A stretch of 63,981 bases of DNA, filler included, from Caldilineae bacterium (lineage in GTDB: Bacteria > Chloroflexota > Anaerolineae > DTLA01), in assembly GCA_037446815.1 (NCBI GenBank). It is 5 parts of 5 records of this genome, joined end to end, with 100 filler letters (N's around TTAATTAATTAA, not from the genome) between each part and the next. Parts side by side here need not be neighbours in the genome. Positions count along the whole stretch, not along the records: positions 1 to 13,335 come from JBBIHX010000070.1; 4 more parts are not named here. One strand, given 5' to 3'. Below, piece after piece: positions 1 to 63,981 of this stretch (position 1 is its first letter; the number at the start of each line of letters is the position of its first letter). A program made the translations under genes and the position numbers. Under the pieces are notes generated by a model that did not search any database, was not told the origin of the DNA, and worked only from the letters and a program-made list of their open reading frames with translations.

Positions 1-64
1 CCCTCTCCCGGCGGGCGAGGGGGCACGGCCCGCGCTTTGGAACCGCCACGCGACAGGCCCCCAC

Positions 65-93
65 TTGACAAATCGGACAAAGTGAGGTATATT
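65..93 (+). promoter_or_regulatory. sigma70-type promoter of csoR-copZ-copA
   Basis: TTGACA (65-70), 17-bp spacer, TATATT (88-93). Confidence 0.8.
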
Positions 94-101
94 ATTGGCG
101 A

Positions 102-124
102 ACCCCACCCCCAGGGGGAGGGGT
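102..124. promoter_or_regulatory. putative CsoR operator
   Basis: ACCCCACCCCC-A-GGGGGAGGGGT, a C-tract/G-tract pseudo-inverted repeat between the -10 and the RBS, typical of CsoR/RcnR operators. Confidence 0.7.
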
Positions 125-134
125 AGGAGGACGT

Positions 135-413
135 ATGGACAAGCAACTCAAGAACGACGTGAAGGCCCGCCTGGCCACCGCCGAGGGACACCTGCGCGGC
201 ATCCAGCGCATGGTGGACGAGGACGCCTACTGCGTGGACATCATCAAGCAAATCCTGGCCGTGCAGCGCGCCCTGGAGCGGGTCAGCGCCCTGGTGTTGG
301 ACGGCCACCTGCACACCTGCGTTACCACGGCCATCCGCGGCGAGGATCCCGCTCGGCGTGAGCAAGTCATCGGCGAACTCATGGACGTCTTTGAGTTGTC
401 CAGAAAACTTTAG
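135..413 (+). CDS. csoR: CsoR/RcnR family copper-sensing repressor
   Basis: RLxxxEGHLRGIQRMV..YC.DI..QI.AV; H-x-H-x-C metal ligands; AGGAGG RBS. Confidence 0.93.
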   Translation: MDKQLKNDVKARLATAEGHLRGIQRMVDEDAYCVDIIKQILAVQRALERVSALVLDGHLHTCVTTAIRGEDPARREQVIGELMDVFELSRKL

Positions 414-425
414 GGAGGATAGACC

Positions 426-632
426 ATGATTGCCAAGACCTTGAATGTGCCCAACATCTCATGCCACCACTGCGTGAACACCATCCAGCGGGAACTGGGC
501 CAGGTGAAAGGCGTGGCCGAGGTGCACGCCGACGTGCAGACGAAGCAGGTCTCCGTGAAGGTGGACTCCCCGGCGACGTTGGAGACCGTGCTGAAGACTC
601 TGCGGGAGATCGGCTACCCGCCGGCGGAGTAG
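426..632 (+). CDS. copZ: copper chaperone (HMA domain)
   Basis: 68 aa with ISCHHC metal-binding motif; lies between csoR and copA. Confidence 0.9.
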   Translation: MIAKTLNVPNISCHHCVNTIQRELGQVKGVAEVHADVQTKQVSVKVDSPATLETVLKTLREIGYPPAE

Positions 633-725
633 AGGCATCGCGTCGCGGAGGCGCGGGGCCGCAGAGAAAGCACCTTTTGCTCTGCGCGCTCTGTGCCTCC
701 GCGGTGGGCAGAAAGTAGGCAGACC

Positions 726-3122
<2,397 letters not shown>

Positions 3123-3138
3123 CGCCGCGCAGGGATAC

Positions 3139-3191
3139 GAAAAACCGCGAATGCGCGCGACTCTGCACGAATCGCGGCATTCGCGGTTTTC
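3139..3191. terminator. bidirectional intrinsic terminator
   Basis: GAAAAACCGCGAATGC...GCATTCGCGGTTTTC inverted repeat between convergent genes. Confidence 0.7.
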
Positions 3192-3208
3192 TTATGCTGT
3201 GTACCCGA

Positions 3209-4609
3209 CTACTTGGGCACTTCGGTTACAATCACGGCTCGGTTGGCTTCCAATTCCGCGGGATCCACGTCCTTCTCGGTCAGGAACAACTCCGGATGGC
3301 CGTGGCAGTTCTTGCAGTCCTGGTTCTGCGGCGTGATCTTCTGGATGTTGTGCACGGTGGCGTACTTCCACGTGGGCACTGAAGCCCAGTTCGGGAGCAT
3401 GTTGTCGCCGTAGTATCCGAAGATGTCTTCCGGCACCGGAATGTGCCGCACCAGGACGTACTCCCACGGGCGGTCGGGCGTCGGACTCGGGTTCTTGCCG
3501 ATCTTGAACGTCATCACCGACGGGTCTAGTTTGCGATATGGCAGTCCTTCCTTGTCCAGACCGACGTGGCAGTTCCAGCAGGACTTGTACGCGCCGGCGG
3601 AGTGGCACACGCGGCAATCCAGTTTGTCGCCGTGGATGTTGTGCTGCATGACCTCGCCCTTGCCGGGCGCGGCATCCGGGTGGCAATCCAGGCACGAAGG
3701 CGCAGGCTTGCCGTCGTAGCGGTGGGCGTACTGCGTGCCGTCGCCGTGGAACTGGGTCATGTTGTGGCACTTGAAGCAATTGACGCCCTTGGTCCAGTGG
3801 ACATCGCCAGGGATGCCGGCGTTCTTGCCCATGAACTCGGGGCCAACGCGCCCGCCGTGGCAGCCCAGGCATGTGTCGCTGAGCGAGACGATGCTCTTGA
3901 CCTGGTGGTCCTTCACGAGGCCGCCATCCGCCGACGTGGGGCGCGAGATGTGGCACTGGCCGCAGGTCGCGTGGCAACTGGTGCAGTGGCGGTTGAAGAT
4001 TTCGGCCTTGGCCGGGTCCTTGAAGTCAAACCCGCGCTGGCTCAGTATGGTGTAGTATCCGTTGATGGTGTAGTGGAGCGACGTGGCCGAGGTCTTGGCG
4101 ATGTCGCCGTGGCAGTTGGCGCAGACGCCGCCCTTGTCGGCAGACGGGTCGCGCACCACGCCCTGGTGGGCCGCCGCTTTGTCATTGGTGTCGGGCTGGC
4201 CGCCATGGCAGCCGATGCAGTTGGGCGTGTTGTGCACATCCTTGAGGAACGTGTCGTCGCCGATGAAGACCTTTTCCCATGCCTCCAACGGAGGCAACTC
4301 GCCCGCTCAGCCCTCGCCTTCGGTCTCGGCCGAGCCGGTCTTCTTGGTTTCGGCCAGTTTCTGGAGCGTCGCGGGGTCGGTATGACACGCCACGCAGTTG
4401 TCCGCGCTGGGGATGGGCGTGGGTGTCGGCGGTACGGGAGTGTTGGTTGGTGCTGGGGTGTTCGTGGGCGGCGGTACAGGCGTATTGGTCGGCGGTACTT
4501 TCGTAGGCACTGTGGTCGGCGTAGGCGTCGCCGCGGCTCCACAGGCCGCCAGGATCAGCACCGTGATCCCAACCAAACCCGCCACCCAAATCAGGGTTTT
4601 GGGTTTCAT
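3209..4609 (-). CDS. multiheme (11 CXXCH) c-type cytochrome lipoprotein, putative selenoprotein (in-frame TGA at 4307-4309, Sec101)
   Basis: ORFs 4307-4609 (LAAC lipobox, PT-rich linker, CVACH) and 3209-4297 (10 CXXCH) are in the same frame, separated by TGA-GCG-GGC-GAG; SECIS-like hairpin follows. Confidence 0.8.
4280..4296 (-). promoter_or_regulatory. putative bacterial SECIS element
   Basis: UGCCUCC-GUU-GGAGGCA, a perfect 7-bp stem whose loop starts with G 18 nt after the UGA. Confidence 0.7.
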
Positions 4610-4662
4610 GGCTTACCTCTCTTCAGGGACTCTTTTGTGCAATCTCTCGGCTAAACGGTTGC

Positions 4663-4698
4663 GCTTCGGGGAATTGCTTCGTGGCAATTCCCCGAAGC
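4663..4698. other. intergenic stem-loop within the operon
   Basis: GCTTCGGGGAATTGC-TTCGTG-GCAATTCCCCGAAGC, perfect 15-bp stem with no U-tract. Confidence 0.6.
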
Positions 4699-4753
4699 AG
4701 GCCTTACCGCGTCAAGACGCCCGGAGGCCAACCGGCGTCTGTGACGGACGAAA

Positions 4754-5863
4754 CTACCGAGCCGCACGCTTGGCGTACAGCGCACTGCCCGTGAACAGGG
4801 CGGCGATGCCGGCGACCAGCACGAGCCAGGTCAGGTTCATCTCGGCGCCGGTAACAGGCAGGGTGGTGGGAGCGGCGCTGCCTTCAACCGGGTAGTCGGG
4901 CGCGGTAGCAACGTCGTACCGCGGCTGCGCCAGGACCTTGTCGTCCTTCGTCCAACCCATCATACCGTACTTGATGTTGCCGGCATCATAGCCCAGGAGG
5001 CCGAGGATGGTGGCCGCGACCATGCCGGTGTGGCCGGTGTAGCAGTAGACCACAACGCGCTTGTCGGGGGGCAACTTGGCCAGGTTCTCGGGCTTCGCGA
5101 TGTCCTTGTAGAAGATGTTGATGGCGCCCGGGATGTGGCCCAGCGCGTAGTGCTCGGCAGTGCGCACGGAGACGATGACCGGGTTGTTGGAGGCGTCGCC
5201 GTCGTTCAGGTTCTCAAAGATGGAATCGGCGGTAACGATGGGGGCCTTGGCCGTGTTCAGCCAGTTGTCGGCTGCGGTGCGGATGATCTCAAAGTCCCCG
5301 CTGGCGCCGGTGGAGACGGTCGGGTACGGATAGGTGGCCGTGGCTTCGTTGACCGTGGTCTCCAACGGGTAGTCGCGCTGATCCGTATCGGGGCCAAAGC
5401 GCTTGGTGGCGAGAACGGTGTCGTTCTTCGTCCAGCCCATGATCCCGAACTTGAGGTTGACGGCGTTGTAGCCCAGGAGATTCAGAATCGTCGTGGCAAT
5501 CTGCCCGGTGTGGCCGGTGTAGCAATAGACCACGATCTGCTTGTCCTTGGGCAGTTTGGCCAGGTTCTCGGGCTTGGCGATCGTCTTATAGGGGATGTTG
5601 ATGGCGCCTGGAATGTGGCCCAGCGCGTAGTGCTCCGCAGAACGCACGCTCACGATAAACGGGTCATTGCTGGCATCCCCGTCGTTCAGCAGCGTGAACA
5701 GCGCGTCGGCGGTGATGACGGGAGACTTGACGGTGGTGAGATACTTCTCCGCCGCGGCCCGAATGACCTCAAAGTCGCCGCTGGGGCCTTCGGCAAGAAC
5801 GGGAGAGACAGCGATGAGCAGGAGAGCTACGGCGAGTAGCAACGACACGACTTTGTTCCGCAT
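4754..5863 (-). CDS. secreted tandem rhodanese (sulfurtransferase) protein with LPXTG-type anchor
   Basis: signal peptide; two domains each with GHIPGAINI and VVYCYTGH; C-terminal LPVTG, TM helix and KRAAR tail; AGGAGG RBS before ATG 5863. Confidence 0.88.
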   Translation of the reverse strand: MRNKVVSLLLAVALLLIAVSPVLAEGPSGDFEVIRAAAEKYLTTVKSPVITADALFTLLNDGDASNDPFIVSVRSAEHYALGHIPGAINIPYKTIAKPENLAKLPKDKQIVVYCYTGHTGQIATTILNLLGYNAVNLKFGIMGWTKNDTVLATKRFGPDTDQRDYPLETTVNEATATYPYPTVSTGASGDFEIIRTAADNWLNTAKAPIVTADSIFENLNDGDASNNPVIVSVRTAEHYALGHIPGAINIFYKDIAKPENLAKLPPDKRVVVYCYTGHTGMVAATILGLLGYDAGNIKYGMMGWTKDDKVLAQPRYDVATAPDYPVEGSAAPTTLPVTGAEMNLTWLVLVAGIAALFTGSALYAKRAAR

Positions 5864-5968
5864 AGACCTTCTTTCCTCCTTGAATGGATTCTTTAGGTGG
5901 TGCAGGATTTCAAAGAACTGGCCTCCGCTGACGCTTGACCGGCGCTGTACGCACGACGGCTTGTGCGT

Positions 5969-5997
5969 ATTGTAACGACTAGGAAAGTATCTGTCAA
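5969..5997 (-). promoter_or_regulatory. sigma70-type promoter of the rhodanese-cytochrome operon
   Basis: minus strand TTGACA (5997-5992), N17, TACAAT (5974-5969). Confidence 0.75.
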
Positions 5998-6237
5998 ATC
6001 TATGGAGCCGCTGCATCCTGTAAACCCCATAAATAAGGGAAACTTATCTATGGCACAATCTGACACAATGTTTTCTTTCCAATGTGGCGCGAAGACGCGG
6101 CAATCCGTCGCGCATGTGGGGACAACGTCGGGGATGTAGCGAACGGCGCGGCGGAGTGCGGCGACCTGTCGCACCTGTGGGGACAACCCTCATCCTTCGG
6201 GCGAGGGTGAGGGTGAGGGGCAGCACGCGCGCACGGC

Positions 6238-6765
6238 CTACGCCAGCCTCTGCTCGCAATTCTCCCGCTGGCCGCAGCGCAGGCACTTCTGCGGCGTCTC
6301 GTGATCGCGGTCGGCGGAACCCCGAGCGCGGGCCTCTCGCATCGCCGCCAGGGTTTCCAGCACGCGCCGACGGAGCGCATCGTCATAGGGAATCTGCACC
6401 GTGGCGTCGTCATAGCGCAGCAAGCCGTAGGGCGGGCGCGCGCCGAACTCCTCCTCCGCCAGCAGGCAGTACGCCGCCAGTTGCAGGACATGGCCCTCGT
6501 AGGGTTCGGCAGGGGCCTGGCCCGACTTCACCTCCACGGGCACGCGCGCGTTTCCCACGCGCACCAGGTAATCGGGTCTGCCGGTGAGGCCGTAGCGGCG
6601 GGAGTACAACGGCTCGCGCGTTCGCTCCCATCGGCCCGTGTCGCCGTACACCAGGCGGCCGCGCGGAAGCCCCGCTGCCTTCCATTGCCCGCGCGCCCAG
6701 AGCCACACGCCCAACCCGAAGATGAGCAGGGCAAGCGCGACGACGATGACAACTGTCGCGGACAT
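6238..6765 (-). CDS. Cas4-like PD-(D/E)XK nuclease, C-terminal part with an N-terminal TM helix
   Basis: GLTGRPDY, VEVKSG and QLAAY motifs; C-terminal CxxC-x5-C; start at ATG 6765. Confidence 0.85.
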   Translation of the reverse strand: MSATVVIVVALALLIFGLGVWLWARGQWKAAGLPRGRLVYGDTGRWERTREPLYSRRYGLTGRPDYLVRVGNARVPVEVKSGQAPAEPYEGHVLQLAAYCLLAEEEFGARPPYGLLRYDDATVQIPYDDALRRRVLETLAAMREARARGSADRDHETPQKCLRCGQRENCEQRLA

Positions 6766-6766
6766 C

Positions 6767-7027
6767 TCACCCTCCCCACAGGCGGGCGATGACCCAGGCG
6801 ACCAACGCCAGGGCGCCCAGAACGGCCAGGGCGATGCCCACGCGCTGGACGACGAGCGCCACGTACACCCTTCTCCCGTGGCGGCGGTGGGATTCGGTGC
6901 CGGCCTCCAAGTCGGCGACGTTGGCCGACGGGAGGCGCAGGACGTGCTCCAGGTACCAGGCGTGAGGGCAGTAGGTGAACTGGCCGATTTCACTGGCCCG
7001 AACCACGTAGCGCGATGATTTGGACAC
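6767..7027 (-). CDS. small membrane protein resembling the Cas4 N-terminus
   Basis: ASEIGQFTYCPHAWY and GTESH motifs plus a C-terminal TM helix; stop lies 1 nt before the next start. Confidence 0.75.
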   Translation of the reverse strand: MSKSSRYVVRASEIGQFTYCPHAWYLEHVLRLPSANVADLEAGTESHRRHGRRVYVALVVQRVGIALAVLGALALVAWVIARLWGG

Positions 7028-7114
7028 TGGACACTCCTTACAAATGAGCGTTCACCGCGGAGGCGCGGCGAGCGCGGGGGCACGCCCCGCTGCCCCTCTG
7101 CCACATACCACCGC

Positions 7115-7164
7115 GTAGGGCAGGTTGTAGGGGCAGCCGTAGGGGCAGGTCTGAGACCTGCCCC
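7115..7164. repeat. GTAG-tagged REP-like palindrome(s)
   Basis: GTAGGGGCAGGTCTGAGACCTGCCCC preceded by partial GTAGGG(G)CAG copies. Confidence 0.6.
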
Positions 7165-7167
7165 ACC

Positions 7168-7698
7168 TCACCGCGGCAGCCCCTGCAATGCGGCGACCGA
7201 CGCGGCCGCGGCGACCGCGCCTAACAGCAGCCCGCCCAGCGCGTCCCCCGCGTAGTGCACGCCCAACGCCACCCGCGCCGCCGCCACGCCCAACGCGCAG
7301 AGCGCCGCCACCGCTGCCACATCGGGGCACGCCGCGCCCGCCACAACCGCAACCGCCGCCACACGCGCCGCGTGGCCCGATGGAAACGAGTAGCGATCCA
7401 GGCGGCGCGAATACAGGCCCGGCGCGTAGCCGTCGGGACGGGGCCGGCGGATAATGCGCTTGATGACGCCGCCCACGATGCCCACCACCAGCACCGCGGC
7501 GGCCATGCGAACCGCAAGCGCGCGCAGCGAGACCCCGCCCCATGCATACAGCGCGATGAGAACGGCGGCCCACAGCGGGCTATCGCCCAGGTGGGCAACG
7601 GCCAAGGCACCCAGGCGAAGCCCGCGCCAGGTGTCGGGAATCCGCAGCCGCTCACTGATGCGGCGATCCAGCGCCGCCGCGGCTTGCCACGGGCTCAT
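7168..7698 (-). CDS. PAP2 family phosphatase
   Basis: KRIIRRPRP, SFPSGH and ARVALGVHY motifs. Confidence 0.9.
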   Translation of the reverse strand: MSPWQAAAALDRRISERLRIPDTWRGLRLGALAVAHLGDSPLWAAVLIALYAWGGVSLRALAVRMAAAVLVVGIVGGVIKRIIRRPRPDGYAPGLYSRRLDRYSFPSGHAARVAAVAVVAGAACPDVAAVAALCALGVAAARVALGVHYAGDALGGLLLGAVAAAASVAALQGLPR

Positions 7699-8489
7699 GC
7701 GCGGTGCGTCTCCATGTAGCGGATGACCATCTCCAATTGGTGGGGCTTGTCCACATCCATCGCCAGTTCCCAGTCGGGCGAGGCGACGACGCGGCCCTCA
7801 ATGCCCAGAATCTCGCTCACGCGGCGCTCCGCGTCGGCGAGGGTGAGGCGGCGGAGCAAGATGGCCAGCAAGAAGCGCGGCCCCAGCACCCGCGCCATCT
7901 TCAGCGCGTCCTTGCGTTGGGCGATGAGGTCGCGCATCATCTGCACCTTCTGCATGGACAGGTCGGAGCGCACCATGAACAGGTCGCCGCCGTCCCAATA
8001 GCCGTCCTTGAGGTGGGCATAACTGCGCCCCGAGCCGGGGAACGCCGCCTCCAGGATGGACTTCTCCACGACCGAGTAGAACAGGTCGCCGCCGCGCTTC
8101 ACGCACGTGTCGGCGAATCGCGCCACGACCGGGCCGGTCAGCAGCGGGATGTCCGACGAGGCGATGAGGACGTAGGGCGAAATGCGCCCCGTTGCGCGGA
8201 GCCAGTCCAGCCCGGCCAGCGTGTTGGCCACGATGTCGCCCTTAGCCGCCAGGTTTGCAACCGGCCCCGAGAAGGGGACCTCGTCCTCCGGCCCCAGCCC
8301 GACGCACACAATGCGGTCCACGCAGCCGCTGGCGCGCAGCGCCTCCTCCACGTACACCACCATCGGCTTCCCCAGAATCGGCAGGAGCGCCTTCCGGGTA
8401 ACCGACGCCCCGGCCAGTAGGGGGTCGGCCTCGCCTGCCGTCGCGCCGGCAAGGATGATCGCGTCCAGGCTCGTGTTCTCCGCGCTCAT
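7695..8489 (-). CDS. MobA-like nucleotidyltransferase (NTP_transf_3)
   Basis: AIILAG, KALL..GKPM, SSDIPLL and MDVDKP motifs; ATGA overlap with the upstream gene. Confidence 0.85.
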   Translation of the reverse strand: MSAENTSLDAIILAGATAGEADPLLAGASVTRKALLPILGKPMVVYVEEALRASGCVDRIVCVGLGPEDEVPFSGPVANLAAKGDIVANTLAGLDWLRATGRISPYVLIASSDIPLLTGPVVARFADTCVKRGGDLFYSVVEKSILEAAFPGSGRSYAHLKDGYWDGGDLFMVRSDLSMQKVQMMRDLIAQRKDALKMARVLGPRFLLAILLRRLTLADAERRVSEILGIEGRVVASPDWELAMDVDKPHQLEMVIRYMETHRA

Positions 8490-9382
8490 AGGGCTTGCAC
8501 CGTGGGGCGGAGATTCAGTTTCTGAAGCATGGCCTCTATCTCCGAATCGGTGAGCGGGCGGCCAAACCCGGCCAAGGCCACCAGGCACGCCTCCATGACA
8601 TTGGTGCCAAAGGTGCGGCCTTCCAGACGCGGCGTCGTCGTGGCCAGGTACCGCACGCCAGCGTTTCGCAGCGTCTCCACGTCGGCGGCCGTGGTGGTGT
8701 TGGTAACCACCACCTTGCCATCCAGGCGCGGCGGCATGTGGCGGTAGATGTAGTTGAAGTCGCCCGCGATGACCGACGCCCACTGATAGTAGCGCTCAAA
8801 CTTGGGGTGATTCTGCCGCTGCTTCTCGCCCGTGGGGTACAACATGCTGAACGGAAGCCGCCCGAAGATGGGCAAGAGCACTGCCGCCAAACGCTTCAGG
8901 TTCTTGATGCCTCGGATGGGGATGGGCAGCCCCAGCGCGAACATCAGGTCGCCGTACACGGTGTCGTAGCCGGCATCGGCGAAGGACTGGGCCATGCCGA
9001 AGCGGTCGGCTGCCGAGGTGATGAGGGCGGTTTTGGGCGAGATGGCGTGGCCGATTTCGGCCTCCACCACCTGCATCACGCGGCGCTCCAGCGTATGCTT
9101 CAGCCCGCCGCCGTCCACTACCGGCGTCTTCTTCACCCCCGCCACCAGCGGCAGCACCGAGTACAGCGGATACGACTTGCTGTCCACGCGCAGCGCCAAA
9201 TCGGTGCCGCCGACCCCGAAGGCATCCACTTGCCCGTCCAGGTCGCGGTACATCTGTTGGGCGCGGGTCATGTCGCCGTCGGTGCCGATGCGCTCTATGC
9301 GGACTCGTTCGCCCAGCAACTCCACCTCAACGGCGTGGTCGCGGTGCGAACTGCCCAGGCTGATGCTCACGACTCTTTTCAT
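8486..9382 (-). CDS. conserved uncharacterised protein (family often labelled 'quinate 5-dehydrogenase')
   Basis: N-terminus MKRVVSISLGSS.RDH, IERIGTDGD, GRTFGTNVMEA; function not established. Confidence 0.7.
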   Translation of the reverse strand: MKRVVSISLGSSHRDHAVEVELLGERVRIERIGTDGDMTRAQQMYRDLDGQVDAFGVGGTDLALRVDSKSYPLYSVLPLVAGVKKTPVVDGGGLKHTLERRVMQVVEAEIGHAISPKTALITSAADRFGMAQSFADAGYDTVYGDLMFALGLPIPIRGIKNLKRLAAVLLPIFGRLPFSMLYPTGEKQRQNHPKFERYYQWASVIAGDFNYIYRHMPPRLDGKVVVTNTTTAADVETLRNAGVRYLATTTPRLEGRTFGTNVMEACLVALAGFGRPLTDSEIEAMLQKLNLRPTVQAL

Positions 9383-9439
9383 GCATGCCCTCCCTGCTGT
9401 CGTTCTATTGCCCCCTCGCCGGCATGCCGCGCGAGCATC

Positions 9440-10732
9440 TCACAGCGCCTCAAGCCGACGGAAGATCACCTCCAGGTTTCGGCGGTAGAAGGCGAGATCA
9501 AACAGGTCGTCCATCTCCTGGGGCGACAGGTGGCGAGAGATGCCGCGCCCCTCCAGCACGTGGCGGAACTCTTTCCCGTGTCGCCAGGCCTCCATCGCCG
9601 CGCCTTGCACCAGAGCATAGGCGTCCTCACGGGACATGCCCTTGTCCACCAAAGCCAGCATGACCCTCTGCGAAGCAAATAACCCGCGAGACAGGGCCAG
9701 GTTGCGAGCCATGTTCTCGGGGAAAACCTCCAGGCCGCGCACCACGCTGACCATCCGATCCAGCATGTAGTCCAGCAGCGAGGTCGCGCCGGGCAAAATA
9801 ATCCGCTCGGCCGAAGAGTGGCTGATGTCGCGCTCGTGCCAGAGGGCGATGTTGTCCAGCGCCGTGGCCAGATAACCGCGCAGCACGCGGGCCAGGCCGC
9901 AAATCTGCTCGGCCTGCACCGGATTGCGCTTGTGGGGCATGGCCGAAGAGCCCTTCTGTCGTTCTCCGAATGGCTCGGCGGCTTCCATGACTTCTGTGCG
10001 CTGGAGGTGGCGTATCTCCGTGGCGAACTTCTCCAGCGAGGCCCCCGTGATGGCGATGGCGGCCAGGAGTTCGGCGTACCGATCGCGCGGCACGATCTGG
10101 CTGGACGCCGGTTCGGGCCGCAGCCCGAGTTTGTCGCACACGTAGGCCTCCACGAAGGGGTCCACGGTCGCATAGGTCCCCACCGCGCCGGAAATCTTGC
10201 CCACGGCCACCGCCTCCCGCGCATGGGTCAGGCGCCGCCGATTGCGGTCCGTCTCAAAGGCCCACTGGGCGAACTTCAGCCCAAGCGTGATGGGTTCGGC
10301 GTGCACGCCGTGGGTGCGGCCCATCATAACGGTCTCCCTGTGGCGCAGCGCCTGCTCCTTCAGGATGCCGATAAGCCGCGTCGCCCCGTCCAGGAGCATG
10401 TCCGTGGCCTGGGCCAGGAGCGCGGCCTGGGCCGTATCCACCACGTCCGACGAAGTCAGGCCGAGGTGGAGGTAGCGTGCGTCGTCGCCCAGGCTCTCGC
10501 CTACGTCGGTGAGGAAGGCCAGCACGTCGTGGCGCAGATCGGCCTCCAGTTCGGCGATGCGCTCGGGGCGGAAGCGGGCGTTGGCACGAATGCGCTCGGC
10601 GGCCTCAGGGGGTATGCGGCCCAACAGCGCCAACGCCTCGCAGACGAGGACCTCCACGCGGAGCCAGTAGCGATATTTGTTCTCCGTCGTCCACAAGTCG
10701 CGCATGGCCGGGCGCGCGTACCGTTCAATCAC
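9440..10732 (-). CDS. purB: adenylosuccinate lyase
   Basis: MIERY start, GRTHGVHAEP, GSSAMPHKRNP, WHERDISHS. Confidence 0.97.
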   Translation of the reverse strand: MIERYARPAMRDLWTTENKYRYWLRVEVLVCEALALLGRIPPEAAERIRANARFRPERIAELEADLRHDVLAFLTDVGESLGDDARYLHLGLTSSDVVDTAQAALLAQATDMLLDGATRLIGILKEQALRHRETVMMGRTHGVHAEPITLGLKFAQWAFETDRNRRRLTHAREAVAVGKISGAVGTYATVDPFVEAYVCDKLGLRPEPASSQIVPRDRYAELLAAIAITGASLEKFATEIRHLQRTEVMEAAEPFGERQKGSSAMPHKRNPVQAEQICGLARVLRGYLATALDNIALWHERDISHSSAERIILPGATSLLDYMLDRMVSVVRGLEVFPENMARNLALSRGLFASQRVMLALVDKGMSREDAYALVQGAAMEAWRHGKEFRHVLEGRGISRHLSPQEMDDLFDLAFYRRNLEVIFRRLEAL

Positions 10733-12006
10733 GCCTGCGCCTCCACGATGGTCTCATCCCGCTCCGGGCCGACGGAGATCATGCGGATGGGCACGCCCAG
10801 GCGGTGCTCCAGGTAGGCGACGTAGGCGCGCGCGGCAGGGGGCAACGCCTGGCGGCTCCGCACATGGGAGATTTCGGCCTTCCAGCCGGGCAGGGTTTCG
10901 TACTCCGGCTCGCACAGGGCCAGGACATGAGTATCTGTAGGGAAGTCCGTGAGCGGCTGCCCCTTGTAGCGGTAGGCCACGCACACTTGAATTTGCGGGA
11001 AAGCGCCCAGCACGTCCAGTTTCGTCAGCGCCAATTCGGTGATGCCGTTGACCTGGATGGCGTAGCGCAGCGCCACCAGGTCCAGCCAGCCGGCCCTGCG
11101 TCGGCGGCCTGTGGTGGTGCCGTATTCGGCGCCGATGACGACCAACTGCTCGCCGATTTCATCGGTCAACTCGGTGGGGAATGGCCCCATGCCCACCCGC
11201 GTGGAGTACGCCTTCGCCACGCCGATGACGCGGCTCACATGGCCCGGGCCGATGCCCAGCCCCGTAAGCGCGCCCCCCGAGACGGGCGACGAACTGGTAA
11301 CATACGGGTAGGTGCCGTGATCCAAATCCAGCAGCGTGCCCTGGGCCCCTTCACACAGGATGGTCTTGCCTTCGGCCAGCCGCCGATGCACCAACTGCAC
11401 CGTGTCGGCGATGTGCGGGCGAAGGCGCGCCGCGTACTCCTGATACTGCAGGATGATGGCGTCCACCCCGGGCTCGGCCAGGCCGTAGGCGCGGAGCACG
11501 GGCGCCTTCTCCTCGGCGCGGGCGCGGATGGTCGCGGCCAGGCGGTCATCGTCCAGCATGTCGCCGACGCGGATGCCCGTGCGGGCGGCCTTATCGGCAT
11601 AGGCGGGGCCGATGCCTCGGCGGGTGGTGCCGATTTTGGAGCCGCCGCGCGCCGCCTCCTGCGCCTCGTCCAGCGCCAGGTGCCAGGGCATGATGAGGTG
11701 GGCCGCGCTGCTCACCCGCACCCGCGAGACATCCACGCCGCGCGCGGCCAGGCCGTCCAGTTCCTGCACCAGCCGCGCCGGGTTGATGACCATCCCGCTG
11801 CCGAGGATGCATTCGGTGCCCGGGTGCAGCACGCCCGACGGGATGAGGTGCAGCGCGAACCGTTCGCCGAGCACCACGACGGTGTGGCCCGCGTTGTCTC
11901 CTCCGCCGTAGCGCGCCACCACGTCCACCTGCGCGGCGAGCAGGTCGGTGATCTTCCCCTTTCCCTCATCGCCCCACTGGGCGCCAACAAGGATAATGGC
12001 AGGCAC
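10729..12006 (-). CDS. purA: adenylosuccinate synthetase
   Basis: GAQWGDEGKGK, EGAQG.LLD.DHGTYPYVTSS, EYGTTTGR; GTG start at 12006. Confidence 0.97.
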   Translation of the reverse strand: MPAIILVGAQWGDEGKGKITDLLAAQVDVVARYGGGDNAGHTVVVLGERFALHLIPSGVLHPGTECILGSGMVINPARLVQELDGLAARGVDVSRVRVSSAAHLIMPWHLALDEAQEAARGGSKIGTTRRGIGPAYADKAARTGIRVGDMLDDDRLAATIRARAEEKAPVLRAYGLAEPGVDAIILQYQEYAARLRPHIADTVQLVHRRLAEGKTILCEGAQGTLLDLDHGTYPYVTSSSPVSGGALTGLGIGPGHVSRVIGVAKAYSTRVGMGPFPTELTDEIGEQLVVIGAEYGTTTGRRRRAGWLDLVALRYAIQVNGITELALTKLDVLGAFPQIQVCVAYRYKGQPLTDFPTDTHVLALCEPEYETLPGWKAEISHVRSRQALPPAARAYVAYLEHRLGVPIRMISVGPERDETIVEAQA

Positions 12007-12034
12007 GGGTGTAGGTCTCCTTCCTGGCGTCGGG

Positions 12035-13219
12035 CTACTCGCCCAACATCCGCGCGGCCAGGGCCGCATACACGCGCGCCGCCGCGACTAGGTCATCCAC
12101 CTTGACCTGGTCATCCACTGTGTGGGCCAGCGTCTCATCGCCCGGGCCGAACCCGACCGTGGGGATGCCGGCAACGCCCATGGTATAGACCCCATCGGTA
12201 GAGAAGGCCCAGCGCTCCAGGCGCGGGCGGTAGCCCAGCGTCTGCCTCACTGTCTGGGCGACCGCCTGCACCAGTGGATGATCCTCGGGCACAACCCACG
12301 CCGGATAGGAATCCCGCACGTGGGCGCGGTAGCCCGTGTAACTCACGATGTCCCACTCGCTCACGGCAACGTCCGCCTTCATGCGCTCCCGGGCCACGAT
12401 GTGCTGAATCTCGGCGAGCGCCTTGGCCTCCGTCTCGCCCAGGGTAAGCCGCCGGTCTAGGTAGAACGTGCACGCGGCCGGGATGGCGTTGCGGCTTCCC
12501 GCCGTGCTCTCAATCTGGGTAACGGCCAGCGTGCCGGGGCCCAGGAACGGATCGGACATGAACTTGAGGGAAAGGAGTTCGGTCTCAAAGATGATGCGGG
12601 CAGCGGCGTTGATGGCGTTGCGGCCCTGTTCGGGCGAGCAGGCATGGCACGCGCGCCCGTGGGTGGTAACCCGAATCTCTACGCGTCCCCGCTGGCCTCT
12701 GGACACGTGCAGGTTCGTCGCCTCGCCCAGCACGACGAAGTCGGGACGGATGCCTTCCTCCTCAATGAGCACCTTCATCCCAAGTCCTTCGGCGGGCTCC
12801 TCCTGCACGACGCCCACGAGGTACAGCGTCCCCTTCAGGCGCGGGGCATGGGCCAGAATGGCGGGCGCGGCGTAGGCCATGGCCGCCAGCGCGCCCTTCA
12901 TGTCCACCGCCCCCAAGCCGTATAGGACGCCGTTCTCCAGTTCGGCGGCGTAGGGATCGCGCTTCCACTGCTTGAGGTCGCCCGGCCCTACGGTGTCCAT
13001 GTGCCCGTTGTACAGCAGGATGGGCGGCTCGCCGCTGCCCAGTCGCCCCACCACGTTGCCGATGCGATCCGTGAAGACGTCCTGCCAGCCCAGCCGCCGC
13101 ATCTCCTCGGCCAGCCGCTGGGCCACCGCGCCCTCTTGCCCAGAGGGGCTTGGGATGTGAATCAGTTCCCGCGCAAATTGCACAAGCGCGTCTCGGTCAA
13201 TTTCCATCGCTCGGATCAT
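12035..13219 (-). CDS. M20 metallo-hydrolase, YgeY-like
   Basis: GHMDTV, GAVDMKG, QEE, GEAT, GQRGR, WAFSTDG and AHT motifs. Confidence 0.85.
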   Translation of the reverse strand: MIRAMEIDRDALVQFARELIHIPSPSGQEGAVAQRLAEEMRRLGWQDVFTDRIGNVVGRLGSGEPPILLYNGHMDTVGPGDLKQWKRDPYAAELENGVLYGLGAVDMKGALAAMAYAAPAILAHAPRLKGTLYLVGVVQEEPAEGLGMKVLIEEEGIRPDFVVLGEATNLHVSRGQRGRVEIRVTTHGRACHACSPEQGRNAINAAARIIFETELLSLKFMSDPFLGPGTLAVTQIESTAGSRNAIPAACTFYLDRRLTLGETEAKALAEIQHIVARERMKADVAVSEWDIVSYTGYRAHVRDSYPAWVVPEDHPLVQAVAQTVRQTLGYRPRLERWAFSTDGVYTMGVAGIPTVGFGPGDETLAHTVDDQVKVDDLVAAARVYAALAARMLGE

Positions 13220-13232
13220 CGTTCCCCTCGCA

Positions 13233-13335
13233 GATTCGGTTGCATCTTGTGTTGGTCTGCACCGCGCGCCGCCTCCCCACTCTGTCATGCTGAGCCGAAG
13301 GCGAAACGCCCTCGCCCTTCGGGAGAGGGCCGGGG
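13233..13335 (+). repeat. truncated MITE/REP composite at the contig end
   Basis: GATTCGGTTGCATCTTGTGTTGGT left end, CTCTGTCATGCTGAGCCGAAGG and CCCTCGCCCTTCGGGAGAGGG, all found at other loci. Confidence 0.7.
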
Positions 13336-13435
13336 NNNNNNNNNNNNNNNNNNNNNNNNNNNNNNNNNNNNNNNNNNNNTTAATTAATTAANNNNNNNNN
13401 NNNNNNNNNNNNNNNNNNNNNNNNNNNNNNNNNNN
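13336..13435. other. artificial contig linker
   Basis: N-run flanking TTAATTAATTAA (stops in all frames). Confidence 0.97.
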
Positions 13436-13619
13436 AGCGAAGGGTCTCGGGTTGCGAGATTCTTCGCCGCTTCGCGGCTCAGAATGGCGGGTCTTGTAGC
13501 CGCGAATGCGCGCGAACCCGCGCGAAGGGGAACAACGCGCGACGCGCCTCGCAGGCGCGTGCCACGTGCACTGTTCGCTGGTACCGTCCCGATGAAGCCG
13601 AGTCTCCTCCGAGGCCCGC

Positions 13620-13668
13620 TTGACATGCAGATGCAAAAGGCATACAATATAAACGAACGTTCGTTTAT
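13620..13668 (+). promoter_or_regulatory. tetR promoter and palindromic operator
   Basis: TTGACA (13620-13625), N17, TACAAT (13643-13648), then perfect 20-bp palindrome ATAAACGAACGTTCGTTTAT (13649-13668). Confidence 0.85.
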
Positions 13669-13681
13669 CCAGGTGCTTGTG

Positions 13682-14302
13682 ATGGGCGAACCGCGAACGA
13701 AAGGCCAGCAGACCCACAGGGCCATCCTAGACGCGGCGCGGGCCCGATTCATCCGCCAGGGCTACGCGGCTACGACCATGCGCCAGATCGCCCGCGACGC
13801 CGGTATCACCGTGGCCGCCATCTACAACCACTTCGCGGGGAAGGAAGAGATCTTTGACACCCTGCTGCGTCAAGCGATGCCGCTGGAGGAACTGTCTGCC
13901 CTGGTGGACGTATCCCAGGGCGACACGCCGGAGGCGGCCGTGCGGCGGTTGTTCCGCGGCATGACCGATCTCCTCGCAACCCACCAGGACTACATCGCCC
14001 TGGCGCTGATAGACGCGCAGGAGCGCGATGGGGCGACGCTGGTTAGCCTCGTGCCCATGATGTTTGAGCGCGTCGTGGGTCTGCACGCCAAACTGGTGGT
14101 CTTGGGTTCCGAGCGGGGCGGGCTTCGCCCCATCCCACCGCACGTCTTTGGCCGCGCCCTCGTTAGCCTAATCGTGGGCTACGCGCTGACGGAACGCGTC
14201 ATCAAGCCGCAGACGACGCTACGGCTCCCCGCGACCGACTGGGCCGATGCGCTGGCCGACGTGTTCCTGCACGGAACGATGAAGGGCGAGGGCGACCGGT
14301 AG
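13682..14302 (+). CDS. TetR/AcrR family transcriptional regulator
   Basis: ILDAA..F..GY..TTMRQIA..AGIT.AAIYNHF..KEEI HTH; ATG 13682. Confidence 0.93.
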   Translation: MGEPRTKGQQTHRAILDAARARFIRQGYAATTMRQIARDAGITVAAIYNHFAGKEEIFDTLLRQAMPLEELSALVDVSQGDTPEAAVRRLFRGMTDLLATHQDYIALALIDAQERDGATLVSLVPMMFERVVGLHAKLVVLGSERGGLRPIPPHVFGRALVSLIVGYALTERVIKPQTTLRLPATDWADALADVFLHGTMKGEGDR

Positions 14303-14418
14303 GGGAACACGGCGCGTGGAATGATTCGGGCGCAGGGCAGGGGAAACCCATTTCATTCTCGCTGCGGCCTCTGCGCCTTGGCGGTGAAGGACTCCAGCAC
14401 AAGCAGGAGGAACAGCCT

Positions 14419-15141
14419 ATGGAAGCCATCGTGGAAACCCACAGCATCCGCAAGCACTTCGGGGCCATCCGCGCGGTGGATGGCGTGGACCTGGCCGTGC
14501 GCGCCGGCGAAATCTACGGGCTACTGGGGCCCAACGGTTCGGGCAAGACGACGCTCATCCGCCTCATCGTCGGCCTGTTGCGCCCGACCGAGGGCCGCGC
14601 CACCGTCCTGGGCCACACCGTCCCCGACAAGTCGCTCCTCGCCGAAGTGGGCTACATGCCCCAGGCCAACGCACTGTACGAAGACCTGACGGTGCGCGAG
14701 AACATCGCCTTCTTCGGCGACATGTGCGGCGGCGTATCGCGCGGCAGGGTGGACGAACTCATCGCCCTGGTGGACCTGGAAGACCGCGCCGATAGCCTCA
14801 TCCGCACCCTGTCGGGCGGGATGCGGCAGCGCGCCTCGCTGGCCTGCGCCCTGGTGCACAGGCCGCGCCTTCTGCTGCTGGACGAGCCGACGGTGGGCGT
14901 GGATCCCCAACTGCGCGTCGCCTTCTGGGAGCATTTCCGCCAACTGGCGAGCGAGGGCGCAACGCTCATCATCTCCAGCCACGTCATGGACGAGGCCGAG
15001 CGGTGCGACCGACTGGGGTTCATGCGCCAGGGGCGCTTGCTGGCCGAGGGGAGCGCCCGCGAACTGCGCGAGAGAGCCGGCGCGGACACGCTGGAGCAGG
15101 CGTTCATCCGCTTCGCCGAGACCGGCCTGGAGGGGAGGTAG
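14419..15141 (+). CDS. ABC-2 type transporter ATP-binding protein
   Basis: GPNGSGKT, LSGGMRQR, LLDEPT. Confidence 0.95.
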   Translation: MEAIVETHSIRKHFGAIRAVDGVDLAVRAGEIYGLLGPNGSGKTTLIRLIVGLLRPTEGRATVLGHTVPDKSLLAEVGYMPQANALYEDLTVRENIAFFGDMCGGVSRGRVDELIALVDLEDRADSLIRTLSGGMRQRASLACALVHRPRLLLLDEPTVGVDPQLRVAFWEHFRQLASEGATLIISSHVMDEAERCDRLGFMRQGRLLAEGSARELRERAGADTLEQAFIRFAETGLEGR

Positions 15142-15143
15142 CC

Positions 15144-16292
15144 ATGAGCGCACGGAGAATCGCAGCACTGGTCAGGCGCATCCTGCGGCAGGTCCTGCGG
15201 GATCGCCGCACGGTGGGATTGCTTATCCTGGTGCCCATCTTCGTCCTCACCCTGGGCGCCATCCTGTTCCGCGCCAAGGCGTCGCCCATCCCGCTGGGCG
15301 TGGTGAACCTTGACCAGGGCATGAGCACGCCGTTGGCGGCGCAACCCATCGCCATCGGCGAGCGCATCGGGCGAGAACTGGCCGCCGACACGGCCTTTGA
15401 CGTGCGCGAGTTGGACAGCGCCGATGCCGACGAATCCCTGCGGAGCGGCGAGGTGCAGGGCGTGCTGGTGCTCCCCGCCGACCTTTCGGCCCAGTTCGCG
15501 CGCACTCGGCAGGTGGCCCTGGACCTGCGACTGGAAGGCTCCAACCCCGGCCGCAGCGCCGCCATCGCCGCGCGGGTAACCCAGGCGGCCATACGGGCGC
15601 TGGCGGGCATGGCCGCGCCGGGAGCCGCAAGCGCCGGCGGGACACTGCCGGTAACGGTCAACGCCACGTATCTGTACGCCGGCCCCGAGTTTGACACGCT
15701 GGACTTCGTCGCGCCGGTGTTCCTGGCGCTCCTGGTGATCTTCTTCGTGTTCCTGCTGACCTGCGTGTCGTTTCTGCGCGAGCGGGCGCAGGCCACGCTG
15801 GAGCGCCTGTTGGCGACGCCGGTGCGCCGCGCCGAGATCGTCCTGGGCTACATGGGCGGCCTGGGCATCTTCGCCCTGTTACAGGTAACCCTCATCCTCA
15901 CGTTCACCATCGTGGTGCTGAAGATTCACTATCTGGGAAGCCTGGCGCTGCTGTTCGTTGTGGCGGGGGTGCTGGCGGTCGTCTCGGTGAGCCTGGGGAT
16001 TCTGGCATCGGCCTTCGCCCGCAACGAGTTCCAGGCCGTGCAGTTCATCCCCTTGCTCATCATCCCGCAGATTCTGCTGGGCGGGACCATATGGGCGGTG
16101 GAGGACATGCCGGTCTACCTGCAGCCGCTGGCGTATCTTATGCCGCTCACCTACGCCAACCGCGCCCTGCGCGATGTGATGCTCAAGGGGTACGGGCTTG
16201 GGGAGATCTGGCCCAACCTGCTGATTCTGGCCGGCTTCGCCGTCGTCCTCACGCTGTTGGGGGTGCGCACGATGCGGCGCGAGGTGGCCTAA
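15144..16292 (+). CDS. ABC-2 type transporter permease
   Basis: RQVLRDRR, ER..TLERLLATP, multiple TM helices, PLTYA. Confidence 0.92.
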   Translation: MSARRIAALVRRILRQVLRDRRTVGLLILVPIFVLTLGAILFRAKASPIPLGVVNLDQGMSTPLAAQPIAIGERIGRELAADTAFDVRELDSADADESLRSGEVQGVLVLPADLSAQFARTRQVALDLRLEGSNPGRSAAIAARVTQAAIRALAGMAAPGAASAGGTLPVTVNATYLYAGPEFDTLDFVAPVFLALLVIFFVFLLTCVSFLRERAQATLERLLATPVRRAEIVLGYMGGLGIFALLQVTLILTFTIVVLKIHYLGSLALLFVVAGVLAVVSVSLGILASAFARNEFQAVQFIPLLIIPQILLGGTIWAVEDMPVYLQPLAYLMPLTYANRALRDVMLKGYGLGEIWPNLLILAGFAVVLTLLGVRTMRREVA

Positions 16293-16906
16293 CCCACAGC
16301 CCGCGGGCGGAAGGCGTCGGGGGCGGCGTCGCTAAGGGTGTACGCCCAGAACAGCGCCACCTCGCCCGTCTCCAGGTCGCGGTTGGTGTAATACTCGTCG
16401 CGGATTCCCACGAGTCGGCACCCGACCCGCTCATAGAAGCGGCACGCCGGAACGTTGTTCGTCTGCGTTTCCACGACGATGGCGCGCAGGTTCTGCTTCC
16501 GCGCCCAGGCCACGCCCCGCGCAAACAGGGCGCGTCCCAGTCCTTGCCGCCGCCACGCCCAGTCCACCCGCAGGTTCCACAAGAAGCCCGTGTTGTTCCA
16601 GGCGATGATCTCCATGTCCAGCAGGCCGACGAGGCGACCTCCGGCCTCGGCCACGAGCACCAGGCAGTCGGGCCGACGGGCGCGCGCCGCGATTTCCTCC
16701 ACATCCTCGGGCCCGAAATCGTAGGCCGCGCCTTTGTCATACGGCTCGGCCAGCCGCACCTCCTCAAGCCGCCACGACACCTCAAGCCCTTCGCCATGCT
16801 TGTGAACGCGCAGCACGGTAGGGGACGTGAACGTGGGGTTGATTTCGGTCAGGCGGTCGGCGTCAGAAGGGCGAAATCCACGTATCGCCCATGAATCCAA
16901 AGGCAT
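16289..16906 (-). CDS. GNAT family N-acetyltransferase (Sat-like)
   Basis: RRQGLGRAL acetyl-CoA motif; ETQTNNVPACRFYE. Confidence 0.88.
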   Translation of the reverse strand: MPLDSWAIRGFRPSDADRLTEINPTFTSPTVLRVHKHGEGLEVSWRLEEVRLAEPYDKGAAYDFGPEDVEEIAARARRPDCLVLVAEAGGRLVGLLDMEIIAWNNTGFLWNLRVDWAWRRQGLGRALFARGVAWARKQNLRAIVVETQTNNVPACRFYERVGCRLVGIRDEYYTNRDLETGEVALFWAYTLSDAAPDAFRPRAVG

Positions 16907-17222
16907 CCTCCTCGCTCACGGAAGCGCCTGTCGCCCGATCGCTCATCGCCGCGCGGCACGCCCGCAGGAAGAGCAGCGCCTCGGCCAGCAGCGGACGCAA
17001 GGCGCACCGTTCCGCGCCGTCGGGCAGCCTCTGGAAATGCTCCAGGAGCAGGGTCAGGCGATAGTAGAACAGGCCGAACTCCAGCCAGTGCAGTCGCCCT
17101 GGGCAGGCGTCCAGCCCCAGGTACTGGGCCACCTGTCGGCGCACCAGCGCGCGGCGGAGCAGCGACCGTTCGCGCTCCGTGTCCACTCCGAATTGGGGGT
17201 ACGTATTGCCTGACCATGCCAT
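16863..17222 (-). CDS. hypothetical protein
   Basis: 119-aa ORF filling the gap between DegV and the GNAT; no recognised motif. Confidence 0.45.
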   Translation of the reverse strand: MAWSGNTYPQFGVDTERERSLLRRALVRRQVAQYLGLDACPGRLHWLEFGLFYYRLTLLLEHFQRLPDGAERCALRPLLAEALLFLRACRAAMSDRATGASVSEEDAFGFMGDTWISPF

Positions 17223-17311
17223 GGGCGCAGTGTAGCAGAGGGCGTGGCGCTGTCAAATCGCGCTGCGGCGCGTGCCTCATCCCGGCCCGCTCCCGTGGGC
17301 GAGAACCGGCC

Positions 17312-18154
17312 CTACGCCGCCACGAAGAACCCGACACCCAGCACGCCCGGCCCGCCGTGGGTAACGATGGCCGGCGGCACGTCCAGCATCGGGATGTCGC
17401 GCAGGCCCAACGCCGCGCCCAACTCCTCGGCCAGCGCCTGCCCCTGCTCCGGCACGCCCGCGTGCATCACCGACAGATACCCCTCGCCGTCGCGTGGGTA
17501 CTGCTCCATGACCACCGCCTTGAGTCGGGCCAGCGCGCGCTTGTGGGTGCGTTCTTTGTCAAATTGGTCCACCTTGCCGTCGCGGAACGTGAGGATGGGC
17601 TTGATTTGCAGGACGCCACCCAACAGCGCCGCCGCCCCGCCGATACGCCCGCCCTTGGCCAGGTACTCCAGCGTGTCCACCAGGAAGTAGATGCGGCAGC
17701 GCGGAATCATGCCCCGCAGCCGCGCCTCAATCTCATCGGCGCTGGCCCCCGCCTCGGCCCACTGTGCCGCCAGCGTTACCATGGTCGCCAGGGGGCTGGC
17801 GATCACCCGCGAGTCAATCACGCGGATGTCGGCATCCGGAAAGTCCTCCTTGGCGACCGTCGCCGAGCGCACCGTCCCGCTCACCTCCGCCGACGGGTGG
17901 ATGCACAGGATGGGCTCGCCGGTGGGAATCAGCCGCCGGAACTCCTGCGCGAACAGTTCCGGCGGCGGCGCGGCGGTCTTGGGCAATTCCCTGGACGTGG
18001 TGAGCCGCGCCATGAACGTGGCATTGTCCATCTCCACGCCCTCAAGATACGAATCTTTGCCGAAGATGATGACCTGCGGGATGACCGGAATGTCGTAGCG
18101 GCGCGCGATCTCGGCGGGCAGTCCGGCTGTGGTGTCCGTGATGATTTTGACCAT
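17312..18154 (-). CDS. DegV family fatty-acid-binding protein
   Basis: KIITDTT, PKTAAP, S.EVSGT, LEYLAKGGRIG, HGGPG. Confidence 0.93.
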   Translation of the reverse strand: MVKIITDTTAGLPAEIARRYDIPVIPQVIIFGKDSYLEGVEMDNATFMARLTTSRELPKTAAPPPELFAQEFRRLIPTGEPILCIHPSAEVSGTVRSATVAKEDFPDADIRVIDSRVIASPLATMVTLAAQWAEAGASADEIEARLRGMIPRCRIYFLVDTLEYLAKGGRIGGAAALLGGVLQIKPILTFRDGKVDQFDKERTHKRALARLKAVVMEQYPRDGEGYLSVMHAGVPEQGQALAEELGAALGLRDIPMLDVPPAIVTHGGPGVLGVGFFVAA

Positions 18155-18224
18155 AAGGGCGCCTCCTCTCGTGGGGAATCGGTTGCGCGTATTATACAGG
18201 CGGTTTGCGCGCGCGTAAAGGCCG

Positions 18225-18600
18225 CGGTTGTATCCACGGATAGCGCGGATTGGGCGGATGGGGGGAAGGCGAGATTCTTCGGTGCTTCGCGGCTCAGAAT
18301 GACAGTTCTGGCAACCGCGGACAACGCGGATTGGGCGGATGGGCGCGAGATTCCTCGGCTCTTCGCGCCTCGGAATGACAGTTCGTGTAACCGCGAATAA
18401 CGCGAATCCACACGAATAGGGCGGGGGCAGCCCCGAAGGGGCTTCCTCCCCGCAGCGCGGGGGTTTAGCCCCGCGCTGTCGTGCTCCCTCGCCCGCTGGG
18501 AGAGGGCTGGGGTGAGGGGCACGTGCGACGCACCTCCGAGGTGCGTCGCACGTTGTCCCTCATCCGTAATGGCGAGCGAAGGGGAGCAATCCCACATCAG
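18225..18600. repeat. stack of several palindromic repeat families
   Basis: GAGATTCTTC..CTCAGAATGAC x2, CCGCGAATAACGCGAAT, CCCTCGCCC..GGGAGAGGG and ACGTGCGACGCACCTCCGAGGTGCGTCGCACGT (18521-18553). Confidence 0.8.
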
Positions 18601-18720
18601 ACTTCGCAGCCGCGTTGAACCTCTCGCCGTCTTGCGCGTATTGTACTTGCGGAGTATACTCGTGTTGTCCCGCACAAATCTGCGCAGGAACGGCCTGCAA
18701 CTCGCCTTCGGGAGACCCTC

Positions 18721-20508
18721 GTGGAGAAGCGTGAATTCACGGTTGCAAACGAATACCGGTACAACCGCTCGGGGCCGTTGCGCTGGGTTGCCTCGCACAT
18801 CCTGCGCTATCCCTGGCTGCCCGCGGCTACCATCCTGCTGGCCATTCTGGTCAGCATCCTCACCAGCACCAACTCGGTGTTGGTGGGGCGAGCCTTTGAC
18901 CTGGTGGCCGCACCCGGAACCACGCCGACGATGGTGATGCACGCGGCGCTGGTCATCCTGGCCATCGGCGCGGGGCAGGGGATCGCTCAACTAGTGCGCA
19001 ACCTGGCCGTGGAGATGCTGGCCCAGTTGGTGGAGCGCGACGCCCGCGACGAACTGTACCTGAGCCTGCTGGGCAAGAGCCTCACCTTCCACGGGCGGCA
19101 GCGCATCGGCGACATCATGGCCCGCGCCACCAACGACGTGCACATGCTGAACCTCATGATTAGCCCCGGCCTGGTGTTCGTCTTCGCGGCGCTGGTGGGC
19201 CTCATCGTGCCCATCGCGGCCATCCCGCTCAACCTGCGCTGGGATTTGCTCCTGTCGCCGCTGGTGTTCGTGGTGCTGTTCGCCATTACCCTGCGGCGCT
19301 ACATCCGCGAGTTGGACCCCGTGGTGGGGGCGGTGCGCGAGCGGTTCGGCCTGATGAATGCGCGCCTAGCCGAGACCATTGAGGGCATCCAAGTGGTGAA
19401 GGGCAGCGCCCAGGAGCGCCAGGAGCAGAACATCTTCCTGGAAAACGCGCGCAAGTTCCGCGACATGTACGTCCTGCAGGGCAAGATAGAGGGGCGCTAC
19501 TTACCCTTGCTCATGCTCAGCATCACGACGGCGGGCGGGTTTCTCCACGCCCTGCTCCTGTATCGGCAGGGGGCCATCACCGTCGGCGAGGTGGTGGCCT
19601 ACATGGGCCTCCTGCGGCTGCTGGGATTCCCCACGTTCATCTCCATCTGGACCTTCGCGCTCATCCAGTTGGGGGTTGCCAGCGCCCGCCGCATCCTGCA
19701 ACTCATCAACACCGAGACGGAACTGGACGAGAACCCGCAGGGCGTGGCCAAGCCCATCCGCGGCGAGATTGAGTTTGACCACGTGTCCTTCGCCTATGAC
19801 GGGACGCCGGTCCTGCAGGACATCTCGTTTCGCGCCAATCCAGGCGAGACGATTGCCATCGTCGGCGAGACCGGCTCGGGCAAGAGCACGCTCACCAAAC
19901 TGGTCAACCGCACCTACGACGTAACGGCGGGCCGCGTGCTGGTGGATGGCGTGGACGTGCGCGACTGGAACATGGCGTCGCTGCGCTCGCAAATCTCGGC
20001 CATTGAGCAGGACATCTTCCTATTCTCGCGCTCCATCGCCGACAACATCGCCTTTGGCGCGCCCGAGACGGCGACGATGGAGGACATCCGCCGCGCCGCC
20101 CGCGAGGCCCAGGCCCACGACTTCATCATGAGTTTCGCCAACGACTACGCCACGGAAATCGGCGAGCGCGGGGTTACCCTGTCGGGCGGGCAGCGCCAGC
20201 GCCTGGCCATCGCCCGCGCCTTTCTCACCGACCCGCGCATCCTTATCCTGGACGATTCCACCAGCGCCATTGACAGCGCCACCGAGGACGAAATCCAGAA
20301 GGCCATGCGGCGCATCATGAAGGGCCGGACGACGCTGCTCATCACCCACCGCCTGTCGCAAATCCGCTGGGCCGACCGCATTCTGGTGCTGCGGCGCGGC
20401 AGGCTGGTGGACCAGGGCACGCACGATGAACTGCTGGCGCGGTGCGAGGACTACCGGCGCATCTTCGCGCGCTACGGCGTGGCCGCGCCCGCCCAGAAGC
20501 AAACGTGA
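18721..20508 (+). CDS. ABC exporter subunit A (TMD+NBD, degenerate Walker B)
   Basis: GETGSGKS, LSGGQRQR, ILDDSTSAID. Confidence 0.93.
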   Translation: MEKREFTVANEYRYNRSGPLRWVASHILRYPWLPAATILLAILVSILTSTNSVLVGRAFDLVAAPGTTPTMVMHAALVILAIGAGQGIAQLVRNLAVEMLAQLVERDARDELYLSLLGKSLTFHGRQRIGDIMARATNDVHMLNLMISPGLVFVFAALVGLIVPIAAIPLNLRWDLLLSPLVFVVLFAITLRRYIRELDPVVGAVRERFGLMNARLAETIEGIQVVKGSAQERQEQNIFLENARKFRDMYVLQGKIEGRYLPLLMLSITTAGGFLHALLLYRQGAITVGEVVAYMGLLRLLGFPTFISIWTFALIQLGVASARRILQLINTETELDENPQGVAKPIRGEIEFDHVSFAYDGTPVLQDISFRANPGETIAIVGETGSGKSTLTKLVNRTYDVTAGRVLVDGVDVRDWNMASLRSQISAIEQDIFLFSRSIADNIAFGAPETATMEDIRRAAREAQAHDFIMSFANDYATEIGERGVTLSGGQRQRLAIARAFLTDPRILILDDSTSAIDSATEDEIQKAMRRIMKGRTTLLITHRLSQIRWADRILVLRRGRLVDQGTHDELLARCEDYRRIFARYGVAAPAQKQT

Positions 20509-20518
20509 GGGATACCCT

Positions 20519-22339
20519 ATGGGTTGGATGATGGATGGCCTGGAAAGCGATCGGTACGACCGAACCTACGGCGACCTCAACCTGGTTCGGCGCGTGCTGT
20601 CCTACTTCCGGCCGCACTGGAAACCGATGGCAGCCGTGGTGTTGGCCATCGTGTGCGATTCCGCGGTCAGCGCCGGCACCCCCATCCTCATCTCGTGGGG
20701 CATTGACCGAGTGGCCGGCCAAATGTCCACCGCCACCATCGCCCTCATCGTCGGCATCGTGCTGGCGTTCAGCGGCATGGCCTGGGTGTTCAACTACATG
20801 CGGTGGCGCATCTCGGCCCGCGTCGTGGGCGACGTGGTGCTCACCCTGCGGCAGGATGCCTTCGCTGCCGTAACCCAGCGCGACCTATCGTTCTACGACG
20901 AGGAGCCGTCGGGCAAGATCGTAAGCCGCGTTACCTCGGACACGCAGGACTTCTCCGAGGTGGTGATGCTCATCCTGAACCTGGTGAGCCAACTGCTGAT
21001 GGTGCTGGTGCTGTTCGCGGTGCTGGCGACCATCAACCTGCGCCTCACCCTGGCGCTGGTGGCGCTGGTGCCTGTGGTGATGGGCCTGGCGCTGTCGTTC
21101 CGACGGGTGGCGCGCACGGTAACGCAGAAGGCGCGCCGCGTGCTGGCCAAGGTCAACGCCCTCATCCAGGAGTCCATCAGCGGCATCGCCGTCGCCAAGA
21201 ACTTCCGCCAGGAAGCCGCCGTGTACAAGGACTTCCGGCACCTGAACCAGCAGGCGTACCGCGTGAACCTCATCCGTGGCTGGACGCTCAACGCCATCAT
21301 CCCGCTGCTGGAAATCACGGTGGGGCTGGGGACGGCGCTCATCGTGTACTACGGCGGCATCGTGAGCCTGCAAGGGCTGCTCACGCCAGGCCAGTGGTAC
21401 CTGTTCGTGCAGGCGATGTACCACTTCTGGGGGCCGCTCACCAGCATCGCATCCTTCTGGAGCCAGTTCCAGGATGGACTCTCGGCGGCCGAGCGCGTGT
21501 TCGCCCTGATTGACGCCGAGCCGAAGGTGGTGCAGGTGGCGTCGGAGCCGGTCGGGGAGATCCAGGGCCGCGTGGAGTTCCGCCACGTGCACTTCACCTA
21601 CACCGGGCGCGAGGTGGTGCTGGATGACTTCTCGCTGGAGATTCGCCCAGGCGAGACGGTGGCCATCGTCGGGCACACGGGCGCGGGCAAATCCAGCCTG
21701 GCCCGCCTCATCGCCCGCTTCTACGAGTTCCAGGGCGGGCAGATTCTCATAGACGGGCGCGACATCCGCACCTTTGACCTGGCCCAGTATCGGCGGCAGT
21801 TGGGCATTGTGCCGCAGGAGCCGTTCCTGTTCTCGGGCACCGTGATGGACAACATCCGCTACACCCGCCCCGAAGCCACCGACGACGAGGTGCGGGCCGC
21901 CGCGCGGAAGATCGCCGGCGGCGAGTGGGTTGACCTGCTGCCCAACGGCTTGCAGACCGACGTGGGCGAACGCGGCGGGCGGCTGTCCATGGGGCAGCGG
22001 CAGTTGGTGGCCCTGGCCCGCGTGGTGCTGGCCGACCCGCGCATCCTCATCCTGGACGAGGCCACGGCCAGCGTGGACCCTTTCACCGAGGCGCAGATAC
22101 AGGAGGGGTTGGAAGTGGTGATGGCGGGGCGCACGTCCATCGTCATCGCCCACCGCCTGTCCACCGTGCAGAACGCAGATCGCATCATCGTGCTGCGCGA
22201 GGGCAAGATTATAGAAGAGGGCACGCATCGCGCGCTGCTGGCCGCGGGCGGGCACTACGCGGAACTGTACAACACGTACTTCCGGCACCAGTCGCTGGAG
22301 TACATAGAGCAGGCGCGGCTCTTGGCGGCCCAGGCGTAG
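20519..22339 (+). CDS. ABC exporter subunit B (TMD+NBD)
   Basis: GHTGAGKS, LSMGQRQ, ILDEATASVD; forms a heterodimeric exporter pair with the upstream gene. Confidence 0.93.
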   Translation: MGWMMDGLESDRYDRTYGDLNLVRRVLSYFRPHWKPMAAVVLAIVCDSAVSAGTPILISWGIDRVAGQMSTATIALIVGIVLAFSGMAWVFNYMRWRISARVVGDVVLTLRQDAFAAVTQRDLSFYDEEPSGKIVSRVTSDTQDFSEVVMLILNLVSQLLMVLVLFAVLATINLRLTLALVALVPVVMGLALSFRRVARTVTQKARRVLAKVNALIQESISGIAVAKNFRQEAAVYKDFRHLNQQAYRVNLIRGWTLNAIIPLLEITVGLGTALIVYYGGIVSLQGLLTPGQWYLFVQAMYHFWGPLTSIASFWSQFQDGLSAAERVFALIDAEPKVVQVASEPVGEIQGRVEFRHVHFTYTGREVVLDDFSLEIRPGETVAIVGHTGAGKSSLARLIARFYEFQGGQILIDGRDIRTFDLAQYRRQLGIVPQEPFLFSGTVMDNIRYTRPEATDDEVRAAARKIAGGEWVDLLPNGLQTDVGERGGRLSMGQRQLVALARVVLADPRILILDEATASVDPFTEAQIQEGLEVVMAGRTSIVIAHRLSTVQNADRIIVLREGKIIEEGTHRALLAAGGHYAELYNTYFRHQSLEYIEQARLLAAQA

Positions 22340-22416
22340 GATGCCGGAGCGCGTGTGCTCCGCCCTCGGCTGTCAGCGCCCGGAGGCGCGCATGCCGGCG
22401 AAAAGGTGTTTGTGCG

Positions 22417-22791
22417 TCATGGCCTTCTACTGAGCGGGAAGAGCGCGGCCGGCAAGGCAATCACCAGCGCCACAAGTGCGATCCGGTGAATCGTCAGCAG
22501 CAGCGCATGGTCAACCTTGCCTGCGCTCATCAGCGCGCCGCTCCCGAACAGGGCCACGACGCAAAGCCCCGCCACCGCAAACAAGGCGATGGGAAGCGCC
22601 GCAATGTCAACGCTCTTGAGCATACCGGCCAGCAGAATGACGGTAACGACGACGGCGGCCAGGGCGAGCAGTTTGTGGACGTTGAAGAGCAGCGCGCCGT
22701 ACGGCCTGCCCGATCGGCTCAGCCAGAAGCCGAACGCCAGCGTCAGAACGAAAGCGATTCCGAGGATAACGAATCGGGATAGAGTGGTCAC
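22417..22791 (-). CDS. hypothetical 4-TM membrane protein
   Basis: hydrophobic 124-aa ORF with HKL and HRI segments. Confidence 0.7.
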   Translation of the reverse strand: MTTLSRFVILGIAFVLTLAFGFWLSRSGRPYGALLFNVHKLLALAAVVVTVILLAGMLKSVDIAALPIALFAVAGLCVVALFGSGALMSAGKVDHALLLTIHRIALVALVIALPAALFPLSRRP

Positions 22792-22976
22792 TCAGGCCTC
22801 CTTGCAGCGTGGCCGCCCAACGCGCTCTGCCGCGGCGATATTGCCGTGGGCCCGGACGTGCAGGCGTGGCATGTTCACCCGCTGCCCCTGTGATGGCATT
22901 ATGCGGCACGCTGTGGCCGGCGTCAAGTCGCAGTCGCGTGGGGTTGATTGCGTTCGCCTGCGGTGAGGGATGGCAA

Positions 22977-23009
22977 ACGTGCGACGCACCTCCGAGGTGC
23001 GTCGCACGT
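22977..23009. repeat. 33-bp palindromic repeat
   Basis: ACGTGCGACGCACCTC-C-GAGGTGCGTCGCACGT, identical at 18521 and 53802. Confidence 0.85.
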
Positions 23010-23073
23010 TGTGCACGCCGCGCAGATTCGTGTCATCCGTGGGGATGCCCCTATCCCAGAGCGCGGGCCGCCG

Positions 23074-23526
23074 CTATTCGCCCCCGGCGACCTGGACGCG
23101 CTCCACCAAATCGGCGATGGGCACCTGAATCTGGCCCACGTCGCGGGTCTCGCCGCCCGCGATGCGCACCGGCACCTCAATGCCCCGTGCCGAGTAGCCG
23201 ACGACGAGCGTCTGATCGCCCGCCGGCACACCCTGAATCTCAAAATTGCCCGCCGCATCCGCTTGGGCGGTTAGGTCGGTTTTGAGGACAAAGATTTCGG
23301 CGGCCAGGGGCTGGCCCTTCTCGTCCACGACCGTGCCCTTGACCCCGCCGACCCCGGCCAGGCGGGTGAACGCGTCGCTCCGCACAAGGTTCACAATGCC
23401 GAACGCCAGCGCCAGCACCGACAACACCGCGATGATGATCCATGCCCGCTTGCGGCGGCGGGACGAATCGGGCAACTGCTCGGGGATTCCGTCCTTGTAT
23501 TCTTCAAGGGATGGCGAACGTTCCAT
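23074..23526 (-). CDS. membrane-anchored carboxypeptidase-regulatory-like (beta-sandwich) protein
   Basis: TM helix, then VKGTVVDEKGQPL..ADAAGNFEIQGVPAG. Confidence 0.75.
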   Translation of the reverse strand: MERSPSLEEYKDGIPEQLPDSSRRRKRAWIIIAVLSVLALAFGIVNLVRSDAFTRLAGVGGVKGTVVDEKGQPLAAEIFVLKTDLTAQADAAGNFEIQGVPAGDQTLVVGYSARGIEVPVRIAGGETRDVGQIQVPIADLVERVQVAGGE

Positions 23527-23531
23527 GTTCC

Positions 23532-24284
23532 TCACTCCTCGCAGCCCGGCGTCTTGACCGCCACGTCGTCCAACACGATGCTGGAGCCTGCGTTGGATGC
23601 CACGCCCACTGCCCCTTCGGTGTACAGGTTCTTCGGGTCGGTGGCCTCCATGATCTTCTTGCCGTTCATGCTGGCGATAAAGGTGTCCCCCTGCACAGAA
23701 ATCGTCAGGTTGGCGGGGTTATCCCACCCGCTGTTGGCAGGGATGACCATCTTCCCGGGCGGGTTCATCACCACCTGTGTGCCGCCGACCCAGTAACTGA
23801 AGTACATGGTAATTGGCTCCTTGGGCGTGCGGCGCTCAAACTCAAACATGTACCCGTTGAGGCGACTCTTGGCGTCCAGGCTGGATCGGAACATGACGCC
23901 GTAACCGTTCCACGCGCTGCGCTGATTCGCCAACTTGATGCCGTTCAGGCTGATGTTGTAGTCGCTGCCCGAGTACTCGTTCAGCAGGATGGCGCCCGAG
24001 CGCGGGCTGATGAGTTTCCCGTCCTTGACCTGCCATCGGCCATACCTGCCCCAGAAGGAGTTCTTGATCTCGGTCCAACTGGGCGCGGTGCTGAAGTCGG
24101 AGTGGTAGTACGTTTTGCAGTCCACCTCGCCGCCCAGGGCTTTCACGACGGCGGCGTACACGTCGCCCAGCGAGATGCCCATCGCGCCCAACGCAAGGAC
24201 GACGACGAGCGCGATGAGACCGAGGATCACAGCATACTCCACGATGCCCTGGCCTTTGCGTCGTCTTGGCTGAAAGTTGTTCAT
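23532..24284 (-). CDS. Flp/type IVb pilin-like protein fused to a ConA/DUF1080-like domain
   Basis: KGQGIVEYAVIL prepilin motif and TM helix; C-terminal beta-rich domain (WQVKDGKL..G.VG...DDVAV). Confidence 0.75.
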   Translation of the reverse strand: MNNFQPRRRKGQGIVEYAVILGLIALVVVLALGAMGISLGDVYAAVVKALGGEVDCKTYYHSDFSTAPSWTEIKNSFWGRYGRWQVKDGKLISPRSGAILLNEYSGSDYNISLNGIKLANQRSAWNGYGVMFRSSLDAKSRLNGYMFEFERRTPKEPITMYFSYWVGGTQVVMNPPGKMVIPANSGWDNPANLTISVQGDTFIASMNGKKIMEATDPKNLYTEGAVGVASNAGSSIVLDDVAVKTPGCEE

Positions 24285-24316
24285 GACTTCCCTCCGGTGG
24301 TGTGCGTGAAAGACCG

Positions 24317-25555
24317 CTAACCGATGCGCTGGGGGCTGGCCGAAGAACGCTCGGCCCGGGCCTGACGCTGGCGAATCCGCCGCTGGACCCGCTCCCAGGC
24401 GGAGGTTGGGGTCGCGGGCGCTTGCGCGCGATGTTCGTCGGCGCTCAGGGCAAAGGCCAAATCTTCCAGCAAAGCCCCAAGCGGGCTTTCCGGTGCGTCT
24501 AGGACGGGGGGGACGCCGGTGTTGATGGCTTTGATGATGGGATCTGGCGCGAAGGGGATAACCAGGCTAGTCGGATGCTTCAGGAAGGCCTCCATTTCCT
24601 TGCGGGCCAGTCCTCCGCGCTCAAAGATCCAGTTCAAAACCAGATAAATCCTGTCTTTATTGTACTCAAGTGTCGCAAAGACGTCAAGCGCACGCGCCGT
24701 AACATAGGCCGATGCCAAGTCCGGCGTCATGATGGTTACGATGCGGTGGGCGGTATCCAGCGCCGCAAGGTTGGTGGAGCTGAAGTCATGGGCCAGGTCC
24801 AGCACGACGTAGGGGTAGCGCGACTTGAGCAACCGGATGACCTGCGTTACGTGTTCGACGGAGACGGCTTCGGCGAACTGGGGCCCGCGAGGCGCAGCCA
24901 GCACGCGCACGCCGCTGGGGTGCTCCAACAAGGTGCGCTCCACCAGGTCGGCGTCCAACTCCGCCGGCGGAATGCGCGCCAGGTCGGCCCAGGTGTGCTG
25001 GAGCGGCAGGTTGAACAGGAGCGCGCTATAGCCCGCCGCCAGCGCCAGGTCCACCAGCGCGACCGGCCGGCCCCAAACTTGCGCCAGGCCCGCCGCCAGG
25101 TTCGCCGCCAGGGTGGACACGCCGCACCCGCCGCGCAGGGAGAAGACCGCCAAGACCGTGCCCTCCACGGCGTGGGCGACCGCCGCTCCCGCGAATCGCC
25201 GCAGAAGGGCCTTGACCCGCGCCACCAGTTCCGCCGCGTCAAAAGGCTTCGCTAGGTAGTCGGCAGCGCCGGCAGTGAACGCCTTGATCTTGCCCTCCAC
25301 GGTGTCGTCGGCGGTGAGCATGAGGACAGGGAGGAGCGGGGCGTCGGTCCGCGCCTTCAGGCGGCGCAGCACCTCGTACCCGTCCAGCCCGGGCATCATC
25401 ACGTCCAGGATGATGAGGTCGGGGCGAACGGAATCCACCTGCGCAAGGGCTTCAACCCCATCGCGGGCGGTGAAGACCTCGTAGCCGGCCCCGGACAGGG
25501 ACTTGGACACGATTCTGAGCGTAATGGGGTCGTCGTCTACGGCCAAGATGCGCAT
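24317..25555 (-). CDS. response regulator receiver fused to a CpaE/TadZ-like ATPase domain
   Basis: REC domain (VDDD, LDVMMP, KPF); degenerate Walker A SLRGGCGVST; LVDL. Confidence 0.85.
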   Translation of the reverse strand: MRILAVDDDPITLRIVSKSLSGAGYEVFTARDGVEALAQVDSVRPDLIILDVMMPGLDGYEVLRRLKARTDAPLLPVLMLTADDTVEGKIKAFTAGAADYLAKPFDAAELVARVKALLRRFAGAAVAHAVEGTVLAVFSLRGGCGVSTLAANLAAGLAQVWGRPVALVDLALAAGYSALLFNLPLQHTWADLARIPPAELDADLVERTLLEHPSGVRVLAAPRGPQFAEAVSVEHVTQVIRLLKSRYPYVVLDLAHDFSSTNLAALDTAHRIVTIMTPDLASAYVTARALDVFATLEYNKDRIYLVLNWIFERGGLARKEMEAFLKHPTSLVIPFAPDPIIKAINTGVPPVLDAPESPLGALLEDLAFALSADEHRAQAPATPTSAWERVQRRIRQRQARAERSSASPQRIG

Positions 25556-25578
25556 GGCGTTTGCATCCCTCTGTGGCG

Positions 25579-26565
25579 CTACACCCGCAACTCCACCACG
25601 TCGCCGTCGTGCAGGACGTAGTCGCGGGGGACCATCTGGCCGTCAAACTGCGCGCTCCCCCACACGCGCGCCGCCTTCAAATCGCGCAGAAAGTCCTGGT
25701 GAACCGCCGCGGCGAAGTCCTCCACCGTGCTCCCTTTCTTGATGACAAACGGCGCGCTGAAGTCGGGGTCCTTCCCGGGGGGCTTGGCATAGATGCGGAT
25801 GACGCCGAGCGCCTGGAATACCTCGTGCTTCAGCAATTCCAGATTGCGCCCCGTCGCCGCCGACACGGGCAGCATCGGCCAGTCCTCATCCAGAAGTTCG
25901 CGGAAGATCTCGTAGACCTCGTCCCACTCCTCCGAGTCGGTCTTGTTGGCCAGGACGAGAAACGGTTTGAAGGTCCAGCGGCGATCCTCAGGGTAGCGGG
26001 CCTTGCGGTGCAGGGGTACGATGCGGCTCTGCTCCAGGAGCGCCACCGCCTCCTCCAAGTGCTGGAGCGGGTCTGTGCGCACATCCACCACCAACAGGAT
26101 GAGGTCCACACGGCGGAGGAGGTCCATCAGGGCCGGCTCCACGAACTCGGCGCTGAGGGGCGGGGTGTCAATCAACTGAATCTGCACGTTTTCCACGGGC
26201 ATCATCCCCGGCGTCGGGGCCCACGTGGTGAAGGGCGCATCAGACACCTCGGGCTCGGCATTGGTGAGCGCCTTGACCAGGGCGGACTTGCCCACGTTGG
26301 TGGTGCCGACCACGGCGACCTGTCCCGCGCCTTCGCGCTCAATGCGATAGGCGGCGTCGCGTCGGCTGACGGCTTTGGCCCCCTGCGGGCTGGTGCGCAG
26401 TTTGGACAACTTGCGCCGCAGGTCGCCCACCAGGTGCTCGGTCCCCTTGTGCTTGGGGATGAGCGCGATGAACTCCTCCAGGCGGGCGATCTTCTCCTCC
26501 GTCGTTTTCGCCTCGCGGTATCGTTTTTCGGCTTCCTGGGCCTCTGGGGGAAGGTTGGTCGGCAT
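25579..26565 (-). CDS. DRG/OBG-family GTPase with TGS domain
   Basis: MPTNLPPE, PKHKGTE, GTTNVGKS, PFTT, NKTD and a C-terminal TGS domain (L.DGDVVEL). Confidence 0.9.
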   Translation of the reverse strand: MPTNLPPEAQEAEKRYREAKTTEEKIARLEEFIALIPKHKGTEHLVGDLRRKLSKLRTSPQGAKAVSRRDAAYRIEREGAGQVAVVGTTNVGKSALVKALTNAEPEVSDAPFTTWAPTPGMMPVENVQIQLIDTPPLSAEFVEPALMDLLRRVDLILLVVDVRTDPLQHLEEAVALLEQSRIVPLHRKARYPEDRRWTFKPFLVLANKTDSEEWDEVYEIFRELLDEDWPMLPVSAATGRNLELLKHEVFQALGVIRIYAKPPGKDPDFSAPFVIKKGSTVEDFAAAVHQDFLRDLKAARVWGSAQFDGQMVPRDYVLHDGDVVELRV

Positions 26566-26640
26566 GGCTCCACTCGCGCAAAGGTTCTGGCTCATTGTAT
26601 CCGCGATTCGCCGCGGTCGTCAAATGGGCGGCTGGCAGGA

Positions 26641-26740
26641 NNNNNNNNNNNNNNNNNNNNNNNNNNNNNNNNNNNNNNNNNNNNTTAATTAATTAANNNN
26701 NNNNNNNNNNNNNNNNNNNNNNNNNNNNNNNNNNNNNNNN
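26641..26740. other. artificial contig linker
   Basis: N-run with TTAATTAATTAA. Confidence 0.97.
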
Positions 26741-26888
26741 TCGGGCGCTGCGCGCCCTCGCAATGACAAACACCAACAGACTTTGGAACCGAATCCCTCC
26801 CCTCCGACGCTTGCAGGTAACGCCGAAATGGTGTATTATGAGACGCAGCAGACCGCCGATTCTCGGATTCCTTTCCAGGAGGGGGCAC

Positions 26889-27647
26889 GTGCTTGAAATC
26901 CAGCACCTGACGAAAATCTACGAAGACGGTACGCGGGCACTCCATGACGTCAGTTTCACCGTAAGGGATGGTGAATTCGTCATCCTCATCGGGCTCAGCG
27001 GTTCGGGCAAGTCCACGCTCTTGCGCTGCATCAACCGCCTGGTGGAGCCCACCAGCGGCAAAATCATCTGGAACGGCGTGGACATCACGGCGGCGTCCCC
27101 CAAGGAACTGCGGGAGATTCGCCGGAATATCGGCATGATCTTCCAGCAGTTCAACCTCGTGAAGCGGTCCTCTGTGATGACCAACGTCCTGTCGGGCCGC
27201 CTGGGGTATGTCAACACGTGGGCGAGCGTCATGGGCCAGTTCAGCAAGGCCGACCGCCAGCGCGCCATCGCCAGCCTGGAGCGCGTGGGCATTCCCGAGA
27301 AGGCGTACAACCGCGCCGACTCTCTCAGCGGCGGCCAGCAGCAGCGCGTTGGCATCGCCCGCGCCCTGATGCAGGCGCCCAAACTCATGTTGGCCGATGA
27401 GCCCGTCGCGAGCCTGGACCCCGCCACCTCCCACTCGGTCCTCAAGTATTTGGAGCAACTCAACAAAGAAGATGGCATCACCGTCCTGTGTAGCCTCCAC
27501 TTTCTCAGCCTGGCGCGCCGCTACGGATCGCGCATCATCGCCCTCAAGGCCGGCGAAATCGTCTTTGACGGCCTGCCAAAGGACATTGACCACCGGCGCT
27601 TCCAGGAAATCTACGGCGAGGAAGCCATAGAAGTAGAGATCGCTTGA
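26889..27647 (+). CDS. phnC: phosphonate/phosphate ABC transporter ATP-binding protein
   Basis: GLSGSGKS, GMIFQQFNLV.R.SV..NVL.GRLG, LSGGQQQRV, ADEPVASLDP; GTG start after AGGAGG. Confidence 0.9.
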   Translation: MLEIQHLTKIYEDGTRALHDVSFTVRDGEFVILIGLSGSGKSTLLRCINRLVEPTSGKIIWNGVDITAASPKELREIRRNIGMIFQQFNLVKRSSVMTNVLSGRLGYVNTWASVMGQFSKADRQRAIASLERVGIPEKAYNRADSLSGGQQQRVGIARALMQAPKLMLADEPVASLDPATSHSVLKYLEQLNKEDGITVLCSLHFLSLARRYGSRIIALKAGEIVFDGLPKDIDHRRFQEIYGEEAIEVEIA

Positions 27648-27675
27648 TGTCCATTCTCGCACAGGGAGAACAACG

Positions 27676-29403
27676 ATGAGCGAAGAGCAGAACGAGGTCC
27701 TGCGACACGGGGATAAAGTCATCATCGCCCGCGGTGTCAGCCGCTTCAAGGTCGCCCGGCACCGCCTGACAGGACTGTTTACGGATGTCCTGACGCTTTG
27801 CTATCTTTACGCATCCATTCGGCTTCTCATTCTCCAGTTGCCTCGCTACAAGGAGGCTGTGAAGGCCAGCACGGGCCAGCCGGTTCTCTATGTGCCGTGG
27901 GCCATCGTCATCTCCGCGGCCATTGTGGTGGCCCTGTTCTGGGGCAGCCTGGGGCGGTCGCTGGGCGGGCGCGTCGGCAGCATTGAGTACACCCGAAACG
28001 GCAGCAAGTCGGTGCCCATCCTCCGACGCCTGTTGCATGCCCTGCTGAACGTCATCGGCGCGGCGCCCGCGTACAGCGCCCTCTGGTGGCTCCACACCCA
28101 CGACCCCCGCTACGAGTTGTGGACCTTGGCCGCGCTCCCGTTGCTTGTCCTGTTCCTGTGGGCATTCGTGGACCCCAAGGGCCGCACGCTGGTGGACCGC
28201 ATCGCGGGGATTGAGGTCTCCCTGCCGGAGTACAAAGAGGTCGTGGACGTTCGCGTGCGCCCGCGCCCCTGGTACACCCGCTCGTGGGGCGTCGCGGCGC
28301 TGGCGATGCTCATCCTCTCGTACACCACCGGCTGGGTCATCACCAAGATTGACATCAACGCGCTCGTAAAGGACGCGCCCAGGGCCAAGCCGCTGTTCAT
28401 TGACCTGGTTACCCCGGACCTGTTTGAGAAGACGCCTGTGGATCAGGTGGCCCGCGCCAAGTACCAGATTCCCTGCTCCGGCACGCCGCCCGCCCCCGCC
28501 GAGGTGCAGCCGGGCAAGCCCAGCCTTATCATCACACGCGGCGGGACATGCGGCGAGCGCGGCGACCTTATCGCGGTGCGCGGGGAAAACTTCGCGCCCA
28601 ACTCCAAGGGGATCCTGTTCTGGGTAGATCCCATCGGCATGAAAGAGCGCATCCGCGGCATTCAGACCGATGAGAACGGGGCCTTTGAATACACCTTCAA
28701 CGTGCCCAACGCGCGCGGCGTAGATTACGAGATTCACGAGGTAGAGGCGGCGATTTCGGTCCCGTCGGGGCCGTGGCGGGCAACCATCACGCTCCGCATG
28801 GTCATTGACAAGATGATTGAGACCATCTTCCTGGCTCTGATGGCAACCACGCTCGGTGTCGTCATCTCCATCCCCATCAGTTTCCTGAGCGCGCGCAACC
28901 TGATGATTCACAACCCGCTCAGCGCGACGGTGTACTACATCACGCGCACCATCATGAACATCATGCGCTCCATTGAGCCGCTCATCTGGGCCCTCATCTT
29001 CGTCGTGTGGGTGGGCATCGGGCCGTTCGCGGGCGTCTTGGCCCTCACCCTGCACACCGTCGCGGCCCTGGCCAAATTGTACTCCGAGGCCATTGAGAGC
29101 ATAGACCCCGGCCCCATTGAGGCGGTTACGGCCACCGGCGCCGACCGCATCCAGACCATCGCCTACGCCGTTGTGCCCCAGATGATCCCGCCCTTCATCG
29201 CCTTCACCATCTACCGCTGGGACATCAACGTGCGCATGAGCACGGTCATCGGCCTGGTCGGCGGCGGCGGCATCGGCTTCCTGCTCATCCAGTGGATCAA
29301 CCTGCTCCAGTACCGCCAGGCGGCCACGGCGGTCTGGGCCATCGCCCTGGTTGTGGCCATCATGGACTACGCCAGCGCCATCGTGCGCGAGAAACTGGTT
29401 TGA
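27676..29403 (+). CDS. phnE: phosphonate ABC permease with N-terminal RDD-like and Ig-like extensions
   Basis: C-terminal RSI..LIWALIFV..VG.GPFAG, KLYSEAIE, DINVR.STVIGLVGGGGIG. Confidence 0.88.
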   Translation: MSEEQNEVLRHGDKVIIARGVSRFKVARHRLTGLFTDVLTLCYLYASIRLLILQLPRYKEAVKASTGQPVLYVPWAIVISAAIVVALFWGSLGRSLGGRVGSIEYTRNGSKSVPILRRLLHALLNVIGAAPAYSALWWLHTHDPRYELWTLAALPLLVLFLWAFVDPKGRTLVDRIAGIEVSLPEYKEVVDVRVRPRPWYTRSWGVAALAMLILSYTTGWVITKIDINALVKDAPRAKPLFIDLVTPDLFEKTPVDQVARAKYQIPCSGTPPAPAEVQPGKPSLIITRGGTCGERGDLIAVRGENFAPNSKGILFWVDPIGMKERIRGIQTDENGAFEYTFNVPNARGVDYEIHEVEAAISVPSGPWRATITLRMVIDKMIETIFLALMATTLGVVISIPISFLSARNLMIHNPLSATVYYITRTIMNIMRSIEPLIWALIFVVWVGIGPFAGVLALTLHTVAALAKLYSEAIESIDPGPIEAVTATGADRIQTIAYAVVPQMIPPFIAFTIYRWDINVRMSTVIGLVGGGGIGFLLIQWINLLQYRQAATAVWAIALVVAIMDYASAIVREKLV

Positions 29404-29440
29404 CGCCCGGACGTTCGTTTCAGACTCACGGAGGGGAACC

Positions 29441-29923
29441 ATGAAGTTATCTAGAGGCAAGTTGCCAGAACCGTTGTCGGTCTGGATGCTGTTGCTGTGC
29501 GCTGTCCTGTTGGCGGCGCTTATCTACAGCAGCGTGGGTGGGGTCGGCGTGTCCGCGCTGTTCCAGTCCGTCATCTCGCCGCCCGGGCCCAGCCCCACCG
29601 ACACGCCCGTCGTTACCGAAGAGCCGACGGTTGTCCGCACGCCCACGGTCATCATCGTAGAGCCGACGCCGTTCCCGACATCGGCGGAGTTGCCGCCTCC
29701 GTTGCCGACGTCGCCGGGGCAGCCCACGCTCCCGCCGCCCCCACCGCCTCCGCAGGAGCAGCCGACGTTTACGCCCGTGCCTCCGGTGCCCATCCCGACG
29801 GTCGCGCCGCAGCCAACGTCGGGCGGTCCCGCGCCCATTCTCTGGATCATCGTCGGGCTGGTCATCGTCGGGCTGTTCGTGGTCATCGCCATCTCGCCCA
29901 AGAAGCCGAAACCGGAAGAGTAA
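29441..29923 (+). CDS. Pro/Thr-rich membrane protein
   Basis: N- and C-terminal TM helices with a proline-rich linker; GGAGG RBS. Confidence 0.7.
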   Translation: MKLSRGKLPEPLSVWMLLLCAVLLAALIYSSVGGVGVSALFQSVISPPGPSPTDTPVVTEEPTVVRTPTVIIVEPTPFPTSAELPPPLPTSPGQPTLPPPPPPPQEQPTFTPVPPVPIPTVAPQPTSGGPAPILWIIVGLVIVGLFVVIAISPKKPKPEE

Positions 29924-30001
29924 CCCGAATTGCGCCTTGAGCCTGCATTTCCGAGCGCGCCCCTTCCCAAAGGCGCGCTCTTGTTCTTGTAGGGTAGCGC
30001 C

Positions 30002-31501
30002 ATGAAGCGAATCGTCTCCCTCCCGCGCGACAATCGGCTCTTGCTGACCGCCTTGACCGTGGCGGCGCTGGCCGTGCGCCTAGCGCGCATCGGGTTCCAG
30101 AGCCTGTGGCGCGACGAGGCGGACGCCATCCGCTTCGCCACTCAGCCGCTGGGCGATTTGCTGCGCATGTTCGTTACCCCCGGCGAAAACGGCCCCCTGT
30201 ACTTCTTGGCGCTGCGCCCGTGGCTGGCCCTCTTCGGGGAAAGCGAGGCCGCGCTGCGCTCGTTCTCGGCGGTGGCGGGCGCGGCGCTCGTCCCGCTGAT
30301 GTTCTGGCTAGGCGCGCGGCTGTTCGGGCGGCGGGCGGGCTGGATTGCCGCAATCCTGACCGCCATCTGCCCCTACGCCGTGTGGTACTCACAAGAGGGC
30401 AAGATGTACGCCTGGGTTGCGCTCCTGGCGGCGGGCGGTTTCGTGCTGCTGTGGTGGGGACTGGAAGGCGGCCCCCGATGGGCCTGGGCAGGGTACGTGC
30501 TCGTCACCGCCATCTCGCCCTTCGTCCACTACCTAACGGCGCTCCTCATCCCCACCTTCGCGCTCGTCTTCCTTGCGGGATGGCGGCGGTGGAAATCCCG
30601 ATGGAAGGCCTACGGGGCAAGCCTGGCCCTCATCTTCCTGCCCTATCTGACGTTTGCCGCATGGCAGGTGCCCGCGCTCCTGTCCGGCTTCCGCACCGGC
30701 CACCCCTTCGTGCCGTTCCCCCAGGCGCTGGCGAGCGTCCTGTTCGGCTTCAGCGAAGGGGTGCGGCCCGCCGCCACGTTCTGGGCGCTGGTGCCGTTCC
30801 TGCTCTGTCTGCTGGCGGCGTGGGGGCTGGGCGGTGCACCCGCGGCTGGCGCGAACGAACGCGGACTGGAAAAGCCATCAGAAACGATTCGCGTCCATTC
30901 GCGTTATTCGCGGTCAGTCTCTGTCTCGGCGTGCACCATCTGGTGGGCCGCGCCGTTCCTTCTGCTGTTCGGCATTTCGCTCCTGTCGCCCCTGTTCGTG
31001 GAACGGTACCTCATCACCACGCTGCCCGCGTTCCTGCTGCTCGTGGCCGCCGGGCTGGACAATCTCCTGCGCCGCGCCCGCTGGCTGGGGCTCGCCACCG
31101 CTGCCGCGGTTATCGCCCTATCCGCGCGCGGCCTGTGGGTGCAGGCCACCGTCCCCATCAAGCCCGACATGCGCGCCGCCGCGCAGTACGTCTGCCCGCG
31201 CCTGGCGTCCGGCGACGCGGTCGTGTTCCTCATCCCCCACGTGGAGCCGGTGTTCGCCTACTACTGCGCACGCGCCTACGAGGGCATCCCGGCGCCCTAT
31301 GCCAATGCCGGGCAGGACGCCGACGCCATCGCCCGCGCCCTGGGCCGGGCCTTGCAGGACAAGCGAACGGTCTGGCTTGTGGAGTCGGAGGCGCACCTGT
31401 GGGACGCGCGCGGCTTGGTGCGCAGCGCGCTGGCGGCGGGCCGAACGCAGACGGACGAGCGCGCGTTCACGCTGGTGCGAGTTGCGGCGTATGGGCAGTA
31501 G
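30002..31501 (+). CDS. GT-C fold membrane glycosyltransferase (ArnT/PMT-like)
   Basis: QSLWRDEA, PLYF, E.ALRSFS, YSQE.KMY, ERY; many TM helices. Confidence 0.88.
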   Translation: MKRIVSLPRDNRLLLTALTVAALAVRLARIGFQSLWRDEADAIRFATQPLGDLLRMFVTPGENGPLYFLALRPWLALFGESEAALRSFSAVAGAALVPLMFWLGARLFGRRAGWIAAILTAICPYAVWYSQEGKMYAWVALLAAGGFVLLWWGLEGGPRWAWAGYVLVTAISPFVHYLTALLIPTFALVFLAGWRRWKSRWKAYGASLALIFLPYLTFAAWQVPALLSGFRTGHPFVPFPQALASVLFGFSEGVRPAATFWALVPFLLCLLAAWGLGGAPAAGANERGLEKPSETIRVHSRYSRSVSVSACTIWWAAPFLLLFGISLLSPLFVERYLITTLPAFLLLVAAGLDNLLRRARWLGLATAAAVIALSARGLWVQATVPIKPDMRAAAQYVCPRLASGDAVVFLIPHVEPVFAYYCARAYEGIPAPYANAGQDADAIARALGRALQDKRTVWLVESEAHLWDARGLVRSALAAGRTQTDERAFTLVRVAAYGQ

Positions 31502-31603
31502 CGCGCACCATTGGGGGTGAACCGGGGTTGTATCAGATGTCCCAGCGCCGCGCCAACAGATGCGCACAGCGCTTGCGCATCGGGGGCGCATAAGGAGGTG
31601 CAC

Positions 31604-33226
31604 ATGAGGAAACCAGCCATCCTTGCCCTCGCCGCCCTCTCGCTCCTGCTCATCGGATGTGTCCCGCCCGCGCGGAGGGCCACGCAGACCCCGCGCGCTA
31701 CGGCAACTGCGCCCACGGTTGCGCCGTCGGCCACCCCCACGCCGATTGCCCCTGCCTTCGCCTTTGGCGTGGAGTACATGCTCCCTGGCAGGCTGGCCGC
31801 AGTCTATTCGGAACTGGGCGCGAAGTGGGTGCGCTCCGACACCGGCAGGCAGTTCTCCTGGGGCACCATTGAGCCAAAGGCCCCCACCGCCGACGGCAAG
31901 CACACGTACCAGTGGGCCGACACCGACAAGGTCGTCGCCGAATGGCAAAACGCCGGCTTCCGCATCCAGGCATACACCAACGCGAACAACGCCTGGGCAT
32001 CGTCCACGCGCCTTCACCACGTCCCGAACCCGGAATACATGGATGACTACGAGGAATTCGTCTTCAACCTGGTGGAGCGGTACGATGGGGATGGCGATCG
32101 CGACATGCCCGGCCTCAAATCGCCCATCCTCCACTACACCGTCGTGGAAGAGTGGACAGGCTACTTTGAAGGGACGGTGGACGATTATCTGCGGATACTG
32201 ACCGCCGCCCACCGCGCCATCAAGCGGGCCAACCCGCAGGCGATGGTGGGCCTGGTGGATTTCTTCCTCATAGACGTGTTTGACGGCAACCCTTCGCCCG
32301 AGGAGGTTGAGCGCCGCGCGGCCAAGGATCATCCCCTCCGCCATCCCATGAGTGAGGTGCGCGAACTCCTCCGCCACCCCGACCTGTTTGACATCGTGGA
32401 GATTCACGCCTTGGGCGACTACACCGAACTGTATGCGACCGCCCAATGGCTGCGCGCCGAGATGCGGAAGAACGGCTACGACAAGCCCATCTGGATCGGC
32501 GACGCGCTGCCTGTTTCGTCTCTGCTCATCCCCCGCGGCCCGCGCGCGTTGCTGCCCGGAGCAACCGACGCCGATTACGAGACGGCAAGGCCCATCCGAC
32601 CCCAGGATGCCATCCGCACCGTGGGCTGGCTGGAGGCGATCACCAACCCCAAGTCCCCACAGCACGACGTAGCCCAGCGTTGGTGGCGCGCCGTCCAGGC
32701 CCGCGAGGTCGCGAAGAAGGTGGTGGTCGCCATCCATGCGGGGTACGCGGGGATGAACCTCGCGTGGCTGGTGGAAAGCCCCCTGACCCAGACGCCGCGC
32801 GTCACCGGCAGTTGGGGCTACCAGGGCATGGTGGACGCCGCGTTCAACTTCGTCAAACAGGTATGGGAGACTCGGTCGCCCTACCCCGCCTTCTACACGT
32901 ACCAACTTGCCATCCGCAAACTGGACGGCTACACCGCCGTTGAGCGCATGGACCTGGGCGATGACGTTTACGCCTACCGCTTCGTGGTGGGCGGCGCGCC
33001 GGTGTACGTCCTGTGGCGCGAGCCGGGGCGCCTGTACTTCCCCGACGAGGCCGAACCCGGACCGGCCCCGGTCAGCATGCCGTTTGACGCCCCGCAGGCG
33101 CGGGTAACGCATGTCATCACCGAGGTCGGGCAGACGGAACCGCAGACCGAGACAATCCACGCGCAGGGCGGCGTGCTGACTCTTACGCTGGGCGCCAGCC
33201 CCGTGTTTGTGGAAGCGCGGCCGTAG
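31604..33226 (+). CDS. lipoprotein with a putative clan GH-A glycoside hydrolase barrel
   Basis: LIGC lipobox; W..IEP, VERYDGDG..DMPGL..PI, AIKRANP, FDIV.IH, KPIWI. Confidence 0.7.
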   Translation: MRKPAILALAALSLLLIGCVPPARRATQTPRATATAPTVAPSATPTPIAPAFAFGVEYMLPGRLAAVYSELGAKWVRSDTGRQFSWGTIEPKAPTADGKHTYQWADTDKVVAEWQNAGFRIQAYTNANNAWASSTRLHHVPNPEYMDDYEEFVFNLVERYDGDGDRDMPGLKSPILHYTVVEEWTGYFEGTVDDYLRILTAAHRAIKRANPQAMVGLVDFFLIDVFDGNPSPEEVERRAAKDHPLRHPMSEVRELLRHPDLFDIVEIHALGDYTELYATAQWLRAEMRKNGYDKPIWIGDALPVSSLLIPRGPRALLPGATDADYETARPIRPQDAIRTVGWLEAITNPKSPQHDVAQRWWRAVQAREVAKKVVVAIHAGYAGMNLAWLVESPLTQTPRVTGSWGYQGMVDAAFNFVKQVWETRSPYPAFYTYQLAIRKLDGYTAVERMDLGDDVYAYRFVVGGAPVYVLWREPGRLYFPDEAEPGPAPVSMPFDAPQARVTHVITEVGQTEPQTETIHAQGGVLTLTLGASPVFVEARP

Positions 33227-33227
33227 A

Positions 33228-33252
33228 AAAGGCCGGGGGTTGCCCGGCCTTT
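33228..33252. terminator. bidirectional terminator
   Basis: AAAGGCCGGG-GGTTG-CCCGGCCTTT between convergent genes. Confidence 0.75.
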
Positions 33253-33285
33253 CTCCGATACCCGGGGGGAGCCTTCGCGGGATGC

Positions 33286-36069
33286 TTACTTCACCACGAT
33301 GCTCACCAGCCGCCCGGGCGCGTAGATGACCTTCAGGATTTGCTTGCCGGTGGTGTGGCGGCGCACACCCTCGGCGGCGAGGGCGGCCTGGCGCACGTCC
33401 TCTTCCGTCGCGTCCGCCGACACGGTGATGCGATCGCGCACCTTGCCGTTGACCTGCACCGCCAGGGTGATCATCTCCTCGCGCGCGATGTCCTCATCCC
33501 ACTGGGGCCACGGCTGCTGGTGCACGCTGTAGGGCTGGCCGATGCGCTCCCACAGTTCCTCGGCCACGTGCGGGCAGGCCGGCGCCAGCAACAGCACCAT
33601 GGTACGAATCGCCTCGTTCCACGCCTCTGACCCGTATAGCGCCGTCTCCTTCGCCTTCACCAGCGCGTTCAGGAACTCCATCAGGTTGGCGATGTACGTG
33701 TTGAAGGCGAGCGCCTCCATGTCCTCCGTCGCGCGGCGAATCGTCTGGTGCGTCTTGCGGCGCAGGCCGCGCACCTCGGGCTCCGTCGGCTGACCCGTGG
33801 CGGCGCGGGCCGGCGGCGTCAGCACGCAGTCCCACACGCGGTACAGGAATCGCGACACGCCTTCAATCCCCTGGCTATCCCACGGGCCGCCCTGCTCCCA
33901 GCGGTACCCGAACATCAGGTACGCGCGCACCGTATCCGCGCCGTACTTCGCCACCTGCTCGTCGGGCGACACCACGTTGCCGCGGCTCTTGGACATCTTC
34001 TCGCGGTCCTCGCCCAAGATCATGCCCTGGTTGCGCAGGCGCAGCATCGGCTCGTCAAAGTTCACCAGCCCCATATCCCGCATGACCTTGGTGAAGAAAC
34101 GCGTGTAGATGAGGTGCATGGTCGCGTGCTCAATCCCGCCCGTGTACAAATCCACCGGCAGCCAGTACTTGCCCTCCTCGGGGTCAAAGGGCTGATCGCC
34201 CTCGTAGTACGGGCTGAGGTAGGCGTACTGGTACCACGACGAGCACAGGAACGTGTCCATGGTGTCGGTCTCGCGCTCGGCAGGGCCGCCGCACTTGGGG
34301 CACGTCGTGTAGCGGAACCCCGCGTGGTACTTCAGCGGGCTCTCGCCGGTGGGCAGGAACTCCGCATCCTCCGGCAGGAGCACCGGCAGGTCCTCGTAGG
34401 GCACCGGCACCGTCCCGCACTTCTCGCAATAGACAATGGGGATGGGCGCGCCCCAGTACCGCTGGCGGCTGATGAGCCAGTCACGCAGTTTGTACTTGAC
34501 GGCGTACTTGCCGAGACCTTGCGCCTCAAGCCAGGCGGTAACTTTCTTCACGGCCTCGTCCCCCGGCGTGCCGGTGAACGGCCCGGAGTTGATCATCGTC
34601 CCGTACTCGGCGTGGAACAGGATGTCGCGGTAGAACTCCTCGCGCCACAGCATCTCCATGACGGTGCGCGCCGCGTTCGTCGCGGGGTCCAGCGCCCGGC
34701 AGCGGGCCAGAATCTCGCGGTCGGCTTGCTCGGAGTCCAACTCGCGCACCCCATCGGCGAAGATGAAGGCCCAACGCGCGCCGACTACCTCCACCCACGC
34801 ATCGGGGCGGACATGCGCGCGCGCCGCCGCGACGAACGCCGCTACCTGCTCGGCCCCCTGGAGCGCGACGCGCCACGAATTGCCGTCGTCCTCCGGCGCG
34901 ATGCCGGCAGCGGCCAACGCCTCGGCGAACCCGTCGTTCACGGCGGTGCGCCGCACCCGCGACTTGGCCTTGCCGTCGGTGCGGTCAATGACCGGAATGA
35001 TGGGCAGGCCGAACTTCAGCGCGAACTGGAAGTCGCGCTCGTCATGCGACGGCACCCCCATGATGGCCCCCGTCCCGTAGGTCATCATCACGTAGTCGGC
35101 GATCCAGATGGGAATGCGCGCGCCGTTGACCGGATTCACCGCGTAGGCCCCGATGAACACGCCGGTCTTCTCCTTGTCCGTGGCAAGGCGCGCCACCTCG
35201 GTCTGGCGGCTGGCCTCGGCCACGTAGGCCTCCACCGCAGGGCGATATTCCGACGGCGTCAACTTGTCCACCAGCGGGTGCTCGGGCGCCAGCACCATAA
35301 ACGTAGCGCCCCACAGCGTGTCGGGCCGCGTGGTGAACACCACAATCGGGTCGCCCGCCTCGCTGCGGAAGGTAACCTCGGCCCCCTCGCTCCGCCCAAT
35401 CCAGTTCGTCTGCATCGTGCGCACCCGCTCGGGCCAGTCAATCTTGGAGAAATCCAGCAGTTCGTCGGCGTAGGCTGTCGTGCGGAAGAACCACTGGTTC
35501 AGTTCCCTGCGGATGACGGGCGTGCCGCACCGTTCGCAGTGGCGATCTTCGCCCCACACCTGCTCGCGGGCCAGCGTCGTGTTGCACGTCGGGCAGAAGT
35601 CCACGGGCGCGAAGGCGCGGTACGCCATCCCCATTTCGTAGAACTTCAGGAAGAACCACTGCGTCCATTTGTAGTAGCCAGGGAGGCACGAGATGGCTTC
35701 CCGTTCCCAGTCAAACATGGCGCCCATGCTCTTCAGTTGGCGGCGCATCTTCTCTATGTTCGCCATGGTCCACTTGAACGGATGGATGCCGTGCTTGATG
35801 GCCGCGTTTTCGGCGGGCAGGCCGAAGGCGTCAAACCCCATGGGGAACAGGACGTTGTAGCCCCGCATGCGCATGTAGCGGGCGTGGGCGTCCGACGGCG
35901 CCATGGCGTACCAGTGCCCGATGTGCAGGTCGCCCGACGGGTAGGGGAGCATCGTCAGGGCGTAGTGCTTGGGCCGCGTGGGGTCAACCCTGGACCGGTA
36001 CAGTTGGTCCTTCTCCCATCGCGCCTGCCATTTTGGCTCAATCTCTTGCGGCACGTACTTGTCTGCCAT
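33286..36069 (-). CDS. leuS: leucine--tRNA ligase
   Basis: PYPSGDLHIGH, FTTRPDT, GTGAIMGVP.HD.RD, DWLISRQRYWG, KMSKS. Confidence 0.98.
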   Translation of the reverse strand: MADKYVPQEIEPKWQARWEKDQLYRSRVDPTRPKHYALTMLPYPSGDLHIGHWYAMAPSDAHARYMRMRGYNVLFPMGFDAFGLPAENAAIKHGIHPFKWTMANIEKMRRQLKSMGAMFDWEREAISCLPGYYKWTQWFFLKFYEMGMAYRAFAPVDFCPTCNTTLAREQVWGEDRHCERCGTPVIRRELNQWFFRTTAYADELLDFSKIDWPERVRTMQTNWIGRSEGAEVTFRSEAGDPIVVFTTRPDTLWGATFMVLAPEHPLVDKLTPSEYRPAVEAYVAEASRQTEVARLATDKEKTGVFIGAYAVNPVNGARIPIWIADYVMMTYGTGAIMGVPSHDERDFQFALKFGLPIIPVIDRTDGKAKSRVRRTAVNDGFAEALAAAGIAPEDDGNSWRVALQGAEQVAAFVAAARAHVRPDAWVEVVGARWAFIFADGVRELDSEQADREILARCRALDPATNAARTVMEMLWREEFYRDILFHAEYGTMINSGPFTGTPGDEAVKKVTAWLEAQGLGKYAVKYKLRDWLISRQRYWGAPIPIVYCEKCGTVPVPYEDLPVLLPEDAEFLPTGESPLKYHAGFRYTTCPKCGGPAERETDTMDTFLCSSWYQYAYLSPYYEGDQPFDPEEGKYWLPVDLYTGGIEHATMHLIYTRFFTKVMRDMGLVNFDEPMLRLRNQGMILGEDREKMSKSRGNVVSPDEQVAKYGADTVRAYLMFGYRWEQGGPWDSQGIEGVSRFLYRVWDCVLTPPARAATGQPTEPEVRGLRRKTHQTIRRATEDMEALAFNTYIANLMEFLNALVKAKETALYGSEAWNEAIRTMVLLLAPACPHVAEELWERIGQPYSVHQQPWPQWDEDIAREEMITLAVQVNGKVRDRITVSADATEEDVRQAALAAEGVRRHTTGKQILKVIYAPGRLVSIVVK

Positions 36070-36178
36070 CTTCTTCTCCTCTCCTCGTGGTACTGCCACC
36101 GTGCCCCGCGGGGTACCGCATCCGCCGCGACGTGTTCAGGTGCAGCGCAACTCCGCAGCCCATCGCGCCTGCGGCTCC

Positions 36179-36510
36179 AAAACAAAACTCCCCCGTCCAG
36201 GGACGGAGGAGTTCCGCGGTACCACCCTGCTTGGCCAGGTTTTCGTGGTAGGGTGAAGGTGGAGCTGAGGGGACTTGAACCCCTGACCCCTTGTCTGCCA
36301 GACAAGTGCTCTCCCACTGAGCTACAGCCCCGTGCGTGTCCTGGCCCACTCTGCGGCGGGTAACGTCCGCCAGTCGTCGGCGACTACTCCAATTCGCCGC
36401 CGCGGCTCCCAGGCGAGTTCGGCCTCGTGCGCTCCCCGTCGGCGCGACGGCGGGCTCGCACCCGGTGCCCGCCTCTCTGCAGGGATGGCCTACTACTCCT
36501 GTTCAGCGCC
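36179..36510 (-). ncRNA. T-box riboswitch (Leu, CUC specifier) of leuS
   Basis: stem I with AGUA, AGAGA and GGUGCGA motifs; GAA-CUC specifier (36417-36415); T-box GGGUGGUACCGCG; overlapping terminator hairpin with U-tract. Confidence 0.9.
36258..36331 (-). tRNA. tRNA-Ala(GGC) nested in T-box stem III
   Basis: full cloverleaf, G3:U70, A73, anticodon loop CU-GGC-AG; the gene encodes only CC of the CCA end. Confidence 0.92.
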
Positions 36511-36522
36511 TTTCCCTATGCG

Positions 36523-36600
<78 letters not shown>

Positions 36601-36611
36601 ATCGTATCGCT

Positions 36612-36640
36612 AGTATATGCGATGCGGGCGGGATTGTCAA
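36612..36640 (-). promoter_or_regulatory. sigma70 promoter for the tRNA/T-box/leuS transcript
   Basis: minus strand TTGACA (36640-36635), N17, TATACT (36617-36612). Confidence 0.8.
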
Positions 36641-36655
36641 TTTGCGCCGCCCTGC

Positions 36656-36914
36656 GAGTCGGTTTCATCTTGTGTTGGTCTGCCCCGCGCGCTGACTCCC
36701 CGCTCTGTCATGCTGAGCCGAAGGCGAAGCATCTCGGTCAGCGAGATTCTTCGCGGCTTCGCCGCTCAGAATGACAGTTGGGGGCGGGGTCGCGCGGGGC
36801 TAAAGCCGCCGCGCTGAGGGGGCACGGGAGGCCCGGCCCAGTCCTGTCACCCTGAGCGAAGCGAAGGGTCTCGGCTTGCGAGATTCTTCGCGGCTTCGCC
36901 GCTCAGAATGACAG
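36656..36914. repeat. MITE left end and two REP-like hairpins
   Basis: GAGTCGGTTTCATCTTGTGTTGGT, then two TGTCA..CTGAG...CTCAGAATGACA elements. Confidence 0.75.
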
Positions 36915-36975
36915 TTGGGAGGGGCCGCACAGCGCCCGTTTGACATCCGCGCCGCCCGCCCGCATAATCGGCAGC

Positions 36976-39375
36976 ATGGCTCACAGGGACAGACCGCGTT
37001 GGACATCCATGCTCGCGCTGATTGGCGTCCTCCTCGCCCTTGCGGCGTGCGCTGCGCTGCGCCGCGAGGCCGAGCGCACCGCTACGCCTGCCCCCACGCC
37101 CGCGCCCAGCGCCACGCCTGCGCCCACGGCCACGCCCTCGCCCCAAGAGATGCTGAGCGCGGCGCGATACGCCTACGCCATCGGCGACTGGGAGCAGGCC
37201 GCATCCCTGGCGCAGCGCGTGCTCGGCGAATCGCCTGCCCTCGCCGCGGACGCCCGCCTCGTCCTGGCGCGCAGCCTACTGGCGCTGGGCAAGCCCGCGG
37301 ATGCAGCAGAGGCGCTCCAGGGGGCCGACTTCGCCGATGCGCACGCGCAGACCCTGGCCCTCTCGGTGCTGGCCGCGGCCTATCGCGACGCGGGCGATTG
37401 GGCGCGCGCCGTGGAGTACCAGACCCAACTCATCACGGCGACCGAGGTGCTGTCGGCGTGGTTTCATGAACTCAACGGCGACGCCTACCTGCAGTTGGGA
37501 GACACAGACCAGGCGCTCGCGGCCTATGGGCAGGCAGCGGCGGCGGACGAGGCAGCCCGGAATCGGCTGCTGGAGAAGATCGCGCAGGTTCAGAAAGACG
37601 CGGGCCGCGTCGCCGATGCGGTGCAGACCTACGACACGCTGCTTGCGGCGCTTTCGGCCCCGGACCTCGTGGCGAAGGTGCACTATCTCAAGGGGCTGGC
37701 CCTGCGAGATAGCGACGAGGGCGCGGCGCTGGCCGAATTCCGGGCGGCGACCGAGGCATCCACAACTGCGCGCGAATCCTACCTGGCGCTGGTGGAGTTG
37801 ATCCAGGCAGGCGAGACGATAGACGAATTTCGCCGCGGCCTGATAGATTACCAGAACGGAGCCTACCAGGCCGCCGCAGCAGCCTTTGAGCGGGCCCTGG
37901 CGTCCGCGGAAAAGCGCGAGCGGCCCGATGCCGCGTACTACCTGGGGCTGGCGCGCCTGGCGCTGGGCGACTACGAGGGCGCGCTGGAAGCCTTGGACAC
38001 GGCGCAGGCGCAGGGCGAGGATTCTGCATTCCGCGCGAAGGCGCTCATGGCAAAGGCGCGGACGCTGGCCCAGGCCGGCAAATTCCCCGAGGCCCGCGAT
38101 GCCTACCGCCAGGCCCAGGCCGCCTGCCCCACTTGCCCCACCGCGCCCCAGGCCCTGTGGCGAAGCGCCGAGACCGCGGCGGCCCAGGGCGACCGCGCCA
38201 CCGCCGCGTCCGACTACCTGTGGCTCCAGCGCCTATATCCTGGCGACGACGGCGCGGACAACGCCATGTTCCAGGCCGCCCTGCTCTACTATCAGGACAA
38301 GCGTTTCGCGGAGGCCCGCCAAGTCTGCGAAGACCTGCTCGCCCGCTACCCCGCGTCCGATGTGGCGTCCGCCGCGTCATTCTGGGCGGCGAAGGCGGCG
38401 CTCCGGGCGGGCGCGGCGGATATGGCCGAGCCGCACTTGCGCACCCTCGCGGAGGGTCTCTCCGCCGACTACTATGCCCTGCGCGCGGCGAGCATCCTCC
38501 AGGCCCCGGACAGCATCCTCCCCCCGCCCGGCAACATCCTCCTTCAAGCCGACGATGAGGCCGAGCGCGCCGCGTGCACCGCGTGGCTGGTCGGCTGGGC
38601 GAACCAGGGTGAGCCATATCCCTTTGACCGCCTCCCCGACGACCTCGCCCGCGACCTGGATTTTCGCAAGGGCGAAGCCTTCGCGGCCATCGGCCTGAAC
38701 GAGAAGGCGGCGGAGCACTTCGGGGCGGTGCGGGCGAAGTGGAAGGACGCTCCCCTGGCGCTGTTCCAGTTGGCCGAATACCTGCGCGACATCGGCCTCT
38801 ACCGCCAGTCCATCGCCTGCGCCGAGCGCGTGATGGCGCTGGCGCCTTCGGGCGCGACAACCCGCATTCCGCGCTACCTCCGGCGCCTGGCCTACCCCGC
38901 GTACTACGCCGACCTGATCCTGGAGCACGCAAGCCGCAATGGCCTGGACCCGCTGCTGGTCTTCGCGCTGGTGCGCCAGGAAAGCCGATTTGACCCGCTG
39001 GCCGGATCATGGGCAGGGGCGCTGGGGCTGATGCAGATCATCCCGCCCACGGGCGAGTGGGTCGCGCTCCAGGTGGGCGAGCGTGGCTTCCGCCGAGAAG
39101 ACCTCCTGCGCCCCGCGCTCAACGTCCGCTTCGGCGCGTGGTACCTGGGCCGGCAGATGCGCGATTTCGGCGGCGACCCATTGGCTGCGCTGGCGGCCTA
39201 CAACGGCGGGCCGGGGTACGTGCGGCTCTGGCTGTCGCGGATGACGGAGTACGACCCGGACCTGTTCGTGGAGACCATCCCCGCGGCCGAGACGCGGACC
39301 TACGTGAAATCCGTCGTGGCGCAGTTCGCCGCCTACCGCGCCATCTACCAGCCGGGCCAGGGCCAGACCCCGTAA
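36976..39375 (+). CDS. TPR-repeat lipoprotein with C-terminal Slt-type lytic transglycosylase
   Basis: LAAC lipobox, TPR repeats, RQESRF, GLMQI, AAYNGGPG, ETR.YV. Confidence 0.9.
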   Translation: MAHRDRPRWTSMLALIGVLLALAACAALRREAERTATPAPTPAPSATPAPTATPSPQEMLSAARYAYAIGDWEQAASLAQRVLGESPALAADARLVLARSLLALGKPADAAEALQGADFADAHAQTLALSVLAAAYRDAGDWARAVEYQTQLITATEVLSAWFHELNGDAYLQLGDTDQALAAYGQAAAADEAARNRLLEKIAQVQKDAGRVADAVQTYDTLLAALSAPDLVAKVHYLKGLALRDSDEGAALAEFRAATEASTTARESYLALVELIQAGETIDEFRRGLIDYQNGAYQAAAAAFERALASAEKRERPDAAYYLGLARLALGDYEGALEALDTAQAQGEDSAFRAKALMAKARTLAQAGKFPEARDAYRQAQAACPTCPTAPQALWRSAETAAAQGDRATAASDYLWLQRLYPGDDGADNAMFQAALLYYQDKRFAEARQVCEDLLARYPASDVASAASFWAAKAALRAGAADMAEPHLRTLAEGLSADYYALRAASILQAPDSILPPPGNILLQADDEAERAACTAWLVGWANQGEPYPFDRLPDDLARDLDFRKGEAFAAIGLNEKAAEHFGAVRAKWKDAPLALFQLAEYLRDIGLYRQSIACAERVMALAPSGATTRIPRYLRRLAYPAYYADLILEHASRNGLDPLLVFALVRQESRFDPLAGSWAGALGLMQIIPPTGEWVALQVGERGFRREDLLRPALNVRFGAWYLGRQMRDFGGDPLAALAAYNGGPGYVRLWLSRMTEYDPDLFVETIPAAETRTYVKSVVAQFAAYRAIYQPGQGQTP

Positions 39376-39557
39376 GCGGCGCTCGGCGCCCGAAGGCCGC
39401 ATCCTCGGATGGCGCGGGTTGCGCAGACAGGTCGTCTCCCTAGCGTGTAGATCGCAAGGGAATGGCTGGAGTTCACCGCAGAGTTCACTGTAGAGATGTT
39501 CAGGGTTTCCTCTGCGCTCTCTCTGCGCCTCCGCGGTGCAAAATCAACCGTGAGCGC

Positions 39558-39670
39558 GAGTCGGTTCCGAAGTCTGTTGGCATCTACCGTCATTCTGAGC
39601 GGCGAAGCCGCGAAGAATCTCGCTGACCGAGATGCTTCGCCTTCGGCTCAGCATGACAGAGTGGGGAGGC
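39558..39670 (-). repeat. MITE right end and REP at the contig end
   Basis: GAGTCGGTTCCGAAGTCTGTTGG followed by GTCATTCTGAG...CTCAGCATGACA. Confidence 0.75.
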
Positions 39671-39770
39671 NNNNNNNNNNNNNNNNNNNNNNNNNNNNNN
39701 NNNNNNNNNNNNNNTTAATTAATTAANNNNNNNNNNNNNNNNNNNNNNNNNNNNNNNNNNNNNNNNNNNN
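39671..39770. other. artificial contig linker
   Basis: N-run with TTAATTAATTAA. Confidence 0.97.
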
Positions 39771-39919
39771 TTCGGGCGCTGCGCGCCCTCGCAATGACAA
39801 ACACCAACAGACTTTGGAACCGAATCCCTCCCCTCCGACGCTTGCAGGTAACGCCGAAATGGTGTATTATGAGACGCAGCAGACCGCCGATTCTCGGATT
39901 CCTTTCCAGGAGGGGGCAC

Positions 39920-40678
39920 GTGCTTGAAATCCAGCACCTGACGAAAATCTACGAAGACGGTACGCGGGCACTCCATGACGTCAGTTTCACCGTAAGGGAT
40001 GGTGAATTCGTCATCCTCATCGGGCTCAGCGGTTCGGGCAAGTCCACGCTCTTGCGCTGCATCAACCGCCTGGTGGAGCCCACCAGCGGCAAAATCATCT
40101 GGAACGGCGTGGACATCACGGCGGCGTCCCCCAAGGAACTGCGGGAGATTCGCCGGAATATCGGCATGATCTTCCAGCAGTTCAACCTCGTGAAGCGGTC
40201 CTCTGTGATGACCAACGTCCTGTCGGGCCGCCTGGGGTATGTCAACACGTGGGCGAGCGTCATGGGCCAGTTCAGCAAGGCCGACCGCCAGCGCGCCATC
40301 GCCAGCCTGGAGCGCGTGGGCATTCCCGAGAAGGCGTACAACCGCGCCGACTCTCTCAGCGGCGGCCAGCAGCAGCGCGTTGGCATCGCCCGCGCCCTGA
40401 TGCAGGCGCCCAAACTCATGTTGGCCGATGAGCCCGTCGCGAGCCTGGACCCCGCCACCTCCCACTCGGTCCTCAAGTATTTGGAGCAACTCAACAAAGA
40501 AGATGGCATCACCGTCCTGTGTAGCCTCCACTTTCTCAGCCTGGCGCGCCGCTACGGATCGCGCATCATCGCCCTCAAGGCCGGCGAAATCGTCTTTGAC
40601 GGCCTGCCAAAGGACATTGACCACCGGCGCTTCCAGGAAATCTACGGCGAGGAAGCCATAGAAGTAGAGATCGCTTGA
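39920..40678 (+). CDS. phnC: phosphonate ABC ATPase (duplicate copy)
   Basis: same translation as 26889-27647. Confidence 0.9.
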   Translation: MLEIQHLTKIYEDGTRALHDVSFTVRDGEFVILIGLSGSGKSTLLRCINRLVEPTSGKIIWNGVDITAASPKELREIRRNIGMIFQQFNLVKRSSVMTNVLSGRLGYVNTWASVMGQFSKADRQRAIASLERVGIPEKAYNRADSLSGGQQQRVGIARALMQAPKLMLADEPVASLDPATSHSVLKYLEQLNKEDGITVLCSLHFLSLARRYGSRIIALKAGEIVFDGLPKDIDHRRFQEIYGEEAIEVEIA

Positions 40679-40706
40679 TGTCCATTCTCGCACAGGGAGA
40701 ACAACG

Positions 40707-42434
40707 ATGAGCGAAGAGCAGAACGAGGTCCTGCGACACGGGGATAAAGTCATCATCGCCCGCGGTGTCAGCCGCTTCAAGGTCGCCCGGCACCGCCTGA
40801 CAGGACTGTTTACGGATGTCCTGACGCTTTGCTATCTTTACGCATCCATTCGGCTTCTCATTCTCCAGTTGCCTCGCTACAAGGAGGCTGTGAAGGCCAG
40901 CACGGGCCAGCCGGTTCTCTATGTGCCGTGGGCCATCGTCATCTCCGCGGCCATTGTGGTGGCCCTGTTCTGGGGCAGCCTGGGGCGGTCGCTGGGCGGG
41001 CGCGTCGGCAGCATTGAGTACACCCGAAACGGCAGCAAGTCGGTGCCCATCCTCCGACGCCTGTTGCATGCCCTGCTGAACGTCATCGGCGCGGCGCCCG
41101 CGTACAGCGCCCTCTGGTGGCTCCACACCCACGACCCCCGCTACGAGTTGTGGACCTTGGCCGCGCTCCCGTTGCTTGTCCTGTTCCTGTGGGCATTCGT
41201 GGACCCCAAGGGCCGCACGCTGGTGGACCGCATCGCGGGGATTGAGGTCTCCCTGCCGGAGTACAAAGAGGTCGTGGACGTTCGCGTGCGCCCGCGCCCC
41301 TGGTACACCCGCTCGTGGGGCGTCGCGGCGCTGGCGATGCTCATCCTCTCGTACACCACCGGCTGGGTCATCACCAAGATTGACATCAACGCGCTCGTAA
41401 AGGACGCGCCCAGGGCCAAGCCGCTGTTCATTGACCTGGTTACCCCGGACCTGTTTGAGAAGACGCCTGTGGATCAGGTGGCCCGCGCCAAGTACCAGAT
41501 TCCCTGCTCCGGCACGCCGCCCGCCCCCGCCGAGGTGCAGCCGGGCAAGCCCAGCCTTATCATCACACGCGGCGGGACATGCGGCGAGCGCGGCGACCTT
41601 ATCGCGGTGCGCGGGGAAAACTTCGCGCCCAACTCCAAGGGGATCCTGTTCTGGGTAGATCCCATCGGCATGAAAGAGCGCATCCGCGGCATTCAGACCG
41701 ATGAGAACGGGGCCTTTGAATACACCTTCAACGTGCCCAACGCGCGCGGCGTAGATTACGAGATTCACGAGGTAGAGGCGGCGATTTCGGTCCCGTCGGG
41801 GCCGTGGCGGGCAACCATCACGCTCCGCATGGTCATTGACAAGATGATTGAGACCATCTTCCTGGCTCTGATGGCAACCACGCTCGGTGTCGTCATCTCC
41901 ATCCCCATCAGTTTCCTGAGCGCGCGCAACCTGATGATTCACAACCCGCTCAGCGCGACGGTGTACTACATCACGCGCACCATCATGAACATCATGCGCT
42001 CCATTGAGCCGCTCATCTGGGCCCTCATCTTCGTCGTGTGGGTGGGCATCGGGCCGTTCGCGGGCGTCTTGGCCCTCACCCTGCACACCGTCGCGGCCCT
42101 GGCCAAATTGTACTCCGAGGCCATTGAGAGCATAGACCCCGGCCCCATTGAGGCGGTTACGGCCACCGGCGCCGACCGCATCCAGACCATCGCCTACGCC
42201 GTTGTGCCCCAGATGATCCCGCCCTTCATCGCCTTCACCATCTACCGCTGGGACATCAACGTGCGCATGAGCACGGTCATCGGCCTGGTCGGCGGCGGCG
42301 GCATCGGCTTCCTGCTCATCCAGTGGATCAACCTGCTCCAGTACCGCCAGGCGGCCACGGCGGTCTGGGCCATCGCCCTGGTTGTGGCCATCATGGACTA
42401 CGCCAGCGCCATCGTGCGCGAGAAACTGGTTTGA
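40707..42434 (+). CDS. phnE: extended phosphonate ABC permease (duplicate copy)
   Basis: same translation as 27676-29403. Confidence 0.88.
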   Translation: MSEEQNEVLRHGDKVIIARGVSRFKVARHRLTGLFTDVLTLCYLYASIRLLILQLPRYKEAVKASTGQPVLYVPWAIVISAAIVVALFWGSLGRSLGGRVGSIEYTRNGSKSVPILRRLLHALLNVIGAAPAYSALWWLHTHDPRYELWTLAALPLLVLFLWAFVDPKGRTLVDRIAGIEVSLPEYKEVVDVRVRPRPWYTRSWGVAALAMLILSYTTGWVITKIDINALVKDAPRAKPLFIDLVTPDLFEKTPVDQVARAKYQIPCSGTPPAPAEVQPGKPSLIITRGGTCGERGDLIAVRGENFAPNSKGILFWVDPIGMKERIRGIQTDENGAFEYTFNVPNARGVDYEIHEVEAAISVPSGPWRATITLRMVIDKMIETIFLALMATTLGVVISIPISFLSARNLMIHNPLSATVYYITRTIMNIMRSIEPLIWALIFVVWVGIGPFAGVLALTLHTVAALAKLYSEAIESIDPGPIEAVTATGADRIQTIAYAVVPQMIPPFIAFTIYRWDINVRMSTVIGLVGGGGIGFLLIQWINLLQYRQAATAVWAIALVVAIMDYASAIVREKLV

Positions 42435-42471
42435 CGCCCGGACGTTCGTTTCAGACTCACGGAGGGGAACC

Positions 42472-42954
42472 ATGAAGTTATCTAGAGGCAAGTTGCCAGA
42501 ACCGTTGTCGGTCTGGATGCTGTTGCTGTGCGCTGTCCTGTTGGCGGCGCTTATCTACAGCAGCGTGGGTGGGGTCGGCGTGTCCGCGCTGTTCCAGTCC
42601 GTCATCTCGCCGCCCGGGCCCAGCCCCACCGACACGCCCGTCGTTACCGAAGAGCCGACGGTTGTCCGCACGCCCACGGTCATCATCGTAGAGCCGACGC
42701 CGTTCCCGACATCGGCGGAGTTGCCGCCTCCGTTGCCGACGTCGCCGGGGCAGCCCACGCTCCCGCCGCCCCCACCGCCTCCGCAGGAGCAGCCGACGTT
42801 TACGCCCGTGCCTCCGGTGCCCATCCCGACGGTCGCGCCGCAGCCAACGTCGGGCGGTCCCGCGCCCATTCTCTGGATCATCGTCGGGCTGGTCATCGTC
42901 GGGCTGTTCGTGGTCATCGCCATCTCGCCCAAGAAGCCGAAACCGGAAGAGTAA
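42472..42954 (+). CDS. Pro-rich membrane protein (duplicate copy)
   Basis: same translation as 29441-29923. Confidence 0.7.
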   Translation: MKLSRGKLPEPLSVWMLLLCAVLLAALIYSSVGGVGVSALFQSVISPPGPSPTDTPVVTEEPTVVRTPTVIIVEPTPFPTSAELPPPLPTSPGQPTLPPPPPPPQEQPTFTPVPPVPIPTVAPQPTSGGPAPILWIIVGLVIVGLFVVIAISPKKPKPEE

Positions 42955-43032
42955 CCCGAATTGCGCCTTGAGCCTGCATTTCCGAGCGCGCCCCTTCCCA
43001 AAGGCGCGCTCTTGTTCTTGTAGGGTAGCGCC

Positions 43033-44532
43033 ATGAAGCGAATCGTCTCCCTCCCGCGCGACAATCGGCTCTTGCTGACCGCCTTGACCGTGGCGGCGCT
43101 GGCCGTGCGCCTAGCGCGCATCGGGTTCCAGAGCCTGTGGCGCGACGAGGCGGACGCCATCCGCTTCGCCACTCAGCCGCTGGGCGATTTGCTGCGCATG
43201 TTCGTTACCCCCGGCGAAAACGGCCCCCTGTACTTCTTGGCGCTGCGCCCGTGGCTGGCCCTCTTCGGGGAAAGCGAGGCCGCGCTGCGCTCGTTCTCGG
43301 CGGTGGCGGGCGCGGCGCTCGTCCCGCTGATGTTCTGGCTAGGCGCGCGGCTGTTCGGGCGGCGGGCGGGCTGGATTGCCGCAATCCTGACCGCCATCTG
43401 CCCCTACGCCGTGTGGTACTCACAAGAGGGCAAGATGTACGCCTGGGTTGCGCTCCTGGCGGCGGGCGGTTTCGTGCTGCTGTGGTGGGGACTGGAAGGC
43501 GGCCCCCGATGGGCCTGGGCAGGGTACGTGCTCGTCACCGCCATCTCGCCCTTCGTCCACTACCTAACGGCGCTCCTCATCCCCACCTTCGCGCTCGTCT
43601 TCCTTGCGGGATGGCGGCGGTGGAAATCCCGATGGAAGGCCTACGGGGCAAGCCTGGCCCTCATCTTCCTGCCCTATCTGACGTTTGCCGCATGGCAGGT
43701 GCCCGCGCTCCTGTCCGGCTTCCGCACCGGCCACCCCTTCGTGCCGTTCCCCCAGGCGCTGGCGAGCGTCCTGTTCGGCTTCAGCGAAGGGGTGCGGCCC
43801 GCCGCCACGTTCTGGGCGCTGGTGCCGTTCCTGCTCTGTCTGCTGGCGGCGTGGGGGCTGGGCGGTGCACCCGCGGCTGGCGCGAACGAACGCGGACTGG
43901 AAAAGCCATCAGAAACGATTCGCGTCCATTCGCGTTATTCGCGGTCAGTCTCTGTCTCGGCGTGCACCATCTGGTGGGCCGCGCCGTTCCTTCTGCTGTT
44001 CGGCATTTCGCTCCTGTCGCCCCTGTTCGTGGAACGGTACCTCATCACCACGCTGCCCGCGTTCCTGCTGCTCGTGGCCGCCGGGCTGGACAATCTCCTG
44101 CGCCGCGCCCGCTGGCTGGGGCTCGCCACCGCTGCCGCGGTTATCGCCCTATCCGCGCGCGGCCTGTGGGTGCAGGCCACCGTCCCCATCAAGCCCGACA
44201 TGCGCGCCGCCGCGCAGTACGTCTGCCCGCGCCTGGCGTCCGGCGACGCGGTCGTGTTCCTCATCCCCCACGTGGAGCCGGTGTTCGCCTACTACTGCGC
44301 ACGCGCCTACGAGGGCATCCCGGCGCCCTATGCCAATGCCGGGCAGGACGCCGACGCCATCGCCCGCGCCCTGGGCCGGGCCTTGCAGGACAAGCGAACG
44401 GTCTGGCTTGTGGAGTCGGAGGCGCACCTGTGGGACGCGCGCGGCTTGGTGCGCAGCGCGCTGGCGGCGGGCCGAACGCAGACGGACGAGCGCGCGTTCA
44501 CGCTGGTGCGAGTTGCGGCGTATGGGCAGTAG
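43033..44532 (+). CDS. GT-C glycosyltransferase (duplicate copy)
   Basis: same translation as 30002-31501. Confidence 0.88.
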   Translation: MKRIVSLPRDNRLLLTALTVAALAVRLARIGFQSLWRDEADAIRFATQPLGDLLRMFVTPGENGPLYFLALRPWLALFGESEAALRSFSAVAGAALVPLMFWLGARLFGRRAGWIAAILTAICPYAVWYSQEGKMYAWVALLAAGGFVLLWWGLEGGPRWAWAGYVLVTAISPFVHYLTALLIPTFALVFLAGWRRWKSRWKAYGASLALIFLPYLTFAAWQVPALLSGFRTGHPFVPFPQALASVLFGFSEGVRPAATFWALVPFLLCLLAAWGLGGAPAAGANERGLEKPSETIRVHSRYSRSVSVSACTIWWAAPFLLLFGISLLSPLFVERYLITTLPAFLLLVAAGLDNLLRRARWLGLATAAAVIALSARGLWVQATVPIKPDMRAAAQYVCPRLASGDAVVFLIPHVEPVFAYYCARAYEGIPAPYANAGQDADAIARALGRALQDKRTVWLVESEAHLWDARGLVRSALAAGRTQTDERAFTLVRVAAYGQ

Positions 44533-44634
44533 CGCGCACCATTGGGGGTGAACCGGGGTTGTATCAGATGTCCCAGCGCCGCGCCAACAGATGCGCACAG
44601 CGCTTGCGCATCGGGGGCGCATAAGGAGGTGCAC

Positions 44635-46257
44635 ATGAGGAAACCAGCCATCCTTGCCCTCGCCGCCCTCTCGCTCCTGCTCATCGGATGTGTCCCGCCC
44701 GCGCGGAGGGCCACGCAGACCCCGCGCGCTACGGCAACTGCGCCCACGGTTGCGCCGTCGGCCACCCCCACGCCGATTGCCCCTGCCTTCGCCTTTGGCG
44801 TGGAGTACATGCTCCCTGGCAGGCTGGCCGCAGTCTATTCGGAACTGGGCGCGAAGTGGGTGCGCTCCGACACCGGCAGGCAGTTCTCCTGGGGCACCAT
44901 TGAGCCAAAGGCCCCCACCGCCGACGGCAAGCACACGTACCAGTGGGCCGACACCGACAAGGTCGTCGCCGAATGGCAAAACGCCGGCTTCCGCATCCAG
45001 GCATACACCAACGCGAACAACGCCTGGGCATCGTCCACGCGCCTTCACCACGTCCCGAACCCGGAATACATGGATGACTACGAGGAATTCGTCTTCAACC
45101 TGGTGGAGCGGTACGATGGGGATGGCGATCGCGACATGCCCGGCCTCAAATCGCCCATCCTCCACTACACCGTCGTGGAAGAGTGGACAGGCTACTTTGA
45201 AGGGACGGTGGACGATTATCTGCGGATACTGACCGCCGCCCACCGCGCCATCAAGCGGGCCAACCCGCAGGCGATGGTGGGCCTGGTGGATTTCTTCCTC
45301 ATAGACGTGTTTGACGGCAACCCTTCGCCCGAGGAGGTTGAGCGCCGCGCGGCCAAGGATCATCCCCTCCGCCATCCCATGAGTGAGGTGCGCGAACTCC
45401 TCCGCCACCCCGACCTGTTTGACATCGTGGAGATTCACGCCTTGGGCGACTACACCGAACTGTATGCGACCGCCCAATGGCTGCGCGCCGAGATGCGGAA
45501 GAACGGCTACGACAAGCCCATCTGGATCGGCGACGCGCTGCCTGTTTCGTCTCTGCTCATCCCCCGCGGCCCGCGCGCGTTGCTGCCCGGAGCAACCGAC
45601 GCCGATTACGAGACGGCAAGGCCCATCCGACCCCAGGATGCCATCCGCACCGTGGGCTGGCTGGAGGCGATCACCAACCCCAAGTCCCCACAGCACGACG
45701 TAGCCCAGCGTTGGTGGCGCGCCGTCCAGGCCCGCGAGGTCGCGAAGAAGGTGGTGGTCGCCATCCATGCGGGGTACGCGGGGATGAACCTCGCGTGGCT
45801 GGTGGAAAGCCCCCTGACCCAGACGCCGCGCGTCACCGGCAGTTGGGGCTACCAGGGCATGGTGGACGCCGCGTTCAACTTCGTCAAACAGGTATGGGAG
45901 ACTCGGTCGCCCTACCCCGCCTTCTACACGTACCAACTTGCCATCCGCAAACTGGACGGCTACACCGCCGTTGAGCGCATGGACCTGGGCGATGACGTTT
46001 ACGCCTACCGCTTCGTGGTGGGCGGCGCGCCGGTGTACGTCCTGTGGCGCGAGCCGGGGCGCCTGTACTTCCCCGACGAGGCCGAACCCGGACCGGCCCC
46101 GGTCAGCATGCCGTTTGACGCCCCGCAGGCGCGGGTAACGCATGTCATCACCGAGGTCGGGCAGACGGAACCGCAGACCGAGACAATCCACGCGCAGGGC
46201 GGCGTGCTGACTCTTACGCTGGGCGCCAGCCCCGTGTTTGTGGAAGCGCGGCCGTAG
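44635..46257 (+). CDS. putative glycoside hydrolase lipoprotein (duplicate copy)
   Basis: same translation as 31604-33226. Confidence 0.7.
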   Translation: MRKPAILALAALSLLLIGCVPPARRATQTPRATATAPTVAPSATPTPIAPAFAFGVEYMLPGRLAAVYSELGAKWVRSDTGRQFSWGTIEPKAPTADGKHTYQWADTDKVVAEWQNAGFRIQAYTNANNAWASSTRLHHVPNPEYMDDYEEFVFNLVERYDGDGDRDMPGLKSPILHYTVVEEWTGYFEGTVDDYLRILTAAHRAIKRANPQAMVGLVDFFLIDVFDGNPSPEEVERRAAKDHPLRHPMSEVRELLRHPDLFDIVEIHALGDYTELYATAQWLRAEMRKNGYDKPIWIGDALPVSSLLIPRGPRALLPGATDADYETARPIRPQDAIRTVGWLEAITNPKSPQHDVAQRWWRAVQAREVAKKVVVAIHAGYAGMNLAWLVESPLTQTPRVTGSWGYQGMVDAAFNFVKQVWETRSPYPAFYTYQLAIRKLDGYTAVERMDLGDDVYAYRFVVGGAPVYVLWREPGRLYFPDEAEPGPAPVSMPFDAPQARVTHVITEVGQTEPQTETIHAQGGVLTLTLGASPVFVEARP

Positions 46258-46316
46258 AAAAGGCCGGGGGTTGCCCGGCCTTTCTCCGATACCCGGGGGG
46301 AGCCTTCGCGGGATGC

Positions 46317-49100
46317 TTACTTCACCACGATGCTCACCAGCCGCCCGGGCGCGTAGATGACCTTCAGGATTTGCTTGCCGGTGGTGTGGCGGCGCACACC
46401 CTCGGCGGCGAGGGCGGCCTGGCGCACGTCCTCTTCCGTCGCGTCCGCCGACACGGTGATGCGATCGCGCACCTTGCCGTTGACCTGCACCGCCAGGGTG
46501 ATCATCTCCTCGCGCGCGATGTCCTCATCCCACTGGGGCCACGGCTGCTGGTGCACGCTGTAGGGCTGGCCGATGCGCTCCCACAGTTCCTCGGCCACGT
46601 GCGGGCAGGCCGGCGCCAGCAACAGCACCATGGTACGAATCGCCTCGTTCCACGCCTCTGACCCGTATAGCGCCGTCTCCTTCGCCTTCACCAGCGCGTT
46701 CAGGAACTCCATCAGGTTGGCGATGTACGTGTTGAAGGCGAGCGCCTCCATGTCCTCCGTCGCGCGGCGAATCGTCTGGTGCGTCTTGCGGCGCAGGCCG
46801 CGCACCTCGGGCTCCGTCGGCTGACCCGTGGCGGCGCGGGCCGGCGGCGTCAGCACGCAGTCCCACACGCGGTACAGGAATCGCGACACGCCTTCAATCC
46901 CCTGGCTATCCCACGGGCCGCCCTGCTCCCAGCGGTACCCGAACATCAGGTACGCGCGCACCGTATCCGCGCCGTACTTCGCCACCTGCTCGTCGGGCGA
47001 CACCACGTTGCCGCGGCTCTTGGACATCTTCTCGCGGTCCTCGCCCAAGATCATGCCCTGGTTGCGCAGGCGCAGCATCGGCTCGTCAAAGTTCACCAGC
47101 CCCATATCCCGCATGACCTTGGTGAAGAAACGCGTGTAGATGAGGTGCATGGTCGCGTGCTCAATCCCGCCCGTGTACAAATCCACCGGCAGCCAGTACT
47201 TGCCCTCCTCGGGGTCAAAGGGCTGATCGCCCTCGTAGTACGGGCTGAGGTAGGCGTACTGGTACCACGACGAGCACAGGAACGTGTCCATGGTGTCGGT
47301 CTCGCGCTCGGCAGGGCCGCCGCACTTGGGGCACGTCGTGTAGCGGAACCCCGCGTGGTACTTCAGCGGGCTCTCGCCGGTGGGCAGGAACTCCGCATCC
47401 TCCGGCAGGAGCACCGGCAGGTCCTCGTAGGGCACCGGCACCGTCCCGCACTTCTCGCAATAGACAATGGGGATGGGCGCGCCCCAGTACCGCTGGCGGC
47501 TGATGAGCCAGTCACGCAGTTTGTACTTGACGGCGTACTTGCCGAGACCTTGCGCCTCAAGCCAGGCGGTAACTTTCTTCACGGCCTCGTCCCCCGGCGT
47601 GCCGGTGAACGGCCCGGAGTTGATCATCGTCCCGTACTCGGCGTGGAACAGGATGTCGCGGTAGAACTCCTCGCGCCACAGCATCTCCATGACGGTGCGC
47701 GCCGCGTTCGTCGCGGGGTCCAGCGCCCGGCAGCGGGCCAGAATCTCGCGGTCGGCTTGCTCGGAGTCCAACTCGCGCACCCCATCGGCGAAGATGAAGG
47801 CCCAACGCGCGCCGACTACCTCCACCCACGCATCGGGGCGGACATGCGCGCGCGCCGCCGCGACGAACGCCGCTACCTGCTCGGCCCCCTGGAGCGCGAC
47901 GCGCCACGAATTGCCGTCGTCCTCCGGCGCGATGCCGGCAGCGGCCAACGCCTCGGCGAACCCGTCGTTCACGGCGGTGCGCCGCACCCGCGACTTGGCC
48001 TTGCCGTCGGTGCGGTCAATGACCGGAATGATGGGCAGGCCGAACTTCAGCGCGAACTGGAAGTCGCGCTCGTCATGCGACGGCACCCCCATGATGGCCC
48101 CCGTCCCGTAGGTCATCATCACGTAGTCGGCGATCCAGATGGGAATGCGCGCGCCGTTGACCGGATTCACCGCGTAGGCCCCGATGAACACGCCGGTCTT
48201 CTCCTTGTCCGTGGCAAGGCGCGCCACCTCGGTCTGGCGGCTGGCCTCGGCCACGTAGGCCTCCACCGCAGGGCGATATTCCGACGGCGTCAACTTGTCC
48301 ACCAGCGGGTGCTCGGGCGCCAGCACCATAAACGTAGCGCCCCACAGCGTGTCGGGCCGCGTGGTGAACACCACAATCGGGTCGCCCGCCTCGCTGCGGA
48401 AGGTAACCTCGGCCCCCTCGCTCCGCCCAATCCAGTTCGTCTGCATCGTGCGCACCCGCTCGGGCCAGTCAATCTTGGAGAAATCCAGCAGTTCGTCGGC
48501 GTAGGCTGTCGTGCGGAAGAACCACTGGTTCAGTTCCCTGCGGATGACGGGCGTGCCGCACCGTTCGCAGTGGCGATCTTCGCCCCACACCTGCTCGCGG
48601 GCCAGCGTCGTGTTGCACGTCGGGCAGAAGTCCACGGGCGCGAAGGCGCGGTACGCCATCCCCATTTCGTAGAACTTCAGGAAGAACCACTGCGTCCATT
48701 TGTAGTAGCCAGGGAGGCACGAGATGGCTTCCCGTTCCCAGTCAAACATGGCGCCCATGCTCTTCAGTTGGCGGCGCATCTTCTCTATGTTCGCCATGGT
48801 CCACTTGAACGGATGGATGCCGTGCTTGATGGCCGCGTTTTCGGCGGGCAGGCCGAAGGCGTCAAACCCCATGGGGAACAGGACGTTGTAGCCCCGCATG
48901 CGCATGTAGCGGGCGTGGGCGTCCGACGGCGCCATGGCGTACCAGTGCCCGATGTGCAGGTCGCCCGACGGGTAGGGGAGCATCGTCAGGGCGTAGTGCT
49001 TGGGCCGCGTGGGGTCAACCCTGGACCGGTACAGTTGGTCCTTCTCCCATCGCGCCTGCCATTTTGGCTCAATCTCTTGCGGCACGTACTTGTCTGCCAT
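46317..49100 (-). CDS. leuS: leucine--tRNA ligase (duplicate copy)
   Basis: same translation as 33286-36069. Confidence 0.97.
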   Translation of the reverse strand: MADKYVPQEIEPKWQARWEKDQLYRSRVDPTRPKHYALTMLPYPSGDLHIGHWYAMAPSDAHARYMRMRGYNVLFPMGFDAFGLPAENAAIKHGIHPFKWTMANIEKMRRQLKSMGAMFDWEREAISCLPGYYKWTQWFFLKFYEMGMAYRAFAPVDFCPTCNTTLAREQVWGEDRHCERCGTPVIRRELNQWFFRTTAYADELLDFSKIDWPERVRTMQTNWIGRSEGAEVTFRSEAGDPIVVFTTRPDTLWGATFMVLAPEHPLVDKLTPSEYRPAVEAYVAEASRQTEVARLATDKEKTGVFIGAYAVNPVNGARIPIWIADYVMMTYGTGAIMGVPSHDERDFQFALKFGLPIIPVIDRTDGKAKSRVRRTAVNDGFAEALAAAGIAPEDDGNSWRVALQGAEQVAAFVAAARAHVRPDAWVEVVGARWAFIFADGVRELDSEQADREILARCRALDPATNAARTVMEMLWREEFYRDILFHAEYGTMINSGPFTGTPGDEAVKKVTAWLEAQGLGKYAVKYKLRDWLISRQRYWGAPIPIVYCEKCGTVPVPYEDLPVLLPEDAEFLPTGESPLKYHAGFRYTTCPKCGGPAERETDTMDTFLCSSWYQYAYLSPYYEGDQPFDPEEGKYWLPVDLYTGGIEHATMHLIYTRFFTKVMRDMGLVNFDEPMLRLRNQGMILGEDREKMSKSRGNVVSPDEQVAKYGADTVRAYLMFGYRWEQGGPWDSQGIEGVSRFLYRVWDCVLTPPARAATGQPTEPEVRGLRRKTHQTIRRATEDMEALAFNTYIANLMEFLNALVKAKETALYGSEAWNEAIRTMVLLLAPACPHVAEELWERIGQPYSVHQQPWPQWDEDIAREEMITLAVQVNGKVRDRITVSADATEEDVRQAALAAEGVRRHTTGKQILKVIYAPGRLVSIVVK

Positions 49101-49209
49101 CTTCTTCTCCTCTCCTCGTGGTACTGCCACCGTGCCCCGCGGGGTACCGCATCCGCCGCGACGTGTTCAGGTGCAGCGCAACTCCGCAGCCCATCGCGCC
49201 TGCGGCTCC

Positions 49210-49541
49210 AAAACAAAACTCCCCCGTCCAGGGACGGAGGAGTTCCGCGGTACCACCCTGCTTGGCCAGGTTTTCGTGGTAGGGTGAAGGTGGAGCTGAG
49301 GGGACTTGAACCCCTGACCCCTTGTCTGCCAGACAAGTGCTCTCCCACTGAGCTACAGCCCCGTGCGTGTCCTGGCCCACTCTGCGGCGGGTAACGTCCG
49401 CCAGTCGTCGGCGACTACTCCAATTCGCCGCCGCGGCTCCCAGGCGAGTTCGGCCTCGTGCGCTCCCCGTCGGCGCGACGGCGGGCTCGCACCCGGTGCC
49501 CGCCTCTCTGCAGGGATGGCCTACTACTCCTGTTCAGCGCC
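49210..49541 (-). ncRNA. Leu T-box riboswitch (duplicate copy)
   Basis: matches 36179-36510. Confidence 0.9.
49289..49362 (-). tRNA. tRNA-Ala(GGC) nested in the T-box (duplicate copy)
   Basis: matches 36258-36331. Confidence 0.92.
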
Positions 49542-49553
49542 TTTCCCTATGCG

Positions 49554-49631
<78 letters not shown>

Positions 49632-50006
49632 ATCGTATCGCTAGTATATGCGATGCGGGCGGGATTGTCAATTTGCGCCGCCCTGCGAGTCGGTTTCATC
49701 TTGTGTTGGTCTGCCCCGCGCGCTGACTCCCCGCTCTGTCATGCTGAGCCGAAGGCGAAGCATCTCGGTCAGCGAGATTCTTCGCGGCTTCGCCGCTCAG
49801 AATGACAGTTGGGGGCGGGGTCGCGCGGGGCTAAAGCCGCCGCGCTGAGGGGGCACGGGAGGCCCGGCCCAGTCCTGTCACCCTGAGCGAAGCGAAGGGT
49901 CTCGGCTTGCGAGATTCTTCGCGGCTTCGCCGCTCAGAATGACAGTTGGGAGGGGCCGCACAGCGCCCGTTTGACATCCGCGCCGCCCGCCCGCATAATC
50001 GGCAGC

Positions 50007-52406
50007 ATGGCTCACAGGGACAGACCGCGTTGGACATCCATGCTCGCGCTGATTGGCGTCCTCCTCGCCCTTGCGGCGTGCGCTGCGCTGCGCCGCGAGG
50101 CCGAGCGCACCGCTACGCCTGCCCCCACGCCCGCGCCCAGCGCCACGCCTGCGCCCACGGCCACGCCCTCGCCCCAAGAGATGCTGAGCGCGGCGCGATA
50201 CGCCTACGCCATCGGCGACTGGGAGCAGGCCGCATCCCTGGCGCAGCGCGTGCTCGGCGAATCGCCTGCCCTCGCCGCGGACGCCCGCCTCGTCCTGGCG
50301 CGCAGCCTACTGGCGCTGGGCAAGCCCGCGGATGCAGCAGAGGCGCTCCAGGGGGCCGACTTCGCCGATGCGCACGCGCAGACCCTGGCCCTCTCGGTGC
50401 TGGCCGCGGCCTATCGCGACGCGGGCGATTGGGCGCGCGCCGTGGAGTACCAGACCCAACTCATCACGGCGACCGAGGTGCTGTCGGCGTGGTTTCATGA
50501 ACTCAACGGCGACGCCTACCTGCAGTTGGGAGACACAGACCAGGCGCTCGCGGCCTATGGGCAGGCAGCGGCGGCGGACGAGGCAGCCCGGAATCGGCTG
50601 CTGGAGAAGATCGCGCAGGTTCAGAAAGACGCGGGCCGCGTCGCCGATGCGGTGCAGACCTACGACACGCTGCTTGCGGCGCTTTCGGCCCCGGACCTCG
50701 TGGCGAAGGTGCACTATCTCAAGGGGCTGGCCCTGCGAGATAGCGACGAGGGCGCGGCGCTGGCCGAATTCCGGGCGGCGACCGAGGCATCCACAACTGC
50801 GCGCGAATCCTACCTGGCGCTGGTGGAGTTGATCCAGGCAGGCGAGACGATAGACGAATTTCGCCGCGGCCTGATAGATTACCAGAACGGAGCCTACCAG
50901 GCCGCCGCAGCAGCCTTTGAGCGGGCCCTGGCGTCCGCGGAAAAGCGCGAGCGGCCCGATGCCGCGTACTACCTGGGGCTGGCGCGCCTGGCGCTGGGCG
51001 ACTACGAGGGCGCGCTGGAAGCCTTGGACACGGCGCAGGCGCAGGGCGAGGATTCTGCATTCCGCGCGAAGGCGCTCATGGCAAAGGCGCGGACGCTGGC
51101 CCAGGCCGGCAAATTCCCCGAGGCCCGCGATGCCTACCGCCAGGCCCAGGCCGCCTGCCCCACTTGCCCCACCGCGCCCCAGGCCCTGTGGCGAAGCGCC
51201 GAGACCGCGGCGGCCCAGGGCGACCGCGCCACCGCCGCGTCCGACTACCTGTGGCTCCAGCGCCTATATCCTGGCGACGACGGCGCGGACAACGCCATGT
51301 TCCAGGCCGCCCTGCTCTACTATCAGGACAAGCGTTTCGCGGAGGCCCGCCAAGTCTGCGAAGACCTGCTCGCCCGCTACCCCGCGTCCGATGTGGCGTC
51401 CGCCGCGTCATTCTGGGCGGCGAAGGCGGCGCTCCGGGCGGGCGCGGCGGATATGGCCGAGCCGCACTTGCGCACCCTCGCGGAGGGTCTCTCCGCCGAC
51501 TACTATGCCCTGCGCGCGGCGAGCATCCTCCAGGCCCCGGACAGCATCCTCCCCCCGCCCGGCAACATCCTCCTTCAAGCCGACGATGAGGCCGAGCGCG
51601 CCGCGTGCACCGCGTGGCTGGTCGGCTGGGCGAACCAGGGTGAGCCATATCCCTTTGACCGCCTCCCCGACGACCTCGCCCGCGACCTGGATTTTCGCAA
51701 GGGCGAAGCCTTCGCGGCCATCGGCCTGAACGAGAAGGCGGCGGAGCACTTCGGGGCGGTGCGGGCGAAGTGGAAGGACGCTCCCCTGGCGCTGTTCCAG
51801 TTGGCCGAATACCTGCGCGACATCGGCCTCTACCGCCAGTCCATCGCCTGCGCCGAGCGCGTGATGGCGCTGGCGCCTTCGGGCGCGACAACCCGCATTC
51901 CGCGCTACCTCCGGCGCCTGGCCTACCCCGCGTACTACGCCGACCTGATCCTGGAGCACGCAAGCCGCAATGGCCTGGACCCGCTGCTGGTCTTCGCGCT
52001 GGTGCGCCAGGAAAGCCGATTTGACCCGCTGGCCGGATCATGGGCAGGGGCGCTGGGGCTGATGCAGATCATCCCGCCCACGGGCGAGTGGGTCGCGCTC
52101 CAGGTGGGCGAGCGTGGCTTCCGCCGAGAAGACCTCCTGCGCCCCGCGCTCAACGTCCGCTTCGGCGCGTGGTACCTGGGCCGGCAGATGCGCGATTTCG
52201 GCGGCGACCCATTGGCTGCGCTGGCGGCCTACAACGGCGGGCCGGGGTACGTGCGGCTCTGGCTGTCGCGGATGACGGAGTACGACCCGGACCTGTTCGT
52301 GGAGACCATCCCCGCGGCCGAGACGCGGACCTACGTGAAATCCGTCGTGGCGCAGTTCGCCGCCTACCGCGCCATCTACCAGCCGGGCCAGGGCCAGACC
52401 CCGTAA
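50007..52406 (+). CDS. TPR lytic transglycosylase (duplicate copy)
   Basis: same translation as 36976-39375. Confidence 0.9.
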   Translation: MAHRDRPRWTSMLALIGVLLALAACAALRREAERTATPAPTPAPSATPAPTATPSPQEMLSAARYAYAIGDWEQAASLAQRVLGESPALAADARLVLARSLLALGKPADAAEALQGADFADAHAQTLALSVLAAAYRDAGDWARAVEYQTQLITATEVLSAWFHELNGDAYLQLGDTDQALAAYGQAAAADEAARNRLLEKIAQVQKDAGRVADAVQTYDTLLAALSAPDLVAKVHYLKGLALRDSDEGAALAEFRAATEASTTARESYLALVELIQAGETIDEFRRGLIDYQNGAYQAAAAAFERALASAEKRERPDAAYYLGLARLALGDYEGALEALDTAQAQGEDSAFRAKALMAKARTLAQAGKFPEARDAYRQAQAACPTCPTAPQALWRSAETAAAQGDRATAASDYLWLQRLYPGDDGADNAMFQAALLYYQDKRFAEARQVCEDLLARYPASDVASAASFWAAKAALRAGAADMAEPHLRTLAEGLSADYYALRAASILQAPDSILPPPGNILLQADDEAERAACTAWLVGWANQGEPYPFDRLPDDLARDLDFRKGEAFAAIGLNEKAAEHFGAVRAKWKDAPLALFQLAEYLRDIGLYRQSIACAERVMALAPSGATTRIPRYLRRLAYPAYYADLILEHASRNGLDPLLVFALVRQESRFDPLAGSWAGALGLMQIIPPTGEWVALQVGERGFRREDLLRPALNVRFGAWYLGRQMRDFGGDPLAALAAYNGGPGYVRLWLSRMTEYDPDLFVETIPAAETRTYVKSVVAQFAAYRAIYQPGQGQTP

Positions 52407-52655
52407 GCGGCGCTCGGCGCCCGAAGGCCGCATCCTCGGATGGCGCGGGTTGCGCAGACAGGTCGTCTCCCTAGCGTGTAGATCGCAAGGGAATGGCTGG
52501 AGTTCACCGCAGAGTTCACTGTAGAGATGTTCAGGGTTTCCTCTGCGCTCTCTCTGCGCCTCCGCGGTGCAAAATCAACCGTGAGCGCGAGTCGGTTCCG
52601 AAGTCTGTTGGCATCTACCGTCATTCTGAGCGGCGAAGCCGCGAAGAATCTCGCT

Positions 52656-52755
52656 NNNNNNNNNNNNNNNNNNNNNNNNNNNNNNNNNNNNNNNNNNNNT
52701 TAATTAATTAANNNNNNNNNNNNNNNNNNNNNNNNNNNNNNNNNNNNNNNNNNNN
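52656..52755. other. artificial contig linker
   Basis: N-run with TTAATTAATTAA. Confidence 0.97.
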
Positions 52756-53758
52756 GCGGACGCCGGCGCGCGTGCGCCTGCTCGGCGCGGGGCTGGCGGG
52801 AGCGGGCGCGGGGCTGGCGCTGGCGTCCCCGTTCATCGTGGGCTGGTTCACGGAGCGAAAGACCTTCTTCCCGCCCTCTGTGTACGCGGCGTTTCCCCGC
52901 CTGGTGAGCGATACGGTGCATCCCAACGTGATGGCGGGCGCGCTTCTGGGCGCGGTGTTCATCGCGGTGGCGTGGTCGTTCAAGCCCCCGAAGGCGGGGC
53001 GAGGCGGGGCGTTCTGGGGACGACTCATCGGGGCGCGGGGCATCTGGATCGGCGGCGCCCTGCTGATGCTCCTGGTGTTGTTCCTCACCAAGTCGCGCGG
53101 GGCGTATGGGGCGTTCGTGCTCGGCTGCCTCGTCCTCGCGTTTCTGATGGCGCGGCGGCGGGCGGCGATGGCGGCGCTCTTGGGCGCGGCGCTGGTCGTC
53201 CTCGTGCTCGTGTGGGCGAGGCAGGGCGCGCCGCTGGATGCGCTGGGCGACTCCGAGATTCTGGACACGTCCAGTTTCGCCTTCCGACAGCGGATGTGGC
53301 ACTACGCGCTGCTGTTGGTGGGCGATTTCCCGCTCACGGGGGTGGGGATGGGCGGGTTCAACACGGCGCTGGCTGACCTGTACGGGTATGCGGCGTTCGG
53401 GCAGCCGGGGGCGCATAGTCTGTACTTGCAGGCGGCGCTGGATTTGGGATTGCCGGGCTTGGCGGCGTTCCTTGCGTTGGCTGCTGCGGCCCTGGCGCGG
53501 GCGGGAGCCGGCCTGCGACGAATGCGGGCGAGGGGCGATGCCCTGTGGCCGCTGGCGGCGGGCGGGATCGCGGGCTTGGGGGCGATGCTGGGCCAGGGGA
53601 CGGTGGACCTGGCGGTGTGGGGCACGAAGGGGGCGTTCATGCTGTGGGCGCTGTTGGCGTTGCTGTACGGCCTGGGCAGCGCGGCGCAGTGGGGCGGCGG
53701 GAGTAACCGCGAAGCCACGGGAGGCCGAGATTCTTCGGCGCTTCGCGCCACAGAATGA
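52756..53758 (+). CDS. O-antigen ligase/Wzy_C family membrane protein (5'-partial)
   Basis: HPNVMAG, LTKSRGAY, R..MW...PLTGVGMGGF, AHSLYLQ..LDLGLPG. Confidence 0.85.
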
Positions 53759-53873
53759 CGGTTTTGTAACCGCGAATCCACGCGGATGGGGCTGGTAGGC
53801 CACGTGCGACGCACCTCCGAGGTGCGTCGCACGTGGTTCCCCGGTCTCGCGCTATCCACGCGACGGGGGAAGA

Positions 53874-54024
53874 GATTCGGTTGCATCTTGTGTCGGTCTG
53901 CCCCGCACGCCGCCTCCCAACTCTGTCATGCTGAGCCGAAGGCGAAGCATCTCGGTCAGCGAGATTCTTCGCGGCTTCGCCGCTCAGAATGACGGTAGAT
54001 GCCAACAGACTTCGGAGCCGACCT
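53874..54024 (+). mobile_element. MITE-like element (~150 bp)
   Basis: imperfect 24-bp terminal inverted repeats, internal REP hairpin, flanked by GGGGAAGA/GGGGAAGG. Confidence 0.6.
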
Positions 54025-54089
54025 GGGGAAGGTTCGGTTTCGCCACGGCTTGCCTGTGTGTGGTAGAATACGGGGCAAGGGAGGCGAAG

Positions 54090-56408
54090 GTGGACGAGAG
54101 CGAACGCTACATGCCCAAGGTGCTGCAACTGTATCTGGAGATTAGCCAGTACCCGATCCTGGCGTCGCGCATTCGCGAGCGGATGCGGCAGGAGTTGTTC
54201 TCGCGCGGGGTCATCAGCCAAGAGCGGTTTGAGGCCGAGGCGCGCGAGAAAGCCATCCTGTCCCAGCAGCGCGAGGGGCTTTCAGACCCGCTGGTGCAGG
54301 AGTCGGCGGAGATGTGGAATGAGCGGCTGCGGCAGATTCGCGACACGCTCACCGACTTCTACTTCGCGTACAACCTGCCGCACGATCTGTTCCGCCGCAT
54401 CGTGAGCGAGGTGCTGGGGCCGCAGCGCCTGGCAGAGGATGACATCCTCACGTTCAACCCCGAACTGGCGCCGTGGGATATCCTGTTCGCCAAAGGCGAG
54501 GAGTACGAGGCCCTTCCCCCCGAGCGCCGGGCGCGCATCCAACACCACTTGCAGGAGATCATCGTCGTGCTGTTGAAGGCGATGATCAGCGATCACCTGC
54601 AGTTTGTGGGCCTCGCGCGCAGTGTGTTCACCATCCGCGACCTGAAGGAGATTCGCACGCGGCGCATCGGCCGGGGCAAGATCGGGGGCAAGGCCGCGGG
54701 TATGCTCTTGGCGTGGAAGATTCTCCAGACCGACGACTCGGAGGTGGCGCGGCGGTTGCGCCCGTTGGTGAGCATCCCCGATTCGTACTACGTGGGCGCC
54801 GATGTGTACTACGACTTCCACGCGTACAACCACCTGCTGGAATACGTGAACCAGAAGTATCGGCCGCAGGAGGAAATTGAGCAGGCGTATCCCCGCATCT
54901 ACGACATCTATCGCCAGGGGCGTTTCCCGCCCGAAATCACCCGCGCATTCCGCGATTTGCTGGAGGAAATCGGGCCGGTGCCCATCATCGTGCGGTCGTC
55001 CAGCCTGCTGGAGGATAGTTTCGGCACGTCCTTCGCCGGCAAGTACGAGAGCCACTTCTGCCCGAATCAGGGCACGCTGGACGAGAACCTGTCGGCGCTG
55101 TGCGATGCCATTGCGCGCATCTACGCCAGCGTGGTGAATCCGGCGGCGCTGCTGTATCGCAAGAAGATGGGGCTGGTGGACTACGATGAGCGCATGGCGA
55201 TCCTCATCCAGAAGGTGCAGGGGCAGCGGTACGGGCGATGGTTCTTCCCGGCGGTGGCGGGGGTTGCCTTCAGCCGCAACCCATTTCGGTGGAACCCACG
55301 CATTCGCAGGGAGGCCGGCCTGGTGCGCATGGTGTGCGGGCTGGGGACGCGCGCCGTGGATCGCGTGCCCAACGATTACCCGCGGATGGTGGCGCTGAGC
55401 CATCCCACGCTTCGGCCCGAAGTCAGCGTTGCCGACGTGCGGCGCTACTCTCAGCATTACATAGATGTGCTGGACATGGCGGACAACGCATTCCGCTCAC
55501 TTCCCATCGCAGAGGTAGTCGGGGAGGACTACGAGGCGCTTCCGTACCTGGTATCGTGGGACTATGGTGATTACTTCTCGCCCATGCGGCCCTTTGAGAG
55601 GGATTCCAGGGTCGGCATGGTGTTCACGTTTGACCGTCTGCTGACGGAGACGACATTCGCCGCCGATATGCGGGATCTTCTGGGATTGTTGGAGCGCCAC
55701 TACGGCCGTCCGGTGGACATGGAGTTCACGCTGGACATACCGGCGGGCAGCACCCGTCCGCAGCCGCACATCCGCCTGCTCCAGTGCCGCCCCCAGGCGA
55801 GCATGGCGGAGGCGGAGGGGGTCTCGGTGCCGGACATCCCCGAGGAGCGGGCGCTGTTCATCACGCGCCGGCTGGTACCCCACGGGCGCGTGAGCGGCAT
55901 CCGGTACGTTATCTATGTCAGCCCAGATGCCTATGCCGCACTGCCGACTGCTTCGCAGAAGGCCGAGGTGGCGCGGGTGGTGGGTCGCCTGAATCAGAAA
56001 CTGGCGGGCGAAACCTTCATTCTCATGGGGCCTGGGCGCTGGGGCAGTTCCAGCATAGACCTGGGGGTCAAGGTTACCTACGCGGACATTTACAACGCGC
56101 GTATGCTGGTGGAACTGGGGGTGTCGGGCACGGAGACCAGCCCAGAGGTCTCCTACGGGACGCACTTCTTCCAAGACCTGGTGGAGGCGCAGATCTATCC
56201 CCTCGCGATTTTCCCCGATGCGCCGGGCGCGCTGTTCAAGACGCAGTTCTTTGAGGAGAGTCCGAACGCGCTGGCGTCGCTGTTGCCGGAGGACGCCCGC
56301 TGGGCGGAGGTGGTGCGCGTGCTGGATGTGCCTGCGCTCACGGGCGGCAAGCGGCTGGAGGTCGTGATGGACAGCGACGAGGAGATCGCCGTGGGGTATG
56401 TGAGGTAG
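54090..56408 (+). CDS. PEP/pyruvate-binding (PPDK_N, ATP-grasp) domain protein
   Basis: IGGKAAG, VRSSSLLED..FAGKY, MAILIQ, GLGTRAV, D.EF, LQCRP, PGRWGS, SYGTHFF. Confidence 0.85.
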   Translation: MDESERYMPKVLQLYLEISQYPILASRIRERMRQELFSRGVISQERFEAEAREKAILSQQREGLSDPLVQESAEMWNERLRQIRDTLTDFYFAYNLPHDLFRRIVSEVLGPQRLAEDDILTFNPELAPWDILFAKGEEYEALPPERRARIQHHLQEIIVVLLKAMISDHLQFVGLARSVFTIRDLKEIRTRRIGRGKIGGKAAGMLLAWKILQTDDSEVARRLRPLVSIPDSYYVGADVYYDFHAYNHLLEYVNQKYRPQEEIEQAYPRIYDIYRQGRFPPEITRAFRDLLEEIGPVPIIVRSSSLLEDSFGTSFAGKYESHFCPNQGTLDENLSALCDAIARIYASVVNPAALLYRKKMGLVDYDERMAILIQKVQGQRYGRWFFPAVAGVAFSRNPFRWNPRIRREAGLVRMVCGLGTRAVDRVPNDYPRMVALSHPTLRPEVSVADVRRYSQHYIDVLDMADNAFRSLPIAEVVGEDYEALPYLVSWDYGDYFSPMRPFERDSRVGMVFTFDRLLTETTFAADMRDLLGLLERHYGRPVDMEFTLDIPAGSTRPQPHIRLLQCRPQASMAEAEGVSVPDIPEERALFITRRLVPHGRVSGIRYVIYVSPDAYAALPTASQKAEVARVVGRLNQKLAGETFILMGPGRWGSSSIDLGVKVTYADIYNARMLVELGVSGTETSPEVSYGTHFFQDLVEAQIYPLAIFPDAPGALFKTQFFEESPNALASLLPEDARWAEVVRVLDVPALTGGKRLEVVMDSDEEIAVGYVR

Positions 56409-57416
56409 GTGGGTCAGATGCGTGTCATGGTGTTGCGAAAACCCGCGATGGCAGAGGACACGCCGCTGGAGTTGGCGAACCTGCCCGAGCCACAGCCAGG
56501 CCCAGGCCAGGTGCGAATCCGGATAGGCGCGTGCGGCGTGTGTCATACGGACTTGCACACGGTGGAAGGGGAACTGCGCCTGCCGAAGTTGCCGCTGATA
56601 CCCGGGCACCAGGTCGTGGGTGTCGTGGATGAAGTGGGCGAGGGCGTGCAGACGGTGGGTCGGGGCCAGCGGGTCGGCGTGGGCTGGCTGGGCTGGACGT
56701 GCGGCGTGTGCGAATTCTGCCGCAGCGGGCGCGAGAACCTGTGCGAGCGCGCCGAGTTCACGGGCCTGCACCGCGACGGGGGATACGCTGAGTACATGGT
56801 GGCCGATGCGCGGTTCGTGTATCGCGTGCCCGACGGGTTCTCGGATATTGAGGCGGCGCCGCTGCTGTGCGCGGGTATCATCGGCTATCGGGCGCTTCGG
56901 CTGAGCGGCGTGCAGCCTGGGCAGAACCTGGGCCTGTACGGGTTCGGAGCGTCGGCGCACATCGTGCTCCAGATTGCCCGCTTCTGGGGGTGCCGCGCCT
57001 ATGTGTTCACGCGGGGCGAGGCGCACCGTGCGCTGGCGCGGGAACTGGGCGCGGTGTGGGCGGGCGGCGCGGAGGATGACCCAGGGGCGGCGATGCACGC
57101 CAGCATTATCTTCGCGCCGGCGGGGGAGTTGGTGCCGATGGCGTTGCGCGCGCTCGCGAAGGGCGGGACGCTGGCGCTGGCAGGCATCACGATGAGCGAT
57201 GTCCCGCAGATGCCCTACGATTTGCTGTACCACGAGCGGACGGTGCGGAGCGCGGCCAACAGCACGCGGGAGGATGCCCTGGGCCTGCTGGAGGTAGCGG
57301 CGCAGATTCCGGTGCGCAGCGAGGTGGAAATATACTCCCTGGAAGAGGCCAACCGCGTGTTGCAGCGGCTGAAGGCGCGGAAGGTGCAGGGCGCTGCTGT
57401 GCTCGCGGTGGATTAG
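56409..57416 (+). CDS. zinc-dependent alcohol dehydrogenase
   Basis: CHTDLH, PGHQVVG, CGVC.FC...ENLC, APLLCAG. Confidence 0.92.
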   Translation: MGQMRVMVLRKPAMAEDTPLELANLPEPQPGPGQVRIRIGACGVCHTDLHTVEGELRLPKLPLIPGHQVVGVVDEVGEGVQTVGRGQRVGVGWLGWTCGVCEFCRSGRENLCERAEFTGLHRDGGYAEYMVADARFVYRVPDGFSDIEAAPLLCAGIIGYRALRLSGVQPGQNLGLYGFGASAHIVLQIARFWGCRAYVFTRGEAHRALARELGAVWAGGAEDDPGAAMHASIIFAPAGELVPMALRALAKGGTLALAGITMSDVPQMPYDLLYHERTVRSAANSTREDALGLLEVAAQIPVRSEVEIYSLEEANRVLQRLKARKVQGAAVLAVD

Positions 57417-57524
57417 CGCGGCAATCTTTGTCCCGGGCTCCACACGCTGGCCCTTCGGATTTGACAGAAATGAGAACGTGTGCAAGAATCGCTGTGAGTC
57501 TTGCAGCGAGAGGAGGTATTGGAG

Positions 57525-58361
57525 ATGGACACGGAGTATCTCGTTTCTCTGTTTGGCCTGCAGGGGAAGACGGCCTTCATCACGGGGGCGGGCGGCGTTC
57601 TGTTCAGCAACGTGGCGCAGGCGCTGGCGAAGGCCGGGGCAAACCTGGTCATCGCAGACCTGGTGGAGGAAGCGGCCCGGGGCGTGGCGGAGCGTGTCGT
57701 GGCGGCCGGGGGCGAGGCGCTGGCCGTGCAGGTGGATGTGCTGAACCGCGCGAGCGTGGAGAAGGCGCTGGAGGCAACCCTGGCGCGGTTCGGGCGCGTG
57801 GACATCCTCATCAACGGAGCCGGCGGCAACAAGCGCGAGGCTACGACGTCCAAGGACCTGCCCTTCTTTGACCTGCCCGAAGCGGCGGTCCGATGGGTGT
57901 TTGACCTGAACCTGATGGGGACGGTGATTCCATGCCAGGTCATCGGCCGGCAGATGGCGCGCCAAGAGTCGGGCGTGATCCTCAACGTTGCGTCCATGGC
58001 GGCGATCCGCCCGCTGACGAACGTGGTGGCCTACTCGGCGGCGAAGGCGGCGGTGGTCAATTTCACCCAGTGGCTGGCTACGCACATGTCGCAGAACTAC
58101 TGCACGCAGATTCGCGTGAACGCACTGGCGCCGGGTTTCTTCTTGACCAACCAGAACCGCTACCTGTTGGTGGACGAGCGAACTGGCGAATGGACGGAGC
58201 GGGGCAAGACCATCCTTGCCCATACGCCGATGGGGTGCATGGGCGATCCGGAGTTTGACCTCATCGGCGCGGTGCTGTGGCTGGTGTCGCCGGCGGCACG
58301 GTTCGTCCACGGCGCGGTGATTCCCGTGGACGGCGGATTTGCGGCGTGCAGCGGCGTTTGA
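57525..58361 (+). CDS. SDR oxidoreductase (UxuB/mannonate oxidoreductase-like)
   Basis: TGAGGVL, INGAGGN, YSAAKAA, APGFFLT.QNR.LL. Confidence 0.88.
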   Translation: MDTEYLVSLFGLQGKTAFITGAGGVLFSNVAQALAKAGANLVIADLVEEAARGVAERVVAAGGEALAVQVDVLNRASVEKALEATLARFGRVDILINGAGGNKREATTSKDLPFFDLPEAAVRWVFDLNLMGTVIPCQVIGRQMARQESGVILNVASMAAIRPLTNVVAYSAAKAAVVNFTQWLATHMSQNYCTQIRVNALAPGFFLTNQNRYLLVDERTGEWTERGKTILAHTPMGCMGDPEFDLIGAVLWLVSPAARFVHGAVIPVDGGFAACSGV

Positions 58362-58394
58362 TTGCGGCGAACTTCATTGCAGGAGGACAATCTC

Positions 58395-59291
58395 ATGGCA
58401 TCTGTACCCGAGGCAGCACGACCCCTTGTGGAACTCGCGCCCAAACACCCGTATTTCGTGGGGATAGACTCGGATGGGTGCGTCTTTGACACCATGGAAA
58501 TCAAGCACAAGGAGTGCTTCATCCCCAACATCATCCGCTACTGGCGGCTTCAGCCCGTGTCCAAGTACGCGCGCGAGGCGGCGGAGTTCGTGAACCTGTA
58601 TTCCAAGTGGCGTGGCATCAATCGCTGGCCGGCGCTGGTGATGGTGTTTGACCTGCTGCGCGAGCGGCCTGAAGTCCAGCGACGGCACGCCGCCATACCC
58701 GAAGCGCCCCAGGTTCGCCAGTTCATCGCGTCGGGCAGGCCGCTGAGCAACGACTCGCTCAAGCAGTTGATCGCCGAGACGCAAGACCCCGAACTCGTCC
58801 AGGCCCTGGAGTGGAGCGAGGCGGTGAACCGCACCATTGAGGAAATCGTTTTTGGCGTGCCGCCTTTTCCATACGTGCGCGAGAGCCTGGAGATGATGGC
58901 TCAGCACGCCGATATGGTGGTGGTATCGCAGACCCCGACCGAGGCGCTGGTGCGCGAGTGGCAGGAGCACGGGATAGACGGCTACGTGGAGGCCATCGCC
59001 GGGCAGGAGATGGGCACCAAGGCGGATCATCTGCGGTACGCGGCGGGCGGCAAGTATCCCGCGGGGCATGTGCTGATGATCGGCGATGCGCCTGGGGATT
59101 TGAAGGCGGCTCGCGCCAACAATGCGCTGTTCTTCCCTATCAATCCTGGGCGGGAGGATGAGTCTTGGGAGCGGTTCTACAAGGAGGGCTTCCAGAAGTT
59201 CATCCGGGGCGAGTTCGCGGGCGAGTACGAGGCGGGCCTGATTCGGGAGTTTGAGGCGCTGCTGCCCGAGACGCCGCCGTGGAAGCGGTGA
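58395..59291 (+). CDS. HAD family hydrolase
   Basis: DSDGCVFDTM motif I, VVS motif II, MIGDAPGD motif IV. Confidence 0.88.
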   Translation: MASVPEAARPLVELAPKHPYFVGIDSDGCVFDTMEIKHKECFIPNIIRYWRLQPVSKYAREAAEFVNLYSKWRGINRWPALVMVFDLLRERPEVQRRHAAIPEAPQVRQFIASGRPLSNDSLKQLIAETQDPELVQALEWSEAVNRTIEEIVFGVPPFPYVRESLEMMAQHADMVVVSQTPTEALVREWQEHGIDGYVEAIAGQEMGTKADHLRYAAGGKYPAGHVLMIGDAPGDLKAARANNALFFPINPGREDESWERFYKEGFQKFIRGEFAGEYEAGLIREFEALLPETPPWKR

Positions 59292-59319
59292 GCCTTCGCA
59301 TCGTCCATCCCTGGTGAGA

Positions 59320-59366
59320 ACGAAACGAGCACAGAGGATCGCCATGCGCCTCTGTGCTCGTTTTGT
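59320..59366. terminator. bidirectional terminator-like hairpin
   Basis: ACGAAACGAGCACAGAGG...CCTCTGTGCTCGTTTTGT between the convergent HAD gene and tRNA. Confidence 0.65.
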
Positions 59367-59396
59367 GCGACGGGTGCATTGTGCGCTGGATGTGTC

Positions 59397-59472
59397 TGGT
59401 ACCCCCGGAGCGACTCGAACGCTCGCACCCGGCTCCGGAGGCCGGTGCTCTATCCACCTGAGCTACGGGGGC
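59397..59472 (-). tRNA. tRNA-Arg(CCG)
   Basis: 76-nt cloverleaf, anticodon loop CU-CCG-GA, CCA end. Confidence 0.93.
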
Positions 59473-59528
59473 ACTGTGGCGAAAGTGTAGCACAGAAGGC
59501 CCGATTTGGCAAATGCCCCCTCGGCGGC

Positions 59529-59678
59529 GAGTCGGTTTCATCTTGTGTTGGTGAAACGCATGAACACTCTCCTCTTGTGTCGTTGCGAGCGAAGCGAAGC
59601 AACCTCATGGCCCAGAGATTGCTTCGGGCGCTCCGCGCCCTCGCAATGACAAATACCAACAGACTTTGGAACCGACTC
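59529..59678 (+). mobile_element. MITE-like element (150 bp)
   Basis: TIRs GAGTCGGTTTCATCTTGTGTTGGT / ACCAACAGACTTTGGAACCGACTC (19/24 match); flanking CTCGGCGGC/CTCGGCGTC direct repeat. Confidence 0.7.
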
Positions 59679-59776
59679 CTCGGCGTCTGCTGTCATTCCG
59701 AGCGGCGGGGCTTCACAGGCGGGCAGCCGTGCGGTATAATGCGCGACAGGAGCCGCAATCTGCGATGGAGGTGGCG

Positions 59777-61300
59777 ATGGAGACCAGAATCGGTGCGGCG
59801 AGAGGCCCTGTGCCGCCGTTCACGGTGGTGATCTTCGGGGCATCGGGCGACCTGGCGCGGCGCAAGTTGGTGCCGGCCTTGCACAGCCTGTGCTGCGCAG
59901 GCTACCTGACGCCAGGGCAGGAGATTGCGGTGGTGGGCGTCGCGCGCACTCCCATGAGCAGCGAGGAGTTCCGCGCCCGCCTGTGGGATGGCGTGGCGGC
60001 GTATGCTCGCCTGACGCCCGTTCGGTGCGCGGCGTGGGAGCGCCTCGCGGCCAACATCCACTATGTCCCACTGGACTACGGCGCGACCGAGTCTTACGCC
60101 GCGCTGGGCTCGTTCCTAGCGCGCCTGGATGCAGAGCGTGGTGTGGAGCCGGGGCACGGGCGCTGCCTGTTCCACCTGGCCGTGCCTCCCGACTTGTACA
60201 TCCCCATCGTGGAGCAGTTACGGGACTCCGGCCTGGCGCGCTCGGAGCATGGCTGGAGACGCATCATCATTGAGAAGCCGTTCGGCACCGATGCCCAGAG
60301 CGCACGCCGCCTGAATGAGGCCCTGCATTCGGCTTTTCCCGAGGAGCGCGTCTATCGCATTGATCACTATCTGGGCAAGGAGACGGTGCAGAATCTGCTG
60401 GTGTTCCGGTTCGCCAATGCCATCTTTGAGCCGCTCTGGAACCGCAACTTTGTGGATCACGTTCAGATTACGGTGGCCGAGTCGGTGGGAGTGGGGCATC
60501 GGGGCGGGTACTACGACGGCGCGGGCGTGCTCCGCGACATGTTTCAGAATCACATGCTGCAACTTCTGACGCTGATCGCTATGGAGCCGCCAGCATCCTT
60601 TGACGCCAAGATGTTCCGCCAGGAGAAGGTCAAGGTCCTGGAAGTCCTGCGCCCCATCCCGCCGGAGCGCTTGGGCGAGTTCACGGTGCGTGGCCAGTAC
60701 GACGGCTACCGCGACGAAGAAGGCGTCGCGCCCGATTCGCACACCGCCACGTTCGGGGCACTGAAGGCGTATCTGGACAACTGGCGGTGGGAGGGGGTGC
60801 CGTTCTACCTGCGCTCGGGCAAGCGCCTGAAGACGAAGACGACCGAAATCGTCTTGCAGTTCAAGCGGGCGCCCCATCTCGTGTTCCAGAAGGCGGAATG
60901 GCAGGCTGTGCCCGCGAACCGATTGTCGTTTTGCCTCCAGCCCGACGAGGGGATGCACCTGCTGCTGGAGATCAAGGCGCCCGGCTTGGAGATGCGGACG
61001 CGCACGGTGAACATGGAGTTCCACTATGAGCGCGAATTTGGCCCGACCGGTTTGGCCGAGGCCTACGAGCGGCTCCTGTTGGATGCGGTGCTGGGCGATC
61101 CGTCTCTATTTGCCCACTGCGACGAGATTGACCGGGCGTGGGCCTGGATTGATCCGATTGTGCGGGGTTGGGAGCAGGGCGGCGTGCCGCTGGAGCGGTA
61201 CGAGCCGGGTTCGTGGGGGCCTGACGCGGCGGCCCGGCTGCTCCAAGCCGATGGCCGCGAGTGGGTAACGTACTGCGGGGCAGGGCGTGATGAGCACTGA
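59777..61300 (+). CDS. zwf: glucose-6-phosphate 1-dehydrogenase
   Basis: [37 protein letters not shown]. Confidence 0.96.
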
Positions 61301-62063
61301 CGTGTGCATCGCGCCGACGGCGGACGATGTGGGACGGTGCGCGGCGGGAATCATCGTTCGCCTGGCGCGGGACGCCGTGGGCCGCCGTGGACGGTGCACG
61401 CTGGCGCTTGCGGGGGGCCGCTCGCCCATGACGACGTATGCGCACCTGGCCGAGGCCGCGGAGATGCCGTGGTCTCATGTGCACGTGTTGTGGAGCGACG
61501 AGCGGTGCGTGCCGCCGGAGCACCCCGACAGCAACTTCGGGGCGGCCTCTGCGGCGTTCCTGTCCCGCGTGCCGGTGCCGCCGGAACAGGTGCACCGCAT
61601 CCGCGGCGAGGCGGACGCCGCCGACGAGGCCCTGCGCTACGAGGACACGCTCCGTGGCCTGGTCAAGAGGAATCCGCCGCGGCTGGATGTGATCCTGCTG
61701 GGGCTGGGCGAAGACGGCCACACGGCGTCGCTCTTCCCGGGGAGCCTGGCGCTGGCCGAGCGAGAGCGTTGGGTCGTGGCCGTGGAGCCGCCGCCCGGGG
61801 TTGCGCATCGGCGTATCACATTCACGTTGCCGCTCCTCGCAGCGGGGCGACGGGTGGTTTTCATCGTTACCGGCGCTTCCAAGGCCGGTGCGGTGTCGCG
61901 GGTGCTGGTAGGGCGAGAGATGGCCTTGCCTGCCGCCCAGGTGGTGGCGACGCACGGCGGGACGACGTGGGTGCTGGATGAGGAGGCCGCCTGCGACTTG
62001 GGCGACGCGCTCAAGGAGCGAGGTCGGCGGGCGTGGGCGCGTCAAACTCGCCGAGTAGTCTAA
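61287..62063 (+). CDS. pgl: 6-phosphogluconolactonase
   Basis: [32 protein letters not shown]. Confidence 0.93.
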
Positions 62064-62955
62064 TCTCCGGCTCTAGCCGCACGCCGAAGGTTTCCCAGAC
62101 GCGCCGCTGGACCTCGCGCATGAGGGCCAGTACGTCGGCTGCCGTTGCCCCGCCGGTGTTGACGATGAAGTTGGCGTGCTTGGGCGAGACCAGCGCGCCG
62201 CCCCGCCTCATCCCCTTGCAGCCGGCGGCTTCTATCAAGCGGCCCGCGGCATCGCCGGGCGGGTTGCGGAACACGCTGCCCGCGCTCCACGCCGAGAGCG
62301 GCTGGCGCGCCTTGCGCTGGGCGTGATAGGCGTCCATGCGGCGGCGGATGTCGGCGGGGTTGTCGGGCGTCAGGGTGAGGTGCGCGGCGATGACGATGAT
62401 GGACTGGGCCAGGGCGCGGGAGTGGCGGTAGGCGAACTCCATGTCGGCCCCGGCCAGCGCGCGCGTTTCGCCCGACGGCAGGATGCACTCTACTTCGCGC
62501 ACGACGCCCGCCATGTTACCGCCGAATGCGCCGGCATTCATGGCGACGGCGCCTCCCACGGAACCCGGTATGCCGGCTGCGAACTCAAGCCCGGCCAGGC
62601 CGGCGTCGGCGGCCTTCCGGGCCAGCGCCGGCAAGGGATACGCGGCTCCCACGGCTACGGTGTGGCCCGATATTCGGAGCCAGGCCCACGCTTTGCCCAG
62701 GTGGATCACCATGCCATGGTAGCCGCTGTCGCTGATGAGCAGGTTGGTGCCGCGGCCCAGCACGAACCAGGGCAGATCCTCATCGGCGCAGAAGGCGAGG
62801 GCGCGGCGAAGGGCTTCGGTGTCCGGGGGCGAGGCGAATAACAAGGCCGGCCCGCCGATGCGGAATGAGGTGTGCCGGGCGAGCGGCTCGTCCGTGGAGA
62901 GCCAGTCGCCGCCCAGGAGGCTCAGAGCGCGAGCCTGCGCGGGTCGGAGGCTCAT
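62011..62955 (-). CDS. murB: UDP-N-acetylenolpyruvoylglucosamine reductase
   Basis: HTSFRIGGPA, G.GTNLL, GIPGSVGGA..MNAGA, SAGSVFRNP, KHANFIVN; ATG 62955. Confidence 0.95.
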   Translation of the reverse strand: MSLRPAQARALSLLGGDWLSTDEPLARHTSFRIGGPALLFASPPDTEALRRALAFCADEDLPWFVLGRGTNLLISDSGYHGMVIHLGKAWAWLRISGHTVAVGAAYPLPALARKAADAGLAGLEFAAGIPGSVGGAVAMNAGAFGGNMAGVVREVECILPSGETRALAGADMEFAYRHSRALAQSIIVIAAHLTLTPDNPADIRRRMDAYHAQRKARQPLSAWSAGSVFRNPPGDAAGRLIEAAGCKGMRRGGALVSPKHANFIVNTGGATAADVLALMREVQRRVWETFGVRLEPEIRLLGEFDAPTPADLAP

Positions 62956-63545
62956 CGGGGCGTCCTGCGACGGGCGAGCGCGACAATGACCGCGACGACG
63001 CCGAGGGCCACTGCCGCGCCGCCGATGATGGCGATGCCGGTGCCGGTGTCGGATTGTCGCGCGGAGGGCGGCGTGGCTGTGGGTTGCGCGACCGCTGTTG
63101 TCGCCAGCGCGGGCGGGGATGTCGGGGTGGGTGTGGGCGACGGCGGAATGGCCGTTGGCGGCTCCGGCGTGCGCGTCGGCGTTGATGTCGGCGCGGGGGT
63201 GTCGCTGGGCTTGGCCGTCGCGGTCGCCGTGCGCGTGAAGGTGGGCGACGGCAAGGGCGTGTCTGTTGGCGTGTCCGTGGGCGGTGGCGGCGCGGGCGTG
63301 TCGGGCGGGCGGGTCGTGGCCGTCGGCGGGACGGGCGTGGGCGTGGATGTGGGCGGCTGCGTCGCCGTGAATGTGGGCGACGGCGGGATGGGCGTCGGCG
63401 TGGCGGTCGGCGGGCGGGTGGGCGTCCGCGTGGGGACGGTTTGGTTGAGCGCGAGCGCGTGCCCCCAGTCGCCGCCGATGGACGCCGCCAGGAGAATGGC
63501 CGCCAGCGCGGCCGCTGCCTTCCATGTCTTCATTGTCGTCTTCAT
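62952..63545 (-). CDS. secreted Pro/Thr-rich protein with C-terminal TM anchor
   Basis: signal peptide, PT repeats, TM helix and RRR tail. Confidence 0.75.
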   Translation of the reverse strand: MKTTMKTWKAAAALAAILLAASIGGDWGHALALNQTVPTRTPTRPPTATPTPIPPSPTFTATQPPTSTPTPVPPTATTRPPDTPAPPPPTDTPTDTPLPSPTFTRTATATAKPSDTPAPTSTPTRTPEPPTAIPPSPTPTPTSPPALATTAVAQPTATPPSARQSDTGTGIAIIGGAAVALGVVAVIVALARRRTPR

Positions 63546-63670
63546 GACCCTTTCTCCTCATCGCAGGTGCCTTGTCTGGAATTGTATCGGGCGGGCTGTC
63601 CGGCGTCAAGCGGCGGGTGGACTTGACGAGTTCCATCTTGCATGGGTCTGCGCCGCGCATCGCCTCCCCA

Positions 63671-63981
63671 CTCTGTCATGCTGAGCGGAAGGCGATACGC
63701 CCTCGCCCTTCGGGAGAGGGCTGGGGTGAGGGGCGAGATTCTTCGCGGCTTCGCCGCTCAGAATGACAGTAGATGCCAGCAGACTTTGAAATCGAGCCCT
63801 CTGTCATGCTGAGCGGAAGGCGATACGCCCTCGCCCTTCGGGAGAGGGCTGGGGTGAGGGGCGAGATTCTTCGCGGCTTCGCCGCTCAGAATGACAGTAG
63901 ATGCCAGCAGACTTTGAAATCGAGCCCTCTGTCATGCTGAGCGGAAGGCGATACGCCCTCGCCCTTCGGGAGAGGGCTGGG
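63671..63981 (+). repeat. 128-bp tandem repeat of a composite REP/MITE unit (at least 2.4 copies)
   Basis: units start at 63671, 63799 and 63927 and run off the window end. Confidence 0.9.

Follow-up and report, generated by a model that had tools for sequence, protein, structure and literature searches.

The stretch of DNA analysed here, referred to as the window, comprises 63,981 nucleotides, filler between its five parts included, from the genome of a Caldilineae bacterium. Its minus strand carries two ORFs in the same frame, one of 100 amino acids with an ATG start (positions 4307..4609) and one of 362 amino acids with a TTG start (3209..4297). From 4609 to 3209, the strand forms a single open frame that is interrupted only by a TGA at codon 101, and translation through this codon yields a protein of 466 amino acids with the sequence ...ETEGEG-[TGA]-AGELPPLEAWEK at the junction. 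A sequence-only reading had joined the two same-frame ORFs across the TGA into a 466-residue product with 11 CXXCH motifs, and all of these features were present. The complete gene (3209..4609, minus strand; ATG at 4609-4607, TAG stop at 3211-3209) has full-length orthologues with a single TGA, and its 466 codons are predicted to encode a selenoprotein, namely an 11-haem c-type cytochrome lipoprotein, in the following called the Sec cytochrome. Pfam searches with the read-through protein gave matches to Cytochrom_c3_2 (43.9 bits) and Cytochrome_C7 (39.9 bits), and the Cys and His residues of every haem motif were invariant among 56 aligned sequences.

The protein starts with a signal peptide (4541..4609, minus strand). 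By eye, its N-terminus consists of MKPK, a hydrophobic stretch, and the tetrapeptide LAAC at residues 20-23, which fits the lipobox pattern with Cys23 as the putative lipidation site. Lipobox-like ends, IAGC (as part of LIAGC) and LFGC, also occur in two more distant Chloroflexota orthologues (L023, L027), and the Desulfobacterota forms of the cytochrome have ordinary signal peptides. A Pro/Thr-rich linker (4397..4540, minus strand), variable in length and sequence among orthologues, connects the putative lipid anchor with the haem domain. It is followed by an N-terminal module of residues 72-122 (4244..4396, minus strand), in which a variable acidic linker joins haem motif 1 (CVACH, residues 72-76) to the Sec loop, where PPLEAWEK is conserved. 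Residues 123-466 (3212..4243, minus strand) form the core with haems 2-11. Two inverted repeats, both recognized by eye, lie beside the gene. The first (3141..3190) separates the cytochrome gene from a convergent P-type ATPase gene; it has 14-bp arms, a 22-nt loop, and an A-run and a T-run on its flanks, and is terminator-like in both directions. The second (4664..4697), a perfect 14-bp repeat with a 6-nt loop and no T-run after it, is located in the 144-bp spacer between the cytochrome gene and a rhodanese gene. A terminator scan reported neither repeat beside the cytochrome gene; the 22-nt loop of the first exceeds the limit of the scan.

Directly behind the TGA, the minus strand carries a SECIS-type hairpin, UGCCUCC-GUU-GGAGGCA (4280..4296, read from 4296 to 4280). 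The hairpin had been described in the sequence-only reading as perfect, with a loop G 18 nt past the UGA, and was found as described: after a 10-nt spacer, a perfect 7-bp stem begins at the 11th base past the TGA, and the G of the GUU loop (4289) sits 18 nt past the A of the TGA. That reading had also stated that the downstream ORF has only a TTG start and no signal peptide. Indeed, no export signal was seen in this ORF, and its TTG falls within the hairpin stem. Folded alone, the hairpin of the window had a minimum free energy of -11.5 kcal/mol compared with -9.8 ± 2.1 for shuffled sequences (z = -0.84), and 40 of 200 shuffles folded as well. This single-hairpin energy is not significant, and the case for a SECIS element therefore rests on the comparative evidence. 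Across 77 distinct sequences, the hairpin stands at the same position relative to the TGA, and 94.4 % of the cells were paired, compared with 39.5-52.7 % when the partners were slid. Compensatory double changes were present in five of the seven stem pairs (63 cells), and the covariation score was reached by none of 500 shuffles. The loop G and the third loop base were invariant in all 77 sequences. Moreover, the stem is kept while the encoded peptide switches between LPPLEA, VAPLEP, and VEPLAP. An Rfam scan of positions 3100-4800 (E ≤ 1) gave no match, which says nothing either way because there is no curated model for such an element.

The machinery for selenocysteine insertion, on which the earlier proposal of a selenoprotein depends, is encoded in the genome. 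We found selA (587 bits), selB (358 bits), and selD (373 bits), all above their curated cut-offs, and a tRNA-Sec that scored 69.9 bits (cut-off 47) and was called SeC/tca by ARAGORN. The selD gene itself carries one in-frame TGA; selA and selB have no internal stops. TGA is the commonest stop codon and ends 15 of the 37 long ORFs of the window, indicating that it functions as an ordinary stop here. Exactly one TGA was present in each of nine full-length orthologues from related genomes, a tenth match being cut by a contig end. In a larger set of 80 loci from named genomes, many of which were found by the pattern YKxCxxCH, far from the Sec site, GEG-TGA was read in all 78 loci that reach the site (46 + 32). 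These loci span at least six phyla, and the motif GEG-U-[GA][GA] around codon 101 (4307..4309, minus strand) is invariant. The upstream part with haem motif 1 keeps its frame in all loci.

Cysteine did not occur at the Sec position in any of the 78 close loci. The Sec column is occupied by Cys in 10 of 36 distant full-length relatives, and 4 more have a Cys within two columns of it. One of the 36 has His in the column, two have Met, and three have Tyr. The conserved TGA of the close loci is in line with the selenoprotein proposal, which had asked for TGA or Cys at the site. A sequencing error, which had been named as a possible source of the TGA, is excluded by its presence in independent assemblies of many phyla. 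Also as anticipated, annotation splits the gene: among the matches listed, 120 of 120 database entries cover just 73-78 % of the read-through protein. The family comprises 516 database clusters at E ≤ 1e-20. We conclude from these sequence comparisons that the locus holds one gene, not two, and that UGA101 is almost certainly decoded as selenocysteine to give a real selenoprotein.

The predicted structure of the cytochrome had a pLDDT of 89.8 and a pTM of 0.85. In a wide structure search with VIA-align, the best match for the core (residues 123-466) was 1sp3_A, the octahaem tetrathionate reductase (OTR) of Shewanella oneidensis, with a Z score of 9.4 and an rmsd of 5.1 Å over 271 residues (residues 58-401 of the model). 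The next-best neighbours, which include MtrA, OcwA, and an S-layer undecahaem cytochrome, followed at a Z of about 4.3. Foldseek against the PDB likewise returned 1sp3 as top match, although weakly (E 0.02, probability 0.82). On the sequence level, the likeness to OTR was insignificant (E = 0.087 in the PDB profile search). That search gave nothing under E 0.002, its best match being an unrelated-looking 278-aa cytochrome c (28pb), and the OTR family model TIGR04315 (cut-off 375 bits) did not match the read-through protein at E ≤ 0.1. According to the structure model, the core of the cytochrome is a distant structural relative of OTR. Both are exported multihaem proteins; OTR, an enzyme acting on S-S bonds, has 8 haems, whereas the Sec cytochrome has 10 in the core plus 1 in the N-terminal module, and its Sec loop lies in this N-terminal extension, outside the OTR-aligned part. 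OTR reportedly has an unusual lysine haem ligand. As candidate distal ligands for the 11 haems of the Sec cytochrome, we identified nine invariant non-motif His residues together with H208 (50 of 56 sequences) and H323 (48 of 56), which is compatible with 11 His ligands. Apart from the Sec column itself, the 56 sequences contain no conserved non-motif Cys. The fold does not fix the substrate, since OTR is catalytically promiscuous according to the Discussion of a paper on MccSep, a selenocysteine-containing multihaem enzyme (PMC13510729).

Upstream of the cytochrome gene lies a double-rhodanese gene (4754..6016, minus strand). Its longest ORF encodes 420 amino acids with Met52 (position 5863) as the likely start, and Pfam Rhodanese matched it in two stretches (1.1e-36). 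Besides a signal peptide, the protein contains a CYTGHTG loop in each of its two rhodanese domains, and its C-terminus carries LPVTG, a hydrophobic stretch, and KRAAR. The genome encodes two sortases, and the protein is probably sortase-anchored on the cell surface. Upstream of Met52, a sigma-70-like promoter match (TTGACA-17-TACAAT, 11/12; 5969..5997, minus strand), which is a consensus match only, could drive both the rhodanese and the cytochrome gene. A promoter-like site was not found in the spacer between the two genes.

The linkage to a rhodanese is conserved. A same-strand rhodanese gene was found within 800 nt in 56 of the 78 loci (35 upstream, 21 downstream), a nearby one on the other strand in 4 more, and an in-frame rhodanese-cytochrome fusion in 12. 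No rhodanese was seen in 18 loci, of which 15 had one flank cut and 3 (L056, L063, L082) had both flanks. Pfam confirmed the rhodanese in 11 of 11 sampled loci from several phyla. The 12 fusions and the adjacency in 56 of 78 loci across phyla would be difficult to account for unless the two proteins shared a function. Some loci contain extra genes, encoding a membrane cytochrome b561 (L066, L116), a 4Fe-4S protein (L072), or sigma-54 regulators. The cytochrome b561 and 4Fe-4S neighbours fit a respiratory electron supply; an adjacent cytochrome b561 suits the oxidative and the reductive direction alike. Besides the rhodanese, neither the sampled loci nor the window revealed a conserved electron donor or partner. 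The rhodanese of the window shows weak matches to selenium-related rhodanese families, and it is not ExtH (NF040901, 19.8 bits against a cut-off of 200). Sud of Wolinella, a periplasmic rhodanese-type transferase of polysulfide sulfur that serves polysulfide reductase, parallels the role proposed here for the partner rhodanese, being an exported sulfur carrier for a respiratory sulfur reductase, but the partner of Sud is a molybdoenzyme and not a cytochrome.

MccSep is a pentahaem polysulfide reductase in which Sec acts as a nucleophile beside a haem (PMC13510729). Like the Sec cytochrome, MccSep/ExtKL of Geobacter sulfurreducens (GSU2937-2936, NF040886) is an exported multihaem c-type cytochrome with one in-frame UGA, a gene that annotation splits into two ORFs, and a SECIS-like hairpin directly downstream. 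It is likewise linked to a rhodanese-like protein and occurs in Desulfobacterota and many uncultured anaerobes. According to the reference list of the MccSep paper, G. sulfurreducens also has ExtH, a rhodanese-like lipoprotein (PMC13510729). The biochemistry of MccSep serves as the best available model for how the Sec cytochrome works. The two proteins differ, however, in several respects. MccSep has 5 haems, and its Sec sits in the DGUP loop of an Ig-like domain at the C-terminus (PMC13510729), whereas the Sec cytochrome has 11 haems and an OTR-like fold, is often fused in frame to a rhodanese, and has its Sec at residue 101, near the N-terminus, in GEG-U-GG before haem 2. A strictly conserved non-motif Cys, which in MccSep is the distal ligand of the active haem, has no counterpart in the Sec cytochrome. 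As a second conserved chalcogen residue is lacking here, the MccSep mechanism is not directly transferable. Furthermore, MccSep has Cys-type clades, in contrast to the core clade of the Sec cytochrome with no Cys in 78 loci. Identity with MccSep/ExtKL was considered and rejected: NF040886 (cut-off 250 bits) did not match the read-through protein at E ≤ 0.1, and its best match in the genome is located elsewhere, on contig C4 (76.9 bits).

We moderately favour the view that the Sec cytochrome is a rhodanese-partnered redox enzyme acting on sulfur (or selenium) chalcogen compounds. That the enzyme runs in the reductive direction is given slightly less than an even chance. Our best reading, which we hold to be rather probable, is that the Sec cytochrome is a reductase of S-S bonds that is fed by the rhodanese and uses Sec as its nucleophile, at or on a haem. 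Which substrate is used, in which direction the reaction runs, and where Sec stands relative to a haem are inferred. The sequence-only reading had proposed that Sec101 is a haem ligand or a redox-active residue, and either role may apply; it mentioned neither the neighbouring rhodanese nor MccSep. In this reductase, SelB and tRNA-Sec would decode UGA101 with guidance from the SECIS hairpin, whose stem begins 11 nt downstream. The protein would be exported, lipid-anchored via Cys23, and spaced off the membrane by the Pro/Thr linker. It would bind 11 c-type haems, with haems 2-11 held in the OTR-like core and the N-terminal module adding haem 1 and the Sec loop, and would work together with the double-rhodanese protein encoded upstream. 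The active-site Cys of the rhodanese would bear a sulfane sulfur, as persulfide or polysulfide and possibly derived from thiosulfate or tetrathionate. The selenolate of Sec101 would then attack the S-S bond to form an Se-S adduct at or on a haem, and electrons arriving via the haem chain would reduce this adduct with release of sulfide.

A variant of this mechanism, for which we see some chance but which we regard as doubtful, makes Sec101 the distal axial ligand of one c-type haem. This would be a natural His/selenolate haem and a reactive centre resembling those of TsdA and SoxAX. On leaving the iron, the selenolate would accept sulfane sulfur from the rhodanese, whether fused or adjacent, before being reduced again via the haem chain. 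To our knowledge, His/selenolate-ligated haems have been described only in engineered proteins. TsdA, SoxAX, and DsrJ would provide the model if Sec101 ligates a haem: their chemistry on thiosulfate or persulfide takes place at a chalcogen side chain located on or beside a c-type haem. They are, however, small proteins with two or three haems that rely on Cys, and neither the PDB profile search nor the wide structure search revealed a sequence or fold relation to them. In MccSep, a haem-ligating Cys and the neighbouring Sec share the work that Sec101 would do alone in the ligand variant.

The Sec cytochrome might instead be mainly a wire for extracellular or periplasmic electron transfer, with Sec101 as an axial ligand that only tunes the potential and a rhodanese that plays no direct role. 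The 11 closely spaced haem motifs, the weak matches in Pfam to domains of the cytochrome c3/c7 and MtrC types, the potentially haem-ligating residues that distant relatives carry in the Sec column, and the structural neighbours at a Z of about 4.3 are in line with such a function. We nevertheless consider it unlikely, given the rhodanese fusions and neighbourhoods across phyla and a best fold match that, by a wide margin, is an enzyme. The retention of the costly Sec, never replaced by Cys in the 78 loci, also argues for catalysis rather than potential tuning.

Equally improbable, in our estimate, is an enzyme for selenium or tellurium oxyanions, i.e., for selenite or tellurite reduction or selenium trafficking, with the rhodanese as a selenium carrier. 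The rhodanese matches to selenium-related families would suit this role, as would matches of 34-36 bits in NCBIfam to the cytochromes ExtN, ExtO, and ExtM of the Geobacter selenite/tellurite reduction operon. The latter, however, are far under the cut-offs and fall on generic haem motifs. MccSep reduces selenite too, though less well than polysulfide, for which its K0.5 is five-fold lower (PMC13510729). Moreover, selenium is scarce relative to sulfur in most habitats, whereas the family is very widespread.

We assign a similarly small chance to an enzyme that runs oxidatively on thiosulfate, sulfide, or persulfide, in the manner of TsdA and SoxAX, and passes the electrons into the haem chain. 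Rhodaneses take part in sulfur oxidation pathways, which counts for the oxidative direction; the carriers, in contrast, are mostly anaerobes (Anaerolineae, Dehalococcoidia, Desulfobacterota), judging from the titles of their sequence records. In TsdA and SoxAX, His/Cys-ligated haems oxidize thiosulfate, and the MccSep mechanism is possibly the reverse of this reaction (PMC13510729). Very improbable is the absence of any selenoprotein, in which case the TGA would be a genuine stop in a pseudogene or between two genes, would stem from a sequencing error, or would reflect genome-wide recoding of TGA. In favour of this view, gene callers take the TGA for a stop, the folding energy of the hairpin alone is not significant, and 7 of the 36 distant database entries show at the protein level a W at or beside the Sec column, as a gene call under code 4 would print TGA. 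The TGA at one and the same codon in all 78 informative loci, which come from independent assemblies, the intact upstream frame with haem motif 1, the downstream ORF with its TTG in the hairpin and no export signal, the ordinary use of TGA as a stop in the window with uninterrupted selA and selB, and the complete Sec machinery all speak against it.

If the preferred reading as a rhodanese-fed Sec reductase is true, the Sec cytochrome would represent a second lineage of selenium-dependent multihaem enzymes without detectable sequence relation to MccSep. Literature searches on selenocysteine, multihaem cytochromes, rhodanese, and Chloroflexi/Anaerolineae returned MccSep and a review, and nothing that describes the Sec-cytochrome family. 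With its strict Sec in the core clade, its fusions to rhodanese, and no second chalcogen residue, the family would be a clean system for studying how selenium and haem cooperate on S-S bonds, and it allows one to ask whether nature uses a selenolate-ligated haem. The family is far more widespread in Chloroflexota (Anaerolineae, Dehalococcoidia); Desulfobacterota, Phycisphaerae, Gemmatimonadota, and other uncultured groups have members as well. Because the database entries are truncated, metabolic reconstructions of these bacteria, which abound in sediments and the subsurface, overlook a probable enzyme of sulfur respiration and its need for selenium. As an annotation rule, we offer GEG-TGA-GG followed by a hairpin. 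In a passage of a study on Dethiobacter, an Otr/SirA-like cytochrome adjoining rhodanese genes is described as upregulated on thiosulfate (PMC10376724), and a table of a 2026 review lists Sec-containing members of the OTR family (PMC13188914). One relative (L025/L068) encodes a fusion in which the Sec-cytochrome module is directly preceded by an OTR-family module that has an in-frame TGA of its own.

The window consists of five contigs joined by runs of N, and its bases 1-13335 represent contig C70 of the source MAG (3.19 Mb, 265 contigs, completeness of 93.6 %). On the minus strand of this contig, an ORF of 100 aa with an ATG start (4609-4307) and an ORF of 362 aa with a TTG start (4297-3209) lie in the same frame and are divided by a sole TGA codon at 4309-4307. 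A sequence-only reading had joined the two into a hidden selenoprotein with 11 CXXCH motifs. Translation of 4609-3209 bore out the common frame and the number of motifs; the TTG at which the downstream ORF would begin falls within a hairpin stem. With the TGA taken as selenocysteine (Sec), the product comprises 466 residues. Its N-terminus consists of MKPK, hydrophobic residues and then LAAC, after which come a Pro/Thr-rich linker and the CXXCH motifs.

Forty relatives and the window's own genome, 41 genomes in all, were searched in six frames, and 10 of these gave strong matches (E <= 1e-120). Nine of the matches were full length with exactly one in-frame TGA each, located within the same motif upon translation in all nine cases, while the tenth stops at residue 166 at a contig end. 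A wider scan of one genome per species, based on an alignment and two patterns, one of which (YKxCxxCH) is distant from the Sec site, yielded 159 relatives, and the best 80 were kept. The first regular expression for the Sec motif fitted 46 of these loci, and direct inspection of the remaining 34 revealed GEG-U-[GA][GA] in 32; the other two, L070 and L086, begin downstream of the Sec site. All 78 informative loci carry TGA at this position, and none carries a Cys codon. According to the record titles, the carriers belong to Anaerolineae and other Chloroflexota, Dehalococcoidia, several Desulfobacterota orders, Phycisphaerae, Gemmatimonadetes, a KSB1-type 'Deferribacteres' MAG and Eisenbacteria. 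One further carrier is a Thorarchaeota-titled MAG (L089), which may reflect a binning error.

The genome contains the full Sec pathway. The tRNA-Sec gene scored 69.9 bits against a cut-off of 47 and was called SeC (anticodon tca) by ARAGORN; selA (587.5 bits), selB (358.3 bits) and selD (372.8 bits) were also found. The selD gene (G000:C13:14206-15138, locus L016 on contig C13 of the same genome) probably encodes a Sec-type SelD and has one in-frame TGA, thus providing a second sign that UGA is decoded as Sec in this organism. TGA is not reassigned: among the window's 37 long ORFs that do not overlap, 15 end in TGA, 12 in TAG and 10 in TAA, and selA and selB are free of internal stops. We conclude that the finding is real and that, given this pathway and the TGA conserved at 78 of 78 loci, the proposed hidden selenoprotein holds. 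ARAGORN also predicted a tRNA-Trp (cca) at L001 566-666, approximately 0.8 kb from the tRNA-Sec gene on the opposite strand, whose 101 nt are unusually long for a tRNA. A separate observation concerns L025 1-2706 (the same place as L068), where one continuous frame with 21 haem motifs fuses a module of the octahaem tetrathionate reductase (OTR) family (TIGR04315, 182 bits, truncated where the contig ends) upstream of a selenocytochrome-family module. The OTR-family module has an in-frame TGA of its own (..MMSTY-U-APP..), so that the protein would hold two Sec residues.

The hairpin UGCCUCC-GUU-GGAGGCA (4296-4280, minus strand) is separated from the UGA by 10 bases, and its loop G lies 18 nt past the A of the UGA, as the sequence-only reading had noted. 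We aligned 77 distinct 60-nt segments, reaching from 9 nt 5' of the TGA to 48 nt 3', and no gaps were needed. Standard pairs occupied 94.4 % of the 539 cells of the 7-bp helix, compared with 39.5-52.7 % when the partners were slid by 1-3 columns, and both-sided changes occurred in five of the seven pairs (63 cells). None of 500 shuffles equalled the observed pairing or covariation score, a test that is inflated by the relatedness of the sequences and that used a helix structure derived from one of them. The slid-partner control is the fairer test, and its result is clear. Most Chloroflexota have GCCUCC/GGAGGC as the stem, and some have ACCUCC/GGAGGU. One Desulfobacterota group uses GGCUCC/GGAGCC, and a second group uses GGAGCC/GGCUCC. 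The encoded peptide shifts in step (LPPLEA, VAPLEP, VEPLAP), and loop positions 1 and 3 (G and U) are invariant in all 77 segments. Conservation acts on the RNA, partly at the protein's cost. The folding energy of the window hairpin by itself was non-significant (z = -0.84), and Rfam gave zero matches for the hairpin region. The 11-nt spacing and the small G/U-containing loop presumably agree with the minimal SECIS of E. coli fdhF.

Public databases hold the gene in pieces, as the sequence-only reading had anticipated. A word-indexed search over 5.8 billion clusters returned 516 proteins at E <= 1e-20 among 8000 candidates scored, and all 120 matches listed span only 73-78 % of the query, namely the portion past the TGA. 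Where these 120 are named, the names are hypothetical protein, cytochrome c3 family protein, nitrate/TMAO reductase-like tetrahaem cytochrome and thiosulfate/3-mercaptopyruvate sulfurtransferase. JGI applies the last name to many fragments though they lack a rhodanese domain in the precomputed Pfam list; it may have spread from rhodanese-fused forms. When 1.84 billion representatives were searched with a profile, 1607 matched at E <= 0.001, 213 of them at E <= 1e-30. In 42 of the 150 listed, the match begins within the first nine residues of the entry and corresponds to profile positions 41-53, immediately past the Sec column. No NCBIfam model reached its cut-off for the protein.

Of the 150 listed representatives, 36 extend across the Sec column, and these were aligned with ten core-clade members. 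The column contains Cys in 10 of them (with four more having Cys within two columns), Trp in four (three more one column earlier), Tyr in three, Met in two, His in one (three more within three columns) and other residues in 16. One Trp entry, GEG-W-AGE, resembles a TGA codon rendered under code 4. Judged from these sequences, Cys-type relatives exist only at a greater distance than the core clade. Haem iron can be ligated by Cys, His, Met and Tyr, and the occurrence of these residues in the column gives a hint, and no more, that the Sec position may face an iron.

In an alignment of 56 sequences, the Sec column, the full set of 33 motif residues at the 11 haem sites, K342 and nine non-motif His residues are invariant; two further His residues are nearly so (50/56 and 48/56), and no conserved Cys occurs outside the haem motifs. 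At haem 8, CX4CH, an unusual haem-binding motif, replaces CXXCH in some orthologues: the window has CXXCH at residues 306-310, and L024, L027 and relatives have CTESGCH or CTQEGCH (alignment A1, columns ~375-380). Some orthologues carry C-terminal extensions with 1-7 extra CXXCH motifs, resulting in 12 haem motifs in L075, 13 in L052, L056, L058, L059, L083, L093, L094, L101, L114, L116, L118, L123, L124 and L127, 17 in L095 and 18 in L088. The extended sequences examined (L052, L094, L114 and L118) end in a hydrophobic stretch and a basic tail, resembling a membrane anchor.

An AlphaFold2 model of residues 66-466 was confident and reached a mean pLDDT of 89.8 (approximately 80 in the Sec loop) and a pTM of 0.85. 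Foldseek returned OTR (1sp3) as a weak top match (E 0.02). An exhaustive structural aligner superimposed model residues 58-401 on 1sp3_A with Z 9.4 and an rmsd of 5.1 A over 271 residues, whereas all other matches (MtrA, HAO, OcwA, an S-layer undecahaem cytochrome, ONR, MccA and NrfA) remained at Z <= 4.3. The core is thus OTR-like, and haem 1 and the Sec loop are added to it at the N-terminus.

The gene directly upstream on the minus strand (ORF 6016-4754) specifies two rhodanese domains, and both contain a CYTGHTG loop. Codons 1-51 of this longest ORF (5864-6016) look non-coding, being basic and lacking a signal peptide, with a promoter-like site inside; translation probably starts at Met52 (5863), which is followed by a signal peptide. 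The C-terminus, LPVTG with a hydrophobic stretch and KRAAR, has the form of a sortase signal, and the genome contains two sortase genes. A strong sigma-70-like match (11/12) lies at 5997-5969 on the minus strand, upstream of Met52, and the promoter scan detected none in the 144-bp spacer between the two genes; the rhodanese and selenocytochrome genes may therefore be co-transcribed. The spacer contains a perfect 14-bp inverted repeat. A same-strand rhodanese gene occurs within 800 nt at 56 of the 78 loci. It is upstream at 35, all Chloroflexota by title except L089, and downstream at 21 (Desulfobacterota, Phycisphaerae, Gemmatimonadetes, KSB1 and Eisenbacteria). Four loci have an opposite-strand rhodanese within 2.2 kb, and 18 have none, 15 of these with one flank cut short and three (L056, L063, L082) with both flanks present. 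At 12 of the 78 loci, an uninterrupted frame leads from the rhodanese domains into haem 1, and Pfam verified the rhodanese in all 11 loci sampled. Other Pfam neighbours are scattered: cytochrome b561 (L066, L116), a 4Fe-4S protein (L072) and sigma-54 regulators (L096, L107). The b561-type membrane protein is encoded directly downstream of the selenocytochrome in L116 (5535-6197) and ~1.1 kb downstream in L066 (6351-7421); in these lineages it is a candidate for quinol-linked electron supply. The window gene is flanked by a convergent heavy-metal P-type ATPase gene with two HMA domains (693-3122) and, on the other side, by a PD-(D/E)XK/Cas4-like nuclease gene (6238-7104), neither of which is conserved beside the sampled orthologues.

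The kind of protein has had a precedent since MccSep (ExtKL), a periplasmic pentahaem tetramer whose haem 2 is ligated by Cys239. Its polysulfide reduction, like sulfur respiration in Geobacter, requires Sec325, a residue located in the DGUP loop of a C-terminal Ig-like domain (PMC13510729, Sci Adv 2026). The reading to which we commit is a rhodanese-fed reductase of sulfane S-S bonds at the membrane's outer face; we infer substrate, direction and geometry from the rhodanese partner, from the resemblance of the fold to OTR and from the MccSep precedent. Sec101 would serve as the nucleophile, with electrons delivered by the haem chain, and could either sit on the iron itself or act beside an open haem site. 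The idea is common to both proteins, but the family is not: they differ in how many haems they carry, in where the Sec residue lies and in the motif around it, and the window family has no second conserved chalcogen residue. Since a second Cys is missing, the chemistry of such a reductase must differ from that of MccSep.

Membership in the MccSep family was ruled out, as NF040886 gave no match to the selenocytochrome, and the window rhodanese is distinct from ExtH, scoring 19.8 bits where the cut-off is 200. A 2026 review table names three selenoprotein families related to cytochromes, NF040886, NF041027 and TIGR04315 (PMC13188914); in the NCBIfam search, none of the three matched the selenocytochrome. 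The selenocytochrome family is unannotated and, within the literature searched, which returned nothing on it, unpublished. Elsewhere in the genome, NF040886 matched G000:C4:55179-55907 (L128, on contig C4) partially, with 76.9 bits against a cut-off of 250, over profile positions 155-405 and with no internal stop. This locus may encode a distant MccSep-like cytochrome without Sec.
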